From Eledone cirrhosa (taxonomy: Eukaryota): a DNA stretch of 64,000 nucleotides. Where the stretch lies: positions 20,956,001 through 21,020,000 of the forward strand of contig OZ024743.1 in assembly GCA_964016885.1 (NCBI GenBank). The letters run 5' to 3'. Under the pieces are notes generated by a model that saw nothing but the letters and a program-made list of their open reading frames with translations, was not told the DNA's origin and ran no database searches. The number at the start of each line of letters is the position of its first letter. Position 1 is the stretch's first letter. Positions 1 to 64,000 of the stretch are shown one piece after another. The position numbers and the translations under genes are program-made.

Positions 1-159
1 ATATATACATACAGTCACGCATATATATATGCACGTATCACTTTACCAAACATTTATTATAATGTTCCTTTGTTCGTTTGTAAACAAACGGACAGCCTGA
101 TTTACGCCGTACAGTGTTCAGGCAACCACGTCACCTTTTTGTTCAACACTGACACAGGA

Positions 160-202
160 ACGATGTACTAGTTTCAAGCTTGTTAGCTATCGTCAGCACC
201 GT
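160..202 (-). ncRNA. Minimal type-I hammerhead ribozyme, copy 1
   Basis: Minus strand reads ACGGTG-CTGACGA-TAGCTAACAAGCTT-GAAA-CTAG-TA-CATCGT. This gives a 6-bp stem I (one G.U), CUGANGA and GAAA cores, an AGCT/AGCT stem II, a palindromic ACTAGT stem III and a GUA cleavage triplet. The stem II closing pair is mismatched. Confidence 0.7.
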
Positions 203-593
203 ATACCTTTCTGCCAGATGGTTGAACGTTCAAAAGTATATACTTTCCTTATGAAAATTAACGGCTGAGCAGCCTAATTTGCATATCGAGTGAGTTCAGT
301 CGGCCAGGCGCACCGAAAACGATAAATGGAATAGAATGAAACGAAATTTCATTTCTCACTCTTAGTACGGCACTTACTTAAATGTAAGTATGTATGTATA
401 CAGACGTACAGTAGCATATATATATATATATATATATGTACATACAGGCACACATATATATATGCACGTATCAGATTACCGAACATTTATTATAATGTTC
501 GCTTTGTTCGTTTGTAAACAAACGGACAGCCTGATTTACGCCGTACAGTGTTCAGACAACCACGTCACGTTTTTGTTCAACACTGACACAGGA

Positions 594-636
594 ACGATGT
601 ACTAGTTTCAAGCTTGTTAGCTGTCGTCAGCACCGT
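594..636 (-). ncRNA. Minimal type-I hammerhead ribozyme, copy 2
   Basis: Same motif as 160-202, with one change at the base of stem II. Confidence 0.7.
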
Positions 637-1049
637 ATACCTTTCTGCCAGATGGTTGAACGTTCGAAAGTATATACTTTCCTTATGAAAATTAACGGCT
701 GAGCAGCCTAATTTGCATATCGAGTGAGTTCAGTCGGCCAGGCGCACCGAAAACGATAAATGGAATCGAATGAAACGAAATTTAATTTCTCACTCTTAGT
801 ACGGCACTTACTTAAATGTAAGTATGTATGTATACGTACATACATATATGTATACAGACGTACAGTAGCATGTATATATATACATATATATATATACATA
901 CAGGCACACATATATATATGCACGTATCAGTTTACCGAACATTTATTATAATGTTCGCTTTGTTCGTTTGTAAACAAACGGACAGCCTGATTTACGCCGT
1001 ACAGTGTTCAGGCAACCACGTCACCTTTTTGTTCAACACTGACACAGGA

Positions 1050-1092
1050 ACGATGTACTAGTTTCAAGCTTGTTAGCTATCGTCAGCACCGT
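1050..1092 (-). ncRNA. Minimal type-I hammerhead ribozyme, copy 3
   Basis: Same motif as 160-202. Confidence 0.7.
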
Positions 1093-1328
1093 ATACCTTT
1101 CTGCCAGATGGTTCAACGTTCGAAAGTATATACTTTCCTTATGAAAATTAACGGCTGAGTAGCCTAATTTGCATATCGAGTGAGTTCAGTCGGCCAGGCG
1201 CACCAAAAACGATAACTGGAATAGAATGAAACGAAATTTCATTTCTCACTCTTAGTACGGCACTTACTTAAATGTAAGTATGTATGTATACGTACATACA
1301 TATATGTATACAGACGTACAGTAGCATG

Positions 1329-1362
<34 letters not shown>

Positions 1363-1395
1363 CATACAGGCACATATATATATATGTACGTATCA

Positions 1396-1520
1396 GGTGA
1401 CGTGGTTGCCTGAACACTGTACGGCGTAAATCAGGCTGTCCGTTTGTTTACAAACGAACAAAGCGAACATTATAATAAATGTTCGGCAAACTGATACGTG
1501 CATATATATATGTGTGCCTG

Positions 1521-1591
<71 letters not shown>

Positions 1592-1700
1592 GCTACTGTA
1601 CGTCTGTATACATATATGTATGAACGTATAGATACTTACATTTAAGTAAGTGCCGTACTAACAGTGAGAAATGAAATTTCGTTTCATTCTATTCCATTTA
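1396..1700 (+). repeat. Partial inverted copy of the tandem unit (lacks the hammerhead)
   Basis: 'ggtgacgtggttgcctgaacactgtacggcgtaaatcagg...gaaatttcgtttcattctattccattta' is the reverse complement of array sequence. Confidence 0.9.
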
Positions 1701-1704
1701 TATA

Positions 1705-1754
<50 letters not shown>

Positions 1755-1755
<1 letters not shown>

Positions 1756-2414
1756 TAGCAGTGGTACCCGGGATAAGGTATTTTGGAATGTGAGCCCCCA
1801 ACAGACCTAATCGTGGAAAAACTGCATGCCTGGACAATATGTAAAGAAAATAAAGCGAATACCCTGAAGGCTGGATAATCTTTAAGATTTTCCTCGATGA
1901 AGCAGGTCAAATACAGGTTTTCACCTAATTTAGGCCCTAGCAGATCAAGAAAATGAATTTTTTTTATGTGCATAATATGCCTTCAAATTTCAGGAAAATC
2001 AGCTAGACGTAACACCTCAAAAAAGCCCTAAAAAGCTGAAAAAATGAAGTTTTTCACCTAATGCGGGCCCTAAGCCATAAAAAAGTTGGATTTTCTTTGC
2101 TTACGCTATGAAGAAGAGACTGACTAATACATAGTTACAATTTCAAGGAAATCGGTCTGACGTAACGCCTCAAAACACTCTTAAAAACCTGAAAAAACGC
2201 AGTTTTTCACTTAATGCAGGCCCTAGGGGATCAAAAAGTTGAATTTATGTGCATAACACTCCCTGAAACATAAGTAATACACATGTAAAGTTTGAAAAAA
2301 GTCAGTTGGGTACTTCTCGAGTTTTAGGGATTCAAACTCACAGACACACACACACAGACATCTTCAGGGAAGTGACGTAATGTCTAAATCCTTGAAAGGT
2401 TTATTATACTATGA
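1755..2414 (-). mobile_element. Non-autonomous Helitron-like element with internal ~135-150 bp tandem subrepeats
   Basis: Minus strand starts A|TCATAGTATAATAAA and ends CCCGGGTACCACTGCTAG|T (5' TC, 3' CTAG, inserted between A and T, no TSD). 'gtttttcacytaat..ggccctag' recurs near 1916, 2049 and 2202, with a CA/CAGA microsatellite near the 5' end. Confidence 0.65.
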
Positions 2415-4397
2415 TCATTTCAATGACCGGGTTCCGTGTGAATCCGGTGATATCATCAGGTATTCGAAATATAATAAATGAATGTAACAGATAAAATCCA
2501 TGGGGCTGAAAATCATAGACCCGGGGACGACCGACCATCTAGCATCTTCCATTTTAGCCGGTCGCCCTCAAGTGCTGGCCATTCGGTCTACTTAAGGCTA
2601 TCTGGTGAGGGGGCAAAAGCTTATAATGTGCTACTAACCTCCCGGTCAAAGAGAAAAGACAGAAAGAAAGAGGAAGAAAAGTCAGCGTTAATGTCATGCT
2701 ACAATCAGGCCAGGAATTGCCGCGAAAAATGTTATTCTAAAGGTCCCGTATCTTAACAGAGGTATATATAGTGGGGGGTCTGCATGGTATAATGTGTGAA
2801 CAGAAAATTGGAACGTTAAATTTTTGTTTAGATTTATAGGATGAAGTTAAAAAAAAAATTAAATTAAAGATTAAAATTATAAAATAAAAAAAAAATTAGA
2901 AAATTAAAAATTAAACAGTTTAAAAAGATTTTAAGGTTGGGTTGCGAGGTGTAGTTAAATAAAGAGTCTTTTATGAAGAAACTTTAATTGTATTAAGTTA
3001 ATTGTATTAAGTTATCAGGGTGGGATATAGAGTAAAGATTATGTCCTTGTTTAGCAGTCAAACAGCATGTGGCGACTGCAGACTCCGGCCAGCCCATCCT
3101 AACCACGTGTCAGCCATTCTGAGTGAAATCGTCTAGCGAAAGATATGGAAATCAATTTTTCCGAGCACTCGAGGAATGTATCTGTTCCAGGCTTCAGGTG
3201 TGCTAGTGGGAAGTCAGCCATCGTTATACAAAAACGAGTACTATTAATTTACACAGAAGGGGGATTTGTTTAAGTGCCTGTAGAGGGAGGCATGATACAG
3301 CTAATAGTTATGATTACGCCTAGAATTTAAAGGTACTATATGGCGGTCAAAAACGACGGCGCGGCAGGCCCCGGGGCAAATCAAGCTGCTCCGAGTAATT
3401 TCATTTACCAAAAGAAGGGGAAATTTATTTTTTCAAGTACTCAAGGGAGGCCTATGCACCAGAGCGCCGGGCGCACAGCCAGGAAAACCAACACAACAGT
3501 CGGATCATCGCGTGTAATCAATTATAAAACCCGCTTTTCATCGGCTTTTATAATTGATTACACGTAAGAGAGGAAAAGTACAAATGGAAATGTTTATAAG
3601 AGTTACACAACCTTATTTATGTGTTTATTTAGTATGAATTGTTTTAATGCATAGAAACATCTGTAGTGTTACTATAATTCATTCTTTCAGTTTTTGTTTT
3701 ATTCATTTAGAGTTTATTTAATATATTGGATTGTATTGAAAGTAGACTCTATTTAATATTCAAACCTAATATTTTGACCTAAAACAAAATAATCTAAATT
3801 TTCCACTTTTACATAAGTATATTCAGTAGTTTAATACAACTTTGCAAAATATTGCTAAATTCCAAGAGGAAAATCTGTTATGCTATGGTATCTTAATATT
3901 ATCTTAAAGAGAAGATGTTTAGTGGTCATAAATGAAGAAAATAAGGCTTTTTGTCATTTTGCTAGTGCTTTATCATATGAAATAACAACAATAGAAAGTT
4001 CGATTGTGTAGTTCTTATGATGGAATTTTTTCAGCTTTTATGATTATTTTGTATAATTTGCATTAAAAGTGTTGCAAAAATGACTGTGCGGCATTCCAAC
4101 TGTACCATTCACAAATGAGAGGATATATTTATTAGCTATCATAAATACATTAGTGCATTTCTTCATTTCAATTTACTATACTTACTGAAGAGAATACAAA
4201 CAAAAAGAAAAGGATGCAGTACAGGGAAATCAAATCCCACAGCCTAAAGCAACTCCAACACAAAAGCTAAAAAATATAGCTAAAGATCCAGTTTATTATC
4301 CAGAAAGTAATATAACAATTCCATGAACAAAAAATTTAGATAGTTGAAAACTTTACAATCTTTTGGTAGTATTTTGTTGAGAAATGTAAATATTAAT

Positions 4398-4586
4398 TGT
4401 TTCTACGTTAGGCACAAGGCCAGCAATTACCCAGTGTATTACTGGTACTTTATTTTATCGACCCCGTAAGGATGAAAGGCAAAGTTAACCTTGGCGGGAT
4501 TTGAACTCAGAATGGCAAGGGCCGTAACTCTATGCGTCAAAGCATGTTGTCCGACCCTCTACTGATATTGCCAATCCACCGCCCTT
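4398..4586 (-). mobile_element. tRNA-derived SINE (family A) with 17-bp TSD
   Basis: B-box-like GAGTTCAAATCCC on the minus strand and central block GCCTTTCATCCTTACGGGGTCGATAAAAT. Flanked by the direct repeat gaaatgtaaatattaat at 4381-4397 and 4587-4603. Confidence 0.85.
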
Positions 4587-5260
4587 GAAATGTAAATATT
4601 AATGCTAAATACTTTGTATCTGAAAATAAAAAGATTAAATTCAGACAAGAATAAACCTTGTAGGATGAAAATATATTACATGTATAATGAATCATTTCAA
4701 TGTGACTTGCCTCTCAAGAATCATTTCACATGACATGGTTCTGAATACTGTAATTCTTAATAGAGACAACCTACTGAGAAACTTCTCTTTATTCAAAATG
4801 GGTGGGATATGATTTTAGCATGTCAGGAGACAGCTGCAAAAACAAGTTATGTGCTGCAATCTATGCTGAGGAAAATCTTAGTTTGAAGAACAGAAAACAC
4901 CCCAAAATATTTCTAAAAAATCTTCCTAACTCCTCAGTATTTATATCAGATCCAAGGAACAACTTACTGAAAACCATATTTTATTTTACATTAGATTTAC
5001 AATGGAAGATATAACTGGTTAGTTTAGAATAATCTATACATTTTCATTCACAATGTTATCTTAAATTTTGGTTTTCTAAGTTGAAATAATATTTTCTTAG
5101 TTTAGAATAATATAAATAGATATATGTATTAAAACATTTGCTGATACCATACAAAGATACTTTTTTATACTTTACAGTTATTTGTTATTATCTATATTAT
5201 ATCATGTTTATTTTTTATTTAATATTATCAATGTTAATTTCTTGTTGTTTTTTTTTTTAG

Positions 5261-5388
5261 AATAATGATGAAAGCACATTTGCAGGCTATGTGTATGACG
5301 CAGTTTGGGTGTTTGCTTATGCCTTGGATAAATTATTAAAAAGTAACCCAAGTGCACTAGAAGCTCTACATACAACAGGAACAACAAG
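5261..5388 (+). CDS. VKR: Venus kinase receptor exon (Venus flytrap domain): NNDESTFAGYVYDAVWVFAYALDKLLKSNPSALEALHTTGTT
   Basis: Poly-T/AG acceptor and AG|GTCAGA donor. YDAVWxxAxAL is typical of GABA-B/ANF-receptor VFT domains. Phase 2 end joins the 9466 exon. Upstream exons were not found in this window. Confidence 0.85.
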
Positions 5389-5853
5389 GTCAGATATTAT
5401 ATTTTAATATAATAATTTATATTTTCTTAATAAACAACTGATGATGATGATGGTGATGTTGATGACATCAAGAATGATGATTGTGATGTTAATATTGATA
5501 AATTGAAATAATTTTAAAATTTCAAATTAAAGTACACTTATTAAATCATTTATATAAGAAGAAAATGTTATGTAGTTTGATATGAGATAGTAATCAATCA
5601 ACTGTCTAACTGATTTTCTGTGTATAGAAAAACATTGTTTACTTATAAAAATCATCATCATAATCAGCGTCTTGTTGATAACAACAGTAATGATGATGAG
5701 CTGATGATAATTAGATTTAACATGATAAATAATTATTTCTTGTATATAAATTACCAAGAGTTAGGTTTTGTCATAAATTTTAAAGTGGGTAGTTTTGTTT
5801 TGTTTTCCATAAGATCTTTTTCTCAAGAATCTTTAGAAAAGGGGTTAGTATAG

Positions 5854-5911
<58 letters not shown>

Positions 5912-6742
5912 CTATATAGTTATATAAAATCCTTTATCATATAAATACATAGTTTATCCCAGAGAGAATGTGAGCTACCCAGCTCAGTATTTTGAAAGTA
6001 TCTGATCATGGTCTCATGCTGTCTCTTTCATTAGATAACTAATGAATGAATGAAACTAATATAAACAAACATTTATGTTTATAATTACTTAAATAGTTAA
6101 TAATATCTCACAACTTATTACATGAAATGATATGCTTGCCTTTCATGATAGTAATAGTGTTGTGAAAGTAATGTCAGTCTGACTGAAAAGGAAATCTTGA
6201 AGGAATAGTTTATCATCATCATCATTACCACCCCAGCACCACCATCATCATTATCATCGTTTAATGCTTGCTTTTCTTGCTAGCAAGGGTTGCAGAAAAC
6301 AATTAGCACTACACTTCCAGCATGATACCTAGATATCTTATTAATAACTATTGAAAATTGAATCCCATAATATGCTTGTTAGTGCACTTCAATGTAGACT
6401 TTTCATAGCTTGCTGTCTAATTTCAAATTGCTGATTAGCTTCTGTAAATTCAAAGAACGAAATGAAATTGATGGAAATAAAAACAAAATCATCTTAAGAA
6501 AACCAATTATTAGCTAACTAGGTTATGGTTATTTGCCTAATCTGACTTCTCACAGATATACAATTTCATTGAGTATTAATTAATATAATATTAATTTTAT
6601 GCATCTCCCAAGAGCTGCTAATTATAATTTTATAACTATTTAATACCTACCTACATACATACACACATGCACGCACACACGCATACATACATAGGTTTGT
6701 ACATACATACATACATACATACATACATACATACATACATAC

Positions 6743-7355
6743 ATGGTGGTGGCTGCCAACTCGTTTTCGAGTACGGCCACTACTTCATATCCATGTAGGA
6801 GAACCCCTACTGATGCGCTGAACGAGTGTGACTTTTTAGTCCAGCCAACGACTTGAAAACTCTGGTACAAACACTGCACTTGTGACAATTATTGACACAT
6901 ATTGCTGGGCCCATGGTACCATGTGACGACAAGTGCAGAGAGATCTCCAGATATAAAGCAATGCCTGTGCCGTGAAGCTTTTATAGTGAGCAAAGGCACT
7001 GCACAAAGCCAGTCCCACTCTCTTAACCAAGATGATATTTACCAAAAAGAAGAACAAGTCAACATCATTGGATACCATCAGGGTTGCAGGTGTTATATCA
7101 GAGTTTTCCTTCTCCTAGAATTCTGCCTTGACAAAGGCTAAGGGGTCATATCTCCCGGTGATTTTGGATGGCCATTGACTCTTAAGAGCTCCTTTGCCCT
7201 TTGACAGGTTTTGCTTTTAGTCCTGCAGGATGTCCAAGGTCACCCTCCTCACCATGAAACCTTGGTGGGGTTGCCAGTTTAGTCGCCAACGACCCGACCA
7301 TGAGACAGGTTGTACTGGGATGCATGTTACCAGTAGCACCCACTGGTGACCTGAC
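6743..7355 (-). mobile_element. Bipartite RTE-derived non-autonomous retroelement (~610 bp), full copy in (CATA)n
   Basis: Reverse complement of the copies at 47138 and 49947; microsatellite on both sides. Confidence 0.8.
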
Positions 7356-7838
7356 ATACATACATACATACATACATACATACATACATACATACATACA
7401 TACACACACACAAACATAATGGCTTCATCTCAGTTTCTAGAATTGGTATCCCTTGATCTTTTTCTCATACATGAGTGACACAAACATGACGTTTTAGCCC
7501 TACCAATGACTTAGATTCCTTTCTGCATATGCAGCAGCAAAAGAAAAAAGAAAAGGCTATGCTCATGAAACAAATATGAATGTCAATTAGATCAAGTGAA
7601 GCCTTTTTAAGTGAAGAAAGACCTTGCACTGGACCAATCCCACTATCTGAACAATGGTGAATGGTATCCAAAAAGAAGAACAAATCATTGGCTGCCATCG
7701 AGTAACAGGTTTTATATTAGTTTTACTTCTAGAATGATGTCCTAACAAAAACTAGGGCTCTCTGGCTCCCAGTGAGCTAACGACATGCTTAAGCATAAAA
7801 CAAAGTATTTTCTTGTTCCTGCACATCTATCTATCTAT

Positions 7839-8100
7839 CTAGGGCAGGTAAAATTCCTGAGATCCATAGACGAGTTCTCTCCAGTGGTCCCTGTCCCTCA
7901 TTATCGCTGCCATGTCCTGCATCTCCAAGAGACCAGTGTCTGTCCTTAGGACATCAACATATGTTAACCTCGGTCTTCCTCTTTCAGTGTATCCATGCAG
8001 GAGCTCCCACAGGAGCACTGAGTGCAGTGTCAACTCTGGATGTCAGTCAGCATGTCCAGCTAACCTCAGTCTCCTCTGTGCTACTCTCGAGCTGACCTTT
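7839..8100 (-). mobile_element. 3' fragment of RTE-group LINE ORF
   Basis: Translation LLWELLHGYTERGRPRLTYVDVLRTDTG...MRDRDHWRELV matches the RGRP...D...DR..WR C-terminal pattern of RTE-group ORFs. Followed by a short (GATA)n tail. Confidence 0.7.
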
Positions 8101-9465
8101 GCACATAATTCATACATACACATACACATACACATACATATGTGTGTGATTTTATATATATAAATAGGTAGACAGAAATTATTCAGTTCTATAAAATAGA
8201 GTTATGTAATTTATGGAAAGATAAAACTTCACAATTTCTTTCTTCTTCATCCAAAGATTGACCATGAAAAAAACCTAACTTAGCAATTTCTGAATTTTCT
8301 GCTTCCAATGATCATGATGATATATTTCTCTATTTATATTTGTAATTATTTGTGTTTATGTATGTATATGTATCAAGATGGATTCTTTCCAGAGGAAGCA
8401 GCTGTTAGTAATGTGTGGGGAGGGGGTGAAGCAGGCAGTGTTAGTAGAAGGGGTGAGGGTTTAGCTGTAAATCATAGCAATCAAGTGTTGAGAAAGCTAT
8501 ATAGTTTACTTAGTAATGATATTACACAACACCATTTAATGTTACCAGCAGATGCAAATTTTATTTTCATTGGAGATGATATATATTACATCAGATCAGC
8601 ATTTTTTCAGACCTTAAAATATTACAAATGGCTGATCAAAAGATTGGAAGAAATTATGAGAATTGTACACTTCTTTGAGTAGAGCAGGGAAGAAATAAAC
8701 CAGGGGTGACAACTCACCTGTCACAGAAACTCTAATCTATCCTAGAGTCATATTTGATAAGATACCCTTGTACTAAAAAGAGCCCTCGTAGATAGTAGTT
8801 CGAAAGATATGATTTATTATACTTCCCCTCCCCTCTACCCCAAAAATCCAGAAACAGAGCAATAAACGTCATCTGGTTCACACCTCTCTCATTAAATATG
8901 AAGACTAACATAGGTAACAATTTCCTGGGTCTAGTAGAAATGTATTTTCCCCCACAACATTCATTATCATCATTTTTTACATTCACTTTTCCATACTGGC
9001 TTGGGTTAGACAGGGCTTTTTGAGGAAATGTTTTACAGCCAGATGCCCCTCCTGACACCAACCTTTTTAGTTACTTCTTTCATCCAACAGGGATACAGTG
9101 TATCTATTTTAAACCAGATACACATAGTTTAATTGTGTATGCTTGCTAGTAATGATTTTGTTGCTAAGATTTCTAACTGGATGTCCTTACTACCACCAAC
9201 CACTTACAGCATAAACTTGATGAATTTTATTGTGTCACCAGCACTAACGAAGCTATCTAGGTGTACTCTCTGTGACAGTTCTCCTATACAGGTTATGGCT
9301 TATGAAACTCTCGCCTGCCCCATCAAAAAGAAAATTATTTCTAGAGTTTTTAGTAATTACACTATGGGTTCTATAGCATTACTAGACATAAAATTCAAAG
9401 TTTCAACTTTCTGATTATATTTTGTTTGCTTCTAAATAATTTTCTTTCCCATTAATATTTTTCAG

Positions 9466-9764
9466 TCAGCTGGTACAATACATCAATGAAACAAAATTTG
9501 ATGGTGTATCTGGCCACATAAGCTTCCAAGGAGGTGAACGCATAGGTACAATTAACATTCTACAATATTTTCACAACGAAACCCGTCTCATTGGTCAATA
9601 TATCCCAACTATCCCCTCCCTTACTCGCAAGAACACACGTGGTAGCAACCGTAATGTAGATTTAGAAACAGAAGAGACTGACAATGGAATTCTGCGGCTT
9701 TACAAGAGAAAGGTGCGCTGGCTCTCACCAAATGGGAAACCTCCTGCAGATGGTAGGCTAAATG
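9466..9764 (+). CDS. VKR: VKR exon (end of VFT domain): QLVQYINETKFDGVSGHISFQGGERIG...KVRWLSPNGKPPADGRLN
   Basis: TTTCAG acceptor and open frame with FxGVSGxxxF and W...PPxD motifs of GABA-B-like VFTs. Donor is at 9764 (GTCAGT) or 9752 (GTAGGC), both phase 1. Confidence 0.85.
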
Positions 9765-9855
9765 GTCAGTTCTAATTTCAAAGTACTCTTTGTGATATGA
9801 TTCTTATATATTTTATCAAGTAAATGTGTTTAGAATTCTCATTTGTAATATTTAA

Positions 9856-10029
9856 CCCTTTAGCATTTAAACTAGCCATATCCGGCCAGAATTCTCTCAC
9901 CTCTTTCTGTTCAAACTGGCCATAACAAAATAAATAATATAAAAATCTCATAGATTCAATATTATTTGAGATAAAGCCTTTACCTTGAAAATACAATAAT
10001 ATATATATAATAATGTAAATGCTAAAGGA
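9856..10029. mobile_element. piggyBac-type MITE
   Basis: TTAA|CCCTTTAGCATTTA ... TAAATGCTAAAGGA|TTAA; a related copy lies at 30599. Confidence 0.7.
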
Positions 10030-10347
10030 TTAAATATGTGATGTTTCTGAACTAATGATGAAAAACTTTTCTGGACATATTGACTTCATTTTTCTCTTCG
10101 TTTTTTTATCCTTTTATACTTTCTTGCTGTTCATAATTTTTAGATTTTTGTTTTGTAAAACATAACTAGTTTCTGTTCATCAAGTGCAATGTTGCTATAC
10201 ACTACTTGTTTGTGACATAGTGTATATGAGTATTGGAGCGATGTATGAAATATAGAATTGTTAGTTCAATCTCACCCTACATATATCTACTGTATATGAT
10301 CTGGTGAAAAATAGAGATCAAGCTATTCCAAACCCACTTCACAAGTA

Positions 10348-10563
10348 ATAATAATTGCTTCTACTTTAGGCACAAGGCCAGCAATTTGAAGGAGAGGGGA
10401 AATATCATTATATTGACCCCAGTGCATTACTGGTGCTTTAATTTATCGACACCATAAGAATGAAAGGCAAAGCTAACCTCGGAGGGACATGAACTCAACA
10501 TGTAAAGGGCCGTAACTCTATGCCGCTAAGCATATTGTCTGATGTTCTACAGACTCTGCCAAT
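10348..10563 (-). mobile_element. SINE family A copy
   Basis: Shares ggcacaaggccagcaatt, gaaaggcaaag and gaactca blocks with the 4398 copy. Confidence 0.8.
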
Positions 10564-11044
10564 ACAAAATAGAGAAAGCTGAGCCTGAAAAACATTTTTA
10601 ACATTACTAATAATAATTCAACTTAACAATTTAGGCATATAATTATTAAGTCCATCTTTCAATTTTGTACACTGCACTTTGATCAGATAATTCTCTAATC
10701 ATCACCCATTGTTTTATGAAGTAAGTGATTCAGTCCATCACTAGTTAAATTTTCCTGCTTGATGTGATCTTCCAGGCAACAATTATTAAATTTGCCTACA
10801 AAGACAGGTACTGAGAAAGTATAAAAAAGCCAAAGTTTTCCAAAATTGCCATACTGTTCACTAAAGATCAAACTATCATTTTCATTGCCTTTTTATCAAT
10901 GTATTTGAATAATTGAAACTCTGGTGCATCAATTCATTTTAAAGGATCTTTTTTCTTTATTCTGAGATGCTTTTGGTTTTGTAAAGCATTGTGAAACAAT
11001 ATCTCTCCTCAATGGAGGTATTCTTGATGAATTAAAGTTCCTGA

Positions 11045-11390
11045 ACTCATCATAGGGTAAAGACCCTTTTGGTCACGAATGACCATAGGATTTGCACCTA
11101 AAAAGTTCCCCTCCGAGGCACAATTCTGGGCAAGGTTATTTGTGAAAGACCAGCAGTTGCCCAAGCATACCAGTCTCCCCTCTCCAGGCCACTGTTGTTC
11201 TCCAAGTGAAAGACAATGGCTATTACAGTTTGGTGCAAGTAATGTCACAACTCATTTCTACAGCTGAGTAAACTAGATCAACGCAAAATAAAGTGGCTTG
11301 CTCAAGAACACAACACATCACCTGATCCACGAATTGAACTCACAACCTTCCGATTGCAAACCCAATGCTCTAACCACTAAGCCATGCGCT
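11045..11390 (-). mobile_element. tRNA-derived SINE (family B)
   Basis: Minus strand has TGGCTTAGTGGTTAG (A box), GAGTTCAATTC (B box) and the CTTGAGCAAG.CACTTTATTT core; same head as 32620. Confidence 0.75.
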
Positions 11391-12152
11391 TTCATTTTAC
11401 ATATGTTAGTGCTTGTTTAAATGTCTATATAACTGTGTGTATCCTTCGTTGAATGTGGACGGCAATATAGTTGAGAACGTTGAGCCATGTATCTGTTCAA
11501 AAACAGGACTCTTGAATTGCACAGTACATTGATCAAAGTATAGGTTAGAGAATTGTGACAAAAATCATGAGGTTAAAAACATGGAATTTACTAGTGTTAC
11601 ACATCATATGACAGGTAATACTAGAAATATACTTTTTCCTCTATACCAAGTAATGTTACATATGTACAATAATTTTACTTTTCATAGAACGTTTCATAGT
11701 ACTTATACAAAATAATGAAATAAATTCTAATTTTCAAAATGAAATATTAAGTTAAAATAAAAATTGAATAAAATAAATTTCTCATTTACATATTTGCAAT
11801 AAATATATGGGATCAATAATAATAATATTGTTTAACTATCAATTAATTAGAGATGTAAGATATTGAGTGATAAGACTGACATTTTTAGGATCAGCAACAA
11901 ACCAATAATGAGTATTAGTATTGATGTAATATATTGGAATATTTAATCACCATTTTTGTTTACAGTAATTGAAGACTTTGTTTACAAAAAAAACAAAACT
12001 TTGAAACAATTTTCTTAGAATATGTAATAATATTATCTCAGAGTTGTACTTGTCTGGCAAGGGACATGATCTGAGTCTGTGTGTTGAAATTAAAACTACT
12101 ACTGCATGGATGAATCATTTTAAAAATACACAAAAAACATTTACTTTATATA

Positions 12153-12253
12153 CAGGGTGTCCCCCCAAAATATATACACACTTCAACAGCATTCTAATAA
12201 ATATTGCCTGTACATGTAATCAAAGTATGCATACATTTTTGGGGGTCACCCTG
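12153..12253. mobile_element. Tc1/mariner-type MITE
   Basis: TA|CAGGGTGTCCCCCCAAAA ... TTTTGGGGGTCACCCTG terminal inverted repeats. Confidence 0.7.
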
Positions 12254-12499
12254 TGTATGTCATTTATTTCCTACTGTCAGAATTTTCATGGTTGGTTGCT
12301 ATCAGATTTCCACTACAGTGAAACCTCTCAGTGACTGGGCTGCAGACAGTACAAAAAAATCTTGACACTAGATAATAAATTATATATATAAAGTAAAGTT
12401 AGTTTTTCTGTTTTTTGAATGGCTAAAATGACTCTTCCAGCAGTAATTGTAATATTATCTTTTGTTTTTAATTTCCATGTAGATTTGATTTAATAAGAC

Positions 12500-12851
12500 T
12501 TTGTTTGTATGTATGTATGTGTGGAGGGATTGCTGGTCCCGTAACTCCTGATAAAGTTGTAGGGGCGCCATACTGACATACAGCATATCTTGGGCATTTT
12601 AAAGCTGGCAGAACCCATCCCTCTCTAGGCTTGAGTACAGCAGATTTCTCCCAGAGAAAGATAGAAAGTGAGAGAGAAATACAGAGGAAGAATCAACCCC
12701 AGTACTAGACTGGTACTTTTCTTTTATTGACCTCGAAAGGATGAAAGGCAAAGTTGACCTCAGCAGGATTTGAACTCAGAAAGCAGAGAGCTTGAACAAA
12801 TACCATAAAGCATTCTATTCAACCTTCTAACGACTCTGCCAATTTGCCACC
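12500..12851 (-). mobile_element. SINE family A, long-tail variant
   Basis: Family A head and core plus a different 3' region shared with 27416, 36485 and 38010. Flanked by the direct repeat ttaataaga. Confidence 0.75.
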
Positions 12852-14051
12852 TTAATAAGAATTTAATTCATATCTAATACACTGTATATTGAGTTTAAAA
12901 TTAGTAGAATTAGACGTTATGATTTTAGCTTATTTGACTCAACTTGTTTGTGTACTGTGTGAGGCAGCACTTGCCCTCACCCATGAAACAGCTTTTCTTA
13001 TAGTCTTCATCACATAGAAGAAGATAGAGCACTGACAGAATATCTCCCATAATATAATCATGAAATAATAGTTATCAAAATATGGTTAATACCTTTGTTA
13101 TACCTTTGGAGGGTCAATGCTGCCAATAAAATCACATGCACTGGTTGCCTTTGACTTCAGATTAATTATGAGTCAGTTAACTAATGCATTATTTGGTTAG
13201 TTTAGTAACTGGATGCTTATTTGATTATTGAACCTCTTCTGTCACACATTGTGACCCTCTCAATGACTATTCTTGCTTCTCCATGTCTCTGCTTTGTGTG
13301 TTTCTGTTTGCCAATAAAAACACATGCACCAGTTGAACATTTTGAAGAAAATGAAATCCAGTGTTATGGGTTATCAGAACAAATATACCATAATGATGGG
13401 AGGTGTATTATTGAATACAATAAGATGAAATACAACTGATCTAGTTCTATACATTACAAACTAATAGAATTGTATCATTAGTTTCTCTTGAGAGAGCAAA
13501 TTTTGTAGTTTAGTAAATGTTTCAGAAGAATGGCTGAGTTGTTTTCTAGTACAGCTCCCTTGTTCTTTAAAATCTATAGTATTTGGTTGCCATTGTAGTT
13601 GTTTAGTTTCAGGTCAACCATGATTGACCAAACCTATAATAATAGGTATTCAAGATATTGCAATCCTATATATTTTCAAGCATTGTGTACTAGGACTATA
13701 TTGTTTAATATAATTTCTTTTTAAGATGGTAGGGTGTGAATTTGAGGGAGATGTACTTCTATTTCTGCTAGGTTGAATGTTTATATTGAAAATGTTTATA
13801 TGTAAAATAGTAGGATGGGCAAGTTAGTGAATGGAATTTTTTATATATAAAGAAAGGGACTAGCAAGATGAAGGAGGGGGAGTACAAACAAGAGCACGAA
13901 GTTTGAAGTTTCTGAAAGTCAAGAGAAATGTGCCCATTCAAGTGTCTTCACATGTAATGTTGTACTCATGGAATTGTTAAATTAAATATTCTTTTTTACT
14001 ATACATTCCATCATTTATCAGAGGTACTATACACAAACACACTGATATATA

Positions 14052-14259
14052 CAAGGTGAGCATAAAGTCTTTCCCTTTTTATTTCATAGATGTCATTTTG
14101 TTACTGAAAATTACAACTTTCTGTAGAAGAGAAAATGTAAAACATGTTTAGAAAAACTTTAACCCTGAAATTTATAAATTAAAACAATGAATAAGTAAAA
14201 TCTCAAATAGTATCCGAGATATGGTATTTTATAACCAGGGAAAAACTTCATGCTCACCC
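14052..14259. mobile_element. Tc1/mariner-type MITE (decayed)
   Basis: CAAGGTGAGCATAAAGTCTTTCCC ... GGGAAAAACTTCATGCTCACC imperfect TIRs. Confidence 0.6.
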
Positions 14260-14734
14260 AAGATTTTATGTTCATCTTGTATATGTTGTATATTTTAATT
14301 TAAGCAAATAGAGTGTAATTGATGAGGATTTTATTGCTATATCCGATATGGCAGCTGTCTTGTTGAACACCCAGAACAGCAGATGCCACCCTACACCTAA
14401 TTCCTCTCTCTCTCTCTCACACACATACATTCACTTTCTATTCCATTCCTTTAGTGAGGTACATGGTATGAGGTATGAGTTACTTAGGAAAGGTAGGATA
14501 AGAATGGGAAGAATGGCTGGAAGAATTTGGGTAATATTTATTGATATATTTATATAAGCTCCATAATAAAAAAACAAAACTTTTATCAATTGTTGTTTTT
14601 TTTGTTTGTTTGTTTTTTTGTATTTTTTAACACTCACTGATACATTGATTGCAGTTCTGTTTTTTTGTTTTTTTTCTGTGTTGAAATTACAGAAATGATT
14701 ATTCTTTCTGTATAATTTCCTTTTGTATTTTAAG

Positions 14735-14876
14735 AAAAAGTCACTGAATGCCATATAGAGAAGTTTCGAGCTTTTTTGAATGTCAACTGCGAAATGGCTG
14801 TAATTCTTGCAAATGTCATGGCATTTGGCTTTTTTTCTATCATCATATCTGTTGTTCTTATAATTATAAGACAAAG
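14735..14876 (+). CDS. VKR: VKR transmembrane exon: EKVTECHIEKFRAFLNVNCEMAVILANVMAFGFFSIIISVVLIIIRQ
   Basis: TTTTAAG acceptor and AG|GTAAGC donor. Phases 1 and 2 fit the neighbouring exons. A single hydrophobic helix follows a Cys pair and precedes basic residues. Confidence 0.85.
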
Positions 14877-16367
14877 GTAAGCTATTTTTATGTTCTAAAC
14901 CATTAAATTGTGTGTGTAAAACTTTAGATATGTAATTGAATTATCCTGAAGAGTAATAACTATTGATAATTAATTGTATCTGTATCATATTTTCCCCGAC
15001 AAACTCCCCATTAATGACTGACTGAGAAGAAATAATCAATGGGGTTGTTTTTCTTTCCTGTTCATACAAACATTTTGAAATCTGCTAACCTGAAATATTT
15101 GTTGTATTCTAATACTTGTTAAGCAGTAACAATCATTGTCTTCTCAAAACTTAGTATGATGATAGGACAGTTTGATTGTGAACCCTTGGCATGATAGTCA
15201 CTATTTTTAGTATGATGTTTCATAATTTTGTAATGAATTCATAACTTATACCAAGGTTAGAAAAGAAGGAATGGGGAAATGAAATTTTCTTCTGAAAGAG
15301 AATTTAAGTTGGAACTAGATTCAACATAAACGTTTATCAGTTATAAACCTGTTTTGAAATGTAATCATAGCTTTTGAATTCATTAAAAGGAAGCTAGGTA
15401 TAGAGAGATGTAAAGTTCACAGGTTGAGAACTATGATCTAGATTGATGTATGTTCCTTAGATGTCATGGTTCTATTTTGTTGCAAAGTTTTGTTTTATTT
15501 TTATAGTTTGTGTTAGGCTGTAGGGATTGTGTGTGCTTTGCGTTCTGAATAAATTTAGAAAACTAAAGAAATGCTAATGGAAAAGGAGAGTATTGAAAGT
15601 TGCTGCTGGGAAATAGAAGGAAGTTTAAGTTTTATAGATTCAGGTACATGTGGGAAACTATAAATGAAAGACATGCATAAGAAATCAGATTGTCGATGCT
15701 TCTAGAATAGAAAAATAAGATTTTAAACCAAATTTTTCAGAGCTAACTTTTAGTTTATTTTATTAAATGTATATTCATTTATTAGGTTAAGAAATTAATT
15801 AAAATCTTTTTCATGAAAATCGGTAGAAATATATATTATTTTCCATGCTTATTAATAAAGATAAAATGACTTAGACATGTGATGGGCATAGACAATGAGA
15901 TGTGAATGAATAACTATGGTGTGGTGGTATTGTATGAGGAAAAAATACAAAGTAAAGTTGGAAATTGTTAAAGGTAATCTAAACGAGGTGGTTAAGTAAT
16001 AGAAATGATGTGATAAAAGAAGGTAGAAAAAACTCATCTAGCCTATAGATAAATAAATAAAAGGAATTTAATTATGGCATCAATGGGAAGTGTTTTTTTA
16101 TGTTGATGTTATTAATGGTAGTTTTGTTGTTGTTAGAGATATAAATTGTGGCTGATGTAACAAAATACTCTACTTTACAGAATTTTAGGAAACACGAGTA
16201 GAAAAATTTAATTTGTTTTAATGTTTAAATGAAATTCTTGTGTTAGTTCTCATATCTTTTAGGAAAAACCGATAGAATTTGATATCCTAAGCAAACATCA
16301 AAAATAGACGTTAAACAGTGATGACAAGTTATTTATTTATTTATGGTTTTAGTTTTCATTTTTCCAG

Positions 16368-16611
16368 ATATTGCAGACGTAACAGAGGTTCGAACCAGAA
16401 AATGGAAGAACTCGGGTTATTATCTACTCGGTTCTCCCGGTGCCTATCTCTTGATGGCTGGGAATTACCACGAGATAATGTGGTATTGAACAGAAAACTA
16501 GGAGCAGGAGCATTTGGTACTGTATTTGGAGGAGAAGCTTTCCTCGATGATCAAGGTTGGCAGCCTGTGGCGGTAAAAACTCTGAAAGTCGGGTCGACCA
16601 TTGAACAGAAG
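16368..16611 (+). CDS. VKR: VKR kinase exon, subdomains I-II (WELPRDNV, LGAGAFGTV, VAVKTL)
   Basis: TTTCCAG acceptor, AAG|GTAAGT donor; glycine loop and catalytic Lys present. Confidence 0.95.
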
Positions 16612-18525
16612 GTAAGTCACATATTATCAGAGAAATAGTTAATCCTGTTTCATATAATAGGTTACTATCTTTAAATAAGTTAGTGTTTTATTGAAATTAT
16701 CAGCGCTTTAATTAATTTGACGTCCCAATGATGTCTTTTTGTTTGTTTTCTACTGTAAACAATAACATTTGACTGAATATCCTGTAATAATGTTCTGAAA
16801 ATCTTTATTCATATAAGGTGTGTAAACCAGGTGGACTGTGTTTGTTTTTTATTGCATTTGAATAATGTATGTAAGTAGATGATTGAAAACATGTTATCAT
16901 TGACATTAGGAGCCTATATTTTTTAGGGATAAAGAGGAGATTAATAGTATACAAATTTATGGTTACACTGTTAATCCATGTCCTGAGGGTGTGATCTATA
17001 AAAGGAATAAGTATTGATACAGAAGTATCACTTTTATATTTGAAGCCTGTGGCGGGTTTCCTAGAAGAGGAATTATATCACAAACTAGAAATGAACTTTG
17101 ACCCAAACTTTAAAAAATATAGTAGAAATAGTTTCTTAGTGACTGCTTTATTTTTGGAAGAAATCAACAGGCAAACTACGAACTTTTCCCATTGCTCTCT
17201 ACCCATCCATTACATTCCCAACTGAAACCAGTGAGAAAGAACTATAATTTTTAGAAATCCTCATAACTTTATGTAACAGCAGGATAAAATCTGTTATATT
17301 TTACGAAAGGACAGACACACACCAATATTTGAACTTTTGTTCATGCCACCCCTCACATGCCAAATGGATGAAGTACCTCTCCAGACAGAAAAAGATGTAT
17401 GTATATTGGTGGGAGACAATAGAATCAGTAAAACATCTAACAAAAATATCTTTTGGTATTTGGTTACATGTCTTTTTATTCTGGTTATATTTCCTTACAT
17501 CAAGGTCAACTTTGCCTTTCTTCCTTCCGACATTGACTTATTAAGCACCAAACAATAAACTAAGGTCGATAGAATGAACTAAAATCACTTGAAGGTGTTG
17601 CTCTAGCATAGTTGGAATCCAATGACTGAAACCAATAAAAAGGAAAAATAGAGAGTAGCTTACAATCAATATGTTTCCAAAAGGAGTCTTTTCATCGTTG
17701 TTGGATATGCATAACTTGCCAAGTGGTAATAAACTCATGCAATGGCTTCTACTTAAAAGGCATTCATACATAATAACAATTTATCGATATTCCTTTTTTA
17801 CATTCCTCTTATATGAAGGAATTATTATTACATTTTTATCTCTAGCAAGTAAGAAACTGTTTATTGAAGTTGAATATCATAAGTATGGAAGTTCAAGGTT
17901 TGCTATCAAAGACCCTTTTCAGTGTATACAGATAAAATATTGTTCTACTCCACAACTACTCTACAAGCTGTCATCAATCAACATAGTTACAAGCATGGTC
18001 ATGTGGATGAGAACTTTGCTTCACAATGACATGGTTTTAAGTACAATCCTACTGCCAGGCTCTTTGAGAACATATTTTCTACTATAACTTTGGGTGGTCT
18101 CAACTTTTGTGAGGGAAACTAACTTTAACAGAAGCTGTTTCAAAGTCCATCATGGGAATGTATCTGCTACTATAACCTTGAATTCACTCAACATGTTCAT
18201 CCAGGGTAAACTTAACCCATTGGCCAGGCTAACCTCACCACCGAGTATTTGTGTACTTTTACGGGAGTTTATTTTTTATTTTTCTATTTTTTGGCAAGAT
18301 CTGTTTCTTCATTTTTTTTCTAAGCTTCTGTAAAAATGTTGTGAGTACTGCCCTTCATCCTCTGACATTCGAGAATGAAAATACTAGCATTAAAAATATA
18401 ACTTTTATCAACTGCACTACAAAGAACTATAGGTTTTTCCCAAGAAAATGATATTATATTTGCTATTTGAATTGTAAATGTTGTATTAAGTATTTCTGAA
18501 ATAAGTATGGCTTTTATTAAATATA

Positions 18526-18690
18526 CCCTATTTCCCGGCATTGAAGACACTTCGTCCTCGAGGACGCACCCTAATTTTGACAACCAAAAATTTGGAAAAA
18601 AATAAGCAACCTTTGGCCTCCAGGACACTTGGTAGATTTTTGAGACATATTTTAGAAAAAAGGTAGTGTCTTCGAGGCCAGGAAATACGG
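18526..18690. mobile_element. pogo/Tigger-type MITE
   Basis: TA|CCCTATTTCCCGGCATTGAAGACAC ... GTGTCTTCGAGGCCAGGAAATACGG|TA; internal subrepeats of the TIR motif. Confidence 0.75.
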
Positions 18691-21600
18691 TAGTTAATTT
18701 GAAACTTACCATAATTGAATGTTTATCTTAAATTAGAGGCCTCAAATTTAATTGAACTATTACAAATCCTACTATTTTTCTGTGTTTTTGTTTACACTTT
18801 TAGATGGCATCTGATATTAACATTTCACCTGTAATTTGACTTGGGTGCCTTAATTTTAAAATATTAATGTCTCTCCTATATTCTGTAAATGTTAAAGATC
18901 AAATATCTCTGTATGGTTGTGAAAGAAAAAGGTGAGAGGGAGTAAAAGGCAAAACCCATAGCAGTCAGTCGGTGACTGCTTGTTTTAATTGCAAATCAGA
19001 TTTCCTAACCTCATACCATTTTGTACTTTTAAACAATGAATCATTTTGGTATTGAAGAAGTGAAAAAACACCACTTCTGCTTCGACCAGTACAAATAAAA
19101 TCATAACTTTGTCCATTACGTTTATTAAAATTCCTTTGTGTTGTCAAAAGTAATTACCCTGATAACCAAAAAAACATTGCATAATTATATAAAAAGTTCA
19201 ATTACTTTTTTTTTTTTCAATTTATTTTATTGACGACATTTTGCCAAATAGATCTAGTTATGTTCTTCCATGCATATGACTGATGCATTATTATGATAAT
19301 TCTAATGGCTGCAGCCACAGTGGCGACAGTATGTACTAATTTATTAGCTATTTTTGTTCATTGCAACAGTAAATAAGTTGGAGATTTCAAAGAGAAAATG
19401 TCTAGAATAAAACTGAGATTATTGATACTTAAATTAAATGGTTGTAAGTCTTTAGTTTCATGATATATGAGATCATTTAGCAAAACTAGAAAACAAACTG
19501 GTCCCAAAAGCATTAACCAAACTTTAAAGAACATATATTCTGTATAAGTGTATTTTCTCAGATTAGCCAAAGAAGTTTGGGAAAAGGAAATTTCCTCTCA
19601 GTTATTGACTTTCGTGTTAGCAAGAGAACATTTATGAACAGAAATCATTCACCAATATAAATATATATTGTATATGATATTATGTACAATATAAATTTAC
19701 AGATGATAATTATTATTTGTAGTAGTCTGAGAATGAGAGTAATGCATATATCTTGAGTATTTCTTTCTCAAGTGGAAGGAATTAAACTAAGCACAATGTC
19801 TGTGCAATCAATATTCAAAGTAGATTGTTGCTGTATAAAGGAAATTATAGGCATTAAGGGACTCTGAAAGGTTGTAGTTTTAATGACAAAGGATTAAAAT
19901 GCTTAGGAAGAGCTCAGGAATATGAGAGAATGGGTGTAATGAGAGGACTAGAAGTGAATAATACATCAAATTCATTTAGATGACATGACATAAGGGTTAT
20001 AATGCTAATATGAATGAAGACTGACTGTTGTAGTAGTGGAAGAAAATCTCAAGAATTATAAGTGCTTAAAAGTGAATAGGGTTTTAGAGCAGCTTAGTTA
20101 TCATGAATATTATGCTATTAATGTGATGGGTTTTCCATTATAGATGTGTAAGCAATATTCAAATGTATTTATGCTTTTAAATCGTTACCAGTTTGCAGAG
20201 GATTTAGTACAGAAAGGAAATAAATATGGAGAATATGTTATCTTCACATAAAAGTTACGTATTTCCATAGAGTATAGTATTTGAAAAGATGTATGATTTT
20301 GTTTCTGTGAAATATGAAATATCTAAGTTTGACTATTGAATTAAATAGTGTTCCATAGGTATTAACAAATCTACAAATCTAATCTATTGACTGACATTTT
20401 ACTCTTTTGTTCAGGTTATAAATATTTTCATATCTTATTAAACTTACAAACCATTATTCATAAAGCAAAGGTGCAGAGTTTGTATTCTTTATACCACTGT
20501 CAATAACACCATGAGTGTTTTAATACTTATTTCTCCAGGTTGACATGAATTAAACAAACTGATCTTAACACTCCTTCTTAAATCTTTCATAGTTTTCCAC
20601 TACTAGAGTTATTATTAACTGACATCACTCAGCACATTTTTACCTAACATATTTTCTCCAATTTTAACACTGGTCATACATTAAGCAATGTCTTTATTGT
20701 TCAGTATCTCCTAAACCAAGCTCAACCAATGCCTTTAATGTTAAGCTGAATGTTTCTCCACTATTCATACAGACTAACATTAACTCTCTCTCTGCAACTC
20801 CCATAGATCTCCCACATTCAATAACTTACATCATTATACTTCTTATATAAGCTTTATTCAGTCTAAATTTTGTTTAAACTTCTTACTTTGTACTGTCTAT
20901 TGCCAATAGAAACAACTGCCTGATGAATCTCTTCAACTCCTTGCTCCAGCAAATCTGTTTTCTCTACACTTATTGTACAGCAGCTAAGCTATTGAGCTGT
21001 TTGATTCAATCAAGTATTACAATTTATAGAAATTACTCATGTGCCTCCATCACACACACACACATATATATATATCCATCCAATAAAAGCACCCACTACA
21101 GTATCTGTAAAGGAGTTAGTGATAGGAAAAGCATCTCATAGAGGCATAATGATTTGGATTTCAAACTCCATTGTCCTCTTCTGAATACAACTTTTTGATC
21201 TCCATTTATAGCTACTATTTTTTTAGGCATCACCTTATTTCTCCTTTATAGGGTTCTTACAATAGTGCATAGAGTAATATATAAATAATTTAATCTTTTA
21301 TTTTTACATTTTGATACTAGCTTGTGGAGCTTCTGTTGAAGATATAACTTAACAGTAAGAATTATATTGCTTCATGTTTTGGAGGCCATCATTGTTGAGT
21401 TCTTGTCTGAATGAATTAAGCTTTTGTGAAAAGAGTGCTGAGGATATATAGATTGATGTCCTTAATATAGCAATGTTTGAGGTTATTGACCATGTTAATG
21501 TAAAGAAGACGACTTGATAGTGTGCACATTTACAAGGAAATCCATTAACACATATTGAAATGGTATGATCTGTTAGAATTCTTATCAGTTAAAGTGCTTA

Positions 21601-22679
21601 CATTTTTACTGGTTACCTTAGATAGTATGTTTAATAGAAGACTGTTCATGACAGACTTGTTCTACAACAAGATATTTACATGAATCAATAAAGACATTTC
21701 CCAGTTGAATAAGCTGCAACAACTAAAATGTAAACTGATATTATTTTTAGTTTTCTTTTTTGTTTGTTGTATTTTTATTAGGAAATGTTATAAGTTATGT
21801 ATATTGTATTTTTCAAGTCTCAATGCTGGATCTGAAATCATAATCTTTTAGTTATATGGTGATACAAAATTTAGTCAGCCCTTCAACCACCACACCTTTG
21901 TATAATCAGTAAGAAAATATATATCAAAACAAGTAATTTAATTCTAGACAAAGTAACATAAATGCAGTTTCTGTTGTTGTAAAGTATCTTCTAATTGCAT
22001 TCCTATGTATATAGGTTATCCTAATTTGAATTAATCTAAATTATTTTTTTTTTTGTTATACTCAATCTTGATTTTTGCATAAACATCTCCAGTCAATGTA
22101 TGCTACTACTAATATCACTGCACATCCACACATTCAACTACACGTTGCCACATAATACTACACATTAGTTCTGCTAGTTTATTTTGATTAATTTTATAAT
22201 GCCATTCTTCTATTGCAAAAACTGATTTGCAAAACATTAAAATAATTATTCAAGTGAATAAACTCTTGCAGATTGAATCCCTGTATAGCTTGAGATTAGC
22301 ATTAAGAATCATGTCCATTATATTCTTTTATTTTTGTTCAGCATATATCAGTGAATGTTTATCAGAATTTTTTTAACATTGCCTAACTAATGCCGGTATG
22401 GAATTCTGAATACAAAATTAAAAAATCCTAAATTGATTGTTTTATTTTTCTTAGGACATAATTTAAAATGACATTAAGCAAACTGTCATCTACAAATGGC
22501 TTCATTGTTGTCAACCCTTCAATCAAATTTTTATATTTTATTGAATTCCTTACTCATACTCTTCTGCATCTAAAGATTGATTTTTAGCCTCATATTCATA
22601 CATTCATTTACTTTATTGGAAACCATATATTGATTAATTCTGTTAAACAGTTATGCAAAATTTATTTTTGTTTCCAAAG

Positions 22680-22800
22680 CTTGATTTCTTGAGTGAAGCT
22701 GAAATGATGAAAAGATTCAACCATCCTAATATTGTCCAGCTACTTGGAGTGTGTACCCAGGGGGAGCCTATCTATACAATAATGGAATTTATGCTACATG
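22680..22800 (+). CDS. VKR: VKR kinase exon, subdomains III-V ([40 protein letters not shown])
   Basis: AAG acceptor, G|GTGAGT donor, phases 0 and 1. Confidence 0.95.
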
Positions 22801-25661
22801 GTGAGTGATTAGTAACATTTTGTGTCAGATTTTCACTGACTACATTTCAATATTAAATATTCACAATCCATTTTAATTTCTTGAAATTTCTTTTTATTAT
22901 TCTTGAAATTTCTTTTATTCAGCAAATAGTCGCTCTAAGTCGCTCAAACTAAGCTGATTACATCAAGAATTTAGCAGACTGTTTGTGCTATTTATGTAAA
23001 TGTTATGCTCTTTAAATATCCAGAGAATGAGTCTGATGTTAAAATATTATCCATCAGTGTCTATATGTATTAAGTCAGTGAATTGAATATCTAATTATAG
23101 TTTGTATTTTATTGTTTCCACTTCTTTCATCAAATAGTATTTTTACTGTTGTTTATTTCTCTCTGGCATTCAGTAGATCATCTAAGAAACATTGTTTTAT
23201 TGTTAGCATATTAGTTTTTAATATTTTAATGATAATTTAGTGAGGAAAAAATAAAAATATGATTTGACTGCATGACAAAACATCTAGTGAATAGATTCAA
23301 TAATTTTCAACCACCAAAAGAAAAAAAGAAAATGCCAGAAATTAATTGTGTGTATCTCTCAACAAATGTTTAGAAGCAAAAGTCTGTAAGAAGTAGAAAT
23401 CATTTCAACTATTTTTGCCAAACCTTTTTTTCTCTATAAAAAAATCCGTCATATCACAACAAAAGATTCATTTGAAACTAAAAACAGTACAATTTTTTAT
23501 TCAAATTTACGAGATTATAAACTATGAAATATATGCTCCATTTAATGTTTATATTTCATATCAGTCCATATGAAGAGCCAAGCAAATTAATTTTAGTTTC
23601 TTTGACCTTATATGAGGTACCTATATTAGATAAGTTCTTTGTGAGCTCATTCTTCTAACATGCTTCTAACACATTTGCTAATAGTTTTATACCTGGCAAA
23701 TTGTTCTTTGATGAACTCATTACTTATAAAGTATAGTTGTAGCCATTACATTTTACTTATGGAAAAAGTATGAACATCACATCATCCCATCTTTTTCTTT
23801 AAAACTGAAGACTTGTGCCTACAAAAACAGATATCAAGAGGCATTCATCAGAGAGACAAACTAACAATTGTTAAAATCAATCTGAAATCCTATTCATTTT
23901 AAGCTGTTATCCTTCTTTAAATCTTCTTCCACTAATACAATGGGTTTTGTAACTCTATGTTATGTCACGTAAATCAATTTGATCAGTTTTCTTCCCTATC
24001 TACTCTCTCATTTTCCAGAAATATTACTGAGTAATTTGTGTAAACCTTTTGATACTAAACTGTGTAAACTTTGTGTAAACCTTTTGAAACAAAACTGTTT
24101 ATTTTAAAGTGTTTGTATTAATCTAAAAACCTTCCATCCTAATTTTATGTAAGAATCTTTGTTATATCATACTCAAAACACCAAACTAATAATGGAAACA
24201 TTAGTTATATTACTAAATACATACAAATTCTTGATTATTTTCAAAATCATAGAATGTGTTTTTCATTAGAAATATGGTAATAAAAAGGTTAATCAATTGT
24301 CATTTCTCTTAAACCTACAACCTTTCAGAGTTCCCCTTTTGCTACAAACCTGTAATAATTTATACTTAATATTAATTGTACAAACATCTGTTTATTTTAA
24401 TCCTCTCAGTTGATGAGATTAATAGGATATAGGTGTTGCTTCCATTATCAGATTAATTGGATAGAAGAGTTAATCTATTTTAATACCACCACTTGGTGCT
24501 TTGATATCTTTTGTTGAGTCCTCTCTGTTGTAAGTATTTCGACTAGGTTTTCAATCTAAGAATAACTTCCTCTCTAGTTCCCCCTCCCCTCTACCAAAGA
24601 AAAGCCATAAGTATTACACTTCCTCGTCTTTTTCAGTTATAGCAAATAAAAATTAATAATAATAAAAAAAATAATAATCATCAATTGTGAACTTAAATTC
24701 ACAAATGATTTCTATAAAAATTGTTATCAGTAGAGTCAAGAACTATATGAAACTTTCCTTCTCCTAAAATGATTTTGCACATCAATGATAATCATCATCT
24801 TCCTATGACTGTCACAGCCAGTCGTTGAACTAACACTCAAGCAGTGAACAATTGCCACTTATCCCTGTTCTCCAATAAACACAGAAGGGCCACAGTATTC
24901 AGACCTACCCAGTTCTTCATCTTATCAGAATAAGATTTTCTTTGTGTCATCTTTGTTAACTTTTAACTTTGCTGGAGAATGTTTTTTGACAGGGAATCAT
25001 GGTGAGATATATATCTGTACCAGGCAAGCAAGCATTCATTTTTTCACTGGTTACTTGATGTCTGACAAAGGTGTTTTTTGTGTTCTGTGTGCAAGATGCA
25101 TAACAGCCATCTGAGGCACTTGCACTCAAATGCCCAAATTATTCATCTGTGCTGGCTGAAAGTGTCCAGCTTTTGCATCCATTCAGAAAAAGTAAAATTA
25201 CTTGTACAGTTTGAGCTTCATGGTAAAACTATTAACACTGTTTTCCATATAATATTCAACTTCAGCATAACAAATAAGATCAGACTTACTTTTGTTTTCA
25301 TCTCTTTTATAAAGCTGCTATTTTTTACCAAAATGCTAGAGACAAGGTGAATGGCTGCTAGGTTATAATAACAGAATTGTCTGGATTAAATAGAGAAGGA
25401 AATTAAAAATGCATGAGAGTAGATGTGAGGATTTTGGTAATTTATTGAGATGCAGCTTCAAAAAGAGCAAATATGTTTGCCTTCACACAAATTATAGCTT
25501 ACTTTAAGCTCAGATGACAAAATGGTTATGTTGAATATATATATTTTGTATCTCTAAGGAGTGGGTGGATAATTTTAAATATTTTGTTGCCAGTATTTCT
25601 CTTGAAATATAGTCACACCTTATCCACTTTTATACTACAACTTTAAATTGATTGAGAACAA

Positions 25662-25768
25662 GTAATAATTGTTTCTACTTTAGGCACAAGGCCAGCAATT
25701 ACCCAGTGCATTACTGGTACTTTATTTTATCGACCCCGTAAGGATGAAAGGCAAAGTCAACCTCGGCG
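25662..25768 (-). mobile_element. 5'-truncated SINE family A
   Basis: Tail and core only; flanked by the direct repeat gtaataat. Confidence 0.75.
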
Positions 25769-27415
25769 TAATAATGCTTTGTGGTATCTGGGCATATTGT
25801 TTTACATTTTGACTTCAAAACCTACCAATGTCATCTTTGCCTTTCATCTGTCCGAGGTAGATAAAACTACCACTGAAGAACTGGGTTTTATCTAATTGAC
25901 TGTGCCCTCCCATTAAGTGTTATAGGGCAAATATTTTAATGATGGCTATTTTATCTTTTAATGACACTCTGTGTAGCCTTCAACTGTTTAATATTGATAA
26001 AGTTGGTTTTAACTATAACATAATTTTGATTTAGTCAATCTCATCTATATAATAAAATCCTTCATTATATTATAATTTTGTTTCAAAGCACATCTTGTTA
26101 AATGTTCATGATTATTTAAATCTATGAGGAATATAATATTTTGATCATTTGAGAACCTTAACACTTCAAGCATCAATATTGATTTCCTTCTGTAATTGGT
26201 AAGAATGGAATATATGCATATTCTTGATATTAATTTTATTCCATTCTAAGCGAAGCTATTTGGATTCACCCAGTTATATGTGACACCAATGTCAATTCAT
26301 TTAATATTGGTGAAAGTCGATTTAGTTGTAATAAAAAAGAATTCATAAAATGTCATGATGCTTTGTGTACTGAAATCATAAATGATTTCAACAGAAATAT
26401 GATTAGATGTTACACATTTGATGATTTTTTTTAATCGCTGCATCTTTGGAAGACAAACAGGGTTTACAGCAATCTGATGTTTAACAAAATCTAAATGAAT
26501 TGCTACGTTTAATACAGGGATGAAAGAATACAAAATTAATATTTGTAAAAAAAGTTAAATGGAAGGGAATTACATAGCTGTAAATAATCCTGGATCCTTG
26601 AAATGAAGGATTTGATACAGGATTTAGGAAGAGAAACATAGTATGAGAGTTGAAACATTGAAATTCAAATGTATGGAACTGGTTGGTAGAGGATTTTCTG
26701 AATATTGTTGACTGATCAGATAAATAACTAAAATTAGCAGATCTTAAAGGCCATCCTATCTTTTTATGTGCAGTTAATCAGTGAATTCTGGACCACATAA
26801 GTCCTTTTCTATGAAGGTGAAATGAAATTTGAGGGAGATTTGGCAGCTGTATCTAGCAGCCAAGTCACCTTGCGAAAGCTCAAGTTGTTTGGATAAAAAT
26901 TTTAGAAGACATCTATCTCTGCTTATAAAAATATTTCTGTTCATAGTCCCATTAAATAAGCTCCTAAATTACATTGTAAAGGTAGAATTCCTGAATGTTT
27001 CTTGATATCTCAGTTGAGAAAGGCCTAAAATGGTCTCAATTTTCTGATAAAATACTCTGCCAATAGGATTCAATTAATTTTGAAAATAACCAAAAATTAA
27101 AAGGAACTTAATAAAATACCTTTTTCATTAGTAAGCTGATATTTAGAACATTACTTAACAAAAACGTCTTGAATAAAATTGTGATAGAGGGATAAACATT
27201 TTAAAATGACCAGTTTTGTATTACAAATCCAGAGCAGTTTCAGGCAGTTTGATATCAAATTGATATATTTTTAAAATGCTAGTAAATAGTTGAGAGGTCA
27301 CCAGTGTATAAAATCTTTTCTTGTTTCATATTTTGTGTTAGGTATTTGAAAAAGTCAACCAGAATTTAAACTATACTCTCATGTCACTGTATATCAGTGG
27401 AGTATTATCTATATA

Positions 27416-27710
27416 AGGCAACGCATTTGCAGAGTCATTAAGACATCGGATAGAATGCTTACGGAATTCATCCCACCTCATTGCATGCTCTGAGTTCAAA
27501 TCCCGCCATGGTCAACTTTGCCTTTCATCCTTTCAAAGTCAATAAAAAAATTACCAGTCCAGTACTCTGGTCGATTCTTCCTCTATAGAAAAAATCGGCT
27601 ATGTTCAGACTTGGAGAGGGTTGGGCTCTGCCAGGTTTAAAAGTGCTCTAGAAATGCTGGTTGACGGTGCCTCTACAACCCCACAAGGAGTTATGGGATC
27701 TTTATCCTCT
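27416..27710 (+). mobile_element. SINE family A, long-tail variant
   Basis: ctgagttcaaatcccgcc...actttgcctttcatcctt core plus a tail related to 12500. Confidence 0.7.
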
Positions 27711-28452
27711 TTTTTTATTATCTATATATTGATTCCATTTTGTGTAATTACACATTCTCACAAAGCATAGATTCATATTGAAGTGATATAGAAAATAATT
27801 AGCATGGTCTTTTCATTTAAAAATAGAGTTAGAACTCCCCATTACAGTGATACAACATATACCTCATTATTTTTAAATAATTGGGAAGTGGATTGACAGA
27901 CTCATTAAAGCATCACACACAGTGGTTTATGGAATAAAAATTACATCATTTTATGTTTTGTGTTTAAATCCTGCCACAGTCAACTTTGTCTTTGTTTCCC
28001 TCCTCACAAATTGTCGACCAATCAGAAATCATTATTTCAAAAGTATAACTGCTCAGTAGATTAGCTAACAATACTTTCTTATTCCTGGATGCTTCACTCA
28101 TTGTTCAACAGTTCAAATTATATATGGAATTTCATTGCTTGTTTGGAAAACCTTCACAAATTTCCTTCACTTTATTTACTCAGTTATAGTGTGAAGACAA
28201 CTCTATGTGAGAAGTAAGCTTTTGATAGATTAGAAATAAGAAAATATTTATCTCATCTATTTAATTCTATGGAAATGAAAGATTAATAGCTGTTTGTGTA
28301 TTTACTTCAAAGTATTTACTACTTTAATGATAAAATGCTGAAATAAGAAAATTTTATTTAATTCTTAACTGAAATAATTCAAAGAACTAAGTTAAATTAA
28401 ATATGAATTTATCTTTAAAGTTCACAAATAAGTTTTATTTTGTATTTAACAG

Positions 28453-28603
28453 GTGACCTAAAAACTTACTTATTATCTCGCCGAAGTCTTGTTGATCGAG
28501 AAACTATTGAGGCTGAAGATGTTGCTCCATTTAAACTGACCCAAATGGCTACTGATGTTGCAAATGGACTAAACTACCTCCACAGTCTTAAATATGTCCA
28601 CAG
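28453..28603 (+). CDS. VKR: VKR kinase exon (GDLKTYLLSRR...DVANGLNYLHSLKYVHR)
   Basis: AACAG acceptor, AG|GTATGC donor, phases 1 and 2. Confidence 0.95.
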
Positions 28604-28879
28604 GTATGCTGCATCAATGTTTTTTATATGTCATTCTCCTTTTTTAAATTTTTGATTAACATCTCATTCTTCTTAATCTACAAACAGTAGAAAGTGTAGA
28701 CAGTAGTTTAGGGCTCATTGCTTAATAAGTCAGAAACATAATATAAACTAAATTCAAAATTGAATTAATTATTGTTGATGAGACTTTGTTCCATTATGAT
28801 TGTGAAGACACTCTAGCTATGAACATTTCACTTTTTTTATATCAGTGCCTACATTAACCTATGGTTATGAATCTTGGGT

Positions 28880-29205
28880 AATGACCGAAGGGTGAAACTT
28901 GGAGATCAGAGAGTCGCTCCAAGTAGAGCCGTTATTTCTCCGAATTGAGAGATCACAGCTCTGATACTATGGGCATGTGGTTAGAATGTATCAGGAAAGA
29001 ATCACTGGACAGATTTTATGTGCAAAACCAGCCAGCAGGAGGCCCAGGCAAGATAGTTAGATAACATCTATGAGCTCGACTGGCCTTGCTTGGGGGTCCA
29101 GACAGATCAATTGGAGGTGGTTGCTTCTGGCTGGACTTGCTGGAAGGAGTGTTTGAGGACTATGCCCCACAACCCTCTCAAGAATAAGTGGGTGAATAAG
29201 AAGAG
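28880..29205 (+). mobile_element. Decayed RTE-group LINE 3' fragment
   Basis: Reads LRIERSQL*YYGHVVRM (RTE-like 'LRWFGHVxRM'), with stops and frameshifts. Confidence 0.55.
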
Positions 29206-29640
29206 ACTACATTGTCTAATGTGTTTTGTTTTTTGGAGTTTTTTTTCAACATAATAGAACATATGAGGGAAATTTGTATAGCTGCCACACTGTTAAGGTG
29301 TGTGTATAGAGTAGAGAAGATTTTGAAGAAAAATAAGATTAGGTAATAGGAATCAGATGATTAATGTAGAAAGGGATCCTATAATGAGTATGAAACATTA
29401 TATGGGGCTCACAGGGCTAACCCCTGCTTTAGAAATATATATATTTGTAGATAGACAGACAGATCAATGTATACAGATCTAGGCAGTAATGCATACAAAT
29501 TAGAACCTGAAGTATTTTTAAATGTTTTACTATAAATAGTTGACCTGGAGAACATTAGCAGTGATATTATGATAACACTACTGGTGGTCATGTATATATT
29601 GAACATGATATTGATGATAATTTATATCTTAAAATTCCAG

Positions 29641-29753
29641 AGATTTAGCTTGTCGTAACTGTTTGGTGCACTCAAATAAAACAGTGAAAATAGGTGATTT
29701 TGGAATGACAAGATCACTATATGAATCAGATTTTTATAAATTCTCTAAAAAAG
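29641..29753 (+). CDS. VKR: VKR kinase exon, catalytic and activation loops ([10 protein letters not shown]...[22 protein letters not shown])
   Basis: TTCCAG acceptor, G|GTGAGT donor; HRDLACRN and DFG motifs. Confidence 0.96.
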
Positions 29754-30598
29754 GTGAGTAATTTAGTCATAAATATTTTTTTACTTTGATGTTGAAATTT
29801 TTATTTTCAAATCAGATGCTATTAAAATTCAGGAAGAAAGGTTTTCTCATCTTAAATGAAACGTAACATGAATAGAATGTTAAATTATCTACAATTTCTC
29901 TCTCCCTTACTTTGATATACATAAGTATGTACATGTTCTTATATGTATATATATATATATGTGAGGTTTAATTTTCCTGAAAGAATATTATTTTTATTGT
30001 TTTTCATTTATAATTTAATTCAAAGGTTGAATAGTTTCATGCCACAACTATTTGTAATAAAAGATAATGATTATTTACATTGTGATGACTGTGTTATTTA
30101 GCTTATAGAAGACTGATCAAAAGATCACAAGTACAAACACTGCCACACACACACTACCACTTACTTCTATCAACCTAATAGAGAAGATAATTGGTAAACT
30201 CATGAGGTAAGGTACAACATTTCTATAACAGTGCATGCCAAAAAATTGGGACTATAGTGGGACTATATTGGGACTATATAGAGTTCCACACAAAACAAGG
30301 TGAACAGCTTTGAAGATTCTACTGGTATCAAAATGTATGGCAAAAACTGTCACACAGGTACAGCATGTGTAAAACTAGTTATAGTGACTACCATGCTTTT
30401 ACCTTTCAGAGATTTGAGACCATATCACCCCCATAACACTTTACAAGCACCGTTAATCACTTGAACAATACACCACTATTATGACCATTCTGATTCTGAA
30501 GATGGAGCCTAGAAGAATTTGAAACATTAATGCACACGTGGAATTAGGAACACCACTGTTGCAAACTAAAAATAAGAAAATACAAAAAAAATCTTTAA

Positions 30599-30808
30599 CC
30601 CTTTAGCATTTACATTATTCTATATTTACTATTGTATTTTCACTGTAAACACTTTATTTTACATAATTATCTCACATATATTGAATCTATGAGATTTTGA
30701 TATTATTAATTTTGAGAACAATACATTAAGAACAGTATGAGTGGTCAATTTGAACAGGAAGAGATTAGATACTTCTAGTCGGATACAGCCAGTTTAAATC
30801 CTAAAGGG
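30599..30808. mobile_element. piggyBac-type MITE
   Basis: TTAA|CCCTTTAGCATTT ... AAATCCTAAAGGG|TTAA; same family as 9856, opposite orientation. Confidence 0.7.
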
Positions 30809-32619
30809 TTAATGAAAATGATCAAACTGGAAAACATTTATGGATATATACTACATATGTATATGACACATGTATATGGTAATATAGATGTGTATATGTA
30901 TATCCATCTATACATGTGTATGTAGAATGCTTATGAGCATGCTAATTAGTTTTTAAAGAGGTTGAGACAATGAAATAAATTCTCTTTATATGTAGTCCTT
31001 ATATTTACACTAAAAATTCTTTGGGGATAAAAATACATTTGAAACTATATTAGCATTTCTTAATAAAATTGATAATATTCCAGATGCTGAAAAAAACCAG
31101 CAAGATTATTGAATAGAATTTTCTTTCTCTTGCTGCCACAAAAGGCCATATCTCCTGGAAAATTCAAACAAATTTTCAAAATTGAAAATGTTTTCAAATT
31201 TAAATGACGCTCCCCCTCCTCCACCTGTCAAATGTTAGTCAACTATAATATTATTCCCTACAGAGTAGCATTAATCACTAACAATTCACTAGAGTTAATT
31301 ATTCCTTTCATGGCTACTAGTGAACAATGCCAGCATCCACCTCTTCCACTGCTAATTAGATCACCTAATTAGCAAAAGCTATCAACAACTTCTATGGATC
31401 CTCTTTGGGATTGAAAAACGTTTATTTCACCAATGGTCTTACTACCAACTCTGCTTGTGCATCAGCTACATAGAAAGTCTACATTTTCAGTTAATCTTCT
31501 TGCTATCCCACTAAACCTCTTGTGCAGCCAAGATTAGCATTCTGTACATCATATAGTATTTCTACTTACTTCTGTTCTACATATCGAGCAAGGCCACTTC
31601 TTTGATAGAATTAAGGTTCTGTCTTCTTTCCTACTCATGTAAATTTTAGTATACCTGTCATCTAGCTTCTCATTTAGCTATGTGGTACTGATCTTTGCTG
31701 CCACTATTTTTCCAGTCTTTTCTGCCTCATGGTTATAACAGTTGTATCCACTGTGCTGTTCCAACACTAGGTCACCCTCTGTCTGGCTGGGGCTCAAGTC
31801 ACAAATCCTGTTAGTAGCCTGTTCTAGGTTGCCATGTAGAAACTTCAATTGTCTTCTATGTCATATGTATCTAACTGCTCCTCCCTCTTGTCATCTGCAT
31901 CACATGGGGCTTTCTGAACCTATATTTAAAAGAGTGATCTTTTAGCTTTCATACTCACCTCCATATTTTTCTACATTTCTTATTCCATCTTTAGCTTCTT
32001 CTCCAGAGATAGACAGCAGTAATTTTCGTCATAGCTGAAAATTAGGGGTCTATGCATCTGTTGAGCTCTCATACATTACTTTTATAAGTTGAAATAAAAT
32101 TGCTCCAATTTTACTTTTCCTCTTAAAGCAGAATGGATTAAAAACACCAGTAATATAATAGGATTCAATTTATTTGAATATTTTCATTCTATATAATTTT
32201 GCAGCCAATGTTAAACACCAGTTTTCATATTATTAAAAATATCAGTGAAAATAACTATAATAATTGCAACAGAAGAATATATCAAAGAGACACCTCGAGA
32301 TATATTTCACATTGAGCACTTATATTTTTAACTAATAAATAAAGTATGCCAGAAGGCTTGGAAATAAAACAGATTCAATTTGATCTTTCATAAAAACAAT
32401 TTAAAGTTCTGTACACTAAACAACAATATTTGGAACAGTACAGCAGTTTTATAAGACCAGTGTCCTCAGAGGGTCCTATCAGAAGCAGCCATCTCCAAAT
32501 GATCTGGCCAAGCTTATGGATGTTATTTGGTCATCATGCTTGTAGTGTCCCTCTAGGTCTCCTGCCAGTTGACTTTACTCATATAATCTGTCAAGCAATT
32601 ATTTCTTTAGAAATTCTAT

Positions 32620-32915
32620 GGAGGCACATAGCTTAGTGGTTAGAGCATTGGCCTTGCAATCGAAAGGTTGTGAGTTCAATTCTCAGACCGGGTGATGTGT
32701 TGATTCCTTGAGCAAGACACTTTATTTCACATTGCTCCAGTTTACTCAGCTGTAGAAATGAGATGATAGGACTGGGGTCCCTATCATTCCACGGCAAAAA
32801 AGCACCCAGCACTCACTGTAAATGAGGTTGGTGTTAGGAAGGGCATCCAGCTGTAGAAATCAAGCTAGAATCAGTTCCCGTCCCACCCTTGCAAGCAGGG
32901 AAAAGCGGACGTAAA

Positions 32916-32950
<35 letters not shown>
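32620..32950 (+). mobile_element. SINE family B with LINE-like tail ending in (GAT)n
   Basis: A/B boxes, CCTTGAGCAAGACACTTTATTTC core, then ggaagggcatccagctgtagaaa...gcggacgtaaaa(tga)n. Confidence 0.8.
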
Positions 32951-32951
<1 letters not shown>

Positions 32952-33777
32952 CTAATAAGTTATAAAGACATATAGTTGAAATTTTAAAAAATATAGAGAT
33001 TAAGAAGTTAAAACAAATATTCATGAACAGATGTTCCATAAATGAGGCTACAACAAAAAAATGAAAAAATATTATTATTGATCATTATAATCAATAGTTA
33101 TGATAGAAAAAAATTAAAATACATTGGCAGTTTCAATCATTACTTTATATGTGATAAATTGGAAAATATGGGAATTAAATGAGATCGAAATACAAATTCA
33201 AAATATTTTGGTGGATTCCATGCTTAAAAGGTACATGTATTTATGTATATCATCATCATCATCATTTAACATCTATTTTCCACGCTTGCATGGGTTAGAC
33301 GTAAGGGCACATTTTTTTTTATGTTTACACCTCCCTAATTAATAAGGTACATCATCTTCTGAATGAGTTTTCTACAAACTATTTAACAGACAAAATATCT
33401 GCTATTAAATGTGATTTTTCTATTTTAACATGAATTTTGTTGGTTATTTGTCTCTTGTATTCAATATGGTTGCAACAAATTTGATTTCAATGATTATTAA
33501 AACATAGCACATCACCCAAAGACAGACATTCTCTAACATAATTAGAAAATTGCTATAAAATTATGACTGAATTTTGCAGAAATATTTGGGAAAAAGAGCT
33601 ACAAATTAATGCAAATAATTGTAGGATGTGAGATACGAAACAATATCTTCCATTTCATAGTGGTTATTATTTTAAGAAATGGAAGAAAATGAGTATTGAA
33701 GGAAGAATATGTTCTGAAAAAAAATCAGAAATAAGCTAAAAAGTTAACTGGAGAAGCTTTTATAGGTCATTATTAAT

Positions 33778-33970
33778 GGCGGTGGATTGGCAGTATCGGT
33801 AGAGGGTCGGACGCTATGCTTTGACGCATAGAGTTACAGCCCTTGCCATTCTGAGTTCAAATCCCGCCGAGGTTAACTTTGCCTTTCATCCTTACGGGGT
33901 CAATAAAATAAAGTCCCAGTAATGCACTGGGTAATTGCTGGCCTTGTGCCAAAAAGTAGAAACAATTATT
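33778..33970 (+). mobile_element. SINE family A, full-length
   Basis: TGGCAGTATCGG A box and GAGTTCAAATCCC B box; near reverse complement of 4398-4586. Confidence 0.85.
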
Positions 33971-34299
33971 CATAGACGTCTCAAATACCAAATATAGACT
34001 AAGAATGGGTTAGGGATTTATGTTAATACTGAATATAACTGATGTGCACAAGACCAATATTTGCTTCATAACACCTATACAATAAACACAATATAAATAT
34101 TTATTGTTATTCTAGTTGTGATTATTCCTGCGTTTCTATATATGTAAGCAGCTAGTAACTATGTATAACTTCCTTATATACTTAGGAGGCTTCCTTGCTG
34201 GCTGCACAAGCTACACTATAGTAACAAGAACATTGTATAAACAGAGTTCAGCTGTAATTATGTGGAAGCATAGCTGCTAGCTATATACACAGAAAACAG

Positions 34300-34508
34300 C
34301 AAATAATGATTTCTAACATTGGCACAAAGCCACCAATTTGTGAGGAGAGGAAAGTCGATTATATCAATCCAAGTTCCTTACTGGTACTTTATTTTATTGA
34401 CCTCAAAAGGTAAAGTTTACCTGATTTGCACTTAGAATGTAAAGAGTCAGAACAAACACTGCAAAGTATTTGTCTGACAATCTAAGGACTCTGCCAACGC
34501 ACCACCTT
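34300..34508 (-). mobile_element. SINE family A (older)
   Basis: ggcacaaagcc...ctggtactttattttattgacc...ctctgccaa. Confidence 0.7.
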
Positions 34509-35151
34509 GAAAACACAGGAAATAATAAAAATTGATACAAATAACAGATAGTAGTTATTTTACACATGTTTCTGAAAATGATGAAGCTATAGTGATATTG
34601 AATATTCCAGTGTATCTTGATGAGAGCTAAACCACTCAGACATCATTATGAAGCCAAAAGAAAAAAAATACTTTTTGATTCAGTGAGGTAAAACAAAACC
34701 CCTCATTCATTGAATAAGAATGTATTGCTGAATGTGTAAAAAATATAAATAACAGTGGTTTTACTGTGAAAAGTAATAGAAAGCAAAAATATATTGCTTC
34801 GTCAACGTAAGGTATAAAAATCAGCTTTGTTAGACATTTCACACATCTACAAAAAAATATATATATAATGAAATGAAAACATATAAAATAAATTCTCATA
34901 GATACCAAAAAATAACACACATTCAAATTATAAACAATACTATATAGAATTTAAATACAATGCTGAACTCTGCAGTGCAGCAGTGACTACAATATTATAT
35001 CTTGAAGTGAACCATTCTGTGGTTGTTTTTTTATTTTAGTCAATGGAATGATGAAAGACATTTACAATCAGAGAATATAGACCAAAACAAACCTAAATGC
35101 TATCAGACATTTAATCAGATGTTCTACTATTTATATCACTATGACCTTTAT

Positions 35152-35550
35152 AATAATAATTGTTTCTACTTTTGGCACAAGGCCAGCAATTATCCCAGTG
35201 TATTGCTGGTGCTTTATTTTATCAACCCCATAAGGGTGAAAGCAAAGTTAACCTCAGCAGGATTTGAACTCAGACCATGAAGAGCTGTAACTCTTTGCTG
35301 CAAAACATGGCGTCAGACCCTTTACCGGTTGGTTTCTTATATAGGCACAAGACCAGCAATTTTGGCGGGGAGGGGAAAGTCAATTAAATCGACCCCAGTG
35401 CATTACTTGTACTTTATTTGATCGACCCCAAAAGGATGAAAGGCAAAGCTAACCTCAGCAGGATTTGAAATCAGAACGAAAAGGGCCGTAACTCTATGCT
35501 GCAAAGCATGGTGTCTGATGCTGTACCAATTTTGCCAATCCACCTCCATC
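35152..35550 (-). mobile_element. Two tandem SINE family A copies
   Basis: The core 'aaggatgaaaggcaaag.taacctcagcaggatttgaa' occurs twice (~35230 and ~35430). Confidence 0.8.
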
Positions 35551-35564
35551 CTTTATAGTGATAA

Positions 35565-36155
35565 TAATAAAGGTTTCTTTATTAGCCACACAGGGCTTAC
35601 ATTAAGAGGACAATGAGGACAGTACAGTGTGATATTTTTGTGTGAAAGAAAGATTTATAAAAAAAAATTAAAAATTAAACATAACAATTCCCCAAAAGTG
35701 GAGATACCTCAGAGTGCTACACATGGAGAAAGACCACAAAAAGCCATGGTAACCTTGATTTATCATCCTCCAATTTACAAGCGCATACTCAGAGCCAGCC
35801 CATTCACTCGGACCATACTCACCACTCTCACCCACCTCCCAACAAACTGGTTGGAAGGCAGCATTTCCTCTCCACCATGATTTTTCTCTTCAAGTGAAAC
35901 TTGAAAAAGCTAATTAGGGCTTTGCCAAAGAGAAAAGTGCTTGTCTTTAAAACTTTCATGCATATCCACCATACAACCTCTTTTGCCATGGCTACCAGAT
36001 AGATAAAAACTGCCTGTCCTTCCCATCTGAAGGAAGATGGCAGGGTAATCTTCACAATGGACTCAGTTGATAGTTGGATTCATCCCACATGTGACAGCAG
36101 GTGTTTGACATGAATCCACAGGTCAGCAATACTCGGACACTCGATGAGTATGTGC
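35565..36155 (-). mobile_element. 3' end of L1/Tx1-like LINE
   Basis: Minus strand encodes HILIECPSIADLWIHV (zinc-knuckle remnant) then LVAMAKEVVWW, followed by a UTR and an AAT-rich tail. Confidence 0.6.
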
Positions 36156-36484
36156 AATAATAATAATAATAATAATTACAATAAAAATGAAATTTAACAA
36201 GGACACAATGCCAGATATTTTGGAGATAAGAAAAAGCAAATTATAGCAACCGCAGTACTTAATTGGTACTTTGTTTTAGCAACTCCAAGATGGAATGATT
36301 TGAACTTAGAATGTAGAAAATTGTAACTAAATACTGCAAAGCATTTTGTTTGACACCCTAATGATTGTGCCAATCCAATAAGATAATCAGATTTATGAAT
36401 ATTAAAAACAACACAATTACTTAAGACAAGCTGTTATTTTTTTCTAATTATTATCTTAATTAAGAGTCTACTTATAATATTCAG

Positions 36485-36750
36485 TAGGTGGCAAATTGGC
36501 AGAGTTGTTAGAATGTTTGATAGAATACTTTATAGTATTTATTCCTGCCGAGATCAACTTTGCCTTTCATCCTTTCGAGATCAATAAAAAAAAAAAGTAC
36601 CAATCTTATACTGGGGTCAATTCTTCCTCTCTCTGAAAGAAATCTGCTGTACTCAGGTCTGTAGAGGGATGGGATATGCGAGGCTTAAAATGCCCAAGAA
36701 ACGCTGTATTTCAATACAGCGCCCCTACGACTCTATCAGAAGTTACGAGA
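36485..36750 (+). mobile_element. SINE family A, long-tail variant
   Basis: Core actttgcctttcatcctttcgag plus a tail related to 12500 and 27416. Confidence 0.7.
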
Positions 36751-36877
36751 CCATATGTACATACATTATATACTAGTAGATTTTACAAACATTTCATAAA
36801 TATCTTAATTTCACAAAAGGCTATCTTCACTTTCTCCCTGCTATTTGTTGAAAATATATCTGATGCTATTCTCACAA

Positions 36878-36959
36878 ATTATTACTGCACAGAAGTGCTA
36901 ATAAAGTTGTACAAGATTATTACTGCACAGAAGTGCTAATAAAGTTGTACAAGATTATT
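36878..36959. repeat. Perfect 38-bp tandem duplication
   Basis: attattactgcacagaagtgctaataaagttgtacaag twice, then attatt. Confidence 0.95.
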
Positions 36960-37299
36960 TACTAGAAAAGCAGTTAACACTTAAACACATCTTATTTGAA
37001 ACAGATTTTCCAGTTTACATCAATATAGAGTTCATAATAAAATAACTCATTAAATTGTACAATTATTAATATATTAAATTTACTGTTGTAAAGTTTGATG
37101 ATTAATGTCATAATCATAAAAATGTTTGTTTTCAGAAGAGGCTTAAAGCAAAACCTTCATTATTGACAATACCACCATCATTACCATTATCTTCACCACC
37201 ACTCTCATCATCATTATCTAATATAATATATAATGAAAATTATTGTGTACAATGCTCAGGTGCACTACAACTCATCAAAAGTGCATGTATAGCACATAG

Positions 37300-37405
37300 A
37301 ATAATTGTTTCTTCTTTTGGCACAAAGCCAGCACTTACCCCAGTGCATTACTGGTGCTTTATTTTATCGACCCCGTAAGGATGAAAGACAAAGTTACCCT
37401 CGGTG
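37300..37405 (-). mobile_element. 5'-truncated SINE family A
   Basis: Tail and core only. Confidence 0.75.
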
Positions 37406-37469
37406 TATAAAAGTCAGGAAAGTAAACATTTTATGAGTCATTATACACATACACACACGTGTGTGTGTA

Positions 37470-37595
37470 TGGAGGGGGAATATTAGGTGTAGTGTTGGTG
37501 AATTTCAGGAAGCAGGGATATTTTGAAGGATGCAGTGTCCCAAAATCTAACAACTGATGCAGGTAGTTTGTTCCATGCTTTAGCAAATCTGAGCA
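37470..37595 (-). mobile_element. CR1-like LINE 3' fragment
   Basis: Minus strand reads LRFAKAWNKLPASVV, the 'WNxLP' terminal motif. Confidence 0.5.
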
Positions 37596-40023
37596 TGCAT
37601 CCTTTTTGTCTTTGACATTTAATCTTTTAGTTCAATTGTAATAGAGAAAATGGTAAGGATTAAAAAAAAGAATCAGCTGTAATTCTTATAAGATATTTTT
37701 ATCCTCCAAGCATATTAAGAATAATAAATTTTGGGTTTATATCTTCATTTGGTAATATTTTGTTTATCATTCTTAATGGAGGGTGTTCTTAATAAATCTA
37801 GCTTGTTTGAATTTGTTACAATTCTACAATATGACTGATTTACTAATAGTAACTCTATGCTAACTTGAGAAAATCATCTGCCAGATAATAAATAAACCTG
37901 GGAGAGAGTTGGGTGGAACAATTAAATCACCAAACCAGTAGCTTCATTGTCAGTCACATAATTGCTTAAATATTTAGGATTATAAATAACATGTAAGAAT
38001 GTATGTATGAGCCCATAACTCCTAATAGAGTCTTAGGCATATTAAATCTAGCAAAGCCCATCCCTTTTCTAGTTGTGAATACAACTGACAGAGGAACTGA
38101 GGAGGAGATATAGAGGAAGAATCAACCAGTTGGAACAAGTACCACAAAGTATTCTACTCTTCTAACAACTCAGCCAATCCCTCATCTCAGTAATTATACT
38201 GGATGGTACATAGTTCATTTCGCACTTGATGCTATTTGTGACAGGTTGAGGAAATCTTTTGAGAAGCATAATCTGAGATCCAGTTCATTCCTGGTTTTAG
38301 CTATTTCAAAATTCTACTTATTTTGTTCAGTCTTTTGAGTAAAGCATGAATATCACATAATCTTATTTCCCATCCTATATAAATATCTGGCATTATGCCA
38401 ATGCACAATGCCACCTATACATATAAGAATAAATATGTAGCTTTGTACTAATGTGAAATATTAATATTAATTTTATGTATGCCACTGGCAGGCAACTTTA
38501 TTTGTTCATCTGCAGCTAACATGGCTGCCACTCTGATGTGCTCAATATAACAGTTCTGAATCTATTGGCACTTCTCATTCAACATGAATATAATTTTAAC
38601 ATCACTCTCATTACATCATTAACATCAAAACCGTTTCTATCTGTTTGATTATTATATATTTGTTCAGCATAAATGCAATGATACATATGACTTCTCAACT
38701 TTTGACCAATTTATTGTTGTAGATCAAACTAGATACTTCACAACTCTTCAACTATAACATATAACAGACAAATCCACTGCTTCTACAATACAACAGGAAA
38801 AAAAATCAATAACTACGTTGTGTCATTTAGGGAGCTTTCACAGTTATTTGACTTGTTCAAAGTAGCAAACAAATCTTCCTCGACAGATCCCATACTATCT
38901 TTTCTGTACTAAAGTTATGGCATAGAATTTTAAATCCTAGAATAATGTGTTCAACAGCAAGTAGTGGATGGTCATAGATAAAACATTTATCACATAATGG
39001 AAGCATAACTCAACACTCTTATTGTTACAAATCTGAAGTGCTATGTCATTATTTTTTCAAATTTATTTTATTTTTTATGACATTTTGATCAGTTAACTTC
39101 ATGTTATATGTTTACTTAAGCAAACAAGATAGAGTTAATTCACCAGCAACAATAGCTAGAATGTTAAAACCCAGTGGGATTAGAAGTTAGAATTTTCCTG
39201 TGATTTGTGAGATTGCAGTTGTTGAATGGAGTGGCTAAGTGATTAACATCTTATATGTGAATTGAAACATTAAATGCCTCCTAGGTCAAAGAAGATATTA
39301 AGGACCTTCTTTAGCTCTGGTTTTATATGAAATTGAGCAGTTGAGAGATTAAACCTCCCTATGGATAGGATAAGAGGCTATGATAATTATGAGATACTTA
39401 GTACCTGTTCTTAACAACTAAGTCAACTAAATCAAAGTAGAGTTCTGTCTAAAATAATAGAAACAAATTTGGATTCATGGTCTATTGGCAGATAGTTCAA
39501 AATATTATCTACTGAACCATTCAATCTCAATATATATAAGTTGATCCAATCTTTGCCAAAGACATTTCATATCAACCTTATCAATGAATCTTACTAGCCA
39601 AAGAAGTAAGTTTTAATCTTATATTACAAGAAAAAGTTTTTATGAGTTGATAATCAATGTGACTTGGTATATAGGGTTTCACAACCCATATTACATGGAA
39701 ACTATAAGTGTAAAGTTGTTTTTCCTTCAAAAATATTAGTTTATCATTATTTTTGTATAATCATAAATAACATCATAAAATACTGGATGAAAATAATATA
39801 TTTTCCTGTCCTTCAAAATTACTGCTGCAACATTTATATGAGATTTAATAAAGAAACTAAATAAATTGCACCAACTAAATTGTAAACATACATAAATTGT
39901 TGAGTATTACTGCATCTCACACATGAAACAGTGTTTATGAATGAACTTGACATGCTTTTATTTTCCTGTAATTTATAAATATATACATAAAATATATACT
40001 ATTTACTGTCTCCTTCATTGCAG

Positions 40024-40231
40024 GAATGCTTCCAGTTCGGTGGATGTCGCCAGAAAGTATATGGGATGGAATTTTCACAGCATTATCAGATATTTGGAGC
40101 TTTGGTGTACTTTTGTATGAAATAGTGACATTTGGCAGTTTTCCTTACCAAGGCCTCTCTAATAACCAAGTCCTAGAATATATCCGAAGCGGTAGTCGTA
40201 TCACATTACCAGATTCATGCTCAATTGAAAT
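40024..40231 (+). CDS. VKR: VKR kinase exon, subdomains VIII-X ([12 protein letters not shown]...[29 protein letters not shown])
   Basis: TTGCAG acceptor, AT|GTAAGA donor; insulin-receptor-family motifs. Confidence 0.96.
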
Positions 40232-41469
40232 GTAAGATATTTAAAGTAAATAAATATATTTTCAGCAATGCAAATAAGACATTAAATGTATAAAATGATG
40301 ATAACAAAGTTTTGGAATGTTGCCTTGGAAATCTTTAATTAGTCCTTAATATTTAGGGATAATAAAATACCTAGTGTTGTTCTCATGCTGACATTCTTTT
40401 AATTTTAACTGTCCTACTAAACTGATAGACAAGAACAGCTTTTGCAATTGAAATACACTACTGAATTTTTGTTAATATATTTCTGTATTTATTTTATTTT
40501 TGTCCAAGATCTTAGATACTAACACTCCATATAGTTGTTTATGTAAAGTCTGCTAGAGTCATTTTATTCAGTTCTTTACTATATATACAAGATACATTTA
40601 ACTACAAACATATAGAGCAACTTGACCTGCATATGAAGTAGATTACTCTATAAATATAAATCTTTGAATGTAAAATACTTTATATTGCATATAAAGTATT
40701 TTTCTAGCAAAGTTATTTTTTACTCAATATTTAATGCATCTCATTCTATAAGTACCACACTTTTTCCTGTATTTGAAAGGCACATTAGATTGCATGTAAA
40801 GAATGTTATCACATTATGAGAGATTTTATTCTACGTGTACAGTGAGCTTCACTCTCTATATATAGATACCTTTTCTTCTTTAATATGTTTCAATAGGAGA
40901 TGTGTAGCAGTTTTATTTCATTTTTAGGAAAGTCATCAGTAGTAAACATGTGCATCAGAAATTCATGCAGCTATTCTAGATATTTGCAATAGTGCAATTC
41001 ATGTTAAAATTATAGTTGACTGAATTAATTACTGATGAAAAATTTTAACTTGAAGGTGAGAAAGATGTAATTTTATATTTCAGCTTATTTCCTTTGACAG
41101 TGTGAAATACAATTTTGAATCTGATACTGTTTAATTCTTCAATTTAATATTTCCTTCCAAATTAAAATTTGATTTAAACCACAACCCAGTTGAAAAAGTA
41201 ATTATTTGTGTTTACACTAACAAGTAAAAAATATTGTGTGATGGCTAGCTTCAATGATTAGCTCCTAGCTATTCTTAGTGAATTAATAATTCTGTTCCTA
41301 TATATATTTAGTTACATGTTCAATTTCAATGAATTTCCCTGTAAATTCATTGAATAAATATGAAATTCTAAGACATAACATCAACTATCAATGTTGCTTT
41401 TATTAAATTAAATATATCAACTATGTGTGTATGTATATAAATATATATGTATATATGTGTATAAATATA

Positions 41470-41524
<55 letters not shown>

Positions 41525-41550
41525 GTATGTATGTATGTATATATATATAT

Positions 41551-42116
41551 AACCTGTCTCATGGTCGGGTCGTTGGCGACTAAACTGGCAACCCCACCAA
41601 GGTTTCTTGGTGAGGAGGGTGACTTTGGACATCCTGCAGGACTAAAAACAAAACCTGTCAAAGGGCAAAGGAGCTCTTAAGAGTCAATGGCCATCCAAAA
41701 TCACCGGGAGAGATGACCCCTTAGCCTTTGTCAAGGCAGAATTCTAGGAGAAGGAAAACTCTGATATAACACCTGCAACCCTGATGGTATCCAATGATCT
41801 TGACTTGTTCTTCTTTTTGGTAAATATCATCTTGGTTAAGAGAGTGGGACTGGCTTTGTGCAGTGCCTTTGCTCACTATAAAAGCTTCACGGCACAGGCA
41901 TTGCTTTATATCTGGAGATCTCTCTGCACTTGTCCTCACATGGTACCATGGGCCCAGCACTATGTGTCAATAATTGTCACAAGTGTAGTGTTTGTACCAG
42001 AGCTTTCAAGTCGCTGGCTGGACTAAAAAGTCACACTCGTTCAGCGCTTCGGTAGGGGTTCTCCTACATGGATATAAAGTAGTGGCCGTACTCGAAAACG
42101 AGTTGGCAGCCACCAT
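41551..42116 (+). mobile_element. Bipartite RTE-derived element, slightly 5'-truncated
   Basis: Near-identical to the 47138 copy; ends gccaccat(atgt)n. Confidence 0.8.
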
Positions 42117-42401
42117 ATATGTATGTATATATATATGTATGTATATGTATGTATATATATATATATGTATGTATGTATGTATGTATATATATATGTATGT
42201 ATGTATGTATATATGTATGTATATATATATGTATGTATGTATATATATATGTATATATGTATGTATATATATATGTATATATGTATGTATATGTGTATGT
42301 ATGTATATATGTATGTATGTATGTATATATGTATGTATGTATGTATATATGTATATACGTATGTATGTATGTATATATGTATATATATGTATATATATGT
42401 A

Positions 42402-42454
<53 letters not shown>

Positions 42455-42529
42455 ATATGTATATATATATATATGTATGTATATATGTATGTATGTATAT
42501 ATATATATATATGTATGTATGTATATATG

Positions 42530-42603
<74 letters not shown>

Positions 42604-42720
42604 TATGTATATATATATGTATGTATATATATATATGTATGTATATATGTATGTATATATGTATATAAATATGTATGTATATATGTATATGTATGTATAT
42701 ATGTATGTATATGTATGTAT

Positions 42721-43133
42721 CTGGGAGAGATGACCCCTTAGCCTTTGTCAAGGCAGAATTCTAGGAGAAGGAAAACTCTGATATAACACCTGCAACCCTG
42801 ATGGTATCCAATGATGTTGACTAGTTCTTCTTTTTGGTAAATATCATCTTGGTTAAGAGAGTGGGACTGGCTTTGTGCAGTGCCTTTGCTCACTATAAAA
42901 GCTTCACGGCACAGGCATTGCTTTATATCTGGAGATCTCTCCGCACTTGTCGTCACATGGTACCATGGGCCCAACACTATGTGTCAATAGTTGTCACAAG
43001 TGTAGTGTTTGTACCAGAGTTTTCAAGTCGCTGGCTGGACTAAAAAGTCACACTCGTTCAGCGCATCGGTAGGGGTTCTCCTACATGGATATAAAGTAGT
43101 GGTCGTACTCGAAAACGAGTTGGCAGCCACCAT
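42721..43133 (+). mobile_element. Bipartite RTE-derived element, 5'-truncated
   Basis: 3' 413 bp of the same family with an identical 3' end. Confidence 0.8.
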
Positions 43134-43274
43134 ATGTATGTATATATATATATGTATATAAATATGTATGTGTATATATATATATGTATGTGTATATATA
43201 TATATATAAATATATATGTATATATATATGTGTATATATATGTATATATATATGTGTGTATATATATGTATATA

Positions 43275-43367
<93 letters not shown>

Positions 43368-43376
43368 ATATATATA

Positions 43377-43430
<54 letters not shown>

Positions 43431-43436
43431 TGTATG

Positions 43437-43585
43437 ATTATTTCTGAAGACGGCATATATATGTGTTTGGTATGTATATTTAATTTTGATAGTTTGTATA
43501 ATTTTGTATAATTTCGTACATAGATCTGTTGAATATGCATGCCAATTCTAACACATATATATCCTAGAAACGATCGTTAAATAAT
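43437..43585 (+). ncRNA. Type-I hammerhead ribozyme with long stem II (Penelope pLTR-like segment 43437-43651)
   Basis: ATTATTT-CTGAAGA-[~116 nt, ends pairing via atatatatgtgtt/aacacatatatat and tggtatgtatatt/aatatgcatgcca]-GAAA-CGATCG-TT-AAATAAT. This gives a perfect 7-bp stem I, a palindromic ACGATCGT stem III and a GUU triplet (predicted cut after 43578). Confidence 0.7.
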
Positions 43586-43674
43586 GAACTTTTTTTGTTT
43601 AATATAAGGAACTGTTTCATTGTTTTATTCATTATTTTTTTAATATTTTATATATGTATATATATATATATATG

Positions 43675-43777
<103 letters not shown>

Positions 43778-44129
43778 GTATATATATATGTATAATATGT
43801 ATATATATATGTATATATATATATATATGTATATATATGTATATATATATGTATGTATATATGTATGTATATATATATATGTATATGTATATATATATGT
43901 ATATATATATGTATATATATATGTATATATATATATGTATATATATATATGTATATATATATGTATGTATGTATATATGTATATATATATGTATGTATGT
44001 ATATATGTATATATATATGTATGTATATATGTATATATATATGTATGTATGTATGTATGTATATATGTCTATGTATGTATATATATATATATATGTGTAT
44101 GTATGTATGTCTATATGTCTATATGTATG

Positions 44130-44164
<35 letters not shown>

Positions 44165-44307
44165 GTATGTATATATGTATATATGTATGTATATATATAT
44201 ATATATGTATGTATATATGTATATATGTATGTATATATGTATATATATATATATATATGTATGTATATATGTATGTATATATGTATTTATATATATGTAT
44301 ATATGTA

Positions 44308-44560
44308 TCATCATCATCATCATCAACGTTTAACGTCCGTGTTCCACGCTTGCATGGGTTTGGACGGGGGTAGTCCCACTTGAGGCAAGAGTGATTGTCT
44401 TGCTCGCATAGGACTGTCTGGCAGGTTTTCTACAGTTGGATGCCCTTCCTAACACCAACCACATTTACAGTGTGGGTCTGGGAGGTTTTTACCGTGTTGC
44501 CTACACGGCCACATTACAGCGTGGACTGTGTGTTTTTTTGTCGTGACACCTACACGATCT
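44308..44560 (-). mobile_element. Short retroposon with (GAT)n tail
   Basis: (cat)n-cgtttaacgtcc...ccacgcttgcatggg...ggatgcccttcctaacaccaacc; related to 51190 and to the tail of 32620. Confidence 0.7.
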
Positions 44561-44882
44561 CATATATATGTATATATGTATATGTATATATATATGTATA
44601 TATGTATATATATATGTATATATGTATATGTATATATATATATGTATATGTATGTATATATATATATATGTATATGTATATATGTATATGTATGTATATG
44701 TATATATATATATGTATATGTATGTATATATATATATATGTATATGTATGTATATATATATGTATGTATATGTATGTATATATATATATATATATATGTG
44801 TATGTATGTATGTATATATATATATATGTATGTATATATGTATGTATGTATATATATGTATATATGTATGTATGTATGTATG

Positions 44883-46970
44883 TTTTCTCTTTCTCTTAAT
44901 TTCGAGTATATTTTTTTGACTGGCCACCTTCCTGGTGGCAAGGTTGTAAAAGAAAAGAAATTGTCATCCCTTGAATCGCAAGAATGTTTTGCATATTTTG
45001 AAGGTGCCAGCTATCGCAGCCATTTGTAGACTATGAATTAGGGAGCTGCGCTTTTTGTCCGCAAATCCAAGTTCAGTCATACTTTGGTCCAAGCGGGTTG
45101 GTATATAACCCGTAGCACCAATAATGATGGGTATGAAGCTAAAGGTGTATCTTGGATACTGGATTTGTAAGCTCCTCATCAATGGTCCGTAGATGTCCTC
45201 CTTCTCCTGCATTTTTCTGACAACGTTTACATCAAGTGGGCAGCTGATCTCCACAACAGAACACGTTTTCAATGTGTGGTCCCAAACTACAATATCAGGC
45301 CGGTTGTGCTTTAATTTGGTGGCAGTTTTTATTTTCAGGTTCCACCAGTATTCCTTAGTGCCATCTGTCTCAATATATTCTTCCTCGTTTGTTGTTAATT
45401 TTGTTTTCCGAAGTGCGTTCCAGATAGTTCTAGCTATCCCATCGTGTCTCATGGGGAGGTAGTAGCGAGATGACATTCTTTCGCAGCTGGCAACAATGTG
45501 GCTTACATCCTCGATCTTTGTTTTACATAGCCTACATTTATTGTCAGCTGCTGGCCCTCCTCTTTTGTGCAGCAGATATTTGGTAGGGAGTTCTTGTTCC
45601 TGTATTGCATAGAGATATCCCTCAAGGTGTGATGTCATAAACTTGTCGGAACTCCATGCCAGGCTTTTTGAGTGGTTTATCCCCTCTATGGTCTGTGTTT
45701 TACGCCTCAAGTATCCATGCACAACTTTCTCTGTAAATTGGTCAATTTTCTTTTCTTGTTTGAACATTGAATAGGATCTTCCGATTTCTCTGGGTGAGAG
45801 ATTTATATCAGGCTTTATTCCATATCTCTCCTCCAGATCAGTCGCTATTCTAATGATATTTCTTTTTTCATGCTCATAAACCTGAGCAAGATGGTCGCCA
45901 ACCTTTTTCCTCTGTTGAAGGTGTTGCTTCAGTGTTACTATCCGGGTCTCATATGTTGTTAATATTGATTTTAGACCCCGGCCACCTTCCTTGCGTGAGA
46001 AGTATAGCCTATCCACATCACCATTGATGTTAAAGTTCCCAGTAACACTGAGAAGTTTACGAGTTCTAACATCCATCTCACTTAGTTCTTGCAATGACCA
46101 GTTCAGTAGGCCAAATGTTGGCGTTAGAATTGGCACAGCATAGGTATTGTGGGCAATGTATTTGTTGTATGCTGACAGTTCTGATGACCATTTTTTTTTT
46201 ACTCTTCTGAGGTATTCAGTTCTGGTTCTCTCCTTATTTATGGGTCCATCATATCTGACATTCTCATCCTGTCCAAGATATCTGTAGTTGTCACCTGACT
46301 GCAGAGGTTGTATTGTCAGGCCGTTCATATCTAGATTTCTAGAGGAGGGCACTGCTCTTCCACGTTTTACTGCCAAATATGCACACTTGGACTCACCAAA
46401 TTTCATTTTGATGTCGGTTGAAAATTGTGTAATGAGGTCCAATTGTTTCTTGATGTCATTGATATTTGGCCCATACAACTTCAGGTCATCAACAAAGAAA
46501 AGATGGGAGATACTTCTGGGCCCACTTCTTTGTCCACCTTGTTTCCTGAGTAGGTAAGATAGTGGATTCAGTGAGAGAACGAAGAGTAGTACTGACAAGC
46601 TATCACCCTGAAAGATGCCCTTCTGGTAATGTATCCTATCAGTCTTAACCTGCTCCTTCTCACCTCTAAGGATCAAATTGGTGTACCAGTTCTTGGTCAG
46701 GCGTTCAACAGCAGCTACTAATGGTTGTGGGACTTTAGCTAACTGTAAAGCCTTAATAATCCACCCATGAGGTACACTATCAAATGCTTTTTGATAGTCC
46801 AGCCACACAACAGTCATGTTTCTGCGATTCTTTGTTGTTTTTTCCTGAATCATTTTGTTAGTTAGTAGGTGATCTATGCAACCCCACACCTCCCTCTTTC
46901 CACCAGCTTGCTCAGGTGTTATGATGTTGTTGGTAGCACAGTGATCCTGTAAGAACAGGTTAAGGCACCC
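44883..46970 (-). mobile_element. 5'-truncated R4/Dong-type non-LTR retrotransposon inserted in (CATA)n
   Basis: RT plus C-terminal restriction-like endonuclease ORF, ~80-nt 3' UTR running into (CATA)n, microsatellite on both sides. Confidence 0.88.
44964..46969 (-). CDS. Reverse transcriptase + CCHC zinc knuckle + RLE endonuclease (no start codon; truncated)
   Basis: [50 protein letters not shown]...H...C, RHD, RPDIV...EISCP. The frame continues upstream of 46889 as [27 protein letters not shown]. Confidence 0.92.
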
Positions 46971-46986
46971 AATATGTATGTATGTA

Positions 46987-47022
<36 letters not shown>

Positions 47023-47074
47023 TATATATGTATGTATGTATGTATATGTATGTATGTATGTATGTATGTATATG

Positions 47075-47105
<31 letters not shown>

Positions 47106-47137
47106 ATATGTATGTATGTATGTATGTATATATGTAT

Positions 47138-47748
47138 GTCAGGTCACCAGTTGGTGCTACTGGTAACATGTATCCCAGTACAACCTGCCTCATGGTCGGG
47201 TCGTTGGCGACTAAACTGGCAACCCCACCAAGGTCTCTTGGTGAGGAGGGTGACTTTGGACATCCTGCAGGACTAAAAACAAAACCTGTCAAAGGGCAAA
47301 GGAGCTCTTAAGAGTCAATGGCCATCCAAAATCACCGGGAGAGATGACCCCTTAGCCTTTGTCAAGGCAGAATTCTAGGAGAAGGAAAACTCTGATATAA
47401 CACCTGCAACCTTGATGGTATCCAATGATGTTGACTTGTTCTTCTTTTTGGTAAATATCATCTTGGTTAAGAGAGTGGGACTGGCTTTGTGCAGTGCCTT
47501 TGCTCACTATAAAAGCTTCACGGCACAGGCATTGCTTTATATCTGGAGATCTCTCTGCACTTGTCCTCACATGAGTACCATGGGCCCAGCACTATGTGTC
47601 AATAATTGTCACAAGTGTAGTGTTTGTACCAGAGTTTTCAAGTCGCTGGCTGGACTAAAAAGTCACACTCATGCAGCGCTTCGGTAGGGGTTCTCCTACA
47701 TGGATATAAAGTAGTGGCCGTACTCGAAAACGAGTTGGCAGCCACCAT
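47138..47748 (+). mobile_element. Bipartite RTE-derived element, full copy
   Basis: 5' part has GGAGAAGGAAAACTCTGA; 3' part encodes [19 protein letters not shown] (C2H2-like); tail (atgt)n. Confidence 0.8.
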
Positions 47749-47927
47749 ATATGTATGTATGTATGTATATATATATATGTATGTATGTATATATATATGT
47801 ATGTATATATATATATATGTATGTATGTATGTATATATATATATATATGTATGTATGTATATATATATATATATGTATGTATGTATATATATATATATAT
47901 GTATGTATGTATATATATATATGTATG

Positions 47928-47958
<31 letters not shown>

Positions 47959-48077
47959 ATATATATATATATGTATGTATATATATATATATATGTATGT
48001 ATGTATATATATGTATGTATGTATGTATGTATATATATGTATGTATGTATGTATATACATATATATATGTATGTATG

Positions 48078-48110
<33 letters not shown>

Positions 48111-48265
48111 GTATATATATATGTATGTATGTATGTATATATATATGTATGTATGTATGTATATATATATGTATGTATGTATGTATATATATATGTATGT
48201 ATGTATGTATATATATATATATGTGTATGTATATATATGTATGTATATATATATATATATGTATG

Positions 48266-48296
<31 letters not shown>

Positions 48297-48300
48297 ATAT

Positions 48301-48341
<41 letters not shown>

Positions 48342-48357
48342 TATATATATATGTATG

Positions 48358-48388
<31 letters not shown>

Positions 48389-48393
48389 GTATG

Positions 48394-48428
<35 letters not shown>

Positions 48429-48541
48429 GTATATATATATATATATGTATGTATGTATATATATATATATATGTTTGTATGTATGTATATATGTATGTAT
48501 GTATGTATATATATATATCTGTATGTATGTATGTATGTATG

Positions 48542-48572
<31 letters not shown>

Positions 48573-48631
48573 GTATATATATATATATGTATACATGTAT
48601 GTGTATATATATATATGTATATATGTATGTG

Positions 48632-48687
<56 letters not shown>

Positions 48688-48697
48688 TATGTATATA

Positions 48698-48836
<139 letters not shown>

Positions 48837-48865
48837 ATATGTATATATATATATATATATGTATG

Positions 48866-48919
<54 letters not shown>

Positions 48920-49015
48920 TGTATATGTATATGTATATATATATGTATATGTATATATATGTATATATATATGTATATATATATGTATATGTATATATAT
49001 ATGTATATGTATATA

Positions 49016-49059
<44 letters not shown>

Positions 49060-49160
49060 TATATATATATATATATGTATATATATATGTATATATATAT
49101 GTATATGTATATATATATGTATATGTATATATATGTGTATGTATATATGTATATGTATAT

Positions 49161-49720
49161 AGATAAATCTACCAAAAGTTTACGGTAGTGTCCAATCCGT
49201 ATGAAGAACTCAATGTAATCCGGATATCATGGAAAGAAGAGATGCATTCAAAAATCACTTTCGGTGAAAGATAAACGGAATACAGAGTCAAGATAAAATA
49301 TTAAAAGGATAATGAATAGAGCAATGAAACGGTTCCTTATATTAAACGGGGAGGGTTCATTGTTTGACGATCGTTTCTGGGACATGTGTGTGTTGGAATT
49401 GGCATGCATGTTCAGCAGATCTATGTACAGAATTGTACAGGATTGTGCAAGCTATCAGGTGGAATATACATGCCGGCACATACATGTGCTGTCTTCAGAA
49501 ATAAATTATTATTTCTGAAGACGGCATATGTATGTGTTGGTGTGTGTATTCTGTTTGATGGTTTGTGTGATTTTGTATAGTTTTGTGCATGGATCTGTTG
49601 GGTGTGCATGCCAATTCTAACACGTGTGTGTCCTGGAGGCGATCGTTGAATGATGAACTTTTTTTGTTTAATATAGGGAACTGTTTCATTGTTTTGTTCA
49701 TTATTTTTTTAATATTTTAT
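49161..49720 (+). mobile_element. Inverted (fold-back) Penelope pLTR-like element; hairpin 49293-49720 with both arms A-to-G hypermutated
   Basis: Arms 49293-49504 and 49509-49720 are reverse complements with almost exclusively G.T mismatches. Both align to 43437-43651. 49161-49292 is an unpaired extension of the left arm. Confidence 0.85.
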
Positions 49721-49733
49721 ATATGTATATATA

Positions 49734-49769
<36 letters not shown>

Positions 49770-49946
49770 TGTATGTATGTATATATATATGTATGTATAT
49801 ATGTATGTATGTATATATATATATATATGTATGTATGTATATGTATATATATATGTATGTGTATATGTATATATATATGTATGTATATATGTATGTATAT
49901 GTGTATGTATGTATGTATGTATGTATATATGTATGTATGTATATAT

Positions 49947-50539
49947 GTCAGGTCACCACTTGGTGCTACTGGTAACATGTATTCCAGTACAACCTGTCCC
50001 ATGGTCGGGTCGTTGGCGACTAAACTGGCAACCCCACTAAGGTTTCTTGGTGAGGAGGGTGACTTTGGACATCCTGCAGGACTGAAAACAAAACCTGTCA
50101 AAGGAGCTCTTAAGAGTCAATGGCCATCCAAAATCACCGGGAGAGATGAACCCTTAGCCTTTGTCAAGGCGGAATTCTAGAAGGAAAACTCTGATATAAC
50201 ACCTGCAACTCTGATGGTATCCAATGATGTTGACTTGTTCTTCTTTTTGGTAAATATCATCTTGGTTAAGAGAGTGGGACTGGCTTTGTGCAGTGCCTTT
50301 GCTCACTATAAAAGCTTCACGGCACAGGCATTGCTTTATATCTGGAGATCTCTCTGCACTTGTCATCACATGGTACCATGGGCACTATGTGTCAATAATT
50401 GTCACAAGTGTAGTGTTTGTACCAGAGTTTTCAAGTCGCTGGCTGGACTAAAGTCACATTCGTTCAGTGCATCGGTAGGAGTTCTCCTACATGGATATCA
50501 AGTAGTGGCCGTACTCGAAAACGAGTTGGCAGCCACCAT
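49947..50539 (+). mobile_element. Bipartite RTE-derived element, full copy with small deletions
   Basis: Same termini as the 47138 copy. Confidence 0.8.
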
Positions 50540-50560
50540 ATATATATGTATGTATGTATG

Positions 50561-50621
<61 letters not shown>

Positions 50622-51189
50622 CCAACAGGGTAAACAGATGTTAAATGATGTTATATATATATATATATATATGTGTGTGTGATAATAAGGATTTAGATTG
50701 ATATACAATGATTTCGATCTCAGAGCTTACAATTTGCTCAACAAATCCATTTGGAGCCCATGCATTGGATGATTTGTAAAGCAACATTCCCAGTCAGGAG
50801 CCCTTGTCAAGAAGCAGAAGGAAATTATTGATTCAACAGTTTAACATGTAAAAACATTAAAGTACTCACAATTTTTGTCATTTGAAATGGCCAGTATCTT
50901 GTTAGAATAGGCGTCAGAATATAAAAATCCACATATTTGCCTGTACATTACAATTTTGGTCCAAAATGATAACCTGCTACTCATCAATTAAAGTTAAAAA
51001 TACAGCAAGGCTATGTATGTTTATATTACATAGACATGTTTCCATATATGTCTCTCTTCTGAATCATGCTGTGTTAATGCTATTGCTTACTATCATCATC
51101 ATCATCATCTAACCTCCATTTTCCCAGTGTATGTGTATTTACAGTATATAAATACACACACACACACACACACGTATATATATATATAT

Positions 51190-51470
51190 ATCATCATCAT
51201 CATCACCCTCACCGTTTAACGTCCATCTTCCACGCTAGCATGGGTTTGACGGTTTTGTCCCACTTGAGGTGAGATTGGTCAGGAGACTATGTCTTGCTCA
51301 TACAGAACTGTTTCTGGCAGGTTTTCTACAGATGGATATGCCATTCCTAACACCAACAACATTTACAGTGTGGACTGGGAGCCTTTTTACCGTGTCTCTT
51401 ACACAACCACTTTACAGTGTGGATTGGGTGATTTTTGTTGTCTGCTACATGACCACTTTACAGTGAATGG
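51190..51470 (-). mobile_element. Short retroposon with (GAT)n tail
   Basis: Aligns to 44308-44560. Confidence 0.7.
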
Positions 51471-51974
51471 AAATGGGAGGATGGAGTAGGGGGTGTGGGG
51501 CATTTATTGGGTTAAGAGGTGCCTACTGACTGTAGGTTTCAGTTTGTATGTAAGGGAAGGCGAGTCTTATATATATATATATATATATATATATTGGCTG
51601 CATCACTGTTTTAAGAATTGCCATCCCTTAACCATTTCTTCATAAATGGGTGGCACATTCCTTTCTGCAAATGCTGCAGTAACAGAAAAAGAAAGGTCAT
51701 GTTCACACAACTTACTTAAAAGGTTTTACATCAGAGTTTTCCTTCTCCTAAAATGATGTCCTGACAAGAACAAGGAGTATCTTACTCCCAATCACCTAAC
51801 TGCATGCTCAGGCATGAAACCAATTAATTTTATGTCCTTGTGCATATTTATGTGTGTGTGTGTATGTATATATATATATACACACACATACATATATACA
51901 GTAGAAGTTGCTTTTTCTGATTCTAATAAGCTGATAAGATTCAATAAAGATGAGGTTTTAGGATCCAGTCATAT

Positions 51975-52077
51975 TGATAACAATTGTTTCTTCTTTTGGC
52001 ACAAGGCCAGCAATTATCCTAGTACATTACTGGTACTTTATTTTATCGACCCCGTAAGGATGAAAGGCAAAGTTAAC
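51975..52077 (-). mobile_element. 5'-truncated SINE family A
   Basis: Tail and core only. Confidence 0.75.
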
Positions 52078-52379
52078 TAATTATGTGATTATATTAGTGG
52101 AAAAGAAGAATATGAAATAGATGAGAAGCTAGATATCAAGTTTACATACCATGTAACTGAAAGCCAGTGTTCTTCATTGAGAGCATCAGAGGTAGGAGAT
52201 ATTCTGGATTGCAGGGTGACGGGTATCAGTGTGAATCAAATCATTGTTGGAGAATGACACTGATGCACTTATCCTCACTCTTGCTCAGTAAAAAGAAGCT
52301 TGAAAAAGTTATGAGTGGTTGCTGAATGTGGAGGACACACATGGAAATATGGACAATTCCCAGTAAAATAAACAGAGAA

Positions 52380-52830
52380 CCTAGTTATTGAGGTAGACAG
52401 TTGTATGGTCAAAAAGGCAATCGAGGATATGAAGGAAAAAGCTGACATACGAACAGGGACAATTGCTGAGATGCTGAAAATATTTGGCAAATATAGTTTG
52501 AGCTAGTCACTCATGAGGTAGTATATGATGGTATCATACCTGATGAATGGCGGCATAGCACTATCATCATTTGCAAGAGTGAAAGTGATGCTCTAGATGG
52601 GTGCAACTAAAATTACATAGTTACATCTAAATGATGGATCAAGCTATGAAAGTAGCAGAAAGAGTCTAAGCATAACTGATTAGGGAAAGAATTAGATTAG
52701 ATGAGATGCAGTTTGGATATTTGCCAAGATTGAGAACTACTTTTTAGTGAAATAGGAATGGTTAAAAATAAGCCATTATATTTAGCTTTTATTGGATAGA
52801 AAGCCTTCAACAAAGTACCACATTCTGTTG
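52380..52830 (+). pseudogene. Decayed RTE-like reverse transcriptase fragment
   Basis: Broken reading of IPDEWRHSTI, EMQFG and AFI..KAFNKVPH motifs with stops and frameshifts. Confidence 0.55.
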
Positions 52831-55270
52831 TATATTGTTTCACAGTTTTGATACCAAACCACTCAAAATCTTGTTTTATACTGTTTATATACATCTAAAA
52901 ACCTATCATAAATTTATATAAGAACCATTTAATTATGATCCAAACTTGATGAGAAAATTAGGGGTGTTCATTTGCTAATGAAATTGTATTATTGCACCCA
53001 AAGCAATTTTATTTAAATAATTGTATCAAAATTGTGCATATGCTCACATATTATAAACAGGTTTAGTATTACCAATACCTGTTATTTTGAACTGTATTTT
53101 TTTTAGTTCAAATCCTGTTGAGTCTACATTCCACCCACTCCTGAGTTTACAACATAAGTATATAAACTGTGCATGTGATTCTTAATATTTATCGATCTTT
53201 CTTTCTTTTACAATAAACATCAGTTGTTAGCAAAGTGACAATGATTTCATAGTAGAAAGTGAATTGTGACAACTATTAGAATGTACATATTTGTTCGGCA
53301 CTTGATATATGTGCATATGTGTTTCTTTCAATTGATAAATTGAAGATATGATAATTCAAAGGCGGTTTTCTGGATTTTTCTACATTATGTTCTATATATA
53401 ACTTTAAGCTTCAATGTTTCTGTATAAATATATTTATATATAGCTTATTCCTATTGTTCCAATGTACAAGGGTTTTTTTTTATTTTCTGTAATAAAACAT
53501 TCATATCTGCTAACTTGTGCAGTAGTATATGACATTTAGTCCCTTGTGCCAAGTCTTTCAGGTTTTCACCAAATAACTCTACATGTATAAAATTTAGATT
53601 TATCTTACTTTTTAAAAAAAAGTCATGCTTATAACTTTTGTCAGATTTCTCCTCCCAGCAGATAGCATTGTGTGTCATTTGTGAAAAATTGATACACATT
53701 TATGAGATTTACACTCATGCATGCATCTAGAATATACGAATGAAAAATTATGTTGAAAAGTTCCAAAGTCAATCAACTTTAAAATGTTTATAAAGATGCA
53801 CCCACTTACATGTTACAAAACTGATTGTCCAATAGCTGAATGAACTGGTTTATAATATATTGTTCCTCCTCTAACCTAGATACCATATACTTATGTGACT
53901 ATTGTTTTCAAAATTAGTCATTTAAAAAAATTATTTCAGTAATTTTATAGCAAATGGAAACAGCCATTTTAGAATTTACTATGGAGAATTAAAATATCTT
54001 ATTACATATTAACTGGAATATACAGAGGCATGTGCTTCCTATCTTGACTTGCTTGCATTTTTTCTGTGTTATTTAGAGTGCACAGATGCATCATAATTTT
54101 CCAAACAAGTCTATATACGAATATGAAAAATAATTGAAAACAACGAATAGCAGATTACCTGTACAAAAACTGTTTAAAACCTATTGGGGTATAAAAGAAA
54201 AATAATTTTATAATTTAAAACAAGTACTTTTCTAAGCATTACAAAAAAAATGAAAGCAAAACAATCCTTTTAATATTATCCAGTTATCTAAATGTATAAT
54301 TTCTATTCAGCAGAAATTACTAGAAGCATGAAATGAAGCATGAAATGTTCAAGATATTCCTCAAAATAAATACATTTATAACTTTGATAATTCTTGTATT
54401 TTAAAACTCTTTTTTATTATTATTTGAAACTCATATGTATCTTTTTATAATAACATGTCTAATATACATAAAGCAAAAGTCTGCTGATTCTAAAATTCTA
54501 CTTCAGTTTCTTGTGTTCACTCTTACATATTTATTTAGTCATGTGTTATTTCTTTATTAATTTATAGAAAACTACATTTTAAGTTCACAATTCCAATTAC
54601 AAATCACTTTTCCATTTTGAATATTTATCCTAAAACTATTATCTATGATATAGATTTTTATCTATATATGTAAAATTGTTTGTATTGAGTGTATTTAAAT
54701 ATGTGTGTGTATGAGTGCATATTGATGTATATGTATTTAGAATATATATACTCATACCAAACCCATGCAAGCGTCAAACATGGACGTTAAACGATGATGA
54801 TGATATGTCAGGCAGTTTACAACTTCCTTATTAAAATGATGACAATCTTATAAAAACCTATATTACATTTGACGAGTAGGAAGATCAACTTCCTCTTGTA
54901 ATGGTAAATATGTTGTTGTTTTTTAAAGTCACTTATTATATTTCAATATAATTCGAGCATCTAATCTTTCAAGTTCTGACATCTTTACTACAGAAAGAAG
55001 ATGACAATTTTATTATCTGCCATTGTATTAAAAAGAAAAGACAGTATAGCTTTTGATTACAGCCTTCATAACTGTCATATTGACAATTTTAATTTCTCAC
55101 ATTTCAAATTTCACAGCAATTTCACAGATATGTTCAATTGAAGCACAAAACAGAAGAATTTACCCCATTTAAGTTGTTACTTTAGTTGAAAACTATATTT
55201 TGCATATTTTGAAATATAATTCTTTACTCTAGTTATTGTGAAAACTTAAACATTTTCTTTTATATTTCAG

Positions 55271-55802
55271 ACGAACACTGATTTATTCTTGTATGGCTTT
55301 CAATCCATCGGAACGCATAAAACTGGATGACATTTTACAAGCATTTTCAGAAAATACTGAATATCTACAACCTTGTTTAGATGTTCCTTCATCTAGTGTT
55401 GCTTTAGAAGGAACTTATTCAATTGAGATAGCACCACAGTCTGGTCAAACATCTCTAAGTCATAATACATCACATACTTTACTTCAGACATCACCAGGGA
55501 CTACCTCAGAAGTCAGCACAATGTTACGGAAAAATAGTCCAGGGGGAAAACTATCTTCTGCTAAAGCTCACAAATCAGGTGGCCATTTATTTGGTCGGCC
55601 ACGTAGTAACAGTTCAATTGCTCCATTTAATAACTCTCGGGGATCTGTTGTGATGACAGTTCAAAATTTTCATATGAGCTCACCACAGATTCGAATGCAA
55701 GCACCTTCTGTACCTATAGACAATAAGGTTGAAAGCAGTAATGTTTCTGACCAAGTTAGTGAAGTGTCACGTGAATTATGTCAGACTGTAACATCTGTAT
55801 GA
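55271..55802 (+). CDS. VKR: VKR last coding exon: kinase subdomain XI and Ser/Thr-rich tail ending ...CQTVTSV*
   Basis: TTTCAG acceptor in phase 2 with the 40024 exon; RTLIYSCMAFNPSERIKL...YLQPCLDVP, open to TGA at 55800-55802. Confidence 0.9.
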
Positions 55803-57813
55803 AAGTTAGTTGATCATGTAGATATATTTTATTGTCCAAAAGAGAAAGAACAAAAGGAAAATCTTCTCATCCAAAGAAATTATGAGAAAAAAAACTAAGA
55901 AATCAATAATTTTCAGATATTGACATTCCATGTGAAGTTTTCTTTCATTGTTCAAAGTGTATCAGTTGGTTGCTCACAGCCTGTCTTCCCTCAATGAAAA
56001 TATACATGGTCACTTGAACAGAGTTGATCACTGGAACTACCAATGCAGATTGCAACCTCTTGATATGTTTCAACTCTATAAAAGCCCAAAGTCTATATCT
56101 GGTAATTCTTTTAATGACAATAAGAATTAGAACTTCCATTACTGTTGATCATATCAAACTTTATACAAAATTATGTATTCATTTTTCTTACTGTTTTTAT
56201 TTTGTTTATCATGATGTTATTACAGACCTTGTTTTTAAGGTTGTAATTTATCAAACATTAAATTCTTAAAATAACATCTCTCATGGAATATCTATGAACT
56301 AGTATCTTTGAAATATTTCTGTAAAATTAGTGTCAATCTTGAGGTCCCTTAATACTAATTGAAATCCCGTATAAAGAATTTCAAAATCCTTCCTAATTTC
56401 TTTGTTTACATTTTAGTTTCTATCTTTACATTGGATTTCAAATATATTTAATACCAACCAGATATAAAGCTGACATACTTCTTATAGAAACTTATTTTAG
56501 ATTTATTTATTAAAATTTTAAATAGGAACATAGCTTTTATGGTATTACAGAATCAACTTGAGTATCTCTCTATTACATTATTATGTTATGATAGAAAGAT
56601 ATTTTCAAAATATATGTATTAGTCTGTGTATTTTTGTACATGTGTATAAGAAAACTCACCATGTAAATATGTCTGTGTTTATAAATATAAATCTTTTACC
56701 AGGAATTTCTATTAAATGTGTAATGCATATCTCCATCATACATAATGATTTTCCACAAAAATAATATTTCAAAAGGCTTAAATTTTTTTCCCTATTTTTT
56801 TTCTTTCTTTTTATTGAATTTCTTGCCATACCAAACAGAATCTTATTATTTCCTACAAAATTAATGATATTTTATCTGCTGAGGAGTTGTTTGGAAATAT
56901 TGCCAATAATTTCTTTAAATAAGGTTGGGTGTCATTGTCTTGAAAATAAAGAAAATGACTTCAAGCTCAAGCCTACTTCTCTCTAATGAAATAATAAAAT
57001 GATAAAAATAACTTTACCATTTTTTATTATAGCTTTGTTTAAAGAATATGAAAAGATATTTCATTTTTATCTTGTTAATTTAACATTTATCAAATATTTC
57101 TTTTTTTAAGAAATGTATGAAGTAACATTTAAAATAAAATAGTATTTGGAAAACAATTCACAATACCTAAATAAAACCAAAATTCCATGTTGTATGCAAA
57201 TACAATTTGACGAAGAAATAATACTACAAACAAAAGCATTGTCTAACCATGGTGGTTTTCCATAAATGGTAAAACTCACCAGAGGGAATATGAACCACTG
57301 GAATAATGAAAGAAATAAGGAAGGAAAGAAAAAAAACAAAAGAAGATGAATAATGATCTGGGGACATTTTTCATTATATTATGAAATTAAATGAATATAA
57401 ATATGAAAGTATGTAAACTAAAAGTTTGATTCTGAGACAGATGGAAATGGTTTTTATTTCTTAACATGCAAAGAAAAAATTAATTCTATTACGACAAATT
57501 CCTGAATTCAATTATGAAAACTTAATTAAGTAAAAGAAAAAGAATCTCTAAGATTATCTTTTAAATTTCTGTTATGTCAAGTACATGTGCTGAAGAGACA
57601 TATACATATAAGATATATAAACAAAAGTTGAAAAAGTGGGCTAAATTCTATACCGTGAGGAAAAAGAGAATTCTGGCATTTCAGGCAGAATCCTTCATCA
57701 GAGAGAAAGAGAGATAAGTTCTTTAATTTCTCACAGCATTAAATTTATTCCTCTGTTTAAACTCTTTGTATCAGAATTTGCCAGCACAGGTCATCACTAG
57801 TTTCCTCAAATTC

Positions 57814-57855
57814 TGCTGATATATATACATATATATATATGTATATATATCAGCA
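57814..57855. repeat. Perfect 42-bp palindrome
   Basis: tgctgatatatatacatatatatatatgtatatatatcagca equals its own reverse complement. Confidence 0.9.
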
Positions 57856-59034
57856 TAATATCCTATGGTGTAGTGAAGAGGAGAATGTCAGGAAAACCAA
57901 TAACAAATGAACAATCTCAGTTTATGTTAACTAAACACAAACTACCTAATAACTTGATTTCGACAATGTCCTTGTTGGAAATGAAAGAGAAAAACTCGGG
58001 TAATACATCAATAATCAAAAACTTGAAAATATTAACAAAAAGGTAACTGAAACGAAATCAAAAGATAATTAGCATGCTGAATGAATCTTTGGGGAGGAAT
58101 TATGATTGCTCCCTTCTATCACCTACTTCATATATGAAATCTAGTATATTTTTTGATTCAAACTGCCCTAATGTATGTTCGTATACATAATCATGAAAAT
58201 GAAATCTTAAGAGCTTGAAGGGCCCTTAAACCTAAGGTTTTTATGATCAAAATGTTTTCAATCATAACTATGTTATTTCTTTAACATAATTTGTTTTTTC
58301 TTCTAAGTATAATTGGATAGGTTGTAGTTATTTCTTAAATTTTATTTTTTAATAATGTTTAGATATTTTAAATCATTTTTAGCTTAAGTTTACACATATC
58401 AATTTCAGTAATTGTGGCAAACTCATATGTGGTAATTTTCTTTCAATTATGATTTTTTTTTTTTTTTTTTTCAAATAAAAAGCTATTGTGAACAATAGTC
58501 TCATCAGATACTTGATTCCTCCAAAACAAATCCAATGAACCAATGGATGGTTTTCTACTGCTCAGAGATCTTTAAAGATAAATATAAATGGATACAAGAT
58601 TCTGTTGGCACTCCTGTACCTAGGAGAGAACACATCAGGTGTGAAGTGGAGATGTGTTCTTTCAGTGAACTAATCTGAAAGTTGCAAAACAATAAGCAAG
58701 AACTATTTACAGATTATGTTTAATCAACCAAAGATACAGGGGTTAGCACTAATGGAACAGTGTATACCTCCACAATTTCCATATGCTTTTGATAATAAAT
58801 GAAACAAAATAAAAAATCTGACTGTTTGTATTAGAAAATTTCATAATGTTAATAAATGGACTATGTTGAATCAGGGAAGGTTAATTTGTTTTACATATTT
58901 CGGGCAGGAGGTTTTGTTTATTTAAATTTTTAAAAACATTCAGTTTGCTCCCTTGTGCAAGTCCATTACTGGATTAGCCTATTTCATTTTTTTTTTTAAT
59001 ATATTTTCATTAAGAAATATCGACACAGAAATTT

Positions 59035-59303
59035 GTGTGCATATATATATATATATATTTGCATGCATGTGTATGTGAATATATAAATATTTGTACGTAT
59101 AGATATATATGTATGCATATATATATATTATATATGTGTGTGTGTGTAAATATTTATATATATATATACACACACACATACAAACATATATATGTGTGTG
59201 TATATATATATATATGTAAATATATATATATTTACTTATATATTCATATATATGTAAATATATATATATATATATATTTACATATATATATTATATATAT
59301 GTA

Positions 59304-59334
<31 letters not shown>

Positions 59335-59992
59335 GTGTGTTATATTTGTTTTATTTTCCTTAATATATATAAAAAGGTTTCTATTTTTGTTTATCTATTA
59401 AATGCATATGTTTATTTTACAAAACATACAAATACAAGCAATTTTCAAATTTTTCCCCCTTAATTTAAATTCACCAAATCAATGCCCATATAAATTCCAT
59501 TTTGCTAAAAAAATTAAAAAAGAACATATTTGAGAGGATACAAATGTCTTTGAATATTGCATTTCTGTTGAGTTTTGTATTTTTTCTTGTTATTACAGTC
59601 AGTATATATTCACAAGAGTTCTAATTCAAAGAAAAAAAAACAATCTTTCAATTATCAACATCATTTTTAATACCAAACTCAAATCCTTGCACACCAATGA
59701 ATAAATCAACCTATATATATATATATATATATATGTGTGTATGTGTATATTATGTATATATATATGTATGTATGTATAATGTATGTATATGTATGTATAT
59801 GAGTATGTATATCTGTATATATATATAACATATATATATGCATATTTAAATATATATATATAAATATATATATATACATAATATATACATACATATATAT
59901 ATATATAAATATATATATATGTATATGTACACACAAACATATATATGCATATATACATATATATAATATATATATATAATATGTATGCAAAC

Positions 59993-60033
<41 letters not shown>

Positions 60034-60365
60034 TATATAATATGTATGCAAACATTATATATATGTGTATATGTATATATAATATGTATGCAAACATATA
60101 TATATATGTGCATATATATATGCACATATATATATATATATATGTTTGCATACATATTATATATACATATACACATATATTATATATATATATATATATA
60201 TATAATATGTGTATATGTATATATAATATGTATGCAAACATATATATATATATACATATATATATAAATGTGTGCATATATATAATATGCACACACACGC
60301 ACACACACACATATGTGAGTGTGTGTACATATGTATGTATTTATATATGCATGCATCTGTGTATG
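59035..60365. repeat. Compound TA/CA/TG microsatellites, including a repeated tatataatatgtatgcaaaca unit
   Basis: Direct inspection; unique spacer at about 59345-59710. Confidence 0.9.
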
Positions 60366-60487
60366 TATGGAGATTTGATCTTTCAAGAGATCAGTGCAAA
60401 TGTACAAACTAGCAGCTACGAGGGGATTGTCTTATCTCCATGCAGCTTCAAAAGTTAAATGTTTTTCATAATAACGAGCAAATGTCA

Positions 60488-60565
60488 ATGATGATGATGA
60501 TGATGACAATGATGATGATGACGACGATGATGATGAGGAGAATGATGATGATGATGATGATGATG
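60488..60565. repeat. (GAT)n microsatellite
   Basis: Direct inspection. Confidence 0.9.
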
Positions 60566-60999
60566 TGAGCACACCTTTGAAATTTCTGTGAAAAGGAGTG
60601 TGGAGAAATGAATTGAAACAAATAAAATGATATTTCGTTTTTCTGTCTTCTCTTCTTTTATATACTTTCAAGCATTTGATAAATTGTTGATGGTGTATTT
60701 ATTTTATTGCTCTTAAAACCAACTGATTGATGATTACTTTGAAGTTGTTCATTACTTAATGATAAATTGTTGCTAGCCTTCTCATCAGACAAAACATCAT
60801 TTACTTCATCTGTACCAACAATGTTTACTTTTAGTTATAGAAGCTATCATAAATTTCCGCATTTTATTCAGCCTGGCAGATATATGACCACAAAATGTTC
60901 AGTTTAAAAGTCAGACTATGTTGACCTATCTACTTACCATGAGGTATAAATATTAGATAGGCTATAATTGAATTATGCATAGAACTTATGATGAATGCC

Positions 61000-61636
61000 T
61001 ATAATAATTATTTCTAACATTGGCACAAGGCCAGCAATTTAGGGGAAGGTAAAGGCAATTAAATAACCCAGTACGAAAACTTTATTTATTTAACATAGGC
61101 ATAAGAGAGTCACCATATAAAGGGTACATTGTGTGTATTTGAGATATATCGAGGTTTAATATTGCATTAAATTTTGGCTAGGAAAGTTACACAATAGAAT
61201 AAGAGACAAATAAACCACCATAAGTGAAACTTAAGGGTCAGTCCATACTTGACTTGTACTTTATTTTATTACTGCCTGAAAGGATAAAGGGCAAAGTTGA
61301 CCTGTGTAGGATTTTACCTCAGAAAATAAAAGTCCATAACTAAATGGTGCAAAGTATTTCTCTTTCCCTAAATTGCTGGCCTAGGTTAGAAAGAATTGTT
61401 ATTATTGAGGGAGAATCCAATTATTCTCCCTCAATAATAATTATTTCTAACCTAGGCACAAGGCCAGCAATTTAGGGAAAGAGAAACTCGATCATATCAA
61501 CCCTAGTACTTAAATAGTACTTTATTTTATCAACCCCCAGAAGGATGAAAGGCAAGGTTGACCTAAGAAAGGTTTGAACTCAATGTTGCAAAGGATTTTG
61601 TCTAATGCTTTAACAGTTCTGCCAATCCACTACCCT
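61000..61636 (-). mobile_element. Cluster of SINE family A copies with an internal fold-back
   Basis: ggcacaaggccagcaatttaggg at 61022 and 61455; cores at ~61255 and ~61515. Confidence 0.7.
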
Positions 61637-62299
61637 AAATAAAATTAAGTTAGTTATATAAGTTTACCTATAAAATCTTTTATAACATAACCTGTTGAAG
61701 TTGTTCTAGTAACTGATTCACAGGGAATGTTAGTTAAACTTTTTCACTTCTTTGTTATTTGTGGGTTTATTTTTCACATGTATGTCTGGGTGGTTAGTAA
61801 CAGAAATAGAAGAATATCAGACAAGAAACTTTGTGATAATTGGATTACATCCTTATATAGCCAGGGATCAAGTTCCATCCAGTTCAACTTTGCTCTTCAT
61901 CTCTCCAAGGTTGATAAAGTACCTATGAGGAAATTACAGTTACAGCTCTCAGTCACATTCAAGTATGATTTGCTTACTCACATTCAAGTATCTACTTTGC
62001 TTACTCTATGGGTCGGGCTGCAGGGGAACCTAAAGGTTCCCCTGCAGCCCGGGGGAAGATACAGGCATGCTCTCAATCATTTTACACTCCATCCAATAGA
62101 ACATCCTGGATGTGACAGCTGGAAGGAGAGAGGGCTGCACCAGCACTGAGCTGTTACCTTTTCATCAACCACAAATGACTGAAAAACAAAGTGGAACTCA
62201 GCTAGATATTAACTCAATATGCAGAGACCTGAGAAAATATCCAACACTTTAATTCCTGTGACAAATTGACCAACTACCAGTCTATGTCTAGTCAATATT

Positions 62300-62414
62300 G
62301 TTCAAATCCCGCCAAGGTTAACTTTGCCTTTCATACTTACTGGGTCGATAAAATAAAGTACCAGTAATACACTGGGTATTTGCTGGCCTTGTGCCAAAGG
62401 TAGAAACAATTATT
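62300..62414 (+). mobile_element. 5'-truncated SINE family A
   Basis: gttcaaatcccgcc...gctggccttgtgccaaaggtagaaacaattatt. Confidence 0.8.
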
Positions 62415-62472
62415 AACTGTACTGTTGAAAGTAGTATCCCATAATGTCAGTAAAAGAAATACAAACACATAA

Positions 62473-62790
62473 GAAGTCAATGTACTTGAATCTTACATCA
62501 TTTTATTGATTACATTATTACTGTTATATATATTTCAGTGGTATCTATTGTATAATAGATGCGACCTTATCAGACAGCTGTTATGTAATCTTTTGTTCAT
62601 CAAATGATATGTCAGCTGGGCATTGGAGAAGAAACCTCAAAGCCTGCCTGAGATGTATACAAAAGATTACACAATAGCTCTCTGATAAGGTTGTATCTAT
62701 TACATAATCGATACCACTGAAATACATATATATATATAATAGTAGCAAAGTAATCAATAACATTATGTAAGATTCAAGTACATTGACTTC
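62473..62790. repeat. Imperfect fold-back (~130-bp arms, ~50-nt spacer) containing a decayed hammerhead-like motif
   Basis: gaagtcaatgtacttgaatcttacat at 62473 pairs with atgtaagattcaagtacattgacttc ending at 62790; pairing continues inward. Confidence 0.85.
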
Positions 62791-63580
62791 ATTATTATAT
62801 TAATACTCCACATTTGTTAGTGGATCAACAAGTACAACCTGAAAATCAATAATTGATTAACTAACACCAAAGAACCATATATATATATTTTATTATTATT
62901 TTTTTTTAATTTTTACTGGTTTCAGTCATTAGATTGAGGCTATGCCTTGAAATGGTTTTGTGTCAATCATATCAACTCCGTATATAAATTATCTTCTTAT
63001 TTTATCAATCTATAATTCACAAACTGGTAAGTTATGTGACATAAAATATCATCACCTGATTTTAAGTAGTGTCAAATACAGATAGGAATACACACATTAG
63101 GCTTCTGTACAGCTTCCATCGACCAAATTTTACTCTCAAGGCATTAAAAAGCAAGTTGTTAACCATATAATCATACCTACACCTCTGCTGAATAGCAGGG
63201 AAAAGCAGACGTAAAATGATGATCATGATCATGATATATATGGTTGTGGTGATGACATGATAAATCACCCTTTAAGGAGATCATGTCTGTGACACAACAA
63301 AAAGCACCTATTGAAACCTGTAAAGTGGTCATATTGGTGGGCACAACATAAGGTACTCAGTCAACCCTGTGGAGCAATCAAATTGGTGACGTGAAAAAAG
63401 CCCCCAGCCAAACTGTAAAGGCATAGAAACAAAATCAGAAACTCTTCTGTATGAGCAAGATATGATCACCTGATGTGACTTGTCTCACAATGGGACAACT
63501 CATTTGACCCATGTTAACATGCATAAATGATGTTAAACAGTGATTATGATGATGATATGTGTGTGTGTATGTGAGTCAGT

Positions 63581-63870
63581 AGGTACATGGTTTAGCATAT
63601 TCAGCTCATGGTCGTATGTCATGAGTTCAATTCCCAGCAATACATTAGGTCCTTGAGCAAGGCACTTTATTTCATGCTGCTCCACTACACACAGCTGGCA
63701 AAAATTAGATGTACCTGTAATTCAAAGGGTCACTGTGTTATGCTGGATATCTCTAAGAATTATATTAAGAGTACATATGTCTATGTAATGTTCAGTCACA
63801 TACATGTTAATTTCATGAACTCGCTGTTCCATTGATCAAACAACTGGAACACTCATCACCAAAACCAATA
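63581..63870 (+). mobile_element. Decayed SINE family B
   Basis: gagttcaattccc B box and ccttgagcaaggcactttatttca core. Confidence 0.65.
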
Positions 63871-64000
63871 GATGAGAGGAAGAATAAGGTATGTATGTGC
63901 GTGTGAGTATGTGTGCAGTTCACCATGCAAATAACATTGAAAGAGTAGAGTTTATATATTCATTTGATCAAAGTCAAAAACTCACTTCAACATGATTCCA

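Follow-up and report, generated by a model that had tools for sequence, protein, structure and literature searches.

How does the hammerhead-bearing end of a retrotransposon come to carry, in genomic DNA, a cluster of A-to-G changes that turns the GAAA half of its core into GAGG, and is the loss of that core a selected outcome or a by-product? The locus that raises this question lies in a 64,000-nucleotide stretch of the 3.0-Gb Eledone cirrhosa assembly (G000:C4:20956001-21020000; hereafter the window), in which positions 49156-49720 form a head-to-head hairpin with 54 A-to-G changes on one strand, in the paired arms only. The parts of the hairpin and an unedited copy from the same window are as follows.

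49156..49504, minus strand: long (about 350-nt) hairpin arm; 32 A-to-G changes on the plus strand, equal to T-to-C in the element sense
49156..49292, minus strand: tail of the long arm, without a pairing partner; family positions 216-352
49505..49507: hairpin junction; shared with 8 unedited loci that have other haplotypes
49508..49720, plus strand: short (215-nt) hairpin arm with 22 A-to-G changes; 3' end of a Penelope-like element, including its hammerhead
43437..43651, plus strand: unedited solo short arm, in the family-majority state with one private change

A One-Stranded, Duplex-Confined Pattern of Change

Relative to the majority of 108 other arms, the right arm has 22 private A-to-G changes and no private change of any other kind. 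The private changes of the left arm are 32 T-to-C, one G-to-A, one C-to-T and one further change, its edits all falling in family positions 20-201; 32 of the 98 A sites in its paired part are edited, against 0 of 53 in its unpaired tail (Fisher p=1.4e-7). Neighbouring bases were compared with 13 polymorphic positions excluded, which drops one of the right arm's 22 changes. A 5' G is depleted at edited sites (1/17 edited vs 52/141 otherwise, p=0.012) and a 3' G is favoured (8/11 vs 45/147, p=0.007). In the other edited copies described below, the figures for a 5' G are 2/56 vs 117/325 (p=8e-8, searched sites removed), and upstream G depletion is described in PMC5625713 as an ADAR preference common to animals. 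Changes of A to G alone and on one strand, confinement to the duplex, and depletion of 5' G are the marks of ADAR hyper-editing, and the hairpin carries each of them.

The direction of the changes is given by the rest of the genome, where the unedited 28-mer spanning the core has 6,237 exact matches, against 9 arms with G just before the core. A is the ancestral state at the edited core sites, as the first-pass annotation of this DNA had held. Its reading of the letters was likewise exact: ATTATTT, the 5' strand of stem I, and CTGAAGA are kept, GAAA is lost, and stem I gains G.U pairs. Its view that a hairpin RNA had received ADAR-type edits and was later copied into DNA gains support from the one-strand polarity, the duplex confinement and the ADAR-like neighbours.

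Ordinary mutation, an ancestral G followed by C-to-T decay, a DNA deaminase or sequencing error offer other sources for such a pattern. Clusters of a single mismatch type can be sequencing artefacts, as noted in PMC2873906, and the 43437 copy has no Rfam hammerhead match. Against these sources, the polarity is fixed by the 6,237 intact copies, the changes are one-stranded and end at the duplex edge, and none like them occur in 51 other hairpins, picked by similarity and so biased to unedited ones, or in 23 of 25 loci picked by junction (8 of the 9 hairpins sharing the junction of the window hairpin and 15 of the 16 sharing that of another edited locus, L067, are unedited). A 210-nt short-read contig (depth 4.45) from run X1, which may be the sample behind the assembly, spans 49512-49709 with one letter of difference; since it carries the edited right arm, the changes are not a long-read error. 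These alternatives are largely refuted, and we regard them as very improbable.

A Young Penelope-Like Family

The family whose majority state is represented by the 43437 copy is young: the best 40 of 639 candidates are 99-100% identical. The motif of a second subfamily has 1,035 genome matches. Longer copies extend upstream through a low-complexity region into a frame of 827 amino acids (L093). Compared by eye with the description in PMC8557442, the frame contains DKT, RWK-like, CxCX5C linker, CxxC and CxH motifs, with the reverse transcriptase followed by a C-terminal GIY-YIG. Pfam gave no match for the whole frame and, for its C-terminal part, GIY-YIG at E=0.008, below the cut-off. Copies stop near position 215 or near position 350, abutting (TA)n. 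These end points match the two reverse-transcription starts and the optional tail reported for a lizard Penelope element (PMC11167929), and (TA)n targets, inverted copies and an optional tail are Hydra-clade traits present in the family. As described by Craig et al. (PMC8557442), Hydra-clade Penelope elements likewise have a C-terminal GIY-YIG, DKT, CxCX5C, (TA)n targets, inverted 5'-truncated copies and an optional tail. To judge from these features, the family is a Penelope-like retrotransposon of Hydra-clade character; a Neptune label was tried and dropped in favour of Hydra-like on comparison with PMC8557442.

The first-pass annotation had named either a Penelope-like element or a retrozyme as the source. 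The former stands on motifs and targets; the latter was rejected. Non-LTR retrozymes are described as head-to-tail tandem units, each with a hammerhead and with no open reading frame (bioRxiv 10.64898/2026.07.22.740005), whereas copies of this family occur singly or in head-to-head pairs and extend into an autonomous, ORF-bearing element of which the hammerhead forms the end.

Two further features of the family were observed. In full elements (L083-L093) the open reading frame and the hammerhead are separated by a low-complexity stretch of several kb, rich in TG/TA and, on the sense strand, in G, a bias that past editing may have shaped. At family positions 1-6, the 5' edge of stem I, 5' truncation and inversion cluster, with varied junctions at many loci.

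Head-to-head pairs are ordinary for this family. Among the first 100 listed of the 6,237 intact cores there are 16 tight head-to-head pairs (within 500 bp) and 17 wider ones (within 13 kb), all with both cores intact, and about a third of the listed cores sit in tight hairpins. Scaled from 16 per 100, we estimate roughly 1,000 tight intact-core hairpins genome-wide, against 2-3 edited ones.

Genomic Setting of the Hairpin

Both the edited hairpin and the 43437 copy lie in one intron of a receptor gene, amid other insertions:

9440-55799, plus strand: receptor exons, coding for a ligand domain of the ANF-receptor type and a tyrosine-kinase domain
40232..55270, plus strand: GT-AG intron of the receptor gene, 15 kb, holding both the 43437 and the 49508 copies
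44883-46969, minus strand: reverse-transcriptase fragment, 2.1 kb, part of a nested pile
47140..47745, plus strand: 600-bp non-autonomous element, one of four, with a C2H2 remnant; unedited

The host receptor resembles a Venus kinase receptor; guanylate-cyclase motifs sought downstream in the gene were not found, and it ends as a kinase. The 600-bp elements, RTE-like by their features, show no A-to-G excess in five window copies. The (TA/TATG)n tail of one of them is likely the hairpin's target, and the G-rich (TA/TATG)n flanks, considered as possible edits, were dropped as they look like that element's native tail.

Positions 41412-50619 of the window hold nested, microsatellite-targeted elements in this single intron (four 600-bp elements, two Penelope ends and a short repeat). 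Elsewhere in the window, 62469-62795, 61357-61486 and 39-1698 contain further palindromes and a triple repeat of 350 bp, parts of it inverted. Microsatellites in the window swamped the repeat finder.

The Hammerhead Core in Edited and Unedited Arms

The core of the edited right arm reads as follows.

49515..49521, plus strand: CUGAAGA core half, unchanged
49635, plus strand: A changed to G at family position 130, which is 11.1 in hammerhead numbering; the family's C.A mismatch beside the core becomes C-G
49636..49639, plus strand: GAAA core half, now GAGG, with A14 and A15.1 changed
49640..49654, plus strand: stem III region and 3' strand of stem I; predicted cleavage after U 49647; two G.U pairs

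In the unedited 43437 copy, the core of a type I hammerhead is complete (C3UGANGA9, G12AAA15.1, U16.1, H17). Across 204 arms, which are related to one another, H17 is U in 159, A in 41, C in 4 and never G, and N7 varies once. Stem I has 7 bp adjoining the core, its changes being mostly pairing-neutral, with U.G at 3:147 in 39 of the 204 arms; those in stem II mostly preserve pairing, which among 204 related arms carries little weight. The stem III region is palindromic in the unedited family, helix III forming a palindrome of 10 nt (positions 133-142) as for Penelope-type dimer folding. In being of type I with a palindromic helix III, the motif resembles the Penelope hammerheads described by Cervera and de la Pena (PMC4209133). 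A paired N10.1-N11.1 is given as a hammerhead criterion in PMC3088659, with G-C conserved there according to PMC4209133; here the pairing fails, with C.A in 196 of the 204 arms, and may alternatively be read as a bulged C and an extra A before G12. This C.A in place of G10.1-C11.1, together with a very long stem II and a tail of about 135 nt, sets the family apart from the Hydra-clade elements and hammerheads described in these sources. Rfam gave no hammerhead match on the 43437 copy, possibly owing to its 110-nt stem II, and none among the matches listed for the window (150 of 189). On sequence grounds, we take the unedited motif to be a putative hammerhead of the Penelope type.

The predicted minimum of the 43437 copy is an inactive rod, 3.4 kcal/mol lower than the hammerhead, in which C3 and G12 pair (P 0.89). 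With G130 as the sole private change, as in one natural copy, the predicted probability of C3-G12 pairing falls from 0.89 to 0.25, a figure in which G overstates the effect of inosine. A small subfamily (L201, L203, L210) carries G130 in the genome, giving C-G beside the core with GAAA intact: a closed-stem variant that spread.

In the window hairpin, three of the right arm's 22 A-to-G changes fall in or just before the GAAA half of the core (49635, A14 and A15.1), and GAGG lacks both the required A14 and the A15.1-U16.1 pair. Changes at A14 or A15.1 cut hammerhead activity over 100-fold, as reported in PMC4075628, and from such mutants the 49508 core would be expected to be inactive, as had been claimed when its loss was first noticed. 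In the left arm GAAA survives and a GUC triplet has arisen, but stems I and II contain A.C and C.C mispairs.

Other Edited Copies and the Origin of the Hairpin

About six loci of the main subfamily are hyper-edited, each with a distinct pattern: the window hairpin, L066, L067, L068, L069 and L076. Three pattern searches gave 9, 7 and 6 matches, of which 5, 2 and 0 were hyper-edited and the remainder single changes. A core-independent pattern gave 3 matches, all three of them known copies, and a search on A15.1 alone gave 6, all single mutants; as neither found a new hyper-edited copy, few such copies of the main subfamily are probably missing. Two other subfamilies were searched as well, with 1 and 13 matches; of these, L197 and L204 may be edited. 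L197 has three A-to-G changes. L204 (G000:C3:125968135-125971160, positions 858-1722) is an inverted pair in which both arms share the same sense-strand A-to-G changes, including A15.1, with 14 A-to-G against 13 other differences to its nearest relative; its G130 was rejected as an edit, being inherited in its small subfamily (L201, L203, L210).

These copies bear on how the hairpin arose. Neither L068 nor L069 has a complementary partner within 10 kb, and in L066 and L067 the edits extend past truncated partners, so that these copies were likely edited elsewhere and inserted anew. The tail of L068 is unedited (0/30). L076 (G000:C1266:38774-39242), a tail-to-tail pair at a contig end, has one-strand edits through its whole long arm (46/122).

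We propose that the window hairpin was copied into DNA from a single read-through RNA after ADAR had hyper-edited it, with core loss as a likely by-product, and give this reading a probability of about 0.7. Ordinary insertion of the family would often yield head-to-head DNA hairpins from one RNA. Such a hairpin would occasionally be transcribed through; its 215-bp duplex would trap the ribozyme, and about a third of its adenosines would be edited. Reverse transcription by the element's own enzyme would then start at the usual position 215 on the sense arm, cross the junction and insert the copy into (TA)n, inosine becoming G. One RNA, folded back and edited before reverse transcription, would be the simplest source. 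Junctions that vary within one subfamily, and the A-to-G changes shared by the L204 arms, fit the formation of hairpins de novo from one RNA.

Several observations count against a DNA copy: the edited strand is also the transcript strand of the gene whose intron contains the hairpin; arm-specific rare variants outnumber shared ones in unedited hairpins (52 to 19); and genome searches found no unedited parent with the junction and haplotype of the window hairpin, nor a clear parent for L067. The hairpin might instead have been rewritten in place, the host pre-mRNA reading through it, being edited and then templating repair or gene conversion at the same locus. Its position inside the 15-kb intron and the lack of a parent in the searches keep this alternative in play. 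In-place conversion requires the edited strand to be the host's transcript strand, as it is at this locus and at L068, and both hairpin ends coincide with end points usual in the family. By chance alone, however, the strands would agree at any locus with even odds, and the 150 of 397 candidate frames scanned revealed no host gene at the other four loci; the parent may be missing from this haplotype, and the four other sense-edited copies, each without all or part of the partner it needed, are likely new insertions. We consider in-place rewriting improbable and retain the DNA copy of an edited RNA as the preferred origin.

Signs of Editing in a Second Sequencing Run

Run X2 comes from the same organism and study as X1 but from another sample (88 Mb of contigs), and its RNA nature is inferred from its behaviour; runs X5 and X7, from other organisms, gave 2 contigs each and were left out. 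On the unedited arm, and with percentages that are crude, being contig depths, A-to-G in X2 reaches 17.8% at position 130 (26 contigs) and 20.9% at position 134, which is A15.1 (27 contigs), placing both among its most edited sites. Elsewhere it is 19% at 123, 48% at 47, 4.7% at 121 and 1.5% at 133, and T-to-C at 197-201 is 3-4.5%. In X1 the value at 130 and 134 is 0.0005%, the depth of the window's own contig. X2 thus has A-to-G and T-to-C sites absent from X1, which we count for an RNA-editing origin, and a single expressed genomic copy would not readily give such different levels at 133 and 134. We infer that X2 records ongoing editing of the family's transcripts, for the most part within the long stem II of the ribozyme itself.

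Genomic arms with G number 9 at position 130 and 11 at position 134, of about 6,260 (under 0.2%). Set against 18-21% G in X2, edited RNA would be about 100-fold under-represented among insertions. This is restriction-like, but in a sense opposite to that first suggested, the progeny being intact and not dead; a difference between tissues (soma and germline) or protection of the template RNA would explain it equally well. The edit at position 130 is predicted to close the mismatch beside the core, and that at A15.1 likely kills the core. ADAR might on this basis toggle the ribozyme, the first edit freeing the core and the second killing it, with edited transcripts excluded from insertion and the hyper-edited copies as escapees; we offer this as a speculation that is probably wrong. 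The inheritance of G130 in a subfamily that spread weakens the idea that G130 blocks insertion.

Core Loss as a Probable By-Product of Editing

The first-pass annotation had suggested that ADAR restricts the element by leaving ribozyme-dead progeny, or that only RNAs escaping cleavage are inserted; either would enrich dead cores. Five hyper-edited sense arms, that of the window hairpin included, have A15.1 changed in 5/5 and A14 in 4/5, and the X2 levels at A15.1 and position 130, beside so few genomic arms with G, might be read in the same direction. Position 171 is also changed in 5/5 of these arms and four further sites in 4/5; the CUGAAGA adenosines are changed in none of three each. At context-matched rates, GAAA survival has p=0.32, and the loss of GAAA in 4/4 arms outside the window (p about 0.21) fits the background rate. 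For A15.1, lost in the same 4/4, p is about 0.04 at the AAC rate; this hints at selection, though the site is also a hotspot in X2.

Against restriction stand about six hyper-edited loci to 6,237 intact cores: progeny are not ribozyme-dead, over 99.8% of them retaining the site, and L197 keeps GAAA intact despite its A-to-G changes. A tie between core loss and the inverted arrangement, as had also been suggested, is not supported either, most hairpins having intact cores and two edited loci lying without a partner in 10 kb. The full hairpin RNA is predicted to form a duplex at -329 kcal/mol, compared with -43, which would trap the ribozyme without any edit, and hammerhead mutants of one Penelope element showed no effect on insertion in vitro, as reported by Frangieh et al. 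(PMC11167929). Since the background rate fits, the hairpin would trap the ribozyme anyway and hammerhead mutants insert in vitro, the change from GAAA to GAGG is likely a by-product of editing and not a selected outcome. As a specific claim, restriction by ribozyme killing is weak, and we think it quite unlikely.

Relation to Known Systems and Significance

The closest precedent is the A-to-G hypermutation of avian retroviruses (Rous-associated virus, avian leukosis virus; Felder 1994, Hajjar and Linial 1995, cited in PMC12925331), in which, as described there, ADAR-type changes in an inverted-repeat region were likewise fixed in DNA through reverse transcription. In contrast with those viruses, the element here is endogenous and likely inherited, several copies are independently affected, and the edits fall in a ribozyme. 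As in the APOBEC-edited LTR retrotransposons of Knisbacher and Levanon (PMC4866542), marks of a host deaminase are kept in genomic copies; in that account, however, vertebrate cDNA carries the changes, which are G-to-A, and invertebrates served as the negative control, whereas here they are A-to-G on RNA and limited to the duplex. Hyper-edited repeat RNAs described by Porath et al. (PMC5625713), among them a lizard Penelope and a palindromic frog Harbinger, are also fold-back ADAR targets with 5' G depletion, but those edits are in RNA only and these are in DNA. The same source gives a weaker 3' G preference in invertebrates; here 70% of 3' G sites are edited (33/47), making up 19% of edits. 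Editing-sensitive hammerheads are described in PMC3923133 as engineered, not natural, ribozymes.

A PDB search gave no relevant match. A shallow search of the mainly open literature found no genomic ADAR-edited Penelope copies and no natural ADAR-controlled hammerhead; in the literature searched, the fixing of ADAR edits in DNA by reverse transcription is described only for exogenous retroviruses. The locus is a clean case in which RNA edits were likely made into heritable DNA through a retrotransposon. The edits serve as a tracer of the strand and the molecule that a Penelope element copies, and the natural variants with an intact core, a closed stem II or a dead core offer a direct test of the role of the hammerhead in Penelope elements.
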